DNA of 64,000 bases from Longimicrobiales bacterium (GTDB lineage: Bacteria; Gemmatimonadota; Gemmatimonadetes; Longimicrobiales; Gaopeijiaceae), in contig OZ220732.1 of NCBI GenBank assembly GCA_965116905.1, positions 3,680,001-3,744,000 on the forward strand, read 5' to 3'. The position numbers were made by a program, and so were the translations under genes. Positions 1-64,000 of this stretch are shown in pieces; positions within the stretch are counted from its first letter, which is position 1; the number at the start of each line of letters is the position of its first letter. Below the pieces are notes generated by a model. That model saw nothing but the letters and a program-made list of their open reading frames with translations. It had not been told where the DNA came from and did not search any database.

Positions 1-1089
1 GGCCAGGATGCCCAGCATGAGCGGGAAGCCGAATACACGGCTGGTAAGCCAGCGATCCAGGCGACGGTCCAGGCCCGCACCCGCCTTCTTGAGTCCCCGA
101 TGCACGCTCGCCTCGCCGATCCGGGCGGCTTCCCGGTAGAGGTTCTCCGCCACTGCATCCTGAAAGCCGGGACGCAAGGTCCAGCGCTGACGGGTGGCGG
201 CATCCAGGATTCGCGCCCTCGCCGCGGTCGCCTCCGATGGCGACGCGGGGGCCGGATCGTCCTGCCGCGCCCCCTCGCCCGCGGCGGGACCAGGGGTTTC
301 CGGGGCCGCATCCCGGTTGAGATCGCCGATCTCGCCGGAGCGCACGGCTTCGGCGACCCGCTCATCGGCGTTCAGCAGCCGGAGCGCCACCCACTTCGCG
401 TTGGGAAGCTCCGGAAACGCCTCCACGATCAGGGGCTTGAGGGCGTCGACCGCATCCTCCACGCCGGCCGGGTGCGACCGCAGGCGGCGGGGCGCGGTCT
501 TGCGTGCGCCCGTGGCGACTTCGTATGCCATGCGCAACAGCGCGTCGATCCCTTCCCCCTGACGGGCCACCGTCGGCACCACCGGCACACCGAGTTCCCT
601 TTCCAGGCGCGCCGGATCCACGGAGACGCCGTGCCGCCGGGCCTCGTCGACCAGATTGAGGCAGACGACCACCCGATCGGTGATCTCGAGGATCTGCAGC
701 ACCAGGTTGAGGTTGCGCTCCAGGCGCATGGCATCCACCACCACGACGGTCACATCCGGCTGCCCGAACAGGATGAAGTCGCGCGCGACCTCCTCGTCGA
801 CGCTGCCGGCCTGGAGGGAATAGGTGCCGGGCAGGTCCACAACCTTGACCCGGCTGCCGTCGTACAGAAACGCGCCCTCGGCCCGGGTCACGGTCTTCCC
901 GGGCCAGTTGCCGGTATGCTGCCGGAGCCCGGTCAGCGCGTTGAACACCGTGGTCTTGCCGACATTGGGATTGCCGGCCAGCGCGATCAGGTGATCCCAC
1001 TTGTGGGGACTCAGGCCAAGACGGACCAGGTTGCGGTTGCGCTGCGGTCCCGGCCCATGACACGCCGCGGCTGCGGTTTGCGCGGTCAT
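1..1089 (-). CDS. feoB: Ferrous iron transport protein B, N-terminal part (3' end outside window)
   Basis: Not in ORF track. Manual translation from ATG 1089 gives MTAQTAAAACHG...IALAGNPNVGKTTVFNALTGLRQHTGNWPGKTV (G1/G2 motifs) and DLPGTYSL (G3). ATGA overlap with the upstream DtxR-FeoA gene. Confidence 0.95.
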   Translation of the reverse strand, partial: MTAQTAAAACHGPGPQRNRNLVRLGLSPHKWDHLIALAGNPNVGKTTVFNALTGLRQHTGNWPGKTVTRAEGAFLYDGSRVKVVDLPGTYSLQAGSVDEEVARDFILFGQPDVTVVVVDAMRLERNLNLVLQILEITDRVVVCLNLVDEARRHGVSVDPARLERELGVPVVPTVARQGEGIDALLRMAYEVATGARKTAPRRLRSHPAGVEDAVDALKPLIVEAFPELPNAKWVALRLLNADERVAEAVRSGEIGDLNRDAAPETPGPAAGEGARQDDPAPASPSEATAARARILDAATRQRWTLRPGFQDAVAENLYREAARIGEASVHRGLKKAGAGLDRRLDRWLTSRVFGFPLMLGILA

Positions 1090-2117
1090 GCCGCATCCTC
1101 CGGCCAGTCGCCGTTGACATGGATCATGGCGGCCTGTTCACGGCGCAGGGCAATCAGCGCGCCCCGGATGTCGTACGCGACCGGATCGCCGCCCGCGCTG
1201 CGCATCCGGGGCCGCACGACCGTGCCCGGGACGACCCCGAGGTCGAGGAGGCGCCTGCGGGCCGGACCACGACACCGGGTCGAGATCCCGACCACGGTGG
1301 CCGAGTCGCCCGGCTCGATCTCGGCCAGCGTCCGGGACCATCGCGGACCGGCCACGTCCTCCGCGATCTCGACCGTAACGTTGCGGGCCAGCGCGCTGGA
1401 CACCTCGTACTGCCGGTCGCCGGTCTGGAAATGGACCCTCCCCGCCTCGCCTTCCAACCGCCGCACGGGCTCCATCAGTCCGAGCCCCAACGCGACAAGC
1501 TGACCGTAGATCTCGGGGGGCTCGTCCTCGAGGTGAACGATGACGGCCTGGTCCCCCGGTCTGAGAGAGGACAGCGGCACCCCCGACCGGGCGGGGATTT
1601 CGCCCGACGCCGTGGGAATCGGATCGCCGTGCGGGTCGTAGACGGGATTCCCCAGCGACGCGGCCAGGTCCTCGGTCTCCTCCTCCGACAGCGTGTGCTC
1701 GCGCGTTTCGGCCTGTTCATGCCACTCCTCGGGACGCGTTCCCGTCCTGTCCGCCAGGAAGCGCTCCCACAGGCGGTGGGTGCGAACGATCCGCAGGGCC
1801 TGTCCGCGGCCGGACTCGGTGAGGCTGAACCGGTTCCCGCTTGCGGTCACCAGACCCTCTTCCTCGAGCCGCTGGAGCAGCCGGATGGCCTGGCTTCGCG
1901 GGATCTGGACGCCGCCGGCCACGCTGTCCGCGGTGGCGGGATGCCGGTCGTACTCCAGCTTGTGAAGCTGCTTGAGCATGTCTTCCAGCCGCACACGCTC
2001 GGTCAGGCGAGCCAGTCGCCGCACCCGTGCGACGACGCCGGACCCGGGCCACAGGACGACGCACCCGAGCGCGGCCAGGCCCGCAAAGACGGCGAGGGCG
2101 AGAATCGGTTCGGGCAT
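1086..2117 (-). CDS. DtxR/MntR-family metal-dependent regulator with N-terminal hydrophobic helix and two C-terminal FeoA (SH3-like) domains
   Basis: Motifs EDMLK, HRLWERFL, AETREH and DPHGDPIP; C-terminal RRRLLDLGVVPGT...GDPVAYDIRGALIALRREQA (FeoA). Start set at ATG 2117; ORF track uses TTG 2147. Confidence 0.9.
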   Translation of the reverse strand: MPEPILALAVFAGLAALGCVVLWPGSGVVARVRRLARLTERVRLEDMLKQLHKLEYDRHPATADSVAGGVQIPRSQAIRLLQRLEEEGLVTASGNRFSLTESGRGQALRIVRTHRLWERFLADRTGTRPEEWHEQAETREHTLSEEETEDLAASLGNPVYDPHGDPIPTASGEIPARSGVPLSSLRPGDQAVIVHLEDEPPEIYGQLVALGLGLMEPVRRLEGEAGRVHFQTGDRQYEVSSALARNVTVEIAEDVAGPRWSRTLAEIEPGDSATVVGISTRCRGPARRRLLDLGVVPGTVVRPRMRSAGGDPVAYDIRGALIALRREQAAMIHVNGDWPEDAA

Positions 2118-2176
2118 GGGAATCGGGGACCGGGCGGTAGGCTGCACGTTGCGTGTTGGTGTGGAATCGCCCGAAA

Positions 2177-2192
2177 TTTAGGCAAGCCTAAA
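2177..2192. promoter_or_regulatory. Putative DtxR/MntR-family operator TTTAGGC-AA-GCCTAAA
   Basis: Perfect 7-bp inverted repeat in an AT-rich patch about 60 bp upstream of the DtxR-family gene; resembles TTAGG...CCTAA boxes of this family. Confidence 0.75.
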
Positions 2193-2212
2193 AATATCCG
2201 CAACCCTGGGGC

Positions 2213-2257
2213 CCGTGGGTCCGCTGGTCGGCCCGTCCGTGGGTCCGCTGGTCGGCC
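2213..2257. repeat. Direct repeat CCGTGGGTCCGCTGGTCGGCC x2
   Basis: Two 21-nt copies with a 24-nt period in the divergent intergenic region. Confidence 0.8.
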
Positions 2258-2311
2258 GGAGTTGGCCAGACCCGCGCGAACACCTATTCTAGATGGATGG
2301 GAGGACAGAGT

Positions 2312-2845
2312 ATGACGCGCGGTCTGCTGCCAATCGCCCTCGTGCTGTCGGCGAGCCTGATTCCGGCGGCCGCCGAAGGGCAGCGGCGACACCCTGGGGC
2401 TCCGGGGAGCGACGGGTTCTCGGCGGCGGCCGCCAGGGCCGAGTTCTACGCCGACGTCCTTGAGCACACCAACGAGGTCCTCGCCAAGTGGCGTGCGGCG
2501 TGGGCGGCGGACGACCTTGACGCCCTGCTGGAACTCTACACCGAAGACGCCAGCTTCATCTTCACCAATGACGCCCCGGTTCAGGGACGCGAGGCGATTC
2601 GCGAGAAGCTGGTGACGCTCCTTGAGAGGACCGGCGAGGTGCAGGCGGCCTTTACCGACTTCGACGCGAGCGGGCGCATGGGACTCGTCTCCGGCCTGCT
2701 GACCTTCCAGATGCGCGAAGCGCGAAGGTCGCGAACGGTCGGCGGGATCCATATGACCGTCCTGATCCGCCAGGGACGCGACTGGAGAATCCGCGCTCAG
2801 CTCTTCAGGCTCGACGAGGAAGTGCCCAGCCCGCCGTCGGGCTAG
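2312..2845 (+). CDS. Secreted NTF2/SnoaL-like (YybH/DUF4440-type) protein
   Basis: Signal peptide, then WRAAWAADDLDALLELYTEDA...GREAI...WRI pattern; GGAGG RBS. Confidence 0.75.
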   Translation: MTRGLLPIALVLSASLIPAAAEGQRRHPGAPGSDGFSAAAARAEFYADVLEHTNEVLAKWRAAWAADDLDALLELYTEDASFIFTNDAPVQGREAIREKLVTLLERTGEVQAAFTDFDASGRMGLVSGLLTFQMREARRSRTVGGIHMTVLIRQGRDWRIRAQLFRLDEEVPSPPSG

Positions 2846-2882
2846 AGCAGGCTCCCTCAGCCCCGGCTGACCACGCGCGCGG

Positions 2883-2898
2883 CGTTTCAGCTGAAACG
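2883..2898. other. Perfect palindrome CGTTTCAGCTGAAACG (parS-like)
   Basis: 16-bp palindrome between convergent genes; core repeated at 21275-21288. Confidence 0.5.
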
Positions 2899-2916
2899 TG
2901 TTTCCGGGAGTTCCGG

Positions 2917-4206
2917 CTACTTGTTGATCCGGTACATCCGCACGTACTGAACGTCCAGTTCGTCGGTCCAGACGCCGAGGATGTAGTCCTCTCCGATCTC
3001 CATGTAGGGTGCCTGGTACTGGACGAAGGCGCGCTCGAGGCCGGGGGGCAACGACACGCTGCCCAGCCAGGAGCCGTCGGGGGCGTGGACCTCGAAGGGC
3101 GGGGGTTCGGCGCCGGCGACGTAGTAGGGCTGTAGCCAGAGGTGTCCGGTGGCGTCGACGTGGATGGAGCGGAGGACGGGGAGTTGTGGTGCTCGCGGCC
3201 GGTCACGCCACATTCGGCGTAACCCCTCCACATCTTCTGGCGCGGCGGCGTCCGGATCCGGAAATGCGATTGCCACAATACCGTCCAGATGGAGGTTGAG
3301 GAGGGCGCCGGTCACTTCGCGTGGAGCTACGTCGCGCCGGTAGACCGCGGTGATCGCGGCGTCACGTGGGGAGACCAGACGGACTGACCAGGCTTCGGTG
3401 TCGATCACCGCGACACGTCCTGCTGCGGCACCGTACTCCGGCCCCTTGAAGAACACGTACGAGCTGATCGACCAGCGTCCTCCCTCTCGCACGCGCACCT
3501 CCGCTTCGTGGCCTGGCAAGACCATCAGGGACCTGGCATTGCCATCCGAAAGGTCCGCCGCTGCCAGACGTTCCAGGGGCCAGCGCACGATGCCGGTGGG
3601 CATCTCGTTGCTGTCGCCATACTCGATGAAGCGGAGGATCAGCAGGCCGTCCACGACACCTACCGCCTTGTCGGCTGCAGCGGTCCGGCCAGCGGTCTCG
3701 CCGTCGGTCAGGGCCACCCGCAGCGTCCTCGCCGGGTCGCCGTCCGGCCCGAAAACCTGCGCGTGCATCAGCGCGGCGTCGTAGGTCACCAAAGAATCAC
3801 CAGTCGTGGTTCCGAGGAAGTCCAGGCTCTCGAACTCGCCGGGGCCCTGTCCGAATCTTCCCGCGCGCCACCGGAAGGTCCCTGCTGCGTCGTAGCTCCG
3901 CAGTTCCGAAGCGCCGCGGTCCGCGACCACGATGTCGCCGTTGCCCAGGCGCACTGCGGCCACGACTTCGCTGAACTGGTACTCGAGGGCGCCGGTCACC
4001 GTGCCGATCTCGACGACGGGCTCCGGGTCAACCGTCCAGGCGTCATCGGGTCCCCAGATCGGGGCGACGGCGGTGACGATGGGGATCCCGGCGGAGTCGT
4101 TGTGTAGAATGTGTAAAGTATGTATTTCGTCCGAGTCGCAGGCGGTTGATGCGATCAGGCCTGCCAGAGCGAAGGATGCCACGAGTGCTCGTCCGGGGTC
4201 GGGCAT
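2917..4206 (-). CDS. Six-bladed beta-propeller lipoprotein (paralogue A)
   Basis: Start MPDPGRALV at 4206; lipobox STAC; DSAGIPIV, GRFGQGPGEF and C-terminal DELDVQYVRMY motifs. Confidence 0.8.
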   Translation of the reverse strand: MPDPGRALVASFALAGLIASTACDSDEIHTLHILHNDSAGIPIVTAVAPIWGPDDAWTVDPEPVVEIGTVTGALEYQFSEVVAAVRLGNGDIVVADRGASELRSYDAAGTFRWRAGRFGQGPGEFESLDFLGTTTGDSLVTYDAALMHAQVFGPDGDPARTLRVALTDGETAGRTAAADKAVGVVDGLLILRFIEYGDSNEMPTGIVRWPLERLAAADLSDGNARSLMVLPGHEAEVRVREGGRWSISSYVFFKGPEYGAAAGRVAVIDTEAWSVRLVSPRDAAITAVYRRDVAPREVTGALLNLHLDGIVAIAFPDPDAAAPEDVEGLRRMWRDRPRAPQLPVLRSIHVDATGHLWLQPYYVAGAEPPPFEVHAPDGSWLGSVSLPPGLERAFVQYQAPYMEIGEDYILGVWTDELDVQYVRMYRINK

Positions 4207-4213
4207 TGGCCGG

Positions 4214-5512
4214 CTACTTGTTGATCCGGTACATCCGCACGTACTGAACGTCCAGTTCGTCCGTCCACACGCCGAGGATGTAGTCCTCTCCGATCTCCAT
4301 GTAGGGCGCCTGGTACTGGATGAATGCGCGCTGGAGGCCGGGGGGCAGGGATACGCTGCCAAGCCACGTGCCATCGGGCGCGTGGATCTCGAAGGGAGGG
4401 GGGTCGGCGCCGGCCACGAAGTAGGGCTGTAGCCAGAGGTGTCCGGTGGCGTCGACGTGGATGGAGCGGAGGACGGGGAGCACCGGGGCTCTGGGGAAGT
4501 CGCGCCACATCTGTTGAACGCGACCGACTTCCTCGCGGGGAACGTCGCCGATCATGTCCATGATACCGGCCAGATGCTCTTCGAAGATGGCGTTGGTCAC
4601 CTCCCGCGGCGCCACGTCGCGCCGCACGATCCGCTCGATGGTGCCGTCGGCCGGGGAGAGCACGCGGACCGTGTAGGCTTCGGTATCGATGACGGCGACG
4701 CGGTCAGCAGCAGCTCCGAATTCGGGCACGTTGCCAAAGGCGTACCGGCCCCCCCTGCGGCCGCCCCGAAAAAAGACCTCCTCGCCGGCGACCACAATCA
4801 GGTCATTGGCCAAGCCGTCCCCCAGTGCGATAGCCACCGGGCGTTCGTCGACCCACCGCACGGCACCGCTTGTCCCTTGGTCGCCCAGTTCAGCGAAGCG
4901 AACGATGAGTTGGCGTCCCACAACGCCGACGGCCTTGTCAGGACCCGACAGGTCCTCCGGGGATGGCGTGCCGCCGCCAGGATCGGGGTCGAATCGCTGC
5001 GGACGCACGTCGAAGCTCCGCGCCATTTGCCCCCCGGCATCGAAAAGCTGCACGCGCATCAGTTCTCGGTCGTAGGTCACCAGCGAATCGCCGGTCGTGC
5101 TTCCGAGAAAGTCCAGGCTCTCGAACTCGCCCGGACCCTGTCCGAATCTTCCTGCGCGCCACTGGAAGGTCCCTGCTGCGTCGTAGCTCCGCAGTTCCGA
5201 GGCGCCGCGGTCCGCGACCACGATGTCGCCGTTACCCAGGCGCACCGCGGCCACGACTTCGCTGAACTGGTACTCGAGGGCCCCGGTCACCGTCCCGATC
5301 TCGACGAGGGGCTCCGCGTCGACCGTCCAGGCGTCGTCGGGTTCCCAGATCGGGGCGACGGCGGTGACAATGGGGATCCCGGCGGAGTCGTTGTGTAAAA
5401 TGTGTAAAGTATGTATTTCGGCGGGGTCGCAGGCGGTGGCTGTGAGCAGGATCGCGGTCGCGGCTGCGGTGGTCGCGAAGGACACGATGGGCCCTTGGGC
5501 GGGCGCGTTCAT
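4214..5512 (-). CDS. Six-bladed beta-propeller lipoprotein (paralogue B)
   Basis: Lipobox ATAC; N- and C-terminal blocks near-identical to 2917-4206. Confidence 0.8.
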   Translation of the reverse strand: MNAPAQGPIVSFATTAAATAILLTATACDPAEIHTLHILHNDSAGIPIVTAVAPIWEPDDAWTVDAEPLVEIGTVTGALEYQFSEVVAAVRLGNGDIVVADRGASELRSYDAAGTFQWRAGRFGQGPGEFESLDFLGSTTGDSLVTYDRELMRVQLFDAGGQMARSFDVRPQRFDPDPGGGTPSPEDLSGPDKAVGVVGRQLIVRFAELGDQGTSGAVRWVDERPVAIALGDGLANDLIVVAGEEVFFRGGRRGGRYAFGNVPEFGAAADRVAVIDTEAYTVRVLSPADGTIERIVRRDVAPREVTNAIFEEHLAGIMDMIGDVPREEVGRVQQMWRDFPRAPVLPVLRSIHVDATGHLWLQPYFVAGADPPPFEIHAPDGTWLGSVSLPPGLQRAFIQYQAPYMEIGEDYILGVWTDELDVQYVRMYRINK

Positions 5513-6639
5513 GCCGGCTCCGGCACGAGTTGGGCGGTGATCGGGTTCACCAGTGCGCCCACGCTGGGGACATCCAACTCATCCCTGGCCACGCCGTACA
5601 GGAGGTCGCCCCGCACGTCCGTGAGCCTGAACCGCTCGGGGAGGATCACCACCCACTTCCGCATCGTCTCGATATCGACGACGACCCAGTGCCCCCGCTC
5701 GTCGTCAACGCCCTGGCGCAGCCAGAACACATGATCGCCGGCGGGGACGAGGCGTGTCGCGACGGACCAGTATTCGGGTGCGTCGATCTCGATTTCTCGG
5801 GGCAGATCCCGACTGGTGCCTTCCCTGATGTCCCGCTCCACGTCATCCAGGTCCCGCTCCGTAACCGCTCGTCCCGCGAATCCCAGGTCGACGGTGTCGG
5901 CTCGGATTGAAGCCGCTTCCGGTGAGACGATCGTGATTTCACCATTGACACCGTCGCCGATAACGACGGCGGTATCTCCGAGAACGCCCCACGCTCCGGA
6001 CGCGCCGAAATGGGTGTTCTGGACAGCTCCCACCACGTCCGTCGTCCAACCCGCCGCTCCCCAGTTGAAGGAGAGGAGCGTGTCGGCAGACTCGCCTCCG
6101 GGTGCCACAAGAACGACGTGGTTTCGCAAATCGTAGACGACATCTCGCGAGAAGGAGACCCGGTAGTTTGCGGGGATCATGCCGACCGTGAAACCACCCT
6201 GCAGAGGTACCGCATCGACGAGTGGCTTCTCGCCCCCACCCGGGTCGGCGAAGTGGCGGGCCCGCACCGTTTCCAGGTGGCGACCGTCCAGCCGGTAGCG
6301 GACGTACCGGCCTTGTCGGGAATCGCCGACCGTGAGTATGGAGTCGATGCTGACGATTCCCGGGGTCATCCATTCACCGGGCCCGCTCCCCTCCCGGCCA
6401 TAGCGGGACAGCAGGTCCCCACCGGTGTCGAACCACAGGACTTCGTTGTTCCCGGGGTCTGCGACCCATATCCCGAGGTCGTTGACCACGACATCTCCGA
6501 TCCTGGCGAAGAAGCCGCCGTCGTATTCCGCAGGGACGACGGTGGCAATCGGGTCCCCGGACAGGTCCAGGGTGTCCATCTGCGCCGACGCCGGCTGTGC
6601 GCCCGCGACCAGCAGGAACACGACTGTCCAGCTTCTCAT
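5509..6639 (-). CDS. Secreted six-bladed beta-propeller protein
   Basis: Start MRSWTVV (ATGA overlap at 6636-6639); signal peptide; GREGSGPGEW and DELDVPSV motifs. Confidence 0.75.
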   Translation of the reverse strand: MRSWTVVFLLVAGAQPASAQMDTLDLSGDPIATVVPAEYDGGFFARIGDVVVNDLGIWVADPGNNEVLWFDTGGDLLSRYGREGSGPGEWMTPGIVSIDSILTVGDSRQGRYVRYRLDGRHLETVRARHFADPGGGEKPLVDAVPLQGGFTVGMIPANYRVSFSRDVVYDLRNHVVLVAPGGESADTLLSFNWGAAGWTTDVVGAVQNTHFGASGAWGVLGDTAVVIGDGVNGEITIVSPEAASIRADTVDLGFAGRAVTERDLDDVERDIREGTSRDLPREIEIDAPEYWSVATRLVPAGDHVFWLRQGVDDERGHWVVVDIETMRKWVVILPERFRLTDVRGDLLYGVARDELDVPSVGALVNPITAQLVPEPA

Positions 6640-9600
6640 CCCGGCCACCTCGGAATCGGCCGGCCCGGGGTCCACGGCACGCCCGCGGCCTCCATTTCCG
6701 CTTCCAGCGCGGCCAGGTCGCCCTCCACCAGCGCCCGCAGCGCCTCCGACATCTCGGCCAACTGCGCCGACGCCACCGCGTAGCTGTCGCGCTGGGTGGT
6801 TGTGGGCGCGGACGTCGCCCTGAACTGCGCCCCCACGACGCGCGAGACGCGCTGCATGACCGACGGGGGCGCGAACTCGGCCCGATCAAGCGCGGTGCGG
6901 TCGCGCGACAGCACGCGCCGGATCTCGAAGAGCCGCGCCTCGAAGGCGGTGATGCGCGTCTCGTAGGGGGCCGCATCCATGCCGGGAGCGGCGCGCACCG
7001 CACGGCGTAGCAGTGTCAGCCGCTCCGAGGTCTCCCTCGCCGCGCGGTCCACCGCGACGGCGGCCCGCTGCAACTCGGCGACCTCGCGCTGGAAGGCCAG
7101 CAGCGCGTCGCGGTCGGCGGCGGCGAGGGTGGCTGTGCCGAGCGGCTTCACGGTGAAGGACCGGGGCGCGGTGAGATCCTCGTGGCCGTCGCCGGTCACC
7201 AGGACGACTCGCGCCGAGAACTCGCCGGGGGCCACCATGGGGCCATCCGCCTCGCCGCCCCCGGGCGAAGGCGGCTGCAGCGACGCGTACCGCAGGTCCC
7301 AGGCAATGCGGTGCAGCCCCGCCCTTCCCGGAGCGGGCACGCGCCGCACCACATCGCCCGCCGCGTCGGATACCACCACGAACACCTCGGGCGGCCGTTC
7401 CATGTCTTCGGCGGTCAGCGTGGCCTGGTCGGGGTAGGCAATGTCTTCGCCCCGTGCCAGGGCCTCCCGCTCCAGCCGCTGGCGCTGCTCCTTCAGCGAC
7501 TCGTAGCCGTCGCGCAGGTAGTAGGTGAATACGGCGCCGAAGGGCGGGTTGGGTGCCGTGAAGAAGGCGTCGCCAAATGTCCCCTTCTGCTGGCCGCCCA
7601 GCGGCCGCGCCGGGATGTAGGCCCAGGGGTCCTTCACGGGGAAGAAGTGGGCGGCGACCGACACGCGGGCGGCGGCCGACGGGCCGGCGGCACCTGCGTC
7701 GCCCGCCGCACCCGGTTCGCTGGCCGCGCCCGCCACCGCCTCGTCCATCTCGCGGAGTGGCGAGTAGTCGTCCAGGATGTAGAAGCCGCGGCCGAAGGTC
7801 GCGAGCACGAGGTCGTCCTCACGGCGCTGGATCTCGAGGTCGCGCACCGCGATCGTCGGCAGTCCTCCGCGCAGGCGCACCCACGAGGTGCCTCCGTCAC
7901 GCGTCACGAAGAGCCCGAACTCGGTGCCCAGGAAGAGCAGGTCCGGGTCGACGTGGTCCTCCATGAGCGTCCAGGTCGACTGCCCGTCGGGGACGTCTCC
8001 GGTGATGTTCGTCCAGCTCGCGCCCCGGTCGTCGCTCCGCGCCACGTACGGCGTGAAGTCCCCCTCCTTGTGGTTGTTGAAGACGGCGTAGACCCGGTCC
8101 GCCATGTGCCGGGACGCCACCACGTCGGCCACGTACGCTCTCGCAGGCACACCGGGAAAGGCCTCCTGCCGGCGCCACCCGCCACCTCCGTCCTCGCTCA
8201 CCTGCACGAGTCCGTCATCCGTGCCTACATACAGCAGCCCTTCGGCCAGGGGCGACTCGTCGAGCGCCACGATCGTGCCGTAGGGGGAAGTGAAGACGTT
8301 CTTCCAGACGGCCTCGGGCGGCCAGATCCGGCCCATCACCGGCCGCTGGTTGCGGTCGAGCCCGCGGCTGAGGTCCCCGCTGACGGCGGTCCACGTCTCG
8401 GCACGGTCGTCGGAGCGGAAGAGCTTCTGGGCCGCGAAGTAGATGCGGCGCGAGTTGTGCGGGCTGATGATCAGCGGCGAGTCCCAGTGCCAGCGGAGCG
8501 CCCCCTCCCCCGCCTCCGGCTGCGGCTGGATGTCCAGCTCCTCGCCGCTCGCCCGGTCGTAGCGGACGATGCCCGCATACTGGGACTGCGTGTAGACGAT
8601 GTTCGGGTCGTCCGGATCGACGCGCGCCTGGAACCCGTCGCCGCCGTGGGTGATGAACCAGTCGCTGTTGCGGATCCCGTGCACGTTGTCGGTGCGCGAC
8701 GGCCCGCCCACGGAGGAGTTGTCCTGCGTGCCGCCGTACACCGTGTAGAAGGGCGACATGTTGTCGATGCCGACGCGGTAGAACTGCATCAGCGGCATGT
8801 TGCCGGAGACGTAGCGCCAGGTGCGGGTGCCGTCGAAGGTCTCGTAGAGCCCGCCGTCGCTGCCGACCAGCATGTAGTCGGGGTCGTCCGGGTCGAAGAC
8901 GATCTCGTGGTTGTCGACGTGCTTGAAGCGCGTGTTGACCTGGTCGAAGGTGCGGCCCCCGTCGTTGGTGACGTGGATGATCACGTCCACCGCGTAGACC
9001 CGGTCCATGCGGTGGGGGTCCGGGTAGAGCTCGCCGTAGTACTGCGGGTCGACGACGATGTAGTCCGACATGCGCACCCACGTCTCGCCCCGGTCGGGGG
9101 AACGGTAGAAGCCGCTCCGGTCCTCGGTGGCGGCGGCATTTGCGTAGAGCACGTCCGGGTCAATGGGGGAAACGGCCAGCGCGATGCGGCCGAGGTCGCC
9201 GGCCGGCAGCCCGCTCGTGATGTCGCGCCAGGTCTCGCCGCCGTCGGTACTCTTCCAGACGCCGGACTCGGGCCCGCCGGCGACGAGCACTCCGACGTGG
9301 CGGCGCCGCTGAAAGGCCACCGCGTATAGCACGTCGGGGTCGCGCGGGTCGAGGTGCACGTCCGCGATGCCGGTGTTTTCGCTGATCTCCAGCACCGGGG
9401 TCCAGGTGGCGCCGCCGTCGGTGGTCTTGAAGAGGCCGCGGTCGCCGCCGGGAGCCCACAGCCCGCCCATGGCCGCCGCGTACACCACGTCCGGGTCGCG
9501 CGGATCGATCAGGATCTGGCCGATGTGCTCCGAGGTCCCCAACCCCGTGTTGGTCCAGCTGCGCCCGCCGTCGAGGCTCTTGTAGACGCCGTCGCCCCAG

Positions 9601-9968
9601 CCGACGCTGCGCTGGCTGGTGTTCTCGCCGGTCCCGAGCCAGATCACGTTCGAATCGGTGGGATCGATGGCGATGGAGCCGGTGGAGTAGGACGGATAGT
9701 CGTCGAAGATGGGCGTCCAGGTCGTGCCGCGGTTCTCGGTCTTCCACACGTTCGACGAGGAGGTCGCGACGTACCAGACGCTCCGGTTGGAGGGGTCGAC
9801 CGCCACGTCCGCGATCCGGCCGGACATGAAGGCCGGTCCGATGCCGCGGAGTTCTAGGGCGGAGAGGAGGGCCTCGTCGACGGCGGGGGATTGGGCGTGG
9901 AGCGGGGCTAAGGTGGTGCAGAGGGCGGCCGCGAGGGTGAGGGTGGTGGTGGTGGTGAAGCGACTCAT
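6636..9968 (-). CDS. VPS10/sortilin-like BNR (Asp-box) repeat glycosyl hydrolase-like secreted protein
   Basis: IGPAFMSGRIADV start of the mature region; many SxDGGxTW Asp-boxes; coiled C-terminus. Confidence 0.9.
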   Translation of the reverse strand: MSRFTTTTTLTLAAALCTTLAPLHAQSPAVDEALLSALELRGIGPAFMSGRIADVAVDPSNRSVWYVATSSSNVWKTENRGTTWTPIFDDYPSYSTGSIAIDPTDSNVIWLGTGENTSQRSVGWGDGVYKSLDGGRSWTNTGLGTSEHIGQILIDPRDPDVVYAAAMGGLWAPGGDRGLFKTTDGGATWTPVLEISENTGIADVHLDPRDPDVLYAVAFQRRRHVGVLVAGGPESGVWKSTDGGETWRDITSGLPAGDLGRIALAVSPIDPDVLYANAAATEDRSGFYRSPDRGETWVRMSDYIVVDPQYYGELYPDPHRMDRVYAVDVIIHVTNDGGRTFDQVNTRFKHVDNHEIVFDPDDPDYMLVGSDGGLYETFDGTRTWRYVSGNMPLMQFYRVGIDNMSPFYTVYGGTQDNSSVGGPSRTDNVHGIRNSDWFITHGGDGFQARVDPDDPNIVYTQSQYAGIVRYDRASGEELDIQPQPEAGEGALRWHWDSPLIISPHNSRRIYFAAQKLFRSDDRAETWTAVSGDLSRGLDRNQRPVMGRIWPPEAVWKNVFTSPYGTIVALDESPLAEGLLYVGTDDGLVQVSEDGGGGWRRQEAFPGVPARAYVADVVASRHMADRVYAVFNNHKEGDFTPYVARSDDRGASWTNITGDVPDGQSTWTLMEDHVDPDLLFLGTEFGLFVTRDGGTSWVRLRGGLPTIAVRDLEIQRREDDLVLATFGRGFYILDDYSPLREMDEAVAGAASEPGAAGDAGAAGPSAAARVSVAAHFFPVKDPWAYIPARPLGGQQKGTFGDAFFTAPNPPFGAVFTYYLRDGYESLKEQRQRLEREALARGEDIAYPDQATLTAEDMERPPEVFVVVSDAAGDVVRRVPAPGRAGLHRIAWDLRYASLQPPSPGGGEADGPMVAPGEFSARVVLVTGDGHEDLTAPRSFTVKPLGTATLAAADRDALLAFQREVAELQRAAVAVDRAARETSERLTLLRRAVRAAPGMDAAPYETRITAFEARLFEIRRVLSRDRTALDRAEFAPPSVMQRVSRVVGAQFRATSAPTTTQRDSYAVASAQLAEMSEALRALVEGDLAALEAEMEAAGVPWTPGRPIPRWPG

Positions 9969-10351
9969 GCGTGGCCTCGGTTTCGGTTGCGGCTGGATTC
10001 GGCGCGTTCAGCTAGCAGGATGCTTCCGGTGGCACGCCCCCGCAATCACCGCCGAACCGGCACCCTACCGCGTCTTCGCCTCGCCGATGTTGTTTCGCGC
10101 CAACGAGAGCGCGCGTCCCGGGGGTCAGGGGGCTGACGCTGGACGGTGCGGGCGGTCCGGCGCTCGGCGTCGGCAACCACACGCGCTTAACTGGCACTCC
10201 TCGTGCGCATATCTCTATAAGTTACTGTTTGGTAGTAATTTACAATGTGCGCACAAATGCCGCCGCGACGATCATATTGCCGTCCAACTGACAAAGACAC
10301 TGAAGGGGTCGTCTCGCCCTTACTGGACTGATGCGATCGCGAACCCCGCAA

Positions 10352-11083
10352 TCATCCCAGCTCCCAGAACTCCCCGCTCAACCCCGCGTCCCGCAGCAGC
10401 GCCTGCCTGGCCCGGGCCGAATACGGCCGCCATGCGTCGTCGAGCCGCCCCGCGTACCAGTCGTGGCTCAACTCGCCCAGCACCTCGACCGGGACGATGG
10501 CGCCGGGATCCCCGCCCCGCCCCCGCTCCCACGCTCTCGCATCCGCTTCCGACCGGAAGGCCACGATGTTGCGTCAGGTGAAGCCGATGTCGTCCCAGAA
10601 GTCGCGCACGGGCACGGCCAGGCGGACAACGGCTCCGCGAGGCCCGGCCCGGCCACGCGTCATGGTCAGGTCGAAACGCGTGCCCGACTGGGGACAGCTG
10701 GCGCGCGTCCGGCCATCGGTGTCGAGAAGCAGGGGAATCGCCAGCGCGTCCCAGGCGCAGTTCGCCCAATACGCGGCGGCAGGCGTCTCGACCCGGTACG
10801 GCGTGGGCACAGCCGAGAACGGGTGGGCCATCCAGACTTCGCCGCGTCGATCCAGCGCCAGCACGCGGGCGTCGGCGAGGAAGCGAAGGGCCCCCTCGAT
10901 CCCGGTTTCGGCCGCGCCAGTTTCGACTGCGCCAGTTCCGGCCGCGCCGGTTTCGGCCGCGCCGAGGTCGGCGGCAAGCTCGGCGGCGAGTTCGGCGCGC
11001 GATGGCACCGTCCCGGTGTCCCGGATCCGGCGGTAGAGGTGGCCGCGCAGGCGCCAGGCGAAGGCTTCGGCGGGCGCGGTCAT
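10352..11083 (-). CDS. MerB-like (alkylmercury lyase family) probable selenoprotein, Sec at UGA 10574-10576 (residue 170 of 243)
   Basis: HPFSAVPTPYRV, WANCAWDAL and SCPQSG motifs, then WDDIGFT-UGA-RNIVAF continuing in frame to EFWELG-stop; SECIS-like hairpin follows the UGA. Confidence 0.85.
10538..10573 (-). promoter_or_regulatory. Putative bacterial SECIS element of the MerB-like gene
   Basis: UGA-CGCAACAUCGUGGC-CUUCC-GGUC-GGAAG-CGGAUGCG: 5-bp upper stem, G-starting loop 19 nt after the UGA, lower stem CAUC/GAUG. Confidence 0.7.
10902..10961. repeat. In-frame 15-nt tandem repeat x4 (GAAET-like) inside the MerB-like HTH region
   Basis: ccggtttcggccgcg / ccagtttcgactgcg / ccagttccggccgcg / ccggtttcggccgcg. 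Confidence 0.85.
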
Positions 11084-11517
11084 GGGTTCGGCGACGCCGT
11101 CCGGCGTCTCCAGTCCAGCCATGCATCCAGGCTCAGGCGGTCCTCTTCGAACAGGGCCAGCACCACGATCAGCAGCAGGACGCGCGGGATGACGTGGGTG
11201 TGGAACGCGTACAGCGGCTCGGCCAGGAGATGCCCGAAGGTGACGAGCATGAGGACGCATCCCAGCCCGACCGCCGCCGCGAAGCGCTTCCAGCCGGTCA
11301 GCATGAGGGCGCCGCCGATCAGTTCGACGTAGGGGACCACGACGCCGGTAAACCAGAGCGACCACTCGGGCAGCGGGCCCGAGGCGTAGGGCTCCACGAA
11401 GAGGCTCCTGGCATGCTCGACCGCGCCGAGCTGGAACACCTTCCAGAAACCGGCGGCGAAGAAGATGAGGCCCAGGATCACCCGTGCCACGAACACGGCC
11501 CAACACTTCGGTGTCAT
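11080..11517 (-). CDS. DoxX-family membrane protein
   Basis: RVILGLIFFAAGFWK and PYVELIGGALMLTG motifs, 4 TM helices, SLD C-terminal motif; GGAGAGGA RBS; ATGA coupling to the MerB-like gene. Confidence 0.85.
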   Translation of the reverse strand: MTPKCWAVFVARVILGLIFFAAGFWKVFQLGAVEHARSLFVEPYASGPLPEWSLWFTGVVVPYVELIGGALMLTGWKRFAAAVGLGCVLMLVTFGHLLAEPLYAFHTHVIPRVLLLIVVLALFEEDRLSLDAWLDWRRRTASPNP

Positions 11518-11622
11518 CGTCTGTCCTCTCCCAACCGGGCCCGCCGAAACCTCGTCGGTGGCCGCTCCGTAGTAACCGATTCACGCAGGTGGACAACCTT
11601 CACTCTCGATACACGGCGAGCA

Positions 11623-11688
11623 ATGAGACCGACGACCCACAAGGCCAGGGACCGCGTCGCATCCGCGACCAGGGGGAGAGCGCCATAG
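11623..11688 (+). CDS. Putative 21-aa leader peptide MRPTTHKARDRVASATRGRAP
   Basis: Short ORF directly upstream of a terminator hairpin that precedes the ABC transporter gene. Confidence 0.45.
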   Translation: MRPTTHKARDRVASATRGRAP

Positions 11689-11718
11689 AACGGTAGCCAG
11701 GACGTTCATCGGGACCGC

Positions 11719-11765
11719 ATCGGCCCTCAGGCGCTCGCATCGCCAGGGGGCCGATTTCTTTTTTT
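11719..11765 (+). terminator. Intrinsic terminator (attenuator) in the 5' leader of the ABC transporter gene
   Basis: ATCGGCCCTC-A-GGCG-ctcgcat-CGCC-A-GGGGGCCGAT followed by TTCTTTTTTT, ending 18 nt before ATG 11784. Confidence 0.8.
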
Positions 11766-11783
11766 GGGGAGCCAGCAGAACAC

Positions 11784-14117
11784 ATGTCACACCTGACACA
11801 AGACCTGAGAATCATCGAGCGCTACACGGATCAGCCGGCGCGCATGCCCGCCGAGCTGCGGCGGCGCATCGAGGACCGCTGGGACGGGGAACCCGTGCAG
11901 CTCTACGCGATGGCCGACCTGGACGAGGCCATGACGCTCACCGAGCGGTGGTTCGCCGTGGGACCCTCGCGTGGGGCAACCGCGACCCGGCGCAGCGACG
12001 GCTCATGGAGGATCGACTCCTTCGAGCGCCGCGATGTGGAGGGCGTCCGGGAGATACCCGGCCTGAGCAGCACGGTCCTCCTGGTCCTGGGCCCCGCGGG
12101 TGAGCGGCCCCTGGCGAGCCTGCGCTACACGCATCGCCAGCGGCGCGCGATGGAGAATCTGCGCTTCGTGCTGGAACACGGGATCGCGCCGGCGGCCGCC
12201 GTGCTCAGCGCGGATGGCGAGGACGGCGCGGAGCTCGATGGCGAGGACGCCAGGTCACTCGCCGACGCGGACCTCGAGTACGAACGAGGCGTGGCCGGCC
12301 CCGTGCGGGAGGCGCAGGCCCTGGTGGGCGGTACGCGCAGGGCGGTTCTGTGGAGGCTGCTCAGCTACCTGGGGCCATACAAGACCCGGATGCTGGCCGG
12401 TTTCGCCGCGGCCGCCCTCATCACCGGGGTGAGCCTCGTGCCGCCCTTCCTGGCGGGCTACCTGATCGACGAGGTCGTCCGGCCCGCCCGTGACGGGTCG
12501 CTCGCGATGGCCGACGCTCTGCGGACGGCGTGGATCGCGGTCGCCGCCATGGCCCTGCTGTACCTGGTGCGGGAGGGGGCGGCCCACGTCCGCCTGAAGC
12601 AGATGAGCGTGCTCGGAGAATTCGTGGCGCGGGACCTGCGCACCGAACTGTACGAGCACCTGCAGCGTCTGAGTCTGAGCTTCTATGCCCGGAAGAAGAC
12701 GGGCGGCCTCATCACCCGGGTGAGCTCGGACACGGACCGGCTGTGGGAGTTTCTGGCGTTCGGGATCGTGGACGTATCGCTGTCGGCGGTGATGCTCGCG
12801 GGGCTGAGCGCTGTGCTGCTCAACCTGGACTGGCGGCTGGGGCTCGTCATGATCCTTCCGGTGCCTCTGCTGTGCTGGTCGATCTTCCGGCACGGCGAGC
12901 GCATCCACCGCCTGTTCGCGCGGGCGTGGCGGAAGTGGTCGGGCCTTACGGACATCCTGTCGGACACGATCCCCGGGATGCGCGTCGTGAAGGCGTTCAA
13001 CCAGGAGGACCGCGAGAAGCAGCGCTTCAACGCCAGCAACGACGCCGCGATGGGCGAGTTCAACCGCATCCACCGCGTCTGGACCTTCTTCTGGCCGGCG
13101 CTGATGCTGGGTGTGCACGTCATGACCATGGCCGTGTGGGCGCTGGCGGTTCCGCGGCTCCTCGGTACACCGGGAAGCTCCGGCAACCTCACCCCGGGCA
13201 CGTTCGTCTCGTTCCTCCTGTACATGACGATGTACGTGCAGCCCATCGAGGTCATCGGCCAGATGGCCAGGGTGATGAACCGGGCGACGAGTTCCGCCCA
13301 CCGCGTCTTCGAGGTGCTGGACACCGAACCGGAGGTGCGGGACAGGGCGCGCCCCGTGCGGCTGGAACCGGTCCGCGGGGCCGTGGAGTTCGACTCGGTG
13401 ACCTTCGGCTACGACGGCGTCAAGCAGGTGGTGAAGGGCGTGTCCTTCTCGGTCCAACCCGGCGAGATGATCGGACTCGTAGGGCCGTCGGGCGGCGGAA
13501 AGACGACCGTCACCAACCTCATCGCGCGCTTCTACGACGCCACGGGCGGGCGCGTGCTGATCGACGACACCGACGTTCGCACACTCGACACGGGCCACTA
13601 TCGGCGCCAGATCGGGATCGTGCTGCAGGACCCGTACCTGTTCCACGGCTCCATCCTCGAAAACATCCGCTACGGCGACCCGGAGGCGTCGCTCGACGCG
13701 GTGGTGGAGGCGTCGCGGGCGGCCAATGCGCACGACTTCATCTGCCGGCTGCCGCTGGGCTACGACACGGTTGTCGGGGAACGCGGGCAGACGCTGTCCG
13801 GGGGTGAGCGCCAGCGCGTGTCGATCGCCCGCGCGATCCTCCACGACCCGCGGATCCTGATTCTGGACGAGGCGACGTCGGCCGTCGACACCGAGACCGA
13901 GCGCAAGATCCAGGAGGCCATCGACCGGCTGGTTTCCGGCAGGACCGTGTTTGCCATCGCGCACCGGCTGTCCACGCTGGCGCGCGCGAACCGGATCTTT
14001 GTCATGAAGAACGGCTACCTCGTCGAGGCGGGTACCCAGGGAGAGCTGTTGGCGATCGAGAACGGCGTCTACCGGAGGCTTTACGAGTTGCAGATCGAAA
14101 TACGAAAGGACGATTGA
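11784..14117 (+). CDS. ABC exporter (fused TMD-NBD) with ~190-aa N-terminal extension
   Basis: Walker A GPSGGGKT, signature LSGGERQR, Walker B ILILDEATS, IAHRLST; TM domain. Confidence 0.95.
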   Translation: MSHLTQDLRIIERYTDQPARMPAELRRRIEDRWDGEPVQLYAMADLDEAMTLTERWFAVGPSRGATATRRSDGSWRIDSFERRDVEGVREIPGLSSTVLLVLGPAGERPLASLRYTHRQRRAMENLRFVLEHGIAPAAAVLSADGEDGAELDGEDARSLADADLEYERGVAGPVREAQALVGGTRRAVLWRLLSYLGPYKTRMLAGFAAAALITGVSLVPPFLAGYLIDEVVRPARDGSLAMADALRTAWIAVAAMALLYLVREGAAHVRLKQMSVLGEFVARDLRTELYEHLQRLSLSFYARKKTGGLITRVSSDTDRLWEFLAFGIVDVSLSAVMLAGLSAVLLNLDWRLGLVMILPVPLLCWSIFRHGERIHRLFARAWRKWSGLTDILSDTIPGMRVVKAFNQEDREKQRFNASNDAAMGEFNRIHRVWTFFWPALMLGVHVMTMAVWALAVPRLLGTPGSSGNLTPGTFVSFLLYMTMYVQPIEVIGQMARVMNRATSSAHRVFEVLDTEPEVRDRARPVRLEPVRGAVEFDSVTFGYDGVKQVVKGVSFSVQPGEMIGLVGPSGGGKTTVTNLIARFYDATGGRVLIDDTDVRTLDTGHYRRQIGIVLQDPYLFHGSILENIRYGDPEASLDAVVEASRAANAHDFICRLPLGYDTVVGERGQTLSGGERQRVSIARAILHDPRILILDEATSAVDTETERKIQEAIDRLVSGRTVFAIAHRLSTLARANRIFVMKNGYLVEAGTQGELLAIENGVYRRLYELQIEIRKDD

Positions 14118-14118
14118 A

Positions 14119-14616
14119 GTGAACGACGCGAGAATGCAGAAGGGGACTTCAGACCGAGGCGCGGTCGTGCTCCGTTGGGGACCCGACGGCCAGCTGTGGG
14201 CCGAAACCGGGGGACGCCGCGCCCCCGTAGTGGTTCACCGGTGCTTTCCGTGGTCCGATCCGGCCCGGCACATCTCCCTGCGGGATCATGACGAGGAGGA
14301 GTTCGCCTACGTCCCCGACGTGTCGGAGCTGGAGGAGGAGTCGCGCGCGGCGCTGAAACGTGCGCTTGTCGCGGCCGGGTTCCTCCTGGAGATTACCGCG
14401 GTCGAAGACGTTACCGAGGAGGTTGAGATCCGGAACTGGGCAGTCCGAACACGCCAGGGATCGCGCCGGTTCCAGACACGGCTGGACGACTGGCCGGTCC
14501 GGATCGCCGGCGGGGGCCTGCTGATCCGCGACCTGGCCGGAGACCTCTATCACGTCCCCGATCCGGAGGCGCTGGATCCGGCCAGCCGCAAATGGCTCTG
14601 GGCGTACGCGGGGTAA
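14119..14616 (+). CDS. DUF1854-family protein
   Basis: VHRCFPWSDPARHISL, WAVRTRQGSRRF and LLIRDLAGDLYHVPDPEALDPASRKWL patterns; adjacent to its usual ABC partner. Confidence 0.75.
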   Translation: MNDARMQKGTSDRGAVVLRWGPDGQLWAETGGRRAPVVVHRCFPWSDPARHISLRDHDEEEFAYVPDVSELEEESRAALKRALVAAGFLLEITAVEDVTEEVEIRNWAVRTRQGSRRFQTRLDDWPVRIAGGGLLIRDLAGDLYHVPDPEALDPASRKWLWAYAG

Positions 14617-15065
14617 TGATGCAGCGCGACTACATCCTGCGGATGATCGAGGAGCTGGGCGCGGTGCTCGTCGCGCTGCGCAACGCGATCCTGGGCCGAA
14701 CGGCGCGGGCCACCGACGTGGAGGACACGCTGCGCCGCGCGTCGGCAGGCGCGGGCATGGACCTGGATCTCGCCCGAGCGGCGTCCATCGACGCGCTGCC
14801 CGCGATGATGGCGCCGACGGGCGAGGTCGATCCCGCGCGCTGCTGGCTGCTGGCCGAGGTACTGATGACGGACGGGGTCAGCCGGCTGTCCTCGGGAGAG
14901 CCGGAGCTGGCCCGCTCCTCCCTGGCCAAGGCCGCCGCGCTCTTCACGCTGGTCGCGCCCGAAGGCGCCTTTCTGGCGGGATTCCCGGAGGCCGGCGAGC
15001 GCATCGAGGAGATCGAAGCGATGTTGGCCGGGATCACCCCCTCCGGAAACGGACGGTCATCCTGA
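14616..15065 (+). CDS. Hypothetical helical protein (DUF6483-like)
   Basis: MMQRDYILRMIEELG N-terminus; TAATG coupling to the upstream gene. Confidence 0.6.
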   Translation: MMQRDYILRMIEELGAVLVALRNAILGRTARATDVEDTLRRASAGAGMDLDLARAASIDALPAMMAPTGEVDPARCWLLAEVLMTDGVSRLSSGEPELARSSLAKAAALFTLVAPEGAFLAGFPEAGERIEEIEAMLAGITPSGNGRSS

Positions 15066-15121
15066 CGGCCGATCTGGTCACCTGACAGACCGAGCCCGGC
15101 CACCTCGACGGTCCGAGCCCT

Positions 15122-16171
15122 TCACCCCGCCGGACCGAGCCCCGGCATCACTTCGCGAATCACCCGGGCCGCGCGCTCGGCGTCGCTCATCGAGACGTCC
15201 CGGTGCATCACCGCCCGCACATCGTGGCGTCCCGAGACCAGCATCGCGACGCCGCGCTCGATGCACGCGTCCACGAAGGCGCCCGCGGGACAGTGCACGG
15301 AAAAGCGGAGGATGTTGGTCTCCACGTGCTCCCGAACCAGGTCCACGCCCGGCACAGCGGCCAGCACATCGGCAAGCAGGGCCGCCTTGGCGTGGTCCTC
15401 CGTGAGGCAGCCGCGGTTGTTCTCCAGCGCGTACAAGGCCCCCGCCGCAATGATGCCCGCCTGCCTGAACCCGCCGCCGAAGAGTTGCTTGAACCGCCTC
15501 GCCCGCTGAACGAACTCCCCGGAGCCGGCCAAAGCCGACCCCACCGGCGCACCCAGTGCCTTTGAAAAGCACACCGAGACGCTGTCGAAGTCGCGCGCAT
15601 AGCGGGCCGGCGTGATGCCGGTCGCGGCGGAAGCGTTCCAGATCCTGGCTCCGTCGAGGTGGCAGCGGAGTCCGGCGGCGCGGGCGACATCGACGACCGC
15701 ATCCATCTGCTCCAGCGGCCAGATGCTGCCTCCCCCGCCGTTGTGCGTGTTCTCGACGCAGAGCAGGGTTGGCGGTGGGGCGAGCGTCGAGGGCGATCCC
15801 GGGTGGGACGTTCCCAGCGCGTCGCGCACCTGATCGGCCGTGAAGATCCCCCGGTCGCCGGCAATGCGCTGAGCGGTAACCCCCGAGAGCGCCGCCGGCG
15901 CGCCCCCCTCCGAGCGCACGACATGGGACGCGGCGTCCATCAGGACCAGGTCGCCCGGCTCGGTGTGGGCGCGGATGGCCACCTGGTTCGTCATCGACCC
16001 GGTGGGCATGTAGACGGCCGCCGCCTTGCCGAGCACCTCGGCCGTGCGGGCCTCCAGGCGCCTGACGGTCGGGTCGTCCCCGTAGACGTCGTCGCCGACG
16101 GCGGCGTGGGCCATCGCCTCGCGCATGGCCGGCGAAGGGCGGGTGACGGTGTCGCTGCGGAGATCGATCAT
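15122..16171 (-). CDS. ltaE: Low-specificity L-threonine aldolase
   Basis: MIDLRSDTVT, GDDVYGDDP, HLDGARIWNA and CFSKALGAPVGS motifs. Confidence 0.9.
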   Translation of the reverse strand: MIDLRSDTVTRPSPAMREAMAHAAVGDDVYGDDPTVRRLEARTAEVLGKAAAVYMPTGSMTNQVAIRAHTEPGDLVLMDAASHVVRSEGGAPAALSGVTAQRIAGDRGIFTADQVRDALGTSHPGSPSTLAPPPTLLCVENTHNGGGGSIWPLEQMDAVVDVARAAGLRCHLDGARIWNASAATGITPARYARDFDSVSVCFSKALGAPVGSALAGSGEFVQRARRFKQLFGGGFRQAGIIAAGALYALENNRGCLTEDHAKAALLADVLAAVPGVDLVREHVETNILRFSVHCPAGAFVDACIERGVAMLVSGRHDVRAVMHRDVSMSDAERAARVIREVMPGLGPAG

Positions 16172-16180
16172 GCGAGAAGA

Positions 16181-17104
16181 CTACTCAAAGTCGACATCCA
16201 TGACATCCTGGAGCGGACGGTATCCGACCTCACGGTAGATCTTGTTGGACGTGGGGTTCGCGAGATCGGTGTAGAGGACGCAGTGGCTGAATCCCAGGTC
16301 GAGCGCGTGGCCGCTCAGTTGGGCCACCAGCGCGGTGGCGTAGCCCCGGCGGCGATGCTCGTCGGGGGTGTAGACATAGCCGATCCGAACCCCGTGGCGA
16401 GTGCGCGCCGGGAAGCCGGCCATCGAGACGGGCTCCTCATTCACCCATAGTGCCAGCAGGCGGTTGCCGCGCTCGCCGCCACACAACCGGCGGGCGTGCT
16501 CAACGGGGTCTCCCGGATCACTCAGACCGCTCTCCCGCACGAACGATTCCAGCCACCGGGCGACAAGCGGGATGTCCGCGGGTCCGGCAGGCCGCATTGT
16601 TCCCGGGGCCATGCGCGCAGGGGGTACCACGCGCTCGAGGATGTGAATGCGCTGCCGGGCTCCGGGCGTGGCCCGCACCCCCTTGAGCCGGGTCCAGGTG
16701 TCGCCGAAGGCGGAAACCGCAGCGACGGGGCCGAGAGCCGCGGGAATCTCTTCGTAGACATCGGCCACGTCCCGGGCCAGCAGCGGAACTGCGTCCAGCG
16801 GCATGCGCGTCAACCCCACTTTGTAGGGCGGCGTGCGGAAAGCGCACCCGACGACGTCGCCTCCCGACTCGATCGTCGCGAAGTAGAGAGGGGGTGGGGA
16901 TGCCGGCGCGGGACCCGAGGACGACCCCGTGGAGTGTGGGGATGCCGGCGCCGGGTCCAACGACGACGCCGGGCGGGTCCCCGCCAGCGACGCCGCCACC
17001 CCGAGGGGCAGGTTGTTCTCGGCTTCGCGCTGCAGCAGCCAGGGCTCCGCTCGGTCGAGGAAGGCCCGGGGGTCTGCGTGGCGCACCACCCGCAGACCAC
17101 GCAC
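16181..17104 (-). CDS. GNAT N-acetyltransferase (start uncertain: GTG 17104 or TTG 17191)
   Basis: IGYVYTPDEHRRRGYA and LYTDLANPTSNKIY motifs. Confidence 0.85.
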   Translation of the reverse strand: MRGLRVVRHADPRAFLDRAEPWLLQREAENNLPLGVAASLAGTRPASSLDPAPASPHSTGSSSGPAPASPPPLYFATIESGGDVVGCAFRTPPYKVGLTRMPLDAVPLLARDVADVYEEIPAALGPVAAVSAFGDTWTRLKGVRATPGARQRIHILERVVPPARMAPGTMRPAGPADIPLVARWLESFVRESGLSDPGDPVEHARRLCGGERGNRLLALWVNEEPVSMAGFPARTRHGVRIGYVYTPDEHRRRGYATALVAQLSGHALDLGFSHCVLYTDLANPTSNKIYREVGYRPLQDVMDVDFE

Positions 17105-17162
17105 CCTCCGCGGGCCGCACACGCTCTGCGGATCGCTGCCGGCCGGCCGGCGGCGTGGTGGC

Positions 17163-17867
17163 CTACCCGTCCGACCCTTCGCCCTTGACAAGCTTCCGGA
17201 TGAAGTCGCCGACGCCGGAGAGGCGGGCCATCAGAGTGATGTGAATGTCGTGCACGCGGCTCTCGCCGCCGTTTCTGCCGTAATAGTCACCCACCTCGAA
17301 AACGGCCGCGCCTCCGCGCATGGGCGCCTCGATCCCGAAACCGCCGTGGAGAGTGCGTGCCCGCTGAGCGCCGACGAGGGAATAGGGCAGGATGGGTGTC
17401 TGTTCCGGAGAGCCGATGATCTTGGACCCGAAGCCCGAGAACATGTAGCCCCGGACGCCTTCGTAGGCCGGGGTGTGGGCCATGAGGTCCACAACCACGG
17501 TCTCGAAGTACTGCGAGTCCTGCGGGTCGTCGAACATGGACAGGCCGCCGGGCACGATGCGGGCCGGGTCCTGTTGCGGGGCCCAGCGCGTCGACCGCTC
17601 GAACAGCGCCCTGGCACCGTACCAGGAGCCCCTGCGCTTCGCTGCCAGCTCCATGCCGTAGGTGGGCCGCCGCGCGGTGCTCTGGCCCCCGCCGTGCTGC
17701 GGCAGGAAAAACCCGAGCCTGGGCGCAAACGAGATCGCCCAGCCGTCCGGTTGGGAGGCGCGGCTCATCGCTTCCGGGCGCGCCTGGGCCGACCCGGCGT
17801 CGGGCAGGGCGATCATGGCGAGGCCGGCGACGGTAGTGGCGATGGAGAGGCGGAAAAGCGACTTCAT
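17163..17867 (-). CDS. Secreted protein, probable small outer-membrane beta-barrel
   Basis: GAGGAG RBS, signal peptide MKSLFRLSIATTVAGLAMIAL, alternating beta-strand pattern. Confidence 0.55.
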   Translation of the reverse strand: MKSLFRLSIATTVAGLAMIALPDAGSAQARPEAMSRASQPDGWAISFAPRLGFFLPQHGGGQSTARRPTYGMELAAKRRGSWYGARALFERSTRWAPQQDPARIVPGGLSMFDDPQDSQYFETVVVDLMAHTPAYEGVRGYMFSGFGSKIIGSPEQTPILPYSLVGAQRARTLHGGFGIEAPMRGGAAVFEVGDYYGRNGGESRVHDIHITLMARLSGVGDFIRKLVKGEGSDG

Positions 17868-17967
17868 CGGCGACTCCTCAGGCTTGGACGTTCGGACGCA
17901 CCAGCGCAACCGGGTTCGTGACCACTGCAACATACTGCGGCCGCCGCGATGCGGGCCAGTTCGCCGT

Positions 17968-18011
17968 GGGACTTCAGCGGGACTCCGGCGAGGCTTCAGT
18001 AGGACTTCAGG
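17968..18011. repeat. Four 11-bp direct repeats (consensus GGGACTTCAGC)
   Basis: gggacttcagc gggactccggc gaggcttcagt aggacttcagg in the intergenic region. Confidence 0.75.
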
Positions 18012-18025
18012 CCGATCGGCGTGGA

Positions 18026-18904
18026 TCAGATCAGCCGGAAGACCCCGTTCAGCCTGGTGCGCAGTACGAGGCGGTATCCCCTGGCGGCCAGCCACCCTTT
18101 CAACCCAACCGACCGCCGGCCGTCGTTCCGTCCGGCCTTGAGTTCGACGATGAGGTGCCGGGGCCACAGCTGGCGGGGCGCATCACGCAGAAAGGGGCGG
18201 ATGACGTCGGATTCGTGCCCCTCCACGTCGACTTTGAGACAGTCGACGCGGTCAAGCCCCGCGTCATTCACGATGTCGGCCAGGGGGACGACCGCCACGG
18301 GAAAGCCGCGGTCCGGGTCCGGCAAGACCCCTGCCCCGACCAGCCGTCCCTCGCCCGAGTTCCGCGGGTTGACCGCGAGCGTGCCGCGGCCCCGGGCCGC
18401 GCCAACCGCCGCCTCGACCACCCGCACGCGGTCCTGTGCGCCGTTGACGCGCACGTTGAACCGGAGCTGGCGCGCCACATCGGGGTTGGGCTCCACGGCC
18501 ACGATCCGCGCGGAGGCCCCGACGAGGGAAAGGACCCAGAAGGAATAGCCGCCGACGTTGGCGCCGATGTCCACGAAGGTGAATCCCGGCTGTGCCCACT
18601 TCGCGAGAAGCGTGCGTTCGGCCCGGTCCCAGGAACGGGGCAGAAACAGGATCCTGGCCTCCGAGACCGAGCGGTCCGCGAAGAGGCGCAGGCGCTGTCC
18701 CCAGACCACGGTGTCGACGGGGGCAGACAGGTGCCGCCGGGCGGCGCGGCGGGCGAGAAGCGCGAGCCGGCTCCACGGCCAGCCAGCGGGAAGGGAGCGC
18801 GCGACGCGCAGCCAGAACGCGCCCTGTCCGCCCGGACGGCACGCACCCCAGGCGCTGGTCTCGCCGAAGGCGTCGGCGGCGTTATCGTAGTTGCTGTCGT
18901 TCAT
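18026..18904 (-). CDS. FkbM-family methyltransferase
   Basis: FVDIGANVGGYS, AVEPNP and LKVDVEGHE motifs. Confidence 0.9.
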   Translation of the reverse strand: MNDSNYDNAADAFGETSAWGACRPGGQGAFWLRVARSLPAGWPWSRLALLARRAARRHLSAPVDTVVWGQRLRLFADRSVSEARILFLPRSWDRAERTLLAKWAQPGFTFVDIGANVGGYSFWVLSLVGASARIVAVEPNPDVARQLRFNVRVNGAQDRVRVVEAAVGAARGRGTLAVNPRNSGEGRLVGAGVLPDPDRGFPVAVVPLADIVNDAGLDRVDCLKVDVEGHESDVIRPFLRDAPRQLWPRHLIVELKAGRNDGRRSVGLKGWLAARGYRLVLRTRLNGVFRLI

Positions 18905-18948
18905 TCCCAATCATGCGGCCGTCCGGTCCGCGCGGAGACTGATTCAAC

Positions 18949-20253
18949 ATGAACCCCGCTCCAGGCGGGACGCTCACTTCCGGCCACATCGCGCGTTTCT
19001 GGTCCCCCCTGGCCGCGACCTGGGTCATGATGGCGCTCGAGGGCCCGCTCATCGCGGCCACCATCGCACGCCTTCCCGAGGCCAAGATCAACCTGGCGTC
19101 GCACGGTGTGGTCTTTGCCATCGCGATCCTGGTCGAGGCGCCGGTGATCATGCTCCTGACGGCCGCTACCGCACTGGTGCGCGACCGGGACAGCTATCGC
19201 AAGCTGCGCCTTTTCGCCCATGGACTCAACGCGCTGGCTACCCTTCTGGTCCTGCTCCTGCTGGTTCCGGCCGTTTTCGAGCCGCTGATCCTGGGACTCC
19301 TCGATCTTCCGGGCGAAGTCGCGGACATCATCTATGGGGCGCTGTGGATCTACCTGCCCTGGCCGGCGGCAATCGGCTACCGCCGCTTCATCCACGGCGT
19401 GATGATCAGTACCGGCCAGACGCGGCAGGTCGCGGTAGGTACGGTGTTCCGCCTGGCGTCCATGGCGGGAACCGCATTCGCCCTGCCTGCGTTCACCGAT
19501 CTGCACGGTGCCTGGGTGGGTGCGGCAAGCCTTACCGTCGGCGTGTGCGTAGAGGCGGTGGCAGCTCGCATCATGGCGACCGGCTCGATTCGGCAGGTGC
19601 TCGCGACCGCCCCGGAGGGGAGCGGGGCCGCCGCGATCAGCTATCGCGGCATCCTCGAGTTCTACTACCCGCTGGCCCTGACCTCGCTGGTCGCCCTGGC
19701 CACCCATCCGCTGCTCACATTCTTCGTGGGGCGCGCGCGCGATCCGCTCGAGTCGCTGGCCGTCCTCCCGGTCGTGCACTCGCTCTCGTTCCTTTTCCGC
19801 GCCGCGGGGCTCAGCTACCAGGAGGCCGCGATCGCGCTCACGGGGAAGGACTTCGAGCACCGCCGCCCCGTGGGGCGCTTCGCGCTCCGCATGGGTCTGG
19901 CGGCCACTGCGGCCTACGCGCTGATCGTCCTCACCCCGCTCTTCGGCGTCTGGTTCGAAACCGTGTCCGGGCTGACACCCGAGTTGTCCGGCTATGCACG
20001 GATCCCGGCACTCGTGCTGATCCCGGTGCCCGGGCTCGCCTTCTGGCTGGCCCACCAGAGTGCGATTATGGTGTTGTTGCGCCGCACCAAGGCGATCACG
20101 ATGGCCACGACCCTGGGACTGCTCGGCATCGTCGCCATCTTCCCCGTGCTGGCCTGGGGGCTGGGATGGGTCGGGGCCACGGCCGCCGTCGTGGCCTTCC
20201 TGGGCGGGCGCCTCGCGTCGAACATCTACCTGCACCGGACCGAATCACGATGA
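18949..20253 (+). CDS. MATE/ANKH-like multi-pass membrane transporter
   Basis: About 12 TM helices in two repeats (FWSPLAATW / FYYPLALTS). Confidence 0.7.
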   Translation: MNPAPGGTLTSGHIARFWSPLAATWVMMALEGPLIAATIARLPEAKINLASHGVVFAIAILVEAPVIMLLTAATALVRDRDSYRKLRLFAHGLNALATLLVLLLLVPAVFEPLILGLLDLPGEVADIIYGALWIYLPWPAAIGYRRFIHGVMISTGQTRQVAVGTVFRLASMAGTAFALPAFTDLHGAWVGAASLTVGVCVEAVAARIMATGSIRQVLATAPEGSGAAAISYRGILEFYYPLALTSLVALATHPLLTFFVGRARDPLESLAVLPVVHSLSFLFRAAGLSYQEAAIALTGKDFEHRRPVGRFALRMGLAATAAYALIVLTPLFGVWFETVSGLTPELSGYARIPALVLIPVPGLAFWLAHQSAIMVLLRRTKAITMATTLGLLGIVAIFPVLAWGLGWVGATAAVVAFLGGRLASNIYLHRTESR

Positions 20254-21266
20254 GTTCGATGAGCCCGAGGAGCACGAGGAGCACGAGGAGCACGAGGAGC
20301 ATCAGCCGCCGCCGCTTCGTCACTGCCTCCGCCGGCTGCGCCTCGTACCTGACCGCCGCGGGGCCCCTGCTGAGCGCGCCAGCGCTGCGCCGGTGGCGTG
20401 GCGTGGGGGCGCGCCGGATCGTCGCGCAGACGCCCTTCGCGCGCATCGAGGAGCTGGGAGACGGGATGTTCGCGATCATCTCCACGCCGCTGGACGGGGA
20501 CTACACCACGGTGTGCAACGGCGGCATCATCGGCGGGTCGTCGGGGACGGTGGTGGTCGAGGCGTTCGCCACGCCCGAGGGTGCGAGGTGGGCGGCGGAG
20601 CAGGCGCGGGCGCTCACGGGACGGTGGCCCTCGCAGGTGGTGGTCTCGCACTATCACGGCGACCACTCCGCCGGGCCCGCCGGCTTTGCGGCGGACGGCG
20701 AGAGCACACCGCAACTTCGGGCCACCGCGACGACCCGCGACCTGGTCCAGGGCTCGCCGGGCGACGAGGCCGCAAAGGCCCCCTGGGCCGACGTGGTGGT
20801 CGTGCCGGAGGACGGTCCGGTCGAGATCGACCTCGGCAGCCGCACGTTGACGGTTGTGCCGCGCAGAGGCCACACCGCCAGCGATCTCTCGGTGCAGGTG
20901 GACGGAGGCGATGGACCGGTCTGGTGCGGCGACTTGGTGTGGAACGCCATGTTCCCCAACTACATGGACGCGGTGCCGTCACGGCTGTCGCGCGCGGTCC
21001 GGGCGCTGCAGGCCATCGACGCCGGCACCTTCGTCCCCGGCCACGGCCCGCTGGCGGACGCCGAGGGCATGGCGCGATACGTGGCGCTGATAGACTCGGT
21101 CGAGGAGGCGGCGCGGAACGCGTGGCGGCGCGGCGTCAACTCGGAGGACGCGGCCGCGGCCTACGAAGTGCCCGCCGAGCTGGGAGAGTGGATGATGTTC
21201 AGCCCGAACTACCACCAGCGCGCGATCCAGGCCTGGCTGGACGAGCTGGCCGGCGCCGAAGGCTAG
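20250..21266 (+). CDS. Tat-exported metallo-beta-lactamase-fold hydrolase
   Basis: SRRRFV Tat motif; SHYHGDH, GHTASD, GDL and PGHG motifs; ATGA overlap. Confidence 0.85.
   Translation: MSSMSPRSTRSTRSTRSISRRRFVTASAGCASYLTAAGPLLSAPALRRWRGVGARRIVAQTPFARIEELGDGMFAIISTPLDGDYTTVCNGGIIGGSSGTVVVEAFATPEGARWAAEQARALTGRWPSQVVVSHYHGDHSAGPAGFAADGESTPQLRATATTRDLVQGSPGDEAAKAPWADVVVVPEDGPVEIDLGSRTLTVVPRRGHTASDLSVQVDGGDGPVWCGDLVWNAMFPNYMDAVPSRLSRAVRALQAIDAGTFVPGHGPLADAEGMARYVALIDSVEEAARNAWRRGVNSEDAAAAYEVPAELGEWMMFSPNYHQRAIQAWLDELAGAEG
20267..20302. repeat. 9-nt tandem repeat GAGGAGCAC x4 (RST repeats before the Tat motif)
   Basis: Directly visible in the sequence. Confidence 0.9.
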
Positions 21267-21274
21267 CCGACAAC

Positions 21275-21288
21275 GTTTCAGCTGAAAC
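21275..21288. other. Palindrome GTTTCAGCTGAAAC (parS-like, second copy)
   Basis: Identical to the core at 2884-2897, again between convergent genes. Confidence 0.5.
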
Positions 21289-21337
21289 TGAACAATAATG
21301 TTAAGTATTGGGGTCGCGAGTACTCGGGCCGGATGCC

Positions 21338-22549
21338 TCAGAGCCGAAGCGCCCGCCTGAACCGCTCGCCCAGACCCCGCAGGCGCGCCACCGGCTCGTT
21401 GCTGAAGACGATCCGCACGAACCGGTCCGCGTTCTCCAGGCCCCAGTGGGTCATGGGCGTGGCCGCCACCTTGCCGTGCTCCAGAAGCCGCGTCGACGCC
21501 TCCGCCCCGTCGTAGCCGAGCGCTCCCGTATCCACCAGCAGCGACCAGCCCCCGTCCGCGCGCACGACATGGAGGCCGTGCAGCTCGGTCTGCACGGTGT
21601 CGCGCCTGCGCTCCCACTCGGCAACCGCGTCCGCCACACCGCATCCCGCAGGCTCAACGAGGGCCGCCAGCGCGCCGGGCTGCGCGATACCCACGGGTGT
21701 GACGACATTGTAGATACTCACCAACCCAATTCGGTTCATGATCCGGCGGGGTCCGGTCACCCAGCCGACGCGCCAGCCGATCATGCGGTATTCCTTGGAG
21801 ACGGAGCCGACCGTGATCGTGAGGTCCCCGAGTCCGCCTACGCTGGCGGGGTGGATGTGGCGGCGGCCGTCGAAGAGGATGCGCTCCATCGCGGCGTTGT
21901 AGAGCAGCCAGATCCCGCGCTCCTCGCAGATGCGGGCGATTTCTTCCCAGTCCTCGCGGGTCAGCACGGCGCCCGACGGGATGGACGGGTTCATGAGGAA
22001 GATCACGCGGGTGCGGTCGGTCACGGCGTCGCGGAAGCGGTCGAGGTCGAGGGTCCAGCCGCCGTCGCGGATCGTGAACGGCGCGAAGCGGGCCACGCCG
22101 CCCGCCAGGCGGACGCGGTAGAGCATGCCGGCGTAGGTGGGATCGGTCACAACGACCTCGTCGCCCGGCTCGATGAGGGCGAGCAGCGCGTTGAACAGCC
22201 CCTCGGTGCCGCCGGCCGTGACGATCGTCTGCGCGTCGGCGTCGTAGGGGACGCCGCTCAGGCGGGAGACGTGGGCGGCGGCCGCGGCGCGGAGATCGCC
22301 GGTGCCCAGGAAGGGGAGGTAGCTGTTGGCGTCGTCGTGCCCGACGGCGGCGCGGGTGGCATCGACCGCGGCCGGTGGCGGAGGGATGTCGGTGTCGAGG
22401 TTCTCCAGGCGGAGGACTTCCGGGTCGGCCTCTGCGGCCTGCGCGACGCGGTCGATCGAGAAGCCGACGATGTCGCCCAGGCGGGACGGCCGGGACGGTC
22501 GGGACGGCTGGGACGGCTGCGACGGCCGGGAGGGTGCTGGCGGGGACAT
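21338..22549 (-). CDS. PLP-dependent aminotransferase class I/II
   Basis: TAGGTEG, NPSIPSG and GSVSKEYRMIGWRVGW motifs; N-terminal PSR/PSQ repeat. Confidence 0.85.
   Translation of the reverse strand: MSPPAPSRPSQPSQPSRPSRPSRLGDIVGFSIDRVAQAAEADPEVLRLENLDTDIPPPPAAVDATRAAVGHDDANSYLPFLGTGDLRAAAAAHVSRLSGVPYDADAQTIVTAGGTEGLFNALLALIEPGDEVVVTDPTYAGMLYRVRLAGGVARFAPFTIRDGGWTLDLDRFRDAVTDRTRVIFLMNPSIPSGAVLTREDWEEIARICEERGIWLLYNAAMERILFDGRRHIHPASVGGLGDLTITVGSVSKEYRMIGWRVGWVTGPRRIMNRIGLVSIYNVVTPVGIAQPGALAALVEPAGCGVADAVAEWERRRDTVQTELHGLHVVRADGGWSLLVDTGALGYDGAEASTRLLEHGKVAATPMTHWGLENADRFVRIVFSNEPVARLRGLGERFRRALRL
22483..22527. repeat. 9-nt tandem repeat GGGACGGCY x5 (degenerate) at the aminotransferase N-terminus
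   Basis: Directly visible; encodes PSRPSQPSQPSRPSRPSR. Confidence 0.9.
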
Positions 22550-22556
22550 GGCGGCC

Positions 22557-23150
22557 CTACTGCTGAGCGCCGCCCTGCCGCGGAGGCACGTGCGTCTCCG
22601 GTTGCCGCTGTTGGGCGGCGGACGGCAGGCCCGCATCGAACAGCGAGCGCCTGACGAACGCGATGACCTCGTCGACGGTCGAGGCGGTGGCGACCCGCCG
22701 GGGCAGGCTCCGCGCCCGCTCGAGATCGCCCAGGAGAACCAGGGGCCGGCCGTACCGGATGGCCAACTCGACCTCCGAGGCCGTGCCCGCGCTCCCCGGC
22801 AGCGCCACGACGACATCCGAGGTGAGCACGTTGACGTGGTTGCGCGAATCCGGCGCCAGGCCCTCCTTCCCCAGCTGCGTGCGGACCGGCAGCTCGACCC
22901 AGCGGTTGGGATAGCCCGGCGGCGAGGCCGACCCGCCGTCCTCCTCCAGGTGCGGAAGAACCCCGATCACCAGCCCGGCGCGCGGCTCCACGGCGGCGAA
23001 CGCACGGGAGACCGAAGCCATGACCCCACGCCCGCCTCCGGTCAGCAGGTGGACCCCCAACAGGGCCAGACGGCGCCCCAAAGGCGCGGCCAGATCTGCG
23101 TGCTCGCGGGCGCCCGAGCCCATGACTCCGACAATGGGTAGCTGCTTCAC
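22557..23150 (-). CDS. LOG/SLOG-family (MoCo carrier-like) Rossmann protein
   Basis: VGVMGSG, LTGGGRGVM, SRNHVN and LPGSAGTASE motifs. Confidence 0.8.
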   Translation of the reverse strand: MKQLPIVGVMGSGAREHADLAAPLGRRLALLGVHLLTGGGRGVMASVSRAFAAVEPRAGLVIGVLPHLEEDGGSASPPGYPNRWVELPVRTQLGKEGLAPDSRNHVNVLTSDVVVALPGSAGTASEVELAIRYGRPLVLLGDLERARSLPRRVATASTVDEVIAFVRRSLFDAGLPSAAQQRQPETHVPPRQGGAQQ

Positions 23151-23221
23151 CGCTGGATCGAACCGTGCAAACAGGAGACTATTGGGGGCCCCAATCTCGC
23201 AACTCAGGAGGTGAAGCGCCA

Positions 23222-24523
23222 ATGAACGGCGTGCGGGCGGGCGGGTACGGACCCTACGCAGCGCTGTCGGTGGTGGTCGCCAACATGATCGGCACCGGCG
23301 TCTTCACCAGCCTGGGGTTCCAGCTTCTCGACCTTCAGTCCACTTTTCCGCTGCTGCTGCTCTGGGTCGTCGGCGGCGTCGCGGCCTTTTGCGGTGCGAT
23401 CTCATACGCCGAACTGGGTGCGGCCATTCCCCGATCGGGAGGCGAATACACCTTCCTGTCGCGGATCTATCATCCCGTCGCGGGCTTCGTCTCGGGCTGG
23501 ATCTCCGCCACGATCGGATTCGCGGCCCCGACCGCGCTGGCCGCCATCACCTTCGGGACGTACCTGGCCTCGGTCTTCCCCGCCCTCTCACCCACCTGGA
23601 TGGGCGCGGGGCTGGTCGTTGTGCTGACCGCGGTCCACGCCACGACCTACCGCAGCTCCAGCCTCTTCCAGCGCTCCTTCACGACGGTGAAGGTCGTGCT
23701 GATCGCGGCCTTCTGCGTTGCCGCCGCCACCATGGTCGACGCGCCCCAGCCCGTGTCGCTGCTCCCCGTCTCCGGCGACGGCGCGCTCGTCTTCAGCGGC
23801 GCCTTCGCCGTCTCGCTCATCTACGTCTCGTACGCCTACACCGGCTGGAACGCGGCCACCTATCTCACGGGCGAGGTGCGCAACCCCGCCCGCACCCTGC
23901 CCCGGGTGCTCGGTGCCGGCACGCTCCTGGTCATGGTGCTCTACGCCGCGCTGAACTACGCCTTCCTGCGCGCGGCCCCGATGGCCGAACTGGAGGGCAG
24001 GCTGGAGGTCGGCTACGTGGCCGCGACCCATGTCTTCGGCCCCGTGGGAGCGGCGATCATGGGCGTCACCCTCGCCACGCTGCTCGTCTCCACCGTGAGC
24101 GCGATGGTCATGGCCGGACCTCGCGTGCTCCAGGTGATCGGCGAGGACTATCACGCGTTCCGGCAGCTGAGCCGCGTCAATCGGCACGGGATCCCCGCGG
24201 TCGCGATCGCGACCCAGGCCGTGCTTACCCTCACCTTCATCGTCACGGCCTCTTTCGAGTCCATCCTGGTCTTTGCCGGGTTCACACTCGGGCTGAACAG
24301 CCTGTTGGCGGTCGCCGGCGTCCTCGTGCTGCGCGTGCGGGAGCCCGATGCGCCGCGTCCGTACCGCGCGTGGGGGTTCCCGGTCACGCCGCTCGTCTAC
24401 ATCGGGCTGACGCTGTGGACCCTGGTCTACATTGCGATCGACCGGCCGGCCGAGGCCGCGATGGCCCCGGTGGTCGTCGGCGCCGGGCTCGTGTTCTACG
24501 TGGTCGCGGGGCGGAGGACGTGA
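23222..24523 (+). CDS. APC-family amino acid permease
   Basis: NMIGTGVF, YAELGAAIPRSGGEY, YTGWN and RPYRAWGFP motifs; AGGAGG RBS. Confidence 0.9.
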   Translation: MNGVRAGGYGPYAALSVVVANMIGTGVFTSLGFQLLDLQSTFPLLLLWVVGGVAAFCGAISYAELGAAIPRSGGEYTFLSRIYHPVAGFVSGWISATIGFAAPTALAAITFGTYLASVFPALSPTWMGAGLVVVLTAVHATTYRSSSLFQRSFTTVKVVLIAAFCVAAATMVDAPQPVSLLPVSGDGALVFSGAFAVSLIYVSYAYTGWNAATYLTGEVRNPARTLPRVLGAGTLLVMVLYAALNYAFLRAAPMAELEGRLEVGYVAATHVFGPVGAAIMGVTLATLLVSTVSAMVMAGPRVLQVIGEDYHAFRQLSRVNRHGIPAVAIATQAVLTLTFIVTASFESILVFAGFTLGLNSLLAVAGVLVLRVREPDAPRPYRAWGFPVTPLVYIGLTLWTLVYIAIDRPAEAAMAPVVVGAGLVFYVVAGRRT

Positions 24524-24527
24524 GAGC

Positions 24528-25223
24528 CTACTGCACGCCCAACAGCTCGATCTCGAAGATGAGCACCTGGTTGGGGCCGATGTCGGGCGGCGCTCCGGCC
24601 GAGCCGTAGGCCAGCTCGCTGGGGATCGCCACCCGGATGCGGCTGCCCACGGTCATCAGCTTGAGCGCCTCGGAGAAGCCCGCGATCACGTTGTCGACGC
24701 CAAAGCTGGCCGGCTGGTCGTCGGTGGCCGGGTCATCGTCGTAGGAGGAGTCGAAGACGGTCCCGTCGGGGAGTGTGCCCCGGTAGTGCAGAATGGCGAT
24801 CTGGCCCGACTCGATGCCGGGGCCGTCGCCCTCCTGCAGCACCTCGTACTGCAGTCCCGACTCGGTGGTGACGACGCCTTCCCTGGCCCCGTTGCTGGCG
24901 AGGAACGCTTCACCTTCCACTCGGCCTTCCTCCTCGGCGGCCGCCTGGATCGCGTCGCCGAACGCCGTCATGGCCGCCTGGATCTCCTCGTGTGACAACG
25001 CCGGCTCCACGTCGCCCAGGCCGTCGGTAAACCCGTTCATCAGCGCGGGCATGTCCACCTGATCCATCACGTCGACGAGCGACCGGCCCATGTTCAGGCC
25101 TATTCCGTAACTGGCCTTCTGTGCGTCGGTCTCCAGCGCCGCCTCGGGCACGCAGGCGGCAAGGGGCACAAACAGGGGCGGGAGCAGCAGGAGCGGCAGG
25201 GACGGGCGGCGGCGAGCGGACAT
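24528..25223 (-). CDS. FKBP-type peptidyl-prolyl isomerase (lipoprotein, FkpA/Mip-like)
   Basis: LAAC lipobox; SYGIG, TESGLQYEVL, HYRGTL, FDSS and IPSELAYG motifs. Confidence 0.92.
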   Translation of the reverse strand: MSARRRPSLPLLLLPPLFVPLAACVPEAALETDAQKASYGIGLNMGRSLVDVMDQVDMPALMNGFTDGLGDVEPALSHEEIQAAMTAFGDAIQAAAEEEGRVEGEAFLASNGAREGVVTTESGLQYEVLQEGDGPGIESGQIAILHYRGTLPDGTVFDSSYDDDPATDDQPASFGVDNVIAGFSEALKLMTVGSRIRVAIPSELAYGSAGAPPDIGPNQVLIFEIELLGVQ

Positions 25224-25299
25224 CGGGATCAACCTTCTCCAGGGAAGCCGGGGCACGAAGCAGCCCCGGACAGGCAGTCAAGATAAGCCCCGCGGGCGT

Positions 25300-25911
25300 T
25301 CACGTCAGCAGCGCGGTCAGTTCCCGGAGGTCGTGGATGACGGAGACGGCCGCCGCCTCCGCGGCGGAAGATGCCAGGCCGGCGGGATTGTGCCACACCA
25401 CCGTGAGGCCGGCGGCGTCCGCTCCCACGACATCGAACGGAGATCCCGCCACGAACAGAACCTCTGCCGGCGCGGCGTCCATCGCCTTCACGCCAGCCGC
25501 GTAGATCCGTGCGTCCGGCTTGTAGAAGCCGGCGGACTCGGCGGTGACGACCGTCTCGAAGGGTGCGCCCACCAGCTCGGCCGCCCGCAACCCCATGGCC
25601 TCGGAACAGTTGGTTACGACGCCCAAGGGCCTGTCCTCCGCCAGCCGGCGCAGCACCGTGGCGGCACCGGGCCATGGAGCGAGTTCATCCCACCGGGCTT
25701 CGAGTGCGTGCGCGGACCCGGCGGGAAGGCCCACGGCTCTCGCCGAATCGGTGACGAGGTCCAGGTACGGGACGTACGCGCCCGCCGCATAGGTGAGCCT
25801 CAGGTACTCCATCCGCCAGCGGCGCCCGGCCGCGCGGCCCCCCGCGATGTCGTCCCAGAGCGACCAGGAGTCGAGCAGCGCCGACAACAGGTCGAAGAGG
25901 ATCACCTTCAC
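25300..25911 (-). CDS. HAD-family hydrolase (haloacid dehalogenase-like)
   Basis: ILFDLLSALLDSW, VTNCS, YKPD and AGSPFDV motifs. Confidence 0.85.
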   Translation of the reverse strand: MKVILFDLLSALLDSWSLWDDIAGGRAAGRRWRMEYLRLTYAAGAYVPYLDLVTDSARAVGLPAGSAHALEARWDELAPWPGAATVLRRLAEDRPLGVVTNCSEAMGLRAAELVGAPFETVVTAESAGFYKPDARIYAAGVKAMDAAPAEVLFVAGSPFDVVGADAAGLTVVWHNPAGLASSAAEAAAVSVIHDLRELTALLT

Positions 25912-27407
25912 GACAGCTCCGCGTCCGCTTCGATTTCAACGAGAAGGTCGTCGTCCACCGTGTTCGCCCGTACGAGCGTGTTGGCGGGACGAATGCGGGC
26001 GAATCGCAGACCGTGGGCCCGAGCCACCGGCTCCCAATCCACGCCGTCGCGAATGAAGACCCGGGTGCGCACGACATCCGCCAGCGACCCACCCAGCGAT
26101 TGCAGCGCCCCGTCGATCTTGTCGATGATGAAGTGGGTCTGGGCCGCGGGATCGCGGCCGCCGATCACCCGGCCGGCATGGCTCGAGGTCGTGCCCGACA
26201 CGTGGATCCGGCCGCCCTTGCGCACGGCGCGGCTGTAGCCCGCCAGCGCTTCCCAGGGCGTGCCCGTGGAAACCCGCGCGGCCCCGTGACTGGAGGTGAC
26301 CGGCCACGGAGCGGGAAAGTGCGTGATATGGTGGCTGAGGTCCCCCGAAGCAGTCAGGAAGGGAGGGCGCCGGTACTCGTCACCGCAGTCGCCCGGGATC
26401 GGATCGAGGGCCTCGCACGCCGCCTCCAGCTCCCGGCGCGCCTCGGCGTCGAGCGCAAACCGGAAAAGCCGGAGGTTGTCCTCGATGTGGCTTCGCTCCC
26501 CGGGCCTGGCGCCCACGATGATGCCGCCGACCGCGGGCTGATCGAGCACGTAGCGGCAGGCCACGTTGGCTATGGAGACGTTCTTTTCCGCTAACCCTGA
26601 CGTAACGTCAGGGTCCCCCTCAGGGTCCGCCTCAGGGTCCGCTCCGCCGAGCCGATCCGCGATCCGGCGCACGGTCTGGAGCAGCGTCTGAAACCGCTCC
26701 CACCCCCCCGCCTGGTCGACGAAGCGACGGTACTTCATCTGCGACCAGGTCAGCGATTCGTCGATCGCCGGCTCCGCGCGCCCGAGCCAGCGATCGCTGA
26801 GCAGACCGCCCGCCAGCGTCCCGTAGGCGAGCAGCTTCACGCCGTGCTCCCGGCAGACGCGCGACATCGCACCCGATGCCCGGCGGTCGATCAGCGAGAA
26901 GCACACCTGGTTGGACACGATGGGGACGCCGCTCCGGATCGCCATGTCGAGGTGGACGGCGTCGCAGTTGGTGAGTCCGAGGTGCAGGATCCGGCCCGCA
27001 GCCTGGTGCTCGGCGAGCAGGAAGAGGTTGTCCAGCCAGCTCGGATCCGCGTAGCTCCACGCGTGGAACTGCAGCAGATCGATGCGGTCGGTGCCAAGCC
27101 GCTTGCGCGCCCGGTCAACCGCGGCCGCGACCGCCTCCGGGTTGGCGGGGCCCGGCTCGGGCACCCACTTGGTGAGGAGCTGGATGTCGCGGCGGCGCTC
27201 CGCCAGCCGCCCGGCGATGACCTCGGCCGAGCCGTAGTGGTCCGCCATGTCGAAGCTGGTGAGGCCCGCGTCGGCGTGCGGCCCCAGGGCCCGCGAGGCG
27301 GCATCCGGGTCGAGCGCCCGCCCGCCCCGCTCCTGGTCGGCAACCTGCCAGAGTCCGGTCAGGACACGGGACACCTCGAGTCCCGGACCCAGCGTTGTGC
27401 GCTCCAT
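25908..27407 (-). CDS. Aldo/keto reductase fused to a C-terminal Rid (YjgF/UK114) domain
   Basis: Start MERTTLGPG at 27407; AKR motifs FDMADHYG, IDLLQFH and SNQV; Rid motifs GYSRAVR, HVSGTT, VVRTR and VEIEA. Confidence 0.85.
   Translation of the reverse strand: MERTTLGPGLEVSRVLTGLWQVADQERGGRALDPDAASRALGPHADAGLTSFDMADHYGSAEVIAGRLAERRRDIQLLTKWVPEPGPANPEAVAAAVDRARKRLGTDRIDLLQFHAWSYADPSWLDNLFLLAEHQAAGRILHLGLTNCDAVHLDMAIRSGVPIVSNQVCFSLIDRRASGAMSRVCREHGVKLLAYGTLAGGLLSDRWLGRAEPAIDESLTWSQMKYRRFVDQAGGWERFQTLLQTVRRIADRLGGADPEADPEGDPDVTSGLAEKNVSIANVACRYVLDQPAVGGIIVGARPGERSHIEDNLRLFRFALDAEARRELEAACEALDPIPGDCGDEYRRPPFLTASGDLSHHITHFPAPWPVTSSHGAARVSTGTPWEALAGYSRAVRKGGRIHVSGTTSSHAGRVIGGRDPAAQTHFIIDKIDGALQSLGGSLADVVRTRVFIRDGVDWEPVARAHGLRFARIRPANTLVRANTVDDDLLVEIEADAELS
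26594..26643. repeat. 21-bp palindrome ACCCTGACGT-A-ACGTCAGGGT plus three 12-nt TCAGGGTCCNCY repeats inside the AKR gene
   Basis: Directly visible; encodes the ADPEADPEGDPDVTSG segment. Confidence 0.85.
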
Positions 27408-28942
27408 CAACCCCGCGGCAGCTCCCGGAAGAGGGCGCCGGTGTCCGCTCCCTCCCTCCGCATCCGCGCAACGCGCACGAAGAAGATCGCCGAGGCGACA
27501 GCCATCACGCCGATCCACACCCAGGTGGAGTGGAAGTACCACGCGCTTACGTCGGCGCTCAGGTCCTTGTGGATGTGGACGGCCAGGAAGACGGTGAGCA
27601 GCACGACGCCGGTGGTCCCCGCCACGAGCTGGCCCGCGCGTCCCCTGAGCACCTGCATGCGCGCCGCGTGTTCCGGGTTGCGGCGCGCCAGGTTCAGGAG
27701 CGACAGGCACATCAGGATAAAGTTGACCAGCATCGCGGTGACGAGGATGTCGATCCCGAGGAAGAAATCGCCGGCCAGATGGCTCCCCAGGATGCCCACC
27801 GTCGCCATCAGGCCGCTTGCGAGAAGCGCCGCGTGCGGAGTCCGCCAACGCGCATTCACGCTTGCGACCGCGCGCGGGAAGATCCCGTCCTCGCCCCAGG
27901 CGAACATGAGGCGCGAGACGGCGAGCAGCATGGCGGGCAGGTCGTTGATGAGCGCGACGGCCGCCCCCGCGACAATCGCCACCGTCCAGCCCGTCGGAAG
28001 CAGGTAGCCGAGCAGGCCGGGCGCGGTGAGGTCGCCGAGCTGCGCCTCCTGGGCCACGAAGCTCCACGGGACCGCGTGATAGATCGCGGCCGTGAAGAGG
28101 ATGTAGAAGGCGCCCACCGTGACGACGGCGAGGCAGGTCGCGAGCGGCAGGTTGCGGGCCGGATTGCGGGCCTCGCCACCCGCCTGGGCGATGGAGTCGA
28201 AGCCGATGAAGCTCGAGAAGAGAAGCGCGGCGGCCGCGAGAAACGGGCCGATGCGGAAGGGGGCCGCGGGCTCGGGCGGAACGGCTCGCCCCTCGGTGGC
28301 CATCAGCGCCGCGCCGAAGTCCCCATGATCGAAGAGGAAGCCCGCCACGATGACCACGCTGCCGAGCACGAACATGAGGAACATCATGGGGACGAGCGTG
28401 ACCTGGTACACGCCAAGGCCGCGCACGTTCACCAGCACGAAGGTCCACAGGAACGCGAGCGCGAGGCCAACGCGGATCGGGCCGGTATCGAGCGCAGCCG
28501 CGGTTCCCGCCCATCCCACGGTATCCGCGATGTCCCTCAGGAACGGGATGAGCACGTAGGACACGACGCCAATCGCGATCGACAGCCCGAACCACTGCGA
28601 GAAGCTGGCCACGAACCCCCAGAAGGGGCTGAGCGAGCGGCTCACGTAGATGTAGCTTCCGCCCGCGCGCGGCATGGCCGACGACAGGCTTGCGTAGGCG
28701 AGCGCGGCCACCAGCGCCGGGATCGCGGCGAAGAGGTACGCGGGAAGGACGTGGGGCCCGATCCCGGGCACGTTCCGCTGCAGCATGATCGGGATGATGT
28801 TGATCGCGGCGCCCAGCATCGCGCAGATGCCGGTCGCGGTCAGCCCCAGCAGCCCGAGGCGTCTGCTGAGTCCCGGCGACGGTTGCGCGCCGCTCGTGCC
28901 GCCGTCCGAAGGCTCAGCCGTGCCGGTCGTGGCTCTCTTCAT
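27407..28942 (-). CDS. APC-family permease
   Basis: LSRRLGL, AMPRAGGSY, FIGFD, GEARNP and SRLMFA motifs. Confidence 0.9.
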   Translation of the reverse strand: MKRATTGTAEPSDGGTSGAQPSPGLSRRLGLLGLTATGICAMLGAAINIIPIMLQRNVPGIGPHVLPAYLFAAIPALVAALAYASLSSAMPRAGGSYIYVSRSLSPFWGFVASFSQWFGLSIAIGVVSYVLIPFLRDIADTVGWAGTAAALDTGPIRVGLALAFLWTFVLVNVRGLGVYQVTLVPMMFLMFVLGSVVIVAGFLFDHGDFGAALMATEGRAVPPEPAAPFRIGPFLAAAALLFSSFIGFDSIAQAGGEARNPARNLPLATCLAVVTVGAFYILFTAAIYHAVPWSFVAQEAQLGDLTAPGLLGYLLPTGWTVAIVAGAAVALINDLPAMLLAVSRLMFAWGEDGIFPRAVASVNARWRTPHAALLASGLMATVGILGSHLAGDFFLGIDILVTAMLVNFILMCLSLLNLARRNPEHAARMQVLRGRAGQLVAGTTGVVLLTVFLAVHIHKDLSADVSAWYFHSTWVWIGVMAVASAIFFVRVARMRREGADTGALFRELPRG

Positions 28943-29165
28943 AGCGGATGCGCTCGTGCATCCGGTCCCGGGCCTGACCCGCGTCGCGCTTCCTGGCGGC
29001 GCGCATCGCCATCTCGCGGGTGGTGGAGGACTTGACGCGCGGCAAGGACAGGTGCCGCGCCAGGTTCTCGCTCGCGCACTCCGGGCAGGACGGGGTGCGG
29101 CCGCCGAGCACGAGGCGCTCGAAGTCGAGGCCGCAGTCCTCGCAGGTGTATTCGTAGATGGGCAT
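28914..29165 (-). CDS. FmdB-family zinc ribbon protein
   Basis: MPIYEYTCEDCG...CPECAS pattern. Confidence 0.9.
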   Translation of the reverse strand: MPIYEYTCEDCGLDFERLVLGGRTPSCPECASENLARHLSLPRVKSSTTREMAMRAARKRDAGQARDRMHERIRYEESHDRHG

Positions 29166-29191
29166 GGCTGGAAAGTAAGCGTCGGGCGAGA

Positions 29192-30208
29192 CTAGAACCA
29201 GCCGCGCATGAGCCGCGGCTCGAACTCAAGAAAGCTCGCTGCGACGGTGTCGACGACCACGCGCACCCAGCCGATGTCCGGAGACCCGAAGGTCTCGAGG
29301 CGGGTGAAGTTGGCGTGGACCACGCCCGCGCTGTCGCGGAGCGGCTGGTCGACCCGCTGCTCGTGCGAGTCGCCGTGGATGAACAGCACCGGCCCCGGGA
29401 ACCCCGCCACCTGGTGCTCGAGCGCCGACACAAAGGGTGCGTACGGCTCCGATCCCCAGTCGCCCCACGCACCTCCGCGTTCCAGGGCGACGTTGCCGTG
29501 GGCGACGATCACCACGCCGGCGGCGCTGTCGGCGTGGGCCGCGGCGAAGGTCTCATCCAGCCAGGCCACCGCGGCCTCCGTGCGGCGGACCACTTCGGCG
29601 TCGTGCGCGGCGGTGCGGCCCGGGAAGGCCAGCGTCCCGTTCGCGGATCCGACGATGTGCACCGTGGCGAAAACGAAGCCGCCGCGGCTCCAGCGCGCGT
29701 TCTCGGGGAAACCGGAGTAGTCCGGCGTGCCGGCCTGCGACAGCAGCTGCATCGGACGCCCGCCCAGGCTCCGCTCCGGATGGTCGAAGAAGACGCGCCG
29801 AAGGGCGTCGAGGCGTTCGAGAGGGTCGTGGCCGCCCGGTCCTTCCTCGTGACAGTCGGTCCACTCGTTGTCCCCGGGCGTATACACCACCGGGAGCTCC
29901 AGCGCGTCCAGGAGCGCCCGGCGGTCATGCAGGGCGTCGTCCGTGCAGGGCACCCAGAGGAGGTCCCCGACGTGAATCAGCCAGTCCAGATCGGAGGCCG
30001 CGGCATCCGCGAGCAACCGCCGGTGCCGTCCGTTTTCCCAGAAGAAGTAGGGGCCGTCCCCGTAGACGCCGAACGCGAAAGCGTCCGAGGGCGGCGGCTC
30101 CGCCGCGGGCGGCGTGCAGGCGGCCATGACCACGAGGATGGCTGCTGTTGCTCCGAAGGTGCGCTTCACGCCACGACACCTGCCGTCACTGTCCCGTATC
30201 GCTATCAT
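29192..30208 (-). CDS. Calcineurin-like metallophosphoesterase lipoprotein (start uncertain: 30208 or 30169)
   Basis: GDGPY, HVGD, PGDNEWTDCH and HGDSH motifs; MAAC lipobox. Confidence 0.8.
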   Translation of the reverse strand: MIAIRDSDGRCRGVKRTFGATAAILVVMAACTPPAAEPPPSDAFAFGVYGDGPYFFWENGRHRRLLADAAASDLDWLIHVGDLLWVPCTDDALHDRRALLDALELPVVYTPGDNEWTDCHEEGPGGHDPLERLDALRRVFFDHPERSLGGRPMQLLSQAGTPDYSGFPENARWSRGGFVFATVHIVGSANGTLAFPGRTAAHDAEVVRRTEAAVAWLDETFAAAHADSAAGVVIVAHGNVALERGGAWGDWGSEPYAPFVSALEHQVAGFPGPVLFIHGDSHEQRVDQPLRDSAGVVHANFTRLETFGSPDIGWVRVVVDTVAASFLEFEPRLMRGWF

Positions 30209-30255
30209 GCCCAACCGCCATTTGCCCTTGTGGATCGGCCCGTCGTGGTGCTGCG

Positions 30256-33177
30256 CTAGGACACCCTTCGCTTCACCTCCAGCCCCAGGGTCTTCCCTTT
30301 CAGGATCGCCGGCACGCCTTCCTCCATCCACACGGGCGCCGGCGCGTCCATGAGGTAGTGGTCGAAGAACTGCTGCATGCGGATCGCCCAGTCCTTGCGG
30401 TCGGCCTCGCGGCTCAGCCCATGCCCCTGCCCGTTGTAGTTGAGCATCCACACCGGCTTCTGCAGGCGGCGCATGGCGACGAACATCTCGATCCCCTGGT
30501 ACCAAGGCACCGCGCCGTCCTCGTCGTTGTGCATCATGAGCAAGGGGGTGTGGATCTTGTCGGCGTAGAAGACCGGCGAGTTGTGCAGGTACTCGTTGGT
30601 GGACTCCCACAGCGTACCGCCGATCCGGCTCTGGGTGCGCTCGTACTGGAACATGCGGCTCATGCCGGACTGCCAGCGGATGCCGCCATAGGCGCTGGTC
30701 ATGTTGCTGACCGGCGCGCCCGCCTCGGCCGCGGCGAAGAGGTTCGTCTTGGTGACCATGTACGCGATCTGGTACCCGCCCCAGGAGTGGCCCTGCACGC
30801 CGATCCTGTCCTCCTCGACGAAACCGCGGGCGACGAGACTCAGGACACCGGGCACCACCGCGTCAAGCGCGCTCTCGCCGGGATAGCCGATTTCGTAGGG
30901 GATGTCGGGGATGAAGACGACGTATCCGCGGCTGACGTAGAAGGGCACCGAGACGGAGGAGCCCCCCGGCCGGACCGAGCGGTGCTGGTGGATCCCGTCG
31001 GACATGCGCTCGTAGAAGTACACCATCATCGGGTACTTCTGCGCGGGGTCGAAGTCGTCCGGCGTGAAGAGGATGCCCTGCAGCGGGGTCCCGTCGTTGG
31101 AGTGCCACTCGACGATCTCGGCCGATCCCCAGCGGTAGTCCGCCTGCTGGGGATTGGCGTCGGACATCCTGACCATGTCGGAAAACGCGATGTCGGTGCC
31201 CTCGCCACCGGTCACCCACAGATCCGGGAACTCGCGGAAGTCCTCGCGGGTGATCAGCCAGCGGTCCGCGTCTTCGGCCTTCCCCCGGAAGCGGAAGGTC
31301 TTGTCGGCCATGATGACCGGCTCCGGCGTGGCGGCGCGGTCGGTGCGGCCCCGGTGGAAGCCCGACTGCTTGCCGAGGTAGTGGAAGGCCTGCCAGAGTG
31401 CCTCGCCCTCCGCGATGGCGGGGTCCTCGAAGTCCGTGCGGGCGTACCGGAATCGGGTGCCGGACGCCCGCCCGGCGCCATCGGTGAGATTGGTGGTCTC
31501 GCCGGTGGCGGGCTCGAAGCGCCAGACGTCGTAGCGGTCGTAGAAGAGGAATGCCTCGTCGTCCTCGGTCCAGCCGGCGGAACCGTACGGAGGCGGCAGA
31601 TCCGGGTGATCGTCGAGTTCGTTCCAGACCGCGTGGGGCACGTCCGCGCTGGCCGCAACGGGATCACCGCCGGCAGTCGCGGCGACGACCCAGTGCCGGG
31701 CTTCCCCGTCCCACCATGACATGTAGCCGCCGGCCGGCGACATCGACGCGCCGAAGAAGCCCTTCACCTTTTCGGCGATCCTCCGATGCTCCCCGGTCGC
31801 GATGTCGATCGCGTAGATGTCGTTGTAGCGCCCGTCCCAGGAGATGAGCTGCCGGTACGGCATGTCGGTCGTGCCGATGGCATGTGTGGCGTCGCCCTCG
31901 GCGGCGAAGCGCACGGTGGCAACGTCGGGAGTGCCCAGCTGGACGACCCGGCCGCCGGCAGCGTCGCCGTCCACGTGCACGACTGCCGCATAGGTGCGAT
32001 CGCGCTCCTGGTTCGCCTGGACGAGCTGCATGGGCTGCAGATAGGGATCCTTCCAGTTCCAGATGTCCAGGGCGACCCTGTCCTGGTCCAGCGTGTCGTC
32101 CTCTTCCTCGGGCTCGGGGCGCGGCGCGGTGCCGAAGCGGATTCGTCCGCCGCCGTCCGAGAAGTTCACGTTGCCGTTTTCGCTGACCCACCAGCCTTCG
32201 GGGATCCCGGGCGTGGCCGATCCGGCCATTGACGCGCCCGTCCATTCGGGGGCCGACGCGTGGTACAGGGTGAACGCGGCCTGCTCGGCCTCGTAGTCGT
32301 CGCGGTCGGACAGGAACGCGGTCTGGGCCCCGTCCTCCGAGACGGCCAGCTGCTTGTAGTTGCCCTCGCCCTCCATGACCGCGTGACGCGCAGCGGTCGC
32401 CAGGTCGACGATGAAGACGCCGTCGCCGGATCCATCGCTGGTCGACGTTGCGAAGGCGAGGACCTCGGCGTCTTCGGCGAAGAAGAAGTCGGTGACCTTT
32501 TCGTACCGGATTTCGTCGCCGGTCGCGAGGTTGAGCAGGACCAGTGGCGAACCCTCATCCTTCTCCTTTTCCTCGTCGTCCTCCTCTTCGGCCGCTTCCT
32601 CCTCCGGTTCCGGCTCCGGTTCGGGCTCCGGCGCGGGCTCTTCGGCCTCCTCCTCTTCTTCGGCCTCCCCCTCTTCTTCGGCTTCCTCCTCTTCGACCGG
32701 GACGTAGGCCACCCAGATCCCGCTGCCCGCCACCTTGTGGCTCTCGATGGCGGCCACCGTACGCGCCTGAATCCCGCTGCCTCCTCCACCAAGGGTCACG
32801 ACACCCAGCGAATCCTTCGGCAGCGCATCACCCCTCTTGCCCTCCCGCCTCAGCGAATCCACCACCGCTTCCACCGGCGGCACCTCGTACACCACGAACC
32901 GGGAATCGGAGGTGAATCGTGGGCTCGTTCCCCTCAGCGTCAGCGGCTCGGCCCCTTCGCGCGCGGCGCGGACGGTGAGCACCGGGTCGCCCTCCATGGC
33001 CGTGAGCACGAACACCAGCCAGTCGCCGTCCGGTGACAGCGAGGGGCTGCCGATCGTGTTCCAATGCAGCACGTCCTCGTGGTCCAGGGCGCGCTGCTGC
33101 GCGATGGCCGGGGCGGCGGCCGCGAGGAAGGCGAGGGAGAGGATGAAGGCCATTGTGCGGGCGCGCGCGTGACGCAT
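30256..33177 (-). CDS. S9 prolyl oligopeptidase-family secreted serine peptidase
   Basis: GHSWGG nucleophile, DGAV Asp and GHG His; propeller domain; acidic E/P-rich linker at ~32570-32695. Confidence 0.92.
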   Translation of the reverse strand: MRHARARTMAFILSLAFLAAAAPAIAQQRALDHEDVLHWNTIGSPSLSPDGDWLVFVLTAMEGDPVLTVRAAREGAEPLTLRGTSPRFTSDSRFVVYEVPPVEAVVDSLRREGKRGDALPKDSLGVVTLGGGGSGIQARTVAAIESHKVAGSGIWVAYVPVEEEEAEEEGEAEEEEEAEEPAPEPEPEPEPEEEAAEEEDDEEKEKDEGSPLVLLNLATGDEIRYEKVTDFFFAEDAEVLAFATSTSDGSGDGVFIVDLATAARHAVMEGEGNYKQLAVSEDGAQTAFLSDRDDYEAEQAAFTLYHASAPEWTGASMAGSATPGIPEGWWVSENGNVNFSDGGGRIRFGTAPRPEPEEEDDTLDQDRVALDIWNWKDPYLQPMQLVQANQERDRTYAAVVHVDGDAAGGRVVQLGTPDVATVRFAAEGDATHAIGTTDMPYRQLISWDGRYNDIYAIDIATGEHRRIAEKVKGFFGASMSPAGGYMSWWDGEARHWVVAATAGGDPVAASADVPHAVWNELDDHPDLPPPYGSAGWTEDDEAFLFYDRYDVWRFEPATGETTNLTDGAGRASGTRFRYARTDFEDPAIAEGEALWQAFHYLGKQSGFHRGRTDRAATPEPVIMADKTFRFRGKAEDADRWLITREDFREFPDLWVTGGEGTDIAFSDMVRMSDANPQQADYRWGSAEIVEWHSNDGTPLQGILFTPDDFDPAQKYPMMVYFYERMSDGIHQHRSVRPGGSSVSVPFYVSRGYVVFIPDIPYEIGYPGESALDAVVPGVLSLVARGFVEEDRIGVQGHSWGGYQIAYMVTKTNLFAAAEAGAPVSNMTSAYGGIRWQSGMSRMFQYERTQSRIGGTLWESTNEYLHNSPVFYADKIHTPLLMMHNDEDGAVPWYQGIEMFVAMRRLQKPVWMLNYNGQGHGLSREADRKDWAIRMQQFFDHYLMDAPAPVWMEEGVPAILKGKTLGLEVKRRVS

Positions 33178-33326
33178 GGTGGATTCTCCAGGCTGGAACA
33201 TCGGGGACTTCGCGTCGGAAGAATGGTGTGCCAGCGAAGAAGCTGTGGAGGATCCGGTCGAGCCGCCAGTGTCAGGGGGTCGGGCCGGCGCGCTGGCATG
33301 ACCGCCGTGGCGCGCCGGCCATCGAC

Positions 33327-33692
33327 TCAGTCGCCGCCCGTCCCGAAGACCGAAGCGAGGATGTCCCGGTTGTACCCCACGACAAACGTGGTGCCAACCC
33401 GCATGGCGGGAGCCCGCAGCTTGCCCCAGCGGCTGGTCATCATCGCCGTCAGTTCGCTGTCGGACGGCCGGTCATCGCCGGCGAGGTCCACGCGGACGAC
33501 CTTTTTCCCCTTCGCCACACAGAGCTCGGTCATCCCCTCGAGCAGGGAGGTGGCTTCCCTGGCGGTCACAGGGTTCTTCGACGCGCTTCTCGTTTCAGCC
33601 GCGTCGATTCCGTTCTGCGCAAGAAACTCCTGCGTGCGTTTGCAGCTGGTTCAACCAGGGCGGTGGTAGCGCCATTCAAGGTTGCGGCTCAT
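33327..33692 (-). CDS. ArsC/Spx-like thioredoxin-fold probable selenoprotein (UxxC), Sec at UGA 33651-33653
   Basis: GGAGG RBS and ATG 33692: MSRNLEWRYHRPG-UGA-TSCKRTQEFL, in frame with the 33327..33569 ORF (GKLRAPAMRVG, VGYN). Confidence 0.88.
33615..33650 (-). promoter_or_regulatory. Putative SECIS element of the ArsC-like gene
   Basis: Hairpin CGCAGGA-GUU-UCUUGCG with the loop G 23 nt after the UGA; flanking CUG/CAG pairing. Confidence 0.6.
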
Positions 33693-33734
33693 TGGTGGGT
33701 TCCCTCCGGTTCGCTGTCCATTGGGCCGGTGCTC

Positions 33735-34982
33735 CTACCGGCTCCTCAAGATAAGCTCGCGGACTTCCACGCGCTCCACCCCGAATCCGTCCGTGGACAC
33801 GCCGACGACTTCGCCCCCGCCGACCTCCTCGACCGCGAAGGACGACGGAACCTCGACGCGGCCCAGGTATCGGCCGTCGGCACCGAAGACATCCCAGCGG
33901 AGTGCCGAGGCGCCGCGCTCGCTGTACCGGCGCGCCCAGAGTTCTCCCGTATCGGCGGTGCGCAGATCGGTGTAGGCGGGGAGCGTCTCCGGCAGCGGCA
34001 TTTCCCGGTAGTTTGCAATCATTGTCCGAATGGAAGCCTCGTCCTCGGCGAACGGGTTGCCGGAATTGCGGACATAGGCTTCCAGGTGCTCGTCGGTGCG
34101 CGGCGTCGGGGGTGCGGCAAGCCGGACGATCCTGTCCAACGTGCCGGTGTCGTCGAACACGCTGACCTCGTATCGGGTGCCCGCCGTGACCACGATGCCA
34201 CGGTTCGACCCATTCGCCGATGGCTCCGGCGAGAAGGGCACCCGCAGGAGGTCCAGGGACATGCTGGCGCCGCTGCCGGAAGCCGAGACCGACATCATCA
34301 TGCCCGGGTGGCGGGCGACGGTGTCGATCGGCACACCGTCCAGACGGTACCTGACGAAGTACTCCGGTGGACCCTCGTCTCCTCCGAAGGCCTCTTCAAG
34401 GCTCTCCAGCGGTGACTCCGCATTGCCGGGCATCGTGAGAGACCGCACCCGGCTCAGGAAGGTTGTGGGACCCGCGGGCCCGACGGGTGTAACCATGCCC
34501 ATGCCCCCGACGCCCGCAAGGGTCTCGGTGCCCAGCAGCGTTCCCCGGGAGTCGAATCGTGAAATGCGCTGCTGGCGCCTGTCCGCCGCAACCATGCTCC
34601 CGTCCGCGAGCAGCCACGCCCCGACCAGCGCCTGGAACTCCCCTGGCCCCTCTCCCCGGGCTCCGAAGGAACGCAAATGGCGGCCCTCGGCGTCGAATAC
34701 CCGAACCTCGCCCGCGCCGTTGTCGGCCACGACGAGGTTGCCGGCGCCATCGCGGACAACGCTGACGACACCGTCGAAGAGGAGTTCCTCCGGCCCTTCC
34801 AGGGCGCCGATCGACAGGGACGGCTCGGCCGCGAGTTCGCCGTAGACTGCGCCGGTGGGCAAGCTGGTCACGACGGTGACTCCAGCCGAGTCGACAACCT
34901 CTGCGGCCGGCGCTGCGGATGGCCGGTCGCCGCCACAGCCGGCCAGCGCCAAGGCCGCGATTCCGTGGGCGATGCGTCTCAT
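33735..34982 (-). CDS. Six-bladed beta-propeller lipoprotein
   Basis: MRRIAHGIAALALAGC lipobox; DSAGVTVV, GARGEGPGEF and DGFGVERV motifs. Confidence 0.8.
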   Translation of the reverse strand: MRRIAHGIAALALAGCGGDRPSAAPAAEVVDSAGVTVVTSLPTGAVYGELAAEPSLSIGALEGPEELLFDGVVSVVRDGAGNLVVADNGAGEVRVFDAEGRHLRSFGARGEGPGEFQALVGAWLLADGSMVAADRRQQRISRFDSRGTLLGTETLAGVGGMGMVTPVGPAGPTTFLSRVRSLTMPGNAESPLESLEEAFGGDEGPPEYFVRYRLDGVPIDTVARHPGMMMSVSASGSGASMSLDLLRVPFSPEPSANGSNRGIVVTAGTRYEVSVFDDTGTLDRIVRLAAPPTPRTDEHLEAYVRNSGNPFAEDEASIRTMIANYREMPLPETLPAYTDLRTADTGELWARRYSERGASALRWDVFGADGRYLGRVEVPSSFAVEEVGGGEVVGVSTDGFGVERVEVRELILRSR

Positions 34983-35055
34983 GGCTGCTGTCCTTCCGAT
35001 CCCTGTCCGGGGTCTTGCCGTGGCGGACGCGCCAGGCTTAAGCTCGCCACCACTT

Positions 35056-35088
35056 TGGACACTCCCAAAAACTTGACACTCCGAAAAC
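35056..35088. promoter_or_regulatory. Direct repeat TGGACACTCCCAAAAAC / TTGACACTCCGAAAAC containing a TTGACA -35-like box
   Basis: Lies in the divergent promoter region between the propeller and RidA genes. Confidence 0.4.
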
Positions 35089-35150
35089 GCTTTGGTTGTC
35101 CGTCCTATCCGCGGTCCAGCACCCATACCATACGCGAAAGGCAAGCCCCG

Positions 35151-35687
35151 ATGACTTCGACAACCCAGCTGACTTCGACAATCCCGCCAACCTCCACCAT
35201 GCCGCGCAAGTCCCCGGTTGCGGCCCTGGCCGCCGCGCTCCCCGTTCTGGCCATGGGCTGCGAAGGCGCCGGTACGGCCGGTGAGATGCCGATGCAGGAC
35301 GCCGCGCCTGCCGTGGAGTTCGTCAACGCGCGCTCGGCCGCCGACGGCGACGGGGTGCTGCCATTCAGCGGAGCCGTGTGGGTCGACAACACATTCTACG
35401 TGTCCGGCATGCTCGGGCTCGAGGGGGGCCAGGTTCCGGAGACCGCCGAACAGGAGGCCACCAATGTCCTCGATGGCATCAAGGGCGTCCTGGAGGGCGA
35501 GGGGCTGACGATGGACGATCTGGTGGTGGTTCAGGTGTTCGCCTCCGACGTGGACGACTACGACGCCTTCAACAGCGTCTACCGGACCTACTTCACCGGC
35601 GAGTTCCCGGCCCGCGCGTTCCTCGGTTCGGGGCGGCTCCTGTTCGGAGCCAGGTTCGAGGTGATGGGGACTGCGGTGCGGCGATAG
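35151..35687 (+). CDS. RidA-family protein with lipoprotein signal (alternative start 35199)
   Basis: LAMGC lipobox; PFSGAV, YVSGMLG, FNSVYRTYF, PAR (catalytic Arg) and FEV motifs. Confidence 0.85.
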   Translation: MTSTTQLTSTIPPTSTMPRKSPVAALAAALPVLAMGCEGAGTAGEMPMQDAAPAVEFVNARSAADGDGVLPFSGAVWVDNTFYVSGMLGLEGGQVPETAEQEATNVLDGIKGVLEGEGLTMDDLVVVQVFASDVDDYDAFNSVYRTYFTGEFPARAFLGSGRLLFGARFEVMGTAVRR

Positions 35688-35739
35688 CCGGCCCCGGCAC
35701 CGGGTCGCGCAGGGGGCCCTCACGCCGGAATCAGCCCTG

Positions 35740-37047
35740 CTACCCCAGAATCACGTCGCGGAGCGCCTTGACGCCCTCGACGGCGCGGGCGACGTGCTCC
35801 CTCGTGTTGTACACGTGCGGACACAGCCGGAGCCCACCCGTGCCCGCCCCCGCAATCCCGTGCTCCTCGTACAGGCGGCGGAGCCCCGCGCTGCGATCAC
35901 CCGGCACCTCGATGATGCAGACGCCGCCGGAGAACTCCGGCTCCATCGGAGTCACCAGGGTCATCCCGAGCTCGGCGAGCCCCTGTTTCAGGGTCGTCGC
36001 GAGTTCGCCGATCCGCGCTTCCGTCTCTTGTCCGCCGATCGCGGCGTGGAACTCCGCCGTAGTGCCGACCGCGGCCAGGCAGGCATCGTCCCGCTGACCC
36101 ATTGACTCGAACTTGCGAGCCCCCTTCACGTCGGGGTCGGCGTCGCTGCCCCACCCGGGCGCGACGATGTTGGGCCAGATCTCCGCGATCCGGTCCTCCC
36201 GAACGTAGAGCACGCCCGCTTCCTTCGGGCCCATGAACCACTTGTGGGAGGAGGCGGAATACGAGTCGCAGCCGAGCTCGCGCAGGTCGACGTCGAGCGC
36301 GCCCCAGCTCTGCGCGCCGTCCAGGTGGACGTGGACGCCGCGCGCGTGAGCCGCCTCGACGAGTTCGCGGACGGGAAGCCGCACGCCGCTGACGTTCGAG
36401 ACGTGAGTGATCGCAAGGACGCGCGTCCGGTCGGTCAGGGCCGCGACGAAGGGGTCGATGAGCTCCTGGGCCGAAGCCGGGTGACGCGGCACGGCTACCC
36501 TCTTCACCGTGATCCCGAACCTTGCCGCCCGGACATCCCACGCCACGTTGTTGGTCGGGTGGTTCTGATCCCAGATGACCACCTCGTCACCTGCACTCAG
36601 CGGCACGCCGTTGTTGACCGTATTGTTGGCCTCGCTGGTGTTGCGGACGAGCGCGATCTCGTCGGGGCCGACGCCGAGCTGGGCCGCGACGGCCGCCCGG
36701 GACGCCTCCGTCAGGGTGCGGAACTTTGCGCGGTTGTTGGAGGAGCAGTCGCGGTCGATGTCGCGGGTGAGGTCCTCTACGCGAGCAGCCACGGAGCGGG
36801 GCGACGGGCAGAGGTTGGCCGCGTTCATCGGGACGCGTTCCTCGGTAAACGCGAACTGCGCGCGGACCTGTCCCCAGTAGGACTCGTCGGCTGGCGAGGC
36901 GGGAGCCGTGGGAGGCCACGCGGGACCCTCGGGCGCCGCGCGCGGAGCCATGGGTGGATCGTTCGAGTGCGTGATGGCCGCGGGAAGAACGACCGCTCCG
37001 GCGGCCATGTCGGCGAGGAAGGAGCGGCGGCTGGTTCGACGCTTCAC
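35740..37047 (-). CDS. Tat-exported class V PLP enzyme (CefD / cysteine desulfhydrase-like)
   Basis: SRRSFL Tat motif; RNTSEAN, THVSNVSG, DGAQ, SSHKWFMGP and RLCPHVYN motifs. Confidence 0.85.
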   Translation of the reverse strand: MKRRTSRRSFLADMAAGAVVLPAAITHSNDPPMAPRAAPEGPAWPPTAPASPADESYWGQVRAQFAFTEERVPMNAANLCPSPRSVAARVEDLTRDIDRDCSSNNRAKFRTLTEASRAAVAAQLGVGPDEIALVRNTSEANNTVNNGVPLSAGDEVVIWDQNHPTNNVAWDVRAARFGITVKRVAVPRHPASAQELIDPFVAALTDRTRVLAITHVSNVSGVRLPVRELVEAAHARGVHVHLDGAQSWGALDVDLRELGCDSYSASSHKWFMGPKEAGVLYVREDRIAEIWPNIVAPGWGSDADPDVKGARKFESMGQRDDACLAAVGTTAEFHAAIGGQETEARIGELATTLKQGLAELGMTLVTPMEPEFSGGVCIIEVPGDRSAGLRRLYEEHGIAGAGTGGLRLCPHVYNTREHVARAVEGVKALRDVILG

Positions 37048-37152
37048 GGGACTGCCTCCTGGGACCTGGGCCGAGCGGACGGGTTGCTCTCATCATATCG
37101 GGTCGGCAGCTTCCCTTGCCAGTCTCATGGTGTCCCCAGACAGGAGAGCACG

Positions 37153-38460
37153 TTGGCCCTGATCGCCCAGCGCATGAGCCACCTGGGTACGGAGAACGCC
37201 TTTAAGCTCGGCGACGACATTCAGCGATGCGTCGACCGGGGAATGGACGTGATCCGCTTCAACCTGGGTGCTCCCGATTTTCGCAGTGCCCCGCACCTCA
37301 ACCGAGTCGCCAGCGAGTCGCTGAACGCCGGCAATTCCGGCTACTGCGATCCCGCCGGCATCCTGCCCTTTCGCGAGGCCATCGCGGCCCATGTCACGCG
37401 TACTCGCGGCGTGGAGGTCACTCCCGGCCGCGTGGTCGTCACTCCCGGCGCCAAGCCCCCGATCGGCTACACGCTGCAGACCTACGTGGACGAAGGCGAC
37501 GAGGTCATCTACCCCTCGCCCGGCTTCCCGATCTACGAATCATGGGTGCGTTTCGCGCGGGCGGTGCCGGTGCCGCTGCTGCTCTCGGACGAGCGCGACT
37601 TCGCCTTCACCGCGGACGATCTCGCGGCGCTGATCACCGAGCGCACGAAGGTGATCATCCTGTGCTCGCCCTCGAATCCGACGGGGGGCGTGCTGTCGCG
37701 CGACGACCTGGCGGGAATCGCCGCGCTGGTGCGGGATCGCTGCCGGCCCGACGTGCGCATCTACGCCGACGAGATCTACGAGCACATCCTCTTCGACGGA
37801 CTCGAACACGAGAGCATCATGTCCCACGACGGCATGCCCGCGCGAACCGTGCTGGCGAGCGGCCACTCCAAGGGGTTCGCGATGACCGGTTGGCGCCTGG
37901 GATGGGCGGTTCTGCCCACCGAGGAGGAGGCCGGAATCTTCAAGCAGCTCAATATCAACATCATGTCGTGCGTGCCCCCGTTCCTCCAGGAGGCGGGCGC
38001 GGCCGCGTACGAGGATCCGGCGTCGGCGGTGCAGGTCGAGCACATGGTGCGGGAGTTCGAACGGCGGCGCGACTGGGTCGTGCCGGCGTTGAACGGCGTC
38101 CCGGGCGTGAGGTGCCGGCTGCCGAAGGGCGCGTTCTACGTCTTCCCCGACGTGTCGGGCATGTGTGATCGGCTGGGGGTGTACAAAGCACGGGCGCGAC
38201 TGCCGGCCACGGCGCGTGAGCGCGCAACGCCGGCGGCCATCCTCCAGATGTTCCTGCTCTACCGCTACGGGGTGGCCTCGATGGACCGGGCCTCGTTCGG
38301 ACGGATCGGTTCGGAGGGGCAGGACTTCCTGCGGCTGTCCATCGCGAACAGCATGGAGGACATTCGTCGGGGCGTGAAGAGGATCGGAGAAGCCGCGGGG
38401 GACATCGCCGGGTTCGCCGAATTCGCGGAAAGCGGGGACTTCAGAGAGCTCTTCGGATGA
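37153..38460 (+). CDS. PLP-dependent aminotransferase class I/II (AspAT-like), coupled to dapB
   Basis: AGGAG RBS with TTG start; TPGAK, SPSNPTG, DEIY and SKGFAMTGWRLG motifs. Confidence 0.88.
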   Translation: MALIAQRMSHLGTENAFKLGDDIQRCVDRGMDVIRFNLGAPDFRSAPHLNRVASESLNAGNSGYCDPAGILPFREAIAAHVTRTRGVEVTPGRVVVTPGAKPPIGYTLQTYVDEGDEVIYPSPGFPIYESWVRFARAVPVPLLLSDERDFAFTADDLAALITERTKVIILCSPSNPTGGVLSRDDLAGIAALVRDRCRPDVRIYADEIYEHILFDGLEHESIMSHDGMPARTVLASGHSKGFAMTGWRLGWAVLPTEEEAGIFKQLNINIMSCVPPFLQEAGAAAYEDPASAVQVEHMVREFERRRDWVVPALNGVPGVRCRLPKGAFYVFPDVSGMCDRLGVYKARARLPATARERATPAAILQMFLLYRYGVASMDRASFGRIGSEGQDFLRLSIANSMEDIRRGVKRIGEAAGDIAGFAEFAESGDFRELFG

Positions 38461-39260
38461 GTCTCCGGGTATGCGTGGCGGGTGTCACCGGGTGGACGGG
38501 GGCCGCGGTGGCCGCCGGGGTGCGGGATTCGCCCGAGTTCGAACTGGTGGCGGCGGTCGCGCGCCGGGCGGCGGGGACCGACGTCGGCGACGCGCTCGGC
38601 TGGGGGACGCAAACCGGGGTGGAGGTCACGGCCGATTCCACGCGCGCGCTGTCCCGCGCACCCGACGTCTGGATCGACTACACGCACCCGCTGGCGGTCA
38701 AGGACCACGCGCTGACCGCACTGAAGGCGGGCACCCGGGTCGTGATCGGCACCTCGGGGCTGGGAGCGTCGGACTACGGCGACATCGAGGCCGCCGCGGT
38801 GACGCACGGTGCGGGGGTGATCGCGGCGGGCAATTTTTCGCTGACGGCCGCGTGCCTCAAGCACCTGGCCGGGATCGCGGCGCAGCACCTGCCCCACCGC
38901 GAGATCGTCGACTACGCCCACGCCGGGAAGCCGGACGCCCCGACCGGCACGGCACGAGAGCTGGCGGAATACCTGGACACCGTCGCCCCCAACCGCATCC
39001 ACGTTCCCGTGGACGAGATCGTCGGCGTGCCCGGAACCCGCGGCGCCGGCATCGGGGGCACGCAGGTGCATTCGGTGCGGCTCCCGGGCTACGTCATCGC
39101 GGTCGAGGCGCTGTTCGGGCTCCCCGGCGAACACCTCACCATTCGCCACGACGCGGGCGAGAGCGCCGAGCCCTACGTGGCGGGGACCCTGCTGGCGGCG
39201 CGCCGGGTGGGCGAAGTCCACGGACTGGTGCGCGGGCTCGACCGGTTGCTGTTCGGATAG
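38457..39260 (+). CDS. dapB: 4-hydroxy-tetrahydrodipicolinate reductase
   Basis: GVTGWTG, VIGTSG, AGNFS, HAGKPDAPTGTA, HSVRLPG and LTIRHD motifs. Confidence 0.85.
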   Translation: MSLRVCVAGVTGWTGAAVAAGVRDSPEFELVAAVARRAAGTDVGDALGWGTQTGVEVTADSTRALSRAPDVWIDYTHPLAVKDHALTALKAGTRVVIGTSGLGASDYGDIEAAAVTHGAGVIAAGNFSLTAACLKHLAGIAAQHLPHREIVDYAHAGKPDAPTGTARELAEYLDTVAPNRIHVPVDEIVGVPGTRGAGIGGTQVHSVRLPGYVIAVEALFGLPGEHLTIRHDAGESAEPYVAGTLLAARRVGEVHGLVRGLDRLLFG

Positions 39261-39309
39261 GAGCGGGCCCCGGGCCGACGAAGGTGGAGGAGCCATTCCG
39301 GAGACGCGG

Positions 39310-40095
39310 CTACTCCTCCGTGATGGCGATCTCGAACATCGACGCCCACAGCTTCCCCGTGACGTAGAACGTGCCGGTGGCGTCGTCGTAGGCGATGCCG
39401 TTGAAGACCGCGCCCGCATCCGTCGGCCGGCCGCTCGCCAGAGAGAGTCCGAAGGCGTCGAGCTGGCCCGTGACCTGACCGGTCGCCTTGTCGATCCGGA
39501 CGATCTCGTCCCTCATGTAGATGTTTGCATAGATGTGGTCGCCGACGCACTCGAGTTCGTTGAGGTTGCGCACCGAGAAGCCGGAACGCGTGACGTCGAT
39601 CTGGCCCAGCAGTTCGAAGGTGGCCGGACTCCGCCGCTGCAGCGTATGCGAGCCATCGGACATGAACAGCGATTCGCCGTCGTGACAGAGTCCCCAACCC
39701 TCGCCCTCGTAAGCGAAACTGCCTTCCGGGACCAGCGTCGCGGCATCGTAGACGAACGCCAGGCCCGCTTTCCAGGTGAGCTGGATGAGCTTGTCGCCCA
39801 CCACGGCGATCCCCTCGCCGAAATGCTCGTCCGAGAGCGCGTGGCTTCGCAACACCTCGCCGGTCGCGATGTCGACCTGGCGGACATCGGACTCCCCGTA
39901 TTGGCCCGTGCTTTCGAAGAACACGCCGTCGTGGATGAGGAGCCCCTGCGTGTACCCGTCCGGATCGTGCGGAAGCGTGCGCCGCAGTTCGTAGTCGAGC
40001 ACTGCGACGGCGTCCCCGCAGCCGCCGAGAATGAGCGGCAGCACCACGACTGCCGCAACGACTGCCGCACCGAACGGTCTGACTCGCTGTATCAT
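39310..40095 (-). CDS. Glutaminyl-peptide cyclotransferase (plant/bacterial type I QC; start uncertain, could be 40218)
   Basis: YTQGL, ESTGQYG, FGEG, QLTW, EGWG, LNELE, NGIAY and TGKLW motifs. Confidence 0.92.
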   Translation of the reverse strand: MIQRVRPFGAAVVAAVVVLPLILGGCGDAVAVLDYELRRTLPHDPDGYTQGLLIHDGVFFESTGQYGESDVRQVDIATGEVLRSHALSDEHFGEGIAVVGDKLIQLTWKAGLAFVYDAATLVPEGSFAYEGEGWGLCHDGESLFMSDGSHTLQRRSPATFELLGQIDVTRSGFSVRNLNELECVGDHIYANIYMRDEIVRIDKATGQVTGQLDAFGLSLASGRPTDAGAVFNGIAYDDATGTFYVTGKLWASMFEIAITEE

Positions 40096-40165
40096 CACTT
40101 GCCTCGCATGGCCTGGCGCGACGAAGCCGAAGCCGGTGCGCGCTCTATTCTCATCGTGGGGTCCT

Positions 40166-40210
40166 CTGGCTAACCTATCGCTGGCCAGCCTGTCACTGGC
40201 TAACCTATCA
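40166..40210. repeat. 15-nt tandem repeat x3 (CTGGCTAACCTATCR, middle copy degenerate)
   Basis: ctggctaacctatcg ctggccagcctgtca ctggctaacctatca in the divergent region. Confidence 0.8.
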
Positions 40211-40255
40211 CTTCTCATTTCGATCCACTTCTCATCTCGATCCAAGGAGGCGGAA

Positions 40256-41404
40256 GTGCCCGGGCTGCATCCCCACATCGATCCGGACGGACTGCTGGAG
40301 TACTCGGTCGTCTTCACCGACCGGTCACTGAATCACATGTCGGAGCGGTTCCGCGACATCATGAAGTATCTCTCCCGGACGCTGAAGGCGGCCTACGGGG
40401 CGGAAGCCGTCGCCGTGGTGCCCGGGGGTGGGACCTACGCAATGGAGGCGGTAGCCCGGCAGTTCGGCACCGGCAAGCGCTGCCTGGTCATCCGCAACGG
40501 CTGGTTCTCCTACCGCTGGACCCAGATCTTCGAGGCCGGAGGGATCCCGTCCGCCGAGACGGTGCTTTCCGCGCGCCCGGCAGCCGACGGTCCGCAGGCT
40601 CCGTTTGCGCCGCCGCCGATCGCCGAGGTCGCGGCAACCATCGCGGCGGAGCGCCCGGACGTCGTCTTCGCGCCCCATGTGGAGACCTCGGCGGGGATCC
40701 TGCTGCCCGAAGACTACCTGCGGGCCGTCGCCGACGCCACGCACGCGGCCGGAGGCGTTTTCGTGCTCGACAGCATCGCGTCGGGTGCTCTGTGGGTCGA
40801 CATGAAGGCGTGCGGCGTCGATGTGCTGCTCAGCGCCCCGCAGAAGGGGTGGAGCGGATCGCCGTGCGCGGGGCTGGTCATGCTGGGGCCCGAGGCGCTG
40901 GCCAGGATGGACCCGGCGGACAACACCAGCTTCTCGTGCGACCTGCTGCGCTGGCTCCAGGTGATGCAGAGCTACGAAGAGGGCGGACACACCTACCACG
41001 CCACCATGCCCACGGACGCACTCCGCATGCTGCATGACGCGATGCTGGAGCTGCAGTCATTCGGCTTCGAGAAGGCCAGGACTCGCCAGCGGCAACTCGG
41101 CGAGCGGGTTCGGGCGCTCCTTGCCGCGCGAGGGTTCAGGAGCGTGGCCGCCGAGGGGTTCGAGGCGCCCGGGGTGGTCGTGTGCTACACCGACGATCCC
41201 GAAATCAGGCAGGGGACCGGTTTCGCGCGGGTCGGCGTGCAGATCGCGGCGGGAGTGCCCCTGCAGTGCGGCGAGCCCGAGGGATTCAGCACATTCCGCG
41301 TGGGGCTTTTCGGGCTGGACAAGCTGGGCGATGTGGATCGTACGGCAGACACCCTTGCGGAGGCGGTGGACCGAGTACTCGAGAATGCGGTGGCGGCGAT
41401 CTGA
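40256..41404 (+). CDS. Class V aminotransferase (alanine-glyoxylate/serine-pyruvate type)
   Basis: AAGGAGG RBS with GTG start; LLEYSVVFTDRSLNHMS, PHVETSAG and SAPQKGW motifs. Confidence 0.88.
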   Translation: MPGLHPHIDPDGLLEYSVVFTDRSLNHMSERFRDIMKYLSRTLKAAYGAEAVAVVPGGGTYAMEAVARQFGTGKRCLVIRNGWFSYRWTQIFEAGGIPSAETVLSARPAADGPQAPFAPPPIAEVAATIAAERPDVVFAPHVETSAGILLPEDYLRAVADATHAAGGVFVLDSIASGALWVDMKACGVDVLLSAPQKGWSGSPCAGLVMLGPEALARMDPADNTSFSCDLLRWLQVMQSYEEGGHTYHATMPTDALRMLHDAMLELQSFGFEKARTRQRQLGERVRALLAARGFRSVAAEGFEAPGVVVCYTDDPEIRQGTGFARVGVQIAAGVPLQCGEPEGFSTFRVGLFGLDKLGDVDRTADTLAEAVDRVLENAVAAI

Positions 41405-41835
41405 TGGGCCGCCGCATCGTTTCAGCGTTCGAAGTGACGGGCTGGGAAGAGACGCCGTACGGGGAGGAGAACGACGGTCCGAGCCTCGGCGAGGCGCTGG
41501 TGCTCAAGCGTTACCACGGGGACCTCGACGGCGAGGGGCGCGCGCGACTGCTGATGTGTCGGGCCGATCCCGCCAGCAACAGCGAAAACGCGGGGTACGT
41601 GGCCTCGGAAAGGGTCGAGGGACGCCTGGACGGCCGGGAGGGCACGTTCGTGCTGCAGCACTGGGGAGTCGTAGCGGCCGGCAAGCCTCCCACAACCGCG
41701 GGACACGTCGTCCCCGGGTCCGGCACCGGCGAACTTGCCGGGCTCACCGGTTCGATGGAGATCGCCGTCGCGCCGGATGGCACCCACACGATGGCCCTGG
41801 ACTACGAGCTACGGCCGGCGCACGTCAGCGACTGA
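41404..41835 (+). CDS. DUF3224-family protein
   Basis: FEVTGWEE, GDLDG, GTFVLQH and VVPGSGTGELAGLTG motifs; TGATG overlap. Confidence 0.85.
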   Translation: MGRRIVSAFEVTGWEETPYGEENDGPSLGEALVLKRYHGDLDGEGRARLLMCRADPASNSENAGYVASERVEGRLDGREGTFVLQHWGVVAAGKPPTTAGHVVPGSGTGELAGLTGSMEIAVAPDGTHTMALDYELRPAHVSD

Positions 41836-41836
41836 G

Positions 41837-42997
41837 CTAGCCGCCCGGGCCGGCGGTGAACTTCTGCACGCGGCGACCGGTCGACGCTTCGCCCACGTAC
41901 AGGTTGCCGCGCGAGTCGACATCCATGCCGTGGGGGCGCAGGAACTGGCCCGCCTGCCGTCCGCCGCGCCCGAATTCGCCCACCACCTCGAGGTCCTCCC
42001 GGCGCAGGGTCCAGATCTTGTGGTTGGTCCCATCGGCGAGGTACAGCCAGCGCTGCCCGGGGTCGGGGGAAAACGCCAGGACGAAGGCCGAGCCCGAGGC
42101 CAGGGTGCGCGGCGCGATCGTCTTCTCGGTCACGTACTCTCCGCTCTGCCGGAAGACCTGGATCCGGTTGCCCCGCCGGTCCGCCACATAGATGAGTCCA
42201 TCGGCGGACCCGATGATCCCGTGCACGGTCGAATACTGCAGCGGGGGCGGACCATCCGGGTCGCGGCCGGCATAGTCGTACCGGTACTCGTCGTCGGGGG
42301 GATCGCCGTACGCGCCCCAGTGCCGCCGGTATTCGCCTGTCTCGCCGTCGAAGACGACAACGCGGCGGTTGGCGTAGCCGTCCGCGATGAACACCTCGTT
42401 CGTCCGGGGATCCACCCAGATGCCCGCCGGCCCTCCCAGCAGCCGGGTGTCGTCGCTGCCGCCGGTGACGTCGTACTCGCCGAGCGTCATGACCCATTCG
42501 CCCTCGCGCGTGAACTTCATGACCCGGTGGTGGCGGTAGGTGCCGATCCAGACGAAGTCGTTGTGGTCCACGAATAGTCCGTGGGGATTGCGGGGGTACT
42601 CGGCGATGTCCTGCGACGGATCGCCCCATCCCTGCACCACGCGCCCGTCGGGGTCGAACTCGATCACGGCCGGCGCGGGCACGCAGCAGGTCCCGATGGG
42701 CGGGTCCTGAACGGCCGAGGTCTCCTCGGGCGTCAGGGTCTCCGGCAGGTGCGCCACCCAGACATGGTCGCGAGCGTCGACGAACACCGCGGTTACGGCC
42801 CCCATGATCCACTTGTCCGGCATTTCAAGCGGCCACGACGCGTCCACCCGAAATGCGGGCGGCGCGTCACCCTGATCCACGTTCGCTTCCGGGGGGCCGG
42901 CCTCCCGCTGCATGTCGCAGGCCGCGACAAGAGCAATCGCGAGGAATCCCGCCGGGTTGCAGAGTCTGCGAATGGCCACGCTTCGGGTTATCGTCAT
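41837..42997 (-). CDS. NHL-repeat beta-propeller lipoprotein (PAL-like)
   Basis: PHGLFVD, IADGYANRRV, YVADRRGNRIQVF and PHGMDVDSRGNLYVGE repeats. Confidence 0.85.
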   Translation of the reverse strand: MTITRSVAIRRLCNPAGFLAIALVAACDMQREAGPPEANVDQGDAPPAFRVDASWPLEMPDKWIMGAVTAVFVDARDHVWVAHLPETLTPEETSAVQDPPIGTCCVPAPAVIEFDPDGRVVQGWGDPSQDIAEYPRNPHGLFVDHNDFVWIGTYRHHRVMKFTREGEWVMTLGEYDVTGGSDDTRLLGGPAGIWVDPRTNEVFIADGYANRRVVVFDGETGEYRRHWGAYGDPPDDEYRYDYAGRDPDGPPPLQYSTVHGIIGSADGLIYVADRRGNRIQVFRQSGEYVTEKTIAPRTLASGSAFVLAFSPDPGQRWLYLADGTNHKIWTLRREDLEVVGEFGRGGRQAGQFLRPHGMDVDSRGNLYVGEASTGRRVQKFTAGPGG

Positions 42998-43161
42998 TGG
43001 TGATCTCGCTGTCGTGGGAAAAGCAGCCTCGTCGTACTTGCGTCGGTGCCGGATGCCCCGGAAAGTTTCGTGTGGGAGGGCGATCACGCCAGCCCCGCGG
43101 TGGAGGCTCCGCGCCATACGGCACGTGCGGCGGGATCGAAAACAATCGGTCGAGAGGGCAC

Positions 43162-44763
43162 ATGAACGGGACACTGACTTCACCCGCCCGTGCTGGCGGC
43201 GGGATCGGGATGTCCGGGCTCGGCGCGCGACGGTTGCTATTGGCCGCGGGTGCGCTCTTCCTGCCGTCGGCGTGCTCATTTGCGCCGCCACCGGCGGTTC
43301 CGGAGCCGGTCGCCGAGCTGCCGGGCAACTTCATGGGCAGCTCGCTGCCCGGCGACTACGAGTCACGGGAGTGGTGGGAGATCTTCCGGGATCCCGTGCT
43401 GAGCACCGTTGTGGATTCGGTCCTCTCGGCGAACTTCGACCTGGCCGAGGCGGTGGCCAGGGTACAGCAGGCCCGCGCACAGGCGGGCATCGCCAGGGCC
43501 GGACTGTTTCCCGCACTGCAGGTCAGCGCCAACGCCACCGATCAGGACACGCCCGCCAATGCCGGGTTCGGCGAGCAGTTTCGCAAGCTTGCGGGTGGCG
43601 AGGACGGAGCGCTGCCCGGAGGATTCCAGTTCCCGGACCGGCTGGCCTTCACAACCTATTCGCTCGGCGTCGACTTCGCCTACGAAGTCGACTTCTGGGG
43701 ACGGGCCCGCAACGACGCGCGCGCGGCCGGAGCCCAGTACATGGCCTCGGAGTCGGACTATCACGCCGCGCGCATCGGCGTGCTCGCGACCACGATCTCG
43801 ACGTACTTCGAGATCGTGGACCTGCGGCGCCGCACCGAACTCGCCCGCCGGACGATCGACGTGCTGATGGAGCGCGAAGCACTGGCGGAAACGCGATACG
43901 ACCGCGGGCTGGTCACCTCGTTCGAGCTCTACCAGGTCAGACAGGACCTCCGCAACACGCAGGCCGCCCTTCCGCAGCTGGAGACCCTGCTGACCGATGC
44001 CGAGGGGCGGCTGGCGGTCCTTCTGGGCGGGTTCCGCGGGAAGCTCGACGCGATCCTGCCGGACTCGCTGGCCCCCGTGCCCCTCGGAGACCCGGTGGCC
44101 GCGGGCGTCCCGGCGAACCTGCTCTACCAGCGGCCCGATGTGCTGGCCGCGGGACTGCGGCTCGACGCGGCACGCTTTGCCATAGGCGCGCGAAGGGCGG
44201 AGCTGCTGCCGTCGCTTTCCCTTTCCGGCACGATCGGGGTCCAATCGGCTCAGGCCGACGGACTCTTCAACGTGGACCAGTGGTTCCGCAACCTGCTGGG
44301 CAACCTGACGGCGCCGATCTTCCAGGGCGGGCGCATCCGGCAGAACATCGCGCTGGCGCACGCACAATTCGGTCAGGCCGCGGCGGCGTACGGCCGCACG
44401 GTGGTCACGGCAGTCTACGAGGTCGAGGCCGCCCTGGCCGCGCTCGGCAACGAAGACCGCCGTCACGCGTTCCTGGTGTCCCAGCGGGAAGAGGCTCAGG
44501 GCTCCGTCGATCTGCAGTCGGAGCGGTACGCATCGGGGGTCGGGGGCTACACCGACTACCTGGACGCGCTACGCACGCTCCTCAACGTCGAGTCGACACT
44601 GTCGGGTGCGAGCCGCGACCTGGCCCTGGCCCGTCTGGCGGTGCACCGCGCCTTGGGAGGTGAATGGACCGCGCCGCCCGAGTCCCTCGAAGGGATGGAA
44701 ATGGTCCCCGTCACGGGGTCCGCCACCGATGGTCATGCACCCAACTCGGAAGGGAGCAAATAG
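43162..44763 (+). CDS. RND efflux outer membrane factor lipoprotein (NodT/OprM family)
   Basis: PSAC lipobox; WWEIFRDPVL, YEVDFWGR, RPDV and HRALGGEW motifs. Confidence 0.92.
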   Translation: MNGTLTSPARAGGGIGMSGLGARRLLLAAGALFLPSACSFAPPPAVPEPVAELPGNFMGSSLPGDYESREWWEIFRDPVLSTVVDSVLSANFDLAEAVARVQQARAQAGIARAGLFPALQVSANATDQDTPANAGFGEQFRKLAGGEDGALPGGFQFPDRLAFTTYSLGVDFAYEVDFWGRARNDARAAGAQYMASESDYHAARIGVLATTISTYFEIVDLRRRTELARRTIDVLMEREALAETRYDRGLVTSFELYQVRQDLRNTQAALPQLETLLTDAEGRLAVLLGGFRGKLDAILPDSLAPVPLGDPVAAGVPANLLYQRPDVLAAGLRLDAARFAIGARRAELLPSLSLSGTIGVQSAQADGLFNVDQWFRNLLGNLTAPIFQGGRIRQNIALAHAQFGQAAAAYGRTVVTAVYEVEAALAALGNEDRRHAFLVSQREEAQGSVDLQSERYASGVGGYTDYLDALRTLLNVESTLSGASRDLALARLAVHRALGGEWTAPPESLEGMEMVPVTGSATDGHAPNSEGSK

Positions 44764-45939
44764 ATGGGTCGTTTCAAGAACACCTTGATTGCATCGGGTA
44801 TCCTGCTTGGCGCGATCGTCATCGCGGTGGTCATGTTTCAGCTCAGGCCCGAACCCCCCATGCGGGAGCCGCCTTCGCTGATCCCCTTCGTCACGACCGC
44901 GCCCACGGTCGCGGGCGAGGGAGCGATCCCCGTCTTCGGCGCGGGCACGGTCCGGCCCCACGCCGAAATCGACGTGGCGGCCCAGATCAACGGCAAGGTC
45001 TCGTGGGTGTCGCCGGCGTTTCAGGGCGGCGGACGCGTGGGGAGCGGCGACGTCCTCTTCCGAATCGACGACGCCGACTACGTGAACCGCGTGCAGCAGG
45101 CGCGAGCCAACGTTGCGGCGGGACAGGTCGCGCTCCTTCAGGCCGAGGAGGACGCACGCATCGCGCGCGAGGAGTATGCACTCTTCCTGAAACGCCAGCC
45201 CGACGCGGCCAGCTCGGGCGAGGCCAGCCCGCTCACGTTGCGCGAGCCGCAGCTCGCCGCCGCCCGCGCCGCGCTCGCGCGGGACAGCGCCGCATTGGCG
45301 GACGCCGAACTCGCCCTGTCGCGCACCGAGGTACTGGCGCCGTTCAGCGGGGCCGTGCGGACCGAGTCGGTCGACGTCGGGCAGTTCGTCGCCGCGGGTC
45401 AGGGCGTCGGCCGACTGTACGCCGACGACGCCGTCGAGGTCGTGGTGCCGCTGTCCGACTCGGACGCCGCCCTCGTCCCGGACCTGTGGCAGCTGGCCGC
45501 CGGTGATGGAGACCGCAGGGTCCGCGCCGTCGTGACCGCGGGTTACGGCCAGGCGAATCACGATTGGGTGGGGTATGTGGACCGCGCCGAGGCCGCGCTG
45601 GACGAGCAGACGCGCACCATCGACGTGATCGTGCGCGTGCCGAGCCCGTTCTCCGGCTCGGGGCCTCCGCTCCTGGTTGGCCAGTTCGTCGAGGTGGAGA
45701 TCGACGGAGTCGCGCCCGACCGGTACTTCGTGGTGCCGCGTGCCGCGCTGCGAACCGGCAACGAGATCTGGGCGACGCGCCAGGATACGCTGGTCACGAT
45801 CGTGCCCGTGCAGGTGCTGCAACGGTCCGAGGACCAGGTCTACGTCACCGGAGCCCTGGAGCCGGAGCAGCCGGTCATCGTCAGGGGGATCCAGATCGCA
45901 ACCGAGGGCATGCTCGTTCAGACGGGGAATACGCGGTGA
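44764..45939 (+). CDS. RND efflux periplasmic adaptor (MFP)
   Basis: N-terminal TM helix, lipoyl/coiled hairpin, APFSG and GQFVEVEI motifs. Confidence 0.92.
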   Translation: MGRFKNTLIASGILLGAIVIAVVMFQLRPEPPMREPPSLIPFVTTAPTVAGEGAIPVFGAGTVRPHAEIDVAAQINGKVSWVSPAFQGGGRVGSGDVLFRIDDADYVNRVQQARANVAAGQVALLQAEEDARIAREEYALFLKRQPDAASSGEASPLTLREPQLAAARAALARDSAALADAELALSRTEVLAPFSGAVRTESVDVGQFVAAGQGVGRLYADDAVEVVVPLSDSDAALVPDLWQLAAGDGDRRVRAVVTAGYGQANHDWVGYVDRAEAALDEQTRTIDVIVRVPSPFSGSGPPLLVGQFVEVEIDGVAPDRYFVVPRAALRTGNEIWATRQDTLVTIVPVQVLQRSEDQVYVTGALEPEQPVIVRGIQIATEGMLVQTGNTR

Positions 45940-46003
45940 TCTCGGCCGCCGACTGGGCGGCCGTTGACGTCAAGGCGGTTTGGTCACGGATCGGCAGGCG
46001 GCG

Positions 46004-49000
46004 ATGAGTCAGGACGAAGGCCTGGGCCCGCAGGAACCGGGAGGCCCGATCGCCTACATGGCGCGGAACGGCGTCGCGGCAAACCTCCTGATGTTCTTCA
46101 TCCTGCTGGCCGGATTCTTCGCCCTGACGACTCTGGTGCAGGAGGTCTTTCCCGAGATCTCGATGGACCGGGTCAACATCTCGGTCCCCTACCCCGGCGC
46201 CACTCCGGACGAGGTCGAGGAATCGATCATCCTCAAGATCGAGGAGCAGATCGAGGGGGTCGAGGGCCTCAAGCAGATCCGTTCCACGGCGGCCGAGGGC
46301 CGCGGGTCGGTCGTGGCCGAACTGGAGCTGGGCGAGGATCTGAACCGCTTCCTCGACGACATCAAGGCGCAGATCGACAGGATCCAGACCTTCCCGGCCG
46401 GCGCCGAGCGCCCCGAGGTCACGGAGGTGACCAACCGGCAGAGCGTGATCCGCCTCGTCGTCTTCGGGGACGTGGCCGAGCGCACCCTGAAGGAGATCGC
46501 CTACCGTACCGAGGACATGCTCTCGGCGCTGCCCGAAGTCTCCTATGTCGAGACCACCGGAGTGCGCGAATACGAGATCTCGATCGAAGTCCCGCTGCAG
46601 CGGCTGCGCGCGCTGGGCCTCACCCTCCGCGACATCTCGATGGCCGTCCGGGGCGGCTCGCTGGACCTCTCGGCGGGAAGCATCGACACGCGCGACGAAG
46701 AAGTGCGGATCCGCACCACGGGGCAGAACTACACACAGCAGGACTTCGAGGAGATCATCGTCGTCAGCCGGGCCAACGGCACCGTGGTGCGGCTGGGCGA
46801 CATCGCCGAGGTGCGCGACGCTTTCCGCGACGTGGACCTCGTCGGCCGCTACGGGGGACAGCCCGCGGCATATGTCGAGGTCTTCCGAACCGCCGACGAG
46901 AAGGCCCTCGAGATCGTGGACGCCGTGGAGCGGCACCTCGAGGAGGAGGTGATCCCCGCGCTCCCGGCGGGCGTCGGGCTCGAGATCTGGAACAACGACG
47001 CCGACATCCTCCAGTCCCGCCTGGGACTGCTCGTTAAGAACGGCCTGCTCGGGCTGACCCTCGTCCTGCTCGCGCTGGCGATCTTCCTCGAGATCAGACT
47101 GGCCTTCTGGGTGGCGGTGGGAATCGCCGTCTCGTTCGTGGGCACCTTCGGCGTCATGGCCCTTCTGGGCGTGTCCATCAACCTGATGTCGCTCTTCGCC
47201 TTCATCCTCGCCGTGGGAATCGTTGTGGACGACGCCATCGTGGTGGGCGAGAACATCTACGCGGCACGGGAGCGGGGCCACAGGGGCGTCGTCGCATCGA
47301 TCCGCGGCGCGCGCAGGGTCACCAAGCCGGTGATCTTCGCGATCCTGACCACCGTGGTGGCCTTCTGTCCGCTCTTTTTCATCCCCAGCTCGATCGGAAG
47401 GATCGTCGGCGAGATCCCGATCATCGTCATCTCGGTACTCGTCTTCTCCCTGATCGAGTCCCTTCTGGTTCTTCCGAACCATCTCTCGCACCTGCCCGAC
47501 AGGGCCGGATCCGTCGCCAGCCGGAACCCCAACCCGGTCTCGCGCATGCGGTCGAGCGTCGAAGCGGGGCTCAAGCGGTTCATCGACGGTCCGCTCGACC
47601 GGAGCCTGCGGTTTGCGACCGGCCGGCCCGGAACCGTGATCGCCAGCGGCATCGGAATGATCGTCATCTCCGTGGCGATGATTCCGGCGGGGATCATCAA
47701 GGTCGACTTCATGCCATCGGTGGAGGCGGACCTGGTGACGGCGAGCCTGGAGATGCCGGAAGGCACGCCCGTCGAGCGCACGTCGGACGTGGCCGGGAGG
47801 CTGGAATCGGCGGGATACGAAGCGCTCGAGCGGCTGGCAGCGGATGGCGGCGAGGCCGCCGGCGGTGTCCTGACGGGTGTCAATGTCACAATCGGACGGC
47901 CGGCCAGACAGAGCGGCCCCGTCGGCGCGGCGGACGCTCAGGCCAATCCGCAGGCAAACATCGCGGCCGTCGAATTCAAGCTCGTGAGCCCCGAGGACCG
48001 GGACATTTCCGCGGCCGACCTTCAACAGCAGTGGCGGGAAGCCGTCGGCCCGCTCCCGGAGGCCAAGTCGCTGACCATCACCTCCGAACTGATCTCCTTC
48101 GGCGCCCCCGTACACGTCGAACTCTCGCACCCGGACCCGGACCGCCTCGGCACGATCGGGGACACCGTCAAGGCCCGCCTCCAGGGATACGCCGGCGTGT
48201 TCGACGTCCAGGCGGATCAGGACCAGGGGCTGCGGGAGATCCAGCTCGACCTGCTGCCCGAAGCGCGAACGCTGGGGCTCACGCTCGACAACCTCGCCAG
48301 GCAGGTCCGCTCGGCGTTCTTCGGTGACGAGGCCCTGCGCGTGCAGCGCGGCCGCGAGGACATGCGCGTCTACGTCCGGCTGCCCGAGGAGGAGCGGAAC
48401 GCCATCGCGGACGTGGAGGGCTACCTGGTGCGCACCCCGGGAGGCGGAGAGGTCCCCCTGGCCCGGGTGGCTTCCGTGCAATTCGGCCGCTCACCCACCA
48501 CCATCCGCCGCAAGGACGGTCACAGGGTCCTCACCGTCACCGCCGACGTCAACATCAACGTCGTCACCGGCGACGAAATGACCAGCATCCTGGACCGCTC
48601 GATCCTCCCGGAACTCGTCAGCCGCAACCCGGGACTGACCTATTCGTTCGGCGGCGAGCAGCAGGAACAGGTGGAGTCGTTCAGCGCGCTCGGCGGCGGC
48701 TTCGCCCTGGCCCTGCTCGCGATCTACGCGCTTCTGGCGATTCCGTTCGGCTCCTACACCAAGCCGCTGATCATCATGGCGGCGATCCCCTTCGGGATCA
48801 TCGGGGCGGTGCTGGGCCATGCGATTCTCGGCCTGCAGATGGCGATCATGTCCCTTTTCGGGGTCATCGGCCTGAGCGGCGTCGTCGTGAACGATTCGCT
48901 GGTCATGATCGACTTCATCAACGAGCGGCTGCGCCAGGGCATGCCCGGCCGTGAAGCGATCATCGCCGGCGCGAAGGCGCGCTTCCGTCCGATCTTCCTG

Positions 49001-49180
49001 ACCTCGGTGACGACCTTCCTCGGCGTCGCCCCCCTCGTTTTCGAGACGAGCCTCCAGGCCCAGTTCCTGATCCCGATGGCGGCTTCGCTGGGCTTCGGCA
49101 TCCTGTTCGCGACGGTAGTGCTGATGATGATCGTGCCGGCACTCGCGATGGTGCAGCATCGGGTAATAGGCGGCCGCTAG
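46004..49180 (+). CDS. RND efflux permease (AcrB/D/F family)
   Basis: GIVVDDAIVVGENI, GVVVNDSLV and RFRPIFLTSVTT motifs. Confidence 0.95.
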   Translation: MSQDEGLGPQEPGGPIAYMARNGVAANLLMFFILLAGFFALTTLVQEVFPEISMDRVNISVPYPGATPDEVEESIILKIEEQIEGVEGLKQIRSTAAEGRGSVVAELELGEDLNRFLDDIKAQIDRIQTFPAGAERPEVTEVTNRQSVIRLVVFGDVAERTLKEIAYRTEDMLSALPEVSYVETTGVREYEISIEVPLQRLRALGLTLRDISMAVRGGSLDLSAGSIDTRDEEVRIRTTGQNYTQQDFEEIIVVSRANGTVVRLGDIAEVRDAFRDVDLVGRYGGQPAAYVEVFRTADEKALEIVDAVERHLEEEVIPALPAGVGLEIWNNDADILQSRLGLLVKNGLLGLTLVLLALAIFLEIRLAFWVAVGIAVSFVGTFGVMALLGVSINLMSLFAFILAVGIVVDDAIVVGENIYAARERGHRGVVASIRGARRVTKPVIFAILTTVVAFCPLFFIPSSIGRIVGEIPIIVISVLVFSLIESLLVLPNHLSHLPDRAGSVASRNPNPVSRMRSSVEAGLKRFIDGPLDRSLRFATGRPGTVIASGIGMIVISVAMIPAGIIKVDFMPSVEADLVTASLEMPEGTPVERTSDVAGRLESAGYEALERLAADGGEAAGGVLTGVNVTIGRPARQSGPVGAADAQANPQANIAAVEFKLVSPEDRDISAADLQQQWREAVGPLPEAKSLTITSELISFGAPVHVELSHPDPDRLGTIGDTVKARLQGYAGVFDVQADQDQGLREIQLDLLPEARTLGLTLDNLARQVRSAFFGDEALRVQRGREDMRVYVRLPEEERNAIADVEGYLVRTPGGGEVPLARVASVQFGRSPTTIRRKDGHRVLTVTADVNINVVTGDEMTSILDRSILPELVSRNPGLTYSFGGEQQEQVESFSALGGGFALALLAIYALLAIPFGSYTKPLIIMAAIPFGIIGAVLGHAILGLQMAIMSLFGVIGLSGVVVNDSLVMIDFINERLRQGMPGREAIIAGAKARFRPIFLTSVTTFLGVAPLVFETSLQAQFLIPMAASLGFGILFATVVLMMIVPALAMVQHRVIGGR

Positions 49181-49216
49181 CCGCGGGCTGCCCGCTAGCA
49201 GTCCGGGCCGTTGCCG

Positions 49217-50158
49217 CTACCGTTCCCGGTCGCGCGGATCCGGGCCCATTTCGACGGGCAGATCGTGACGGTCGCCCCAGTCGCGCCAGCTGCCGTCGTA
49301 GAAGCGGATGTCCAGCCCCATCATGCGCGCCGCCATGTAGTCCACGCTGGCTCTCATTCCGATCATGCAGTACGCGACGTGCGTCTTCCCCTCGCCCGCG
49401 CCGTGGCGCTCCAGGATGCGTTCGATCTCGGCGCGGGGCCGGAACCGGGTGTTGTTGTCCGGGTCCATCAACTCTTCCCAGTAGAGCTGCGCCGCGCCGG
49501 GAATGTGCCCGGGCCGGCCTCCGTTGCCGAGGCCTCCGTCGTCTCCGGTGTACTCGTCGTCGGGTCGGGCGTCCAGCAGGACCAGGGACTCGTCCGCGAG
49601 TCGCGCCTGAATCCAGTCCGCCGAAACGCGGAAGTCGACCCGGTCCACGGGCTCGACATCTCCGGGAGCGACCTGCGGTGGCGGTCCGCCCGCAACCTCG
49701 CCGCCCGCCGCCTTCCAGGCCTCGAGTCCCCCGTTGAGCACGAAAGAGCGGTCCCCCAGGCCCAGCAGGTCGAAGGTGACCCAGGTCCGGGCGGTCATCG
49801 TCATGCTGGTGCCGTAGATGACGACCTTCGAGTCGCGGCGCACGCCCGCCGCGCGCAGGGCGGCCGCGATCTCGTCCATGCCCCGGAACTCGGCAATCCA
49901 GCCCTCGTCCCCCTCCCATGCGATCTCGTCGAACCGCAACGGACGGGCGCCGGGGATGTGCTCGGCCGCGAAGGCACCGGCCCGACGCTCGGCCTCGATC
50001 ACGATGACGTCTTCGTCGCCGATGTGGCGCTGCAGCCAGTCGACCTCCACGAGCGGGTCCACGGCCATCGTCTGCGCCGGAGCCGGGACGGGAAGGGCGA
50101 AGAGCGCCGTGACGGCGACAGCGCACACAACGGGTGCAAGGACAAACGGCTTCTTCAT
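49217..50158 (-). CDS. Secreted tandem-domain rhodanese / sulfurtransferase
   Basis: Signal peptide; HIPGA x2, LNGGLEAW, active-site YCMIGMRAS and YDGSW. Confidence 0.9.
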   Translation of the reverse strand: MKKPFVLAPVVCAVAVTALFALPVPAPAQTMAVDPLVEVDWLQRHIGDEDVIVIEAERRAGAFAAEHIPGARPLRFDEIAWEGDEGWIAEFRGMDEIAAALRAAGVRRDSKVVIYGTSMTMTARTWVTFDLLGLGDRSFVLNGGLEAWKAAGGEVAGGPPPQVAPGDVEPVDRVDFRVSADWIQARLADESLVLLDARPDDEYTGDDGGLGNGGRPGHIPGAAQLYWEELMDPDNNTRFRPRAEIERILERHGAGEGKTHVAYCMIGMRASVDYMAARMMGLDIRFYDGSWRDWGDRHDLPVEMGPDPRDRER

Positions 50159-50174
50159 CTGGACAGGTCCCCGG

Positions 50175-52331
50175 TCAGAAGCGGGAGGTAAGGGTGATAC
50201 GGAAGCTACGGGTCGCGCCCGGATTCCGTTCCTGGACGTCGACATACTCGGCTTGCAGCAGGTTGGCGATCTTGGCCTGCACGTCCATGTCCCTGACCTC
50301 CATCCCGAACCTCAGGTCCACAAGCGTGATCGCTCCACGCTCGTCGAGCGGAAACGCGAGCACCTGCTCGGGCCGGCTGCGATAGCGCAGGTCCAGCGCC
50401 ACCAGATCCGTCCAGCCGGACACGGTCGTCGTGATGTTGTGTCGGGAGCGGTACGCGAGCCGGTAATCCGTGTTGAGGTCCCTGCTGTCGAGAAGGAGGT
50501 AGTTCGTTTCGATATTGAGCTTGCGAGGCACAAGCCCGATCCTCACGCCGGCATCCAGGCCCCTCACCCTCGCCTCGGCCACGTTCCGGAACTGAAACGT
50601 CAGGAATTGGCCAGGAGCGCCCGACACCTCGATCAGGCCCTCGTATTCGCTCCAGAAGAGGCCCGCGTCGAACCACAGCCAATCGCGGGGGCTGGCGGTC
50701 ACGCCGACCTCGCCGGCCCAGGCGGACTCTCCGCGCAATTCCAGGTTGGGAACGACACGAAAGCCGAACACGACCGTGGACGTGAACTGCTCGGAAACCG
50801 AGGGGGCACGATAGCCCCGGCTGAGCGATGTCCGGAAGCTCAGGCGGTCGCTCCGCTGGAGGACGATCCCGATCTTCGGATTGAGCGTCAGGTCCGACTC
50901 CACAAACGAGGCTGCGTGCCGGTCCAGCCGCAGACCGACGGAACCGCGCAGGGTCTCGGAGAACGTGATGTCGTCCTGGGCAAACAGCGCCAGGTCGGTG
51001 ACGTTCGGCGTCGGATCCAGGAAGTTGGAAGCCACGCCGGTGTAGGCCGCCTCGCCACCGAAGGTGAAGGCGTTGCGTCCGGCCCCGAACAGCGAGAACT
51101 GGACATCCGTTCCGTACCGCGTCGAGCGGTGGTAGTCCTCGTTGTCGTGAAAGTGGTTCTGCACCCGGACGTGCTGGATCTGCGGCCGTACCTGAAGCTT
51201 GATCCGAGAGTTGACCAACGGCGTACCCGTCAGGCCAACCACGAGGTCGGAGTTGCGAATCCAGTCGCCCAGCTGGCTGGGATCGACCTCCAGCCGCCGA
51301 TCCGCGGAACGCCAGGTGAAGAACTCCTGCGCGTCCTCCCGTTTCCAGGTCGCGAAGACCGCCCAGGGGGTCAGGGACTCCGCCCCGAATACCGTCTTGG
51401 CCCGCAGGTGCCAGCGGTCCACGTTGCCGTTCTGGCGGAATCCGTCGGATCTTTCGCGCCCGCCGAAGAGCGTCAGGTCGGTTGTGCCGATCCGGCGTGC
51501 GTGCTGCAGCTGGAGCCCCTGCATGTTCAGGCGCTCGTCCGTGAAGTGCACGTCCCCGGGAGTGTCGAAGACCCCGTAGTACCCGCGGACCACGGACTCG
51601 GCTTCGACCACCAGCGGCCGCGTGATCACGTTGACGACCCCACCCATGGCATTGGTCCCCCACAGGGTGGAGTGCGGACCCTTCACAATCTCGATCCGTT
51701 CCACGTCCAGGATCGGCAGGACGCCGAAGTCGATCGCCGAACTCACGCCGCCGAGCATCCGGTGTCCGTCGAGCAGCATGAGCACGCGGCTTCCCACCCC
51801 TCGGGCGATGCCGGTCGAACCCCGAATGTCCATCTGACCCGCGTTGAACGTCACCCCCTGCGCGAATGGAAGCGCCTCGTCGAGGGACGTCACGTCGCGC
51901 CGCTGCAGTTCCTCGCCTCCGATCACCGCCACGCTCGTGGGAGCATCGCCGGGCCGGGCGGCGCCTCGGCTGGCCGTGACCGTAAGCTCCGGCACCTCGA
52001 ACAATCGTCGGCTCAGGGAAATCCTGACCGGGTCATCGCCTGCAGCCTGCGGGACCAGGGAATGCTCGACGGTGCCGTAGCCGTCCGCCGCTACCACCAG
52101 CGTATGCGGGCCCGGGCCGGGCAGGACCAGTGAGAAGCTCCCATCGCCGCCGCTGAACGTGCGGAGCGGCGTGCCGGCGACCAGCACTTCCGCCTGCGCG
52201 ACGGCGGCACCCGATTCCGCGTCCACGACGACGCCGCGAAGGGGGGCACTCTCCTGGGCGGCCAGGGAACCGGCGGCGGCAAGCGCGGCGAGTCCGGCAA
52301 GTGAACCGCAAACCCGCACTCGAGCACGCAC
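50175..52331 (-). CDS. TonB-dependent receptor with N-terminal carboxypeptidase-regulatory-like domain
   Basis: VTASR, IERIEIVKGPHSTLWG-type plug motif (VERIEIVKGP), GGVVNVIT, C-terminal Phe; GTG start inferred. Confidence 0.9.
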   Translation of the reverse strand: MRARVRVCGSLAGLAALAAAGSLAAQESAPLRGVVVDAESGAAVAQAEVLVAGTPLRTFSGGDGSFSLVLPGPGPHTLVVAADGYGTVEHSLVPQAAGDDPVRISLSRRLFEVPELTVTASRGAARPGDAPTSVAVIGGEELQRRDVTSLDEALPFAQGVTFNAGQMDIRGSTGIARGVGSRVLMLLDGHRMLGGVSSAIDFGVLPILDVERIEIVKGPHSTLWGTNAMGGVVNVITRPLVVEAESVVRGYYGVFDTPGDVHFTDERLNMQGLQLQHARRIGTTDLTLFGGRERSDGFRQNGNVDRWHLRAKTVFGAESLTPWAVFATWKREDAQEFFTWRSADRRLEVDPSQLGDWIRNSDLVVGLTGTPLVNSRIKLQVRPQIQHVRVQNHFHDNEDYHRSTRYGTDVQFSLFGAGRNAFTFGGEAAYTGVASNFLDPTPNVTDLALFAQDDITFSETLRGSVGLRLDRHAASFVESDLTLNPKIGIVLQRSDRLSFRTSLSRGYRAPSVSEQFTSTVVFGFRVVPNLELRGESAWAGEVGVTASPRDWLWFDAGLFWSEYEGLIEVSGAPGQFLTFQFRNVAEARVRGLDAGVRIGLVPRKLNIETNYLLLDSRDLNTDYRLAYRSRHNITTTVSGWTDLVALDLRYRSRPEQVLAFPLDERGAITLVDLRFGMEVRDMDVQAKIANLLQAEYVDVQERNPGATRSFRITLTSRF

Positions 52332-52333
52332 GG

Positions 52334-52807
52334 CTATTGACGGCGCCAGACCGTGGTGGAGGCCGACAAAGGGGGTTGCTCCACCACAACCGTCAGAACG
52401 GAGTTGTCGAAGGTGTACGTCCCCGTCTGCTGCGGGCTCAGCTGGACCAGCGGCCCGGTCAGAAACTCCTGCTCCCACGTGCCGTCGAGTCGATTGGTGT
52501 AGGTGCCGGTACCAGCCAATCGGGCGATGTTGCCCATGACGGGCAGCGTCAGATCACTGGTGAACGTGCCGGTCGCTTCGCCGCCGACCGCGGACTCTTG
52601 CTGCACGGTGAAACTGCCCGATACCTCCGGGGGCACCAGGGTCGTTTCGGGGTCCAGCGCGGAAGTGAAGGATTGCAGGGTGTACGTTCCCGTGAGATCG
52701 GGCGGCATCGGGTCCGGGACCACGACCACTTCGTCGCCGCAGCCCGGCACGAAGGAGACTACAGCCATCAGCGCTACAACGAGCAATCTGGATCGGGCAC
52801 GAAGCAC
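52334..52807 (-). CDS. Lipocalin-like lipoprotein
   Basis: GGGGAGG RBS; VPGC lipobox; LTGTYTL and GTYT motifs. Confidence 0.55.
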   Translation of the reverse strand: MLRARSRLLVVALMAVVSFVPGCGDEVVVVPDPMPPDLTGTYTLQSFTSALDPETTLVPPEVSGSFTVQQESAVGGEATGTFTSDLTLPVMGNIARLAGTGTYTNRLDGTWEQEFLTGPLVQLSPQQTGTYTFDNSVLTVVVEQPPLSASTTVWRRQ

Positions 52808-52962
52808 GGCCGCCTCCCCTTTGGATACTCGACGCTTACGTTTCAACGTACATACCGGCCTTGGCGGCAACCAGTTCCCGGCAAGGCAACCGAAACCCGA
52901 CAAGACAACCGGATCCCGACGATCCCCTCCACGCAGCGGCCGACGAGCGCCGCAATCCGGCC

Positions 52963-53496
52963 ATGGACGACAAGCGAATCCTGCTGATCACGGGCGACAG
53001 GCCGAAGGGCCCGCGCGAGCTCTTCAACCGACTGGATGCCCTGGGGGTCCCACACGCCACGATGTCGCACGACCCGGTCTTCACCGTCGAGGAGGCCCAG
53101 CGCCTCCGGGGGCGCATCGAGGGGGCACATTCCAAGAACCTCTTCGTGCGCGACAAGAAGGAGCGGCATTGGCTGGTGTCCTGTCTCGCCGACCGAAAAC
53201 TCGACCTGAAGTGGCTGGCCGGGGAGCTCGGCACGAAGCGGCTCACCTTCTGCAGCCCGCGGCGCCTCGGCGGCTACCTCGGGATCCGGCGCGGCAGCGT
53301 GTCTCCCTTCGCGATCATCAACGACGCCACCGGCATCGTGCGGGTGGCGCTCGACGCGGATCTGCTGGCCGCGGAGCCACTCAACTTCCACCCCCTGGAC
53401 AATGCGAAGACCACGACGCTGTCCACGGCAGGCCTGCTGCACTTTCTGGAGGCCGAGGGCCACCGCCCCCACATCATCCGCTTCCCGGCCGGATAG
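52963..53496 (+). CDS. YbaK/ProX-family aminoacyl-tRNA editing (prolyl-tRNA synthetase-associated) protein
   Basis: HDPVFTVEE, KNLFVRDKK, GSVSPF and FHPLDN motifs. Confidence 0.9.
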   Translation: MDDKRILLITGDRPKGPRELFNRLDALGVPHATMSHDPVFTVEEAQRLRGRIEGAHSKNLFVRDKKERHWLVSCLADRKLDLKWLAGELGTKRLTFCSPRRLGGYLGIRRGSVSPFAIINDATGIVRVALDADLLAAEPLNFHPLDNAKTTTLSTAGLLHFLEAEGHRPHIIRFPAG

Positions 53497-53519
53497 CCGC
53501 GCTACAGCGGAGGACGCTC

Positions 53520-53567
53520 GGCGGGCCCGTTCGGCGGGCCCGTTCGGGGGGTTCGGCGGGCCCGTTC
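53520..53567. repeat. GGCGGGCCCGTTC x3 between convergent genes
   Basis: Directly visible in the sequence. Confidence 0.8.
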
Positions 53568-53569
53568 CG

Positions 53570-54691
53570 TCAGCGGAATGCGGGCAGCACGTGCTGGACC
53601 ACGATATCCATCGTCATCCGTTCGTAGTCCCCCGCGGCTTCACCCATGCGCCGCCAGTTGTTGGTGGTGACGACCACCAGGTTCAGGTCCGGCACGACCA
53701 CGATGTACTGCCCGCCGTGACCCCACGCGAAATACATGGGTTCGGGCGCGTCGGGGGCGACCCACCAGAGGAATCCGTACGAGATTCCCCTCAGGGAACC
53801 GGAGTCCAGGCGCCAGTCGAACCGGCCCATCGTGGACCGTTCGACCCAGTCGGCAGGAATAATCCGGCGTCCTCCGCTCGATCCCCGCTGCAGGTAGAGC
53901 TGCCCGAACCTCGCCAGGTCTCGCGGCCGGAGATCGAGTCCCGCACCCCCGTTGTGGAACCCGCCGCCCAGGCTCTCCCACCGGCTTCTTGAAATGCCCA
54001 TGGGCTCGAAGAGGACATGCTGGGCGAAGTTGGGAAGGTACATGGTGGTCGCCTGCTCGATCACGACGCCGAGCAGGTGCACGGCACCCGAGTTGTAGGT
54101 GAAGCGGGTACCGGGCGCCGACGTGAGCGGCTTCTCCAGCACGAAACCGAGGTAGTCGCCCGAACGAATCCACTCGGTGTACGACCCGAATCCCCCCGTC
54201 TCGTCCCATTCCAGACCGCTGGTCATCGTGAGGAGGTCCCCTACGGTGATCGCGCGCTTGTCCGGCTCGATCCAATCGGCCACACCGTCCAGGTAGTCAC
54301 CGATCGGATCATCCAGACCGCCGATATCCCCACGCTGGATCGCGATCCCGGTGAGCGCCGAGACGACGCTCTTGGTCACCGACCGGACATCGTGCAACTC
54401 CTGCTCGCCGCCGTCGCCGAAAAACTCCTCGACGACCAGCCGCCCATCCTTCACGACGAGGAGGCTGCGCATGCGGTCGTTGGCCCGGGCCAGCTCCACG
54501 GCGCGAGCCATCCGCTCCGGCGAGCCCCCGACATCGGCTACGGAGGCCTCGGTCCACGGCAGCGCCAGATCGATATCGAGGGGGCCCGAGGGTCCGGGGA
54601 CCAGGGGTCCTTCACTGCAGGCCGCCAGTACAAAGGCTGCGCCGGCCGCGGCCACCTGCTTCAATCCTGAACGTATTCCCTGCGGTTGCAC
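53570..54691 (-). CDS. Serine hydrolase, beta-lactamase/AmpC-like lipoprotein
   Basis: SVTK (SxxK), LLTMTSG, YNS and WGHGGQ motifs; LAAC lipobox. Confidence 0.9.
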   Translation of the reverse strand: MQPQGIRSGLKQVAAAGAAFVLAACSEGPLVPGPSGPLDIDLALPWTEASVADVGGSPERMARAVELARANDRMRSLLVVKDGRLVVEEFFGDGGEQELHDVRSVTKSVVSALTGIAIQRGDIGGLDDPIGDYLDGVADWIEPDKRAITVGDLLTMTSGLEWDETGGFGSYTEWIRSGDYLGFVLEKPLTSAPGTRFTYNSGAVHLLGVVIEQATTMYLPNFAQHVLFEPMGISRSRWESLGGGFHNGGAGLDLRPRDLARFGQLYLQRGSSGGRRIIPADWVERSTMGRFDWRLDSGSLRGISYGFLWWVAPDAPEPMYFAWGHGGQYIVVVPDLNLVVVTTNNWRRMGEAAGDYERMTMDIVVQHVLPAFR

Positions 54692-54884
54692 CCGTAACCC
54701 CGTCGCGAAGGGTAGTCGACGCGTTAACCCATTGAATCTGCACGAGAACCACCGCTGCGCGCCAGTCGACGCGCCGGCGGCCTCGCCGCGGCCTGGCCGC
54801 CAGGCCTAGCGCCCCGGGCTGCAATGGTCGATTCTTCGGAAACCGAATCTCGCCCCAACTCGTTTTGCTTGGAAGGATGATGTC

Positions 54885-55478
54885 ATGAAGCGTGGAATCC
54901 ACAGAGGATGGCTGGCGCTGGCCGCGCTGGGCGTGGTCGCCGAGTGGAGTTGTGCGTCCGCCCAGGTAGCCAATCCCGAAGAACAGCTCGCCCAGGCGCT
55001 TGCGGCCGCACCGGCGGATCTGGCCGAAGGAGCCGGAGTCCTCGGGTATGCCACCGACGGCTCCGTCGTGCAACTGCGCGAGGGGTCCAACGACTTCATC
55101 TGCCTGGCCTCCAACCCGGCCAATGAAGGGTTCTCCTCGTCCTGCTACCATGCTTCCCTGGAGCCCTACTTCGCCCGTGGCAGGGAACTCGACGCCGCCG
55201 GGGCCGGGCGCGAGGAGCGGTACCGCATTCGCTACGAGGAGATGGAGGCGGGCACGCTGCCAACGCCGGTCATGTCCGCCGCCCAGTACATCTTCGACGG
55301 GACGTGGAACAGCGAGACGCTGACCGCGGAGGGCAGGGTGCGGTGGGTCATCTACGTGCCCGGAGCGACCGAAGCGTCGATCGGGCTGTCGGCGGCGCCC
55401 GTGGAGGGCGGCCCCTACCTGATGTCCGCCGGCACCCCGGGCGCTCATATCATGATTGTTCCGCCTCGGGACGGGTAG
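54885..55478 (+). CDS. Conserved hypothetical secreted protein
   Basis: Signal peptide; LREGSNDFICL and PYLMSAGTPGAHIMI patterns; typical GC3 bias. Confidence 0.65.
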   Translation: MKRGIHRGWLALAALGVVAEWSCASAQVANPEEQLAQALAAAPADLAEGAGVLGYATDGSVVQLREGSNDFICLASNPANEGFSSSCYHASLEPYFARGRELDAAGAGREERYRIRYEEMEAGTLPTPVMSAAQYIFDGTWNSETLTAEGRVRWVIYVPGATEASIGLSAAPVEGGPYLMSAGTPGAHIMIVPPRDG

Positions 55479-55490
55479 TCGTCTGCCGGC

Positions 55491-56933
55491 ATGATCTCGA
55501 CCGTCGGTGCCGTTCTACTTACTGCCGGGATCATCGGGCTGCATGCCGTTTTCGTGGTGTTCGTCCTGCTGCGGCCGCGTGTCCGCCAGCCGTCTTCGCT
55601 TGCCTGGATCCTCGTGATCGTCACGTTCCCGTTCGGCGGGATCGTGCTGTACCTGGTCGTGGGCGAGGTCCGTACCGGGAGCAAGCGCAAGCGCCGTCAC
55701 CGGACGATCCAGAAGAACATCCGCACCGTCCTTCAGCGCGCGTGGCACAAGACCACCGCCACGGCGGTCGTGCCCTGGGGCAGCGAAGCGATTGCCCGGC
55801 TCGCGCGGCTGGGAAGCGACACGCTTCCGCGCAGCGGGAACCGGCTGAGACTGGTCGCGTCGGCAGAGCGATTCACCGAGGCGCTGGTCACCGACGTCGA
55901 CAACGCGCGGGACCACGTCCACGTGCTGTCCTACATCTATCTGGACGACGACGTCGGGCGCACGGTCGCGGAGGCGCTCGTAAGGGCAAGGCTGCGGGGG
56001 GTCGCATGCCGCCTGCTGGTGGACAACGTCGGGTCGAGCGACTTCCTGAAGTCCGAGTTGTGCCGGACGCTGAGGAACGCCGGCGTGCACGTGGTCGCGG
56101 CCCTGCCGACGCGGATCACGCAGATCGCCTCCATCCGCTTCGACATGCGCAATCATCGCAAGTTCGCCGTCGTCGACGGCCGCGTGGGCTACACGGGCAG
56201 CCACAACATCGCCGAAGAGGCGTTTCACCCGAAGCCGCGCTTCGCGCCGTGGATCGACGCGACGCTGCGAATCGAGGGGCCCGCGGTCCGTGACCTCCAG
56301 GCCCTCTTCATCGAAGACTGGTTCATGGACACCGAGGAGAACCTCGACCATCTGATCGCCGAGCCGCCCGAGGAGTTCCAGGACGGCCGCATCGTGCAGA
56401 TCGTCGGTACCGGCGTCAACTCACAGAACCAGGCGCTGGTGCGTGTGATCCAGTCCGCCGTGCACATGGCTCGCGAAGAGCTAATCCTCACCACGCCCTA
56501 CTTCGTCCCGGACGAGGGCACGCTGGCGGCGCTCACCACCGCTGCGATCCGCGGCGTCAGGACGATCATCGTGGTCCCCGCCAAGAATGATTCGCCTCTC
56601 GTCGCGCTCGCGAGCCGGAGCTTCTACGAGACCCTCCTCAACGCGGGGGCCGAGGTGCACGAGTACACGAAGGGGCTGCTTCACGCCAAGACCATCACCG
56701 TGGACCGCGATTTCGCGCTCGTGAGCACCGCCAACCTGGACCGGCGCAGCTTCGAGATCAATTTCGAGCTCAGCACGCTGATCTACGACAGCGATTTCGC
56801 CTCCGAGCTTCGCCTGCTCCAGAAACGCTATCTCGAGGACTGCACCAAGGTCGACGCGGCCAAATGGCTGGAGCGCAGTTGGCCGCTCCGGCTGGCCGAG
56901 AACGCCGCGGGTCTGGTTTCCGCGCTGCTGTGA
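55491..56933 (+). CDS. cls: Cardiolipin synthase
   Basis: Two N-terminal TM helices; two HKD motifs (RNHRKFAVVDG, LHAKTITVD). Confidence 0.93.
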   Translation: MISTVGAVLLTAGIIGLHAVFVVFVLLRPRVRQPSSLAWILVIVTFPFGGIVLYLVVGEVRTGSKRKRRHRTIQKNIRTVLQRAWHKTTATAVVPWGSEAIARLARLGSDTLPRSGNRLRLVASAERFTEALVTDVDNARDHVHVLSYIYLDDDVGRTVAEALVRARLRGVACRLLVDNVGSSDFLKSELCRTLRNAGVHVVAALPTRITQIASIRFDMRNHRKFAVVDGRVGYTGSHNIAEEAFHPKPRFAPWIDATLRIEGPAVRDLQALFIEDWFMDTEENLDHLIAEPPEEFQDGRIVQIVGTGVNSQNQALVRVIQSAVHMAREELILTTPYFVPDEGTLAALTTAAIRGVRTIIVVPAKNDSPLVALASRSFYETLLNAGAEVHEYTKGLLHAKTITVDRDFALVSTANLDRRSFEINFELSTLIYDSDFASELRLLQKRYLEDCTKVDAAKWLERSWPLRLAENAAGLVSALL

Positions 56934-56950
56934 CCCCCCCGCGCGGCAAG

Positions 56951-58015
56951 ATGGCCTCCCAGGTGGCAGCCGAGTGGGCGCGGGCCCGCCCACACGGCGC
57001 GATCGCCACCACCGGCGGCACGGCCCTCGTACTGGGCGACCCCTCTCCCCACCTCCCCCGCGCACTGGAAGACACCGCGCGCACCGTCGCGCGCTGGCAC
57101 CGGCTGCCGTCTCCCGGCCAGCTCCACACACCCTGGCCACCGGCGGGCCCGTTCGGCGAGGTGTGGGTGCGCATGCCGCGCTCCTCGCTGGAGGCCGCCA
57201 TGCTCCTCCACGCCGCCGCGGCCCGCGTGGATCACGGCAGCCATGTCCACCTCTACGGCGCGAACAACGAGGGCATCCGGTCGGCGGCGCGGCACTTCCC
57301 GGACGGGACCGACGAGCCCCGCGCAGCCCTGGTCAAGCGCCGCTGCCGCGTGCTCACCGCGGTGAAGACCGCGCCGCCGCCCCGCGCGGACGGCCTCGAC
57401 AGCTGGCGGCTCGAGGCACCCGTGGACTGGGGGACCGGTGCGCGCGACTGGACCTTCTACCCGGGCGTCTTCTCGTACGGCCGCCTCGATCCGGCGACGG
57501 CCCTGCTCATCGAGACCCTGCCCGAGGTGCCCGCCGGATCGCGCATCCTGGACTTCGGCGCGGGCACCGGACCCGTCGGCGCGGCCGTCCTGGAACGTGC
57601 AGGCGCGGGCACCGAGGTCCACCTGCTGGAACCCGACGTCATCTCCCTGGCCGCGGCCGCGCGGAATGTTCCGGGAGCGGCGCCGGCCCCGGGAAGCGGC
57701 CTCTCGGCGGTCGCGGGCCCGTTCGACCTGATCGTCACCAATCCGCCGATCCACGTCGGCAACGCCCAGAGCCTGCACACGGTCGAAGCTCTTGCGCAGG
57801 GCGCCCCGGCCGCGCTCGCCAGCGGTGGTACCCTCCTGCTCGTCGCACAGCGCCGGCTTCCGCTTCCCCGCGTGCTGAGGGAGTCCTTTCGAGACGTACG
57901 CGCTATCGCCGACAAGGGGCAGTTTCGCGTCTGGCGGGCAGCGGCCGGAGGACGGCGATCTCGCGCCCGCACCGTCAGCGCGCGTCGTGGACGATCCTCC
58001 CGTCCACCACGGTGA
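56951..58015 (+). CDS. RsmC-like class I SAM methyltransferase
   Basis: GANNEGIRS, PGVFSYGRLD, LDFGAGTG and TNPPIH motifs. Confidence 0.75.
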   Translation: MASQVAAEWARARPHGAIATTGGTALVLGDPSPHLPRALEDTARTVARWHRLPSPGQLHTPWPPAGPFGEVWVRMPRSSLEAAMLLHAAAARVDHGSHVHLYGANNEGIRSAARHFPDGTDEPRAALVKRRCRVLTAVKTAPPPRADGLDSWRLEAPVDWGTGARDWTFYPGVFSYGRLDPATALLIETLPEVPAGSRILDFGAGTGPVGAAVLERAGAGTEVHLLEPDVISLAAAARNVPGAAPAPGSGLSAVAGPFDLIVTNPPIHVGNAQSLHTVEALAQGAPAALASGGTLLLVAQRRLPLPRVLRESFRDVRAIADKGQFRVWRAAAGGRRSRARTVSARRGRSSRPPR

Positions 58016-59635
58016 CCACCGCCGTCAGCCCGGGGATCCCGGCGTCGGGCACGGCCAGGTAGTCGTCCGACAGTACCGTCAGGTCGGCGGCCATCCCCGG
58101 GGCCAGGGTCCCCCGCTCCGATTCCGCAAACACCTGGTACGCGTATCCCGCCGTCATGGCGCGGAGCGCGTCCATGCGATCGACCGATTGCTCGGCCCCC
58201 ATGATCCCGGCCGAAATGGTGCCGCGGGTCGCGAAGTGGTAGAGCACGGCGAACGGGTTGTGGGGAATCACAGGCGAGTCGGTCCCCAGCGACACCGGGA
58301 TCTGCTCGTCGATGTAGCGGCGCAGGGGGGTCGTCAGCGCCGCGCGCAGGGCGCCCCAGTAGTCGACCAGGCTCGGGGCCGCCACGTAGAGGTGATGCTG
58401 TGCGGTGACCGTGAGGCCCAGCCGCCGCACCCGCTCGAACTGGTCGGGCGCGGGGATGAAGCCGTGCTCGATCGTCCAGCGCCGGTGCGCGATGGGGATG
58501 GCGGCGTCCGCCTGTTCGTACGCGTCCAGAACGAGATCGATGGCGGCATCGCCCACCGCGTGCGTCGCGACGCGCCAGCCCAGCGCGTTGAGCTCCCGGA
58601 CGGTCCCGTGGAACAGCTCGGTCGGGATCGTCTGCAGTCCATGGAACGTGCCTCCCCTTCCCCACGGCTCCTCGTAGGGTTCCCGCATCCATCCTCCCTC
58701 GAAGCCCCCGTCGACCCCCAGCTTGACGCCTCCCACCGAAAGGAGACCGGCGGTGAAGTCCGGTGGCACACCCCACGACGCCACAACCGTCCGCACCTCG
58801 TCCACCGGGGTGCCGCGCAGGCGGAACAGGAACTCCACGCGAAGGGTGAGCCGGTCCTCCTCGGCCAACCGCCGCAACATGGTGAACTGCTCCGGGGTGC
58901 CTCCCGGTATCCGCAGCGCGGTCGCGCCCAGGGCATTCATCACGGCCTGCGTTTCGAGGAAGCGCGCCGCGGGGTCCTCCGCGGCCCGCGGCGGCAGCGT
59001 CACCGGGTCCTTGGCGCGATCCACCAGCTCCCCGTTCAAACGACCGTCGTCGTAGCGTCCGATGCGCCCGCCCGGCGGCGACTCGGCGGCCTCGTCGATG
59101 CCCCAGCGCGACAACGCGGCCGAATTGAGGATGAACTCGTGACCGCCGCGCACGACCACGACCGGGTGATCGGGTGCCGCGCGGTCGAGGTCGTCGCGCA
59201 GCGGCAGCCGCTGTTCCGCCAGCTGCCCCTCGTGCCAGTTGCTGTTGGTGACCACGAGTTCGCCGGGTTCGGTCGCGGCGGCCCGGGCCGCGATGGCGTC
59301 CAGCAGGTCGGCCATGGTGCGCACACCCGACAGGTCCACCCCGGGCCCGCCGCCCAGCGCGTGGAAGTGGTTGTCCGTCAGGCCGGGGACCACGCTGCGG
59401 CCGTCCAGGTCGAGTATGCGCGTGTCGGGGCCCCGCAGCCGCAGCACGTCGGCGTCCGAGCCCGCCGCTTCCACCCGTCCCGCGCGCACCGCCAGCGCCG
59501 CCACATCGCCCAGGCCGGGGTCGACGGTGACGATCCGGCCGTTGTGGAGGATCAGGTCGGCGGGGGGCGGCTCCGGCGAGCAGCTGCTCGCGACCGCAAG
59601 CAGCGCGGCCGCGGCCAGTGCGCGCGGGATGCCGG

Positions 59636-59639
<4 letters not shown>
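57975..59639 (-). CDS. YtcJ-like amidohydrolase lipoprotein
   Basis: PGLTDNHFH, THAVGD, IEH, GTDSP and ADLTVL motifs; TTG start overlapping the pstB stop. Confidence 0.85.
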
Positions 59640-60413
<774 letters not shown>

Positions 60414-60421
<8 letters not shown>

Positions 60422-61175
60422 AACGTCCCTCGATATAGCCGGTCGTGCGCTCGTCCCGGACCTTGCCCCCGAAGAGATCCTCGGTGACGCCGATGTCGAC
60501 CATCTCTCCCATCAGGAAGAAGGCCGTGCGGTCGGCCAGCCGGCGCGCCTGCTGCACCAGATTCGTCACCAGCACGATCGTCAGCTCGGAGCGAAGTTCC
60601 CGGAGAACATCCTCGATCCGCATGGTGGTCACCGGATCGACCGCGATCGAGAACTCGTCCAGGAGCAGCAACTCCGGTTCCTGCGACAGCGCGCGCGCGA
60701 TCGTGAGCCGCTGCTGCTGGCCGCCGGAGAGCAGGCTCCCCAGCGAGTCCAGCCGGTCCTTGACCTCGTCCCACAGCGCTGCGCGGGTCAGGCAGCGCTC
60801 GACCACTTCGTCCAGGTCGGCCTTCTTGCGCACCCCCCGCAGCCGCGGCGAGAAGGCCACGTTGTCGTACACGGTCAAGGGCAGGCCCACGGGCAGCGGG
60901 AACACGACCCCGATCCTGCTGCGCAGCGCGTACACGTTGCGCCAGTCGTGGATGTCCTTCCCGTTGAGACGGATGCTCCCGCGCACGTCCATCCCCGGAT
61001 TGAAGCCGTCCATCCGGTTGAGCGCGCGCAGGAACGATGTCTTGCCGCTGTTGGCCGGGCCGATGATCCCGAAGATTTCGTGCCTGAAAATGTCCAGCGA
61101 AATGTCCCGCAGCGCGGGTTGGCCGTCGTAGCTGATGGTCAGGTCCCGCACCTCGATGATGGGGGGCTCTACCAT
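60414..61175 (-). CDS. pstB: Phosphate ABC transporter ATP-binding protein (second copy)
   Basis: GPANSGKT, LSGGQQQR, LLLDE and YIEGRFG motifs; Q-loop and H-switch altered (FPLP, VTNL). Confidence 0.85.
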
Positions 61176-62038
61176 TTCTTCAGTCCTCGCAGGTACACAC
61201 GGAACCCGATCGAGATGGCGTTCATCAACAGCACGATCGAAATCAGCACCAGGGCCACGCCGAACGGAATCTCCTCGGGCACGCCGGTCTGCTGGGTCGC
61301 GATGTAGTACAGATGGTAGGACATGGCCATCGTCTGATCGAACACGCTACCGGGAAGGAACGCCACGAACGCGGCGGCTCCCGTGAACATGATCGGCGCC
61401 GTCTCGCCGGCGGTCCGCGAAACCTCGAGGATCACACCCGTGAGGATCCCGCTGATGGAGTTGGGGAGAACGACCTTGCGAATCGTCTGCCAGCGGGTCG
61501 CCCCCATGTTCCAGCAGGCCTCCCTGAACGCCTGAGGTACCGCCTGGAGCGACTCGCGGGTAGCCACGATGACGACCGGCAGCGTCATCACGGCCAGGGT
61601 CAGGCTGGCCGCGAGGATCGAGGCCCCGATGTTGAAAAACAGTACGAAGGCGCCGACACCGAAGAGCGCGTGCACGATCGACGGGACGCCGGCAAGGTTG
61701 ATGATCGCCAGATTGATGGTCCGGGTCAGCAGGTTGTCCGGCGCGTACTCGCTGAGGTAGAGGGCCGCGGCCACGCCCACGGGCACCGACGCCAGCAGCG
61801 CCACCGCCACCAGCCATACGGTCCCCACCAGTGCCGGGAAGATTCCGCCGGCCGTCATCCCGTCCCGCGGCGCCGAGAAGAGGAACTCCCAGGAGATCGC
61901 CGGCCCTCCCTTCACCACCAGGGTGCCGATGATGATCAGCACCGGGATCACCAGGGTCACGGTCATCAGGAAGAAAACGGCCCGGGCCACGTTCTGGGTC
62001 CGGTAGCTTCGCCTGTTGAGCGTCGTGGCCGTGAACAT
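61169..62038 (-). CDS. pstA: Phosphate ABC transporter permease PstA
   Basis: LAGVPSIV, EACWNMGATRWQTI and RTAGETAP motifs. Confidence 0.93.
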   Translation of the reverse strand: MFTATTLNRRSYRTQNVARAVFFLMTVTLVIPVLIIIGTLVVKGGPAISWEFLFSAPRDGMTAGGIFPALVGTVWLVAVALLASVPVGVAAALYLSEYAPDNLLTRTINLAIINLAGVPSIVHALFGVGAFVLFFNIGASILAASLTLAVMTLPVVIVATRESLQAVPQAFREACWNMGATRWQTIRKVVLPNSISGILTGVILEVSRTAGETAPIMFTGAAAFVAFLPGSVFDQTMAMSYHLYYIATQQTGVPEEIPFGVALVLISIVLLMNAISIGFRVYLRGLKKW

Positions 62039-62041
62039 GGG

Positions 62042-62992
62042 CTATTTCTTCCGTATGCCGCGTACCACGACGTCCGCGGTGAGGTTGATGATGAACGTGA
62101 CCAGGAACAGGAAGATGCCCAGGGTGAAGAGTGCACCGTAGTGGTCGGATCCGTACACCGTGTCCCCGAGTTCGGAGGCGATCGTCGCCGTGAGGGCGCG
62201 CACGGAATCGAACGGGCTCGTGGGCAGGTTGATCGCATGGCCCGACGCCATCAGCACGGCCATCGTCTCCCCGAATCCCCTTCCGACGCCGAGCAGCACG
62301 GCCGCCAACAGCCCGTTCTTGCTGGCCGGGATCACGACCCTGCGAATCACCTCCCACCGGGTCGCGCCCAGGGCCTCCGCGGCCTCCCGGTAGGTGTCCG
62401 GAACGGCCTTCAGCGCGTCCTCCGCGATGGTCGTCATGATCGGCGCCGCCATCAGTCCCAGGATGAGTCCGGCGTTCAGCACGCTCAGCCCCACCGGCAC
62501 ATCGAACGTCTCGATGATCAGCGGATTCATGATCGACATGCCGACGAATCCCCAAACCACCGAGGGAATCGCGGCGAGCATTTCCACCAGGATCTTGAGT
62601 GCCTCGCGAGTCTTGCCCGTCGCGAATTCCGCGATGTAGAGCGCGGCGCCCAGCGAAAGGGGCACGGAAAAGAGCATCGCGAAACCCGTGACGCTCGCCG
62701 TGCCCACGATGAGCGCCAGGGCGCCATAGGTAGGGTTGTTGGAGGTGGGACGCCACGCGATCGACGTGAAGAACTCACCCGGATTGAGCGAGCCGAGGAC
62801 GAAGTCCAGCCCCTCCCTGGTGACGAATACGAAGATCCCGAGGATGAAGATGATGGCGGAGATGCCACCCACGAAGACGAGCGCCTGGGCCACGCGGTCC
62901 ACGTACCACGCGAGATCGCGACGATCCATCGCGCCACTCGGATCCCCTGCGGACGGCCCCGGCGCGGTCGCGGTGTAGTCCGGAGGCGTCAC
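62042..62992 (-). CDS. pstC: Phosphate ABC transporter permease PstC
   Basis: LAAIPSVVWG, EAAEALGATRWE and GRGFGETMAV motifs. Confidence 0.93.
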   Translation of the reverse strand: MTPPDYTATAPGPSAGDPSGAMDRRDLAWYVDRVAQALVFVGGISAIIFILGIFVFVTREGLDFVLGSLNPGEFFTSIAWRPTSNNPTYGALALIVGTASVTGFAMLFSVPLSLGAALYIAEFATGKTREALKILVEMLAAIPSVVWGFVGMSIMNPLIIETFDVPVGLSVLNAGLILGLMAAPIMTTIAEDALKAVPDTYREAAEALGATRWEVIRRVVIPASKNGLLAAVLLGVGRGFGETMAVLMASGHAINLPTSPFDSVRALTATIASELGDTVYGSDHYGALFTLGIFLFLVTFIINLTADVVVRGIRKK

Positions 62993-64000
62993 TCGTCGTC
63001 CCGAACCCCCATGGTCGTCATCAGGCCGCGAATTCGCCGCATGAGTTCCCGGTACAGTTCCTCGACGTCGGGTTCGCCGCCGGTCTCAGCCACGTCCAGA
63101 TCCCACCGGAGAAGGGCTGTCTGGTGGGGGGCGGAACAATGGCTGGCGGGATCCACCCCCAGCCCCACGATCACGTGATAGTGGCGTGCCGCGCCGAGCG
63201 CATCGGCGAAGGCCGCGGGTGCGTCGTCGGCCGCCAACACGATCCCCCGGCGCCGGCAGAACCCTTGCAGCGCCGGAGAGAACCCGGCGGCCGCCTCGAG
63301 CCCCGCCGAGCCGGCGCGGCCGGCGTGCGGATAGCTCTCCACAAACGCCAGCTCCGCCATCTTGCTGACCATGGCGTTGTCCGCGTCCAGGAAGAGCATC
63401 CGGTATTGCTTTTCGCGTTTCCGCTCGCCGGTAACCGCGAACAGCGTCTGCTGGCAGATGTTTTCCGCCTGTTCCGCCGTCCGCTGCATGAGCCGAAAGA
63501 CCAACAGGGCTCCGAACAGGTCGCGCGCCGGACGAGGGTCGGAGTCCGCTGCCGCGCTCAGGACTTCGAAGGCGTAGGGGTAGACCGCCGCACTCTGTGC
63601 CGCGAACCCGCGCGAAACCCGGGCCGCGTCCGGATCACCCTCCAGGAACCCGTCCAGCGCGGCTCGCAACGCCCGCCGCGAATGCTCGCTCATCAGCTGA
63701 ATGTTGCTCAGCACTGCATCGGGCAGGGGGGACTCGATCTGCCTCGCCACCCGACAGATCGCGACCGAGTAGTCGCCCAGACGCTCCATCGCGACGGACA
63801 GCCGCAACACGCCCGAGACGAACCGCAGGTGACTGCCGCTGGGAAGGTGCCGGGCCACGAAAAGGTGGCACAGGTGATCGATCTCGCGGGTGGACTGATT
63901 GACCGCCCGGTCCTTGATCAGGGTTTCGTTGGCCAGGCGCCGGTCCAGGTCGAGGACGGCCTGCACTCCGTGCCGCAGGTTATGCAGGACCTCCTCTCCG
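62989..64000 (-). CDS. phoU: PhoU-family protein fused to a C-terminal degenerate LMW-PTP/ArsC-like domain (5' end outside window)
   Basis: PhoU repeat with MERLGDYSVAI; C-terminal RMLFLDADNAMVSKMAE...GSAG...LLRWD; frame open to the window edge. Confidence 0.8.
   Translation of the reverse strand, partial: GEEVLHNLRHGVQAVLDLDRRLANETLIKDRAVNQSTREIDHLCHLFVARHLPSGSHLRFVSGVLRLSVAMERLGDYSVAICRVARQIESPLPDAVLSNIQLMSEHSRRALRAALDGFLEGDPDAARVSRGFAAQSAAVYPYAFEVLSAAADSDPRPARDLFGALLVFRLMQRTAEQAENICQQTLFAVTGERKREKQYRMLFLDADNAMVSKMAELAFVESYPHAGRAGSAGLEAAAGFSPALQGFCRRRGIVLAADDAPAAFADALGAARHYHVIVGLGVDPASHCSAPHQTALLRWDLDVAETGGEPDVEELYRELMRRIRGLMTTMGVRDDE

Follow-up and report, generated by a model that had tools for sequence, protein, structure and literature searches.

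In the lyase MerB, R-Hg is held by Cys96 and Cys159, and Asp99 supplies the proton to the carbon (PMC10114901), and the signature of the family is given as Cys96, Asp99 and Cys159, with Cys117 (PMC8261052). A selenocysteine (Sec) at the Cys159 site has already been published for SaoL, where it forms part of a CU motif in a protein encoded by a nine-gene operon of anaerobes (Haft and Gwadz, bioRxiv 10.1101/2022.07.06.499078). The SaoL entry is the sole MerB-like selenoprotein in the available portions of two reviews (PMC13188914, PMC9312934), and the term 'MerB' does not occur in the main texts of deep-Sep, BSepDB and SelCysML. The gene analysed here is, judged by its sequence, a member of a different, variant branch. 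It lies in a window of 64,000 nucleotides, the whole stretch of DNA that was analysed, from a Longimicrobiales bacterium, with the following features.

10352..11083, minus strand: merB-like gene, 243 residues when read through the UGA (PF03243, E 1e-25)
10546..10559, minus strand: SECIS-like hairpin CUUCC-GGUC-GGAAG over the F-R-S-E codons, supported by codon conservation and a consensus fold
10574..10576, minus strand: in-frame UGA, predicted Sec170, aligned to E. coli MerB Cys159
10748..10759, minus strand: Cys109-x-x-Asp112, the aligned equivalents of MerB Cys96 and Asp99
10905..10980, minus strand: low-complexity A-x-T-G-A repeat insertion of ~19 residues, the lowest-confidence part of the structure model
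11080..11517, minus strand: doxX/MauE-like membrane protein gene, 145 residues, with Pfam DoxX and MauE both over cut-off

From ATG 11083 the merB-like frame runs for 169 codons to the TGA at 10576-10574, and then for 73 codons to a stop TGA at 10352. The first-pass annotation had described a hidden MerB-like frame that continues coherently through an in-frame UGA to EFWELG-stop; its coordinates and motifs were reproduced, and the observation of an intact MerB-fold frame with an in-frame UGA at the Cys159 position is confirmed. The product contains WANCAWDAL (C109, D112), SCP (C130) and FWDDIGFT-U170-RNIVAFRSE before the EFWELG terminus, and comprises an N-terminal helical region, the MerB lyase domain and a C-terminal extension of ~35 residues ending GL.G.FW. 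The insertion at 10905-10980 is a strain-specific expansion of a 15-nt repeat in the N-terminal region, missing from relatives. A scan for promoters and terminators found none.

We compared the full-length product to MerB (NF033555, NF009710; PDB 3F0O, 3F2F, 1S6L). The Pfam MerB model, PF03243, is matched over its whole length by residues 89-210 (90 bits against a gathering cut-off of 27), which bears out the fit to this family. Alignment to solved MerB chains places C109, D112, C130 and residue 170 on Cys96, Asp99, Cys117 and Cys159, with the register at Cys159 fixed by a C160S mutant chain, in agreement with the Cys/Asp/Sec triad proposed earlier. AlphaFold2, run with Cys in place of Sec, predicts the MerB fold with a pLDDT of 93.7 and a pTM of 0.90, and 11/11 Foldseek matches at E<=0.001 are MerB. 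The window protein differs from MerB in its predicted Sec at the Cys159 position, the lack of Cys160, a structural-alignment identity of ~21%, the C-terminal extension and the lack of a mer operon. Its NCBIfam scores are 36 and 42 bits for the MerB models NF033555 and NF009710, against cut-offs of 200 and 193, and no NCBIfam model outside MerB and SaoL matches it.

The window protein shares with SaoL (NF040728) the MerB fold, the Cys/Asp/Sec triad with Sec at the Cys159 position, truncation at the UGA in databases, and an activity that is predicted in both. However, it scores 24.4 bits on the SaoL model against a cut-off of 140, and four relatives score 23-46 bits. The Sec site reads T-U in the window branch but C-U (or CC) in SaoL, and is followed by ~73 rather than ~50 residues. 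SaoL belongs to the nine-gene SAO operon, whereas the neighbours of the window gene and its relatives belong to other families in a Pfam scan. Hosts also differ, with the window branch in Gemmatimonadota, Actinomycetota, Acidobacteriota and Marinimicrobia records, and SaoL in anaerobic Firmicutes, spirochetes and deltaproteobacteria. In a 51-row tree, in which deep forks are weak and SaoL is represented by proxies scoring 82-108 bits on its model, the window protein is placed among 25 rows, both Sec and Cys forms, that make up one branch (90/97). Canonical MerB (100/98) and the best SaoL proxies (100/99) fall outside this branch, and a quick tree of 141 rows shows the same. By these comparisons the gene belongs to a separate, C-terminally extended MerB-like branch that is neither SaoL nor canonical MerB.

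Cys MerB-like proteins of the same branch (e.g. P0118, P0124 and the Ralstonia megaplasmid match H9) share the clade and a C-terminal WY..R...W...GL.G.FW extension, but have a Cys codon and no hairpin, often carry CxxC for CxxD, and in some cases are fused to LuxR, GNAT, glyoxalase or PhzF domains. Two Cys forms, L204:4419-5552 (Ralstonia) and L132 (Gemmatimonadota), both lie near a DUF2000 gene.

Conservation of the UGA was assessed by searching GTDB with a DNA pattern over W-D-A and F-W-x-x-x-G-x-T that leaves the next codon free. This codon is TGA in all 68 loci found, and TAA, TAG or TGY in none. By record title, 43 of the loci are Gemmatimonadota, 13 Actinomycetota, 6 Acidobacteriota and 3 Marinimicrobia, with 3 labelled Gammaproteobacteria; close homologues of the protein are named Gemmatimonadota or Longimicrobiales. 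Past the TGA, 63 loci run 69-75 codons in frame, two stop at contig edges and three are longer. The site reads T-U throughout the 68 loci, where the Thr is set by the search pattern, and also in loci found by profile. The profile search, over 1.8 billion representatives, gave 342 clusters (50% identity) at E<=1e-30. Among the best 150 of these, 68 end exactly before the Sec column at the protein level, and the remaining 86 aligned stretches have Cys at the column in 72 cases. The placement of Sec at the Cys159-equivalent position by the first-pass annotation is thus upheld by the alignment, the invariant TGA and the Cys of other homologues. Its expectation of mis-annotation as a fragment also held: databases store the gene cut at the UGA, with 117 of 120 homologues among the matches listed ending at this column, in a form of 150-180 residues. 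In the contigs of 4/4 public runs the UGA is without variants, against the assembly error that had been raised as a refuting possibility. Two of these four runs are labelled sponge metagenome, and metatranscriptome contigs also cover the gene, although contigs cannot show transcription or co-transcription. The counts here and below include genomes flagged as unpublished, namely G069 (locus L046; among the 68 loci and the 45 genomes behind them), G685 (among 35 genomes with stop-free matches and in the 141-row tree), G644 and G706 (among 211 genomes with selA) and G056 (in genus-level and Gemmatimonadota counts); no conclusion rests on any of them.

Bacterial SECIS elements lie directly 3' of the UGA, with a G early in the apical loop. 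The hairpin CUUCC-GGUC-GGAAG, assigned to this role at the outset, was recovered at the same coordinates with its loop beginning 19 nt past the UGA. Its support comes from conservation and not from folding energy, which is not significant when taken alone (z of +0.1 to +1.5 against shuffles, i.e. not more stable). Across 65 distinct downstream sequences the hairpin codons are frozen, with TTC in 64/64, CGG (Arg) in 65/65 and TCG (Ser) in 62/62, compared to 80%, 35% and 35% for the same codons elsewhere in these genes, over a GC range of 44-73%. RNAalifold on 35 sequences gave a consensus stem of 6 pairs that carries a GGUC loop, the outer pairs showing changes on both sides. The 4.2 Mb genome holds two copies of the sequence TTCCGGTCGGAR, of which only the one in the window gene is 18 nt from a TGA. 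In the four Cys-form genomes checked (4/4), a Cys codon is present and the hairpin is gone. One decaying copy, L137 / L035 (G348, the same record as G062), has a second TGA, a lost C-terminus and a mutated hairpin.

The host genome (G000), one contig of 4.2 Mb that is 97% complete, carries selA, selB, selC (tRNA-Sec) and selD, the four genes that the first-pass annotation had suggested looking for. The selD gene (C1:641772, plus strand) has its own in-frame TGA. Outside the window, another gene at C1:3656670 (plus strand), presumably a formate dehydrogenase alpha subunit from its motif, has an in-frame TGA and a similar GGUC-loop hairpin, and 17 tRNA genes are arrayed within 2 kb at C1:1296478-1298432. 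The UGA forms track selA. It was found in 43 of the 45 genomes behind 46 of the 68 loci, the two without a match being draft MAGs. Across 351 sampled Gemmatimonadota genomes there are 44 near-full-length matches, 41 of them with one TGA, in 40 genomes, and selA is present in 40/40; two of the four Cys-form genomes (three full-length matches, one partial) have no selA match. Within the class of G078 (Acidimicrobiia by record title), 211 of 301 genomes have selA, including 29/30 with a TGA-bearing MerB match, the exception being a draft MAG, vs 23/35 with stop-free matches only (Fisher p 0.002, a value that is overstated as kin are not independent). Given the TGA in all loci, the frozen hairpin codons, selABCD and the tracking of selA, the UGA very likely codes for Sec in the full-length product, and SelB almost certainly reads the hairpin and inserts Sec at this codon.

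Several further MerB-like branches were seen. In a sister branch (L058:3580-4302, plus strand; also L183, L187, L188 and L189), C-G-x-E replaces C-x-x-D, the UGA is in the same position, and the same TTCCGGTCGGAA hairpin follows it; this branch has 71 homologues, most truncated at ~150-160 residues, and L058 holds both branches within 1 kb. Three of its members (L184:784-1680, L185:1246-2118 and L186:2814-3677) have TGA at both ligand positions (U-G-M-E and F-N-U) and carry a fused cyclase-like or AAA domain. A MerB-like gene on a third, long branch, L152:2940-3668 (plus strand; G275), also has TGA at both ligand positions and adjoins an ArsR regulator, an ArsP-type permease, a thioredoxin and a methyltransferase. 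Finally, five Cys forms are fused to a LuxR HTH (P0109, P0132, P0157, P0186 and P0222). Those placed in trees are nested inside a Sec clade (99/90), which suggests a Sec-to-Cys reversion in a regulator.

We propose a function by analogy with MerB. Cys109 and Sec170 would grip a soft organometal or organometalloid (R-M+), Asp112 would give the proton, and the metal-carbon bond would be cleaved by a protein acting alone, outside any mer operon. MerB-like protonolysis of a metal-carbon bond in a candidate organometal or organometalloid is the reading we lean towards, since the MerB arrangement is kept with Se for one S and Cys-x-x-Asp is present in 68/68 truncated forms vs 32/72 Cys forms, a comparison biased in that truncated matches must be closer kin to rank. 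Retention of the Asp in all 68 is expected if it matters as proton donor. Selenium binds mercury very tightly, and methylmercury may be cleaved in vitro. Given this tight binding and the absence of MerA from most carriers, classical mercury resistance is a less likely function than the scavenging or slow turnover of organic Hg, Pb, Sn or As compounds.

A binding or sensing role without catalysis, in which the Cys/Sec pair only binds a soft metal or electrophile as a sink, chaperone or sensor domain, is possible but in our estimate not probable. The fusions of relatives to LuxR (the five Cys forms) and to class III adenylate cyclase or AAA domains (sister-branch Sec forms) point to sensing and against protonolysis, and together with the Cys-x-x-Cys that replaces Asp in 28/72 Cys forms and the general absence of MerA they support such a role. 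A weak Foldseek match (E 1.5) to a NosDFYL chain, which we take to be the copper chaperone NosL, points the same way. Against it, the window protein and its close relatives have no fusion partner, every truncated form retains Asp112, and the LuxR fusions are derived Cys forms nested inside a Sec clade.

Improbable, in our view, is a thiol/selenol oxidoreductase that cycles a Cys109-Sec170 bond and is fed by the adjacent DoxX protein. Bacterial selenoproteins are for the most part regarded as redox enzymes (PMC9312934). The doxX stop overlaps the merB-like start (ATGA at 11083-11080), and this coupling, as described by the first-pass annotation, is present in the window; the functional doxX-MerB module that it had suggested is not supported, as the link to doxX is confined to the host genus, where doxX is often separated from the merB-like gene or found without it. 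Matches to doxX occur in 22 of the 68 loci, abutting the gene in 14 (one partial), separated by an intervening gene in 7 and as a damaged downstream copy in 1; all 22 are from the host genus or from one near-identical locus labelled Acidobacteriota. The other 46 loci have no doxX match. Among 36 genomes of the genus, 18 have the merB-like gene and 25 have doxX, with both in 17 and doxX only in 8, one of which keeps a 5' remnant of the merB-like gene. Thus 17/18 carriers in the genus also have doxX, but 8/25 doxX-bearing genomes are without the merB-like gene. Outside the genus, doxX of the window used as query gave no match in 24 genomes, and 284 neighbouring proteins, mostly from other lineages, include a single DoxX_2 by Pfam. 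The synteny that was to be looked for among relatives is therefore an adjacency in the host genus only: doxX shows genus-level local synteny, and there is no conserved partner. Clustering of ORFs from the 68 loci gave synteny within Longimicrobiales only and no conserved operon. The idea of doxX as a second selenoprotein was rejected, as the TGA present in 7 matches is, in the two aligned cases (L063 and L100), the gene's own stop near the tail. At 11784-14616 the window holds a divergent ABC transporter with an N-terminal extension, then a DUF1854 gene, syntenic within the genus only.

An ordinary methylmercury-resistance lyase, paired with a remote or non-MerA mercury reductase, is more improbable still. 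The triad is intact, and about half of merB-carrying genomes lack merA in one survey, which also argues that demethylation without MerA is harmful to the cell (PMC8261052). As noted at the outset, neither merA nor merT was found near the gene; in the host genome no merA is over cut-off and no merT was found, two MerA candidates being rejected (372 and 327 bits against a cut-off of 454; the one that was read lacks the C-terminal Cys pair), and its three MerR-family genes lie far from the merB-like gene. MerA is over cut-off in 4/80 carrier genomes (a subset of carriers; 17 candidates were scored in each), a frequency that speaks against mer-type resistance, and the protein is placed outside the canonical MerB clade. 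The 284 neighbours include no Mer protein by Pfam, and a mer or ars partner is found among them only beside the distant lineage L152; GNAT, DinB, glyoxalase, methyltransferase and alkylation-repair genes recur but are given no weight here, and the downstream methyltransferases, considered as ArsM, are not ArsM. That the UGA is a true stop, in a pseudogene, split gene or assembly error, has a negligible chance despite the short database form, a GTG at 10564 that could open a 70-residue ORF and the unremarkable stability of the hairpin, given the absence of TAA and TAG from the 68 loci, the frozen synonymous sites after the UGA, the tracking of selA, the Cys of full-length relatives and the lack of variants in four runs.

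We found neither a description of the window branch in the literature nor an NCBIfam model for it, although it may be entered under a broad 'MerB-like' heading. It is apparently a large, widespread and uncatalogued selenoprotein branch in many uncultured bacteria. Surveys of mercury demethylation use Prodigal for gene prediction and retain a sequence only if it has Cys96, Asp99 and Cys159 (PMC12484752), and MerB was filtered by Cys159 in a further study (PMC8261052); such filters would discard all UGA members. A more far-reaching idea, which we put forward tentatively and regard as doubtful, is that Se-dependent metal-carbon cleavage without MerA is widespread, with a selenolate capturing the metal, and would form a hidden demethylation sink for methylmercury (or organic As, Sn or Pb) in sponge-associated and other uncultured bacteria, Sec having been recruited repeatedly in the MerB fold, up to both ligand positions. 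Should the protein cleave methylmercury, the potential for demethylation is being undercounted; otherwise the protein would show what stand-alone MerB-fold proteins do, a role that has been called an open question (PMC8261052). Nature offers Cys, Sec and double-Sec variants of a single site, with which the contribution of selenium to metal-carbon cleavage could be tested directly.
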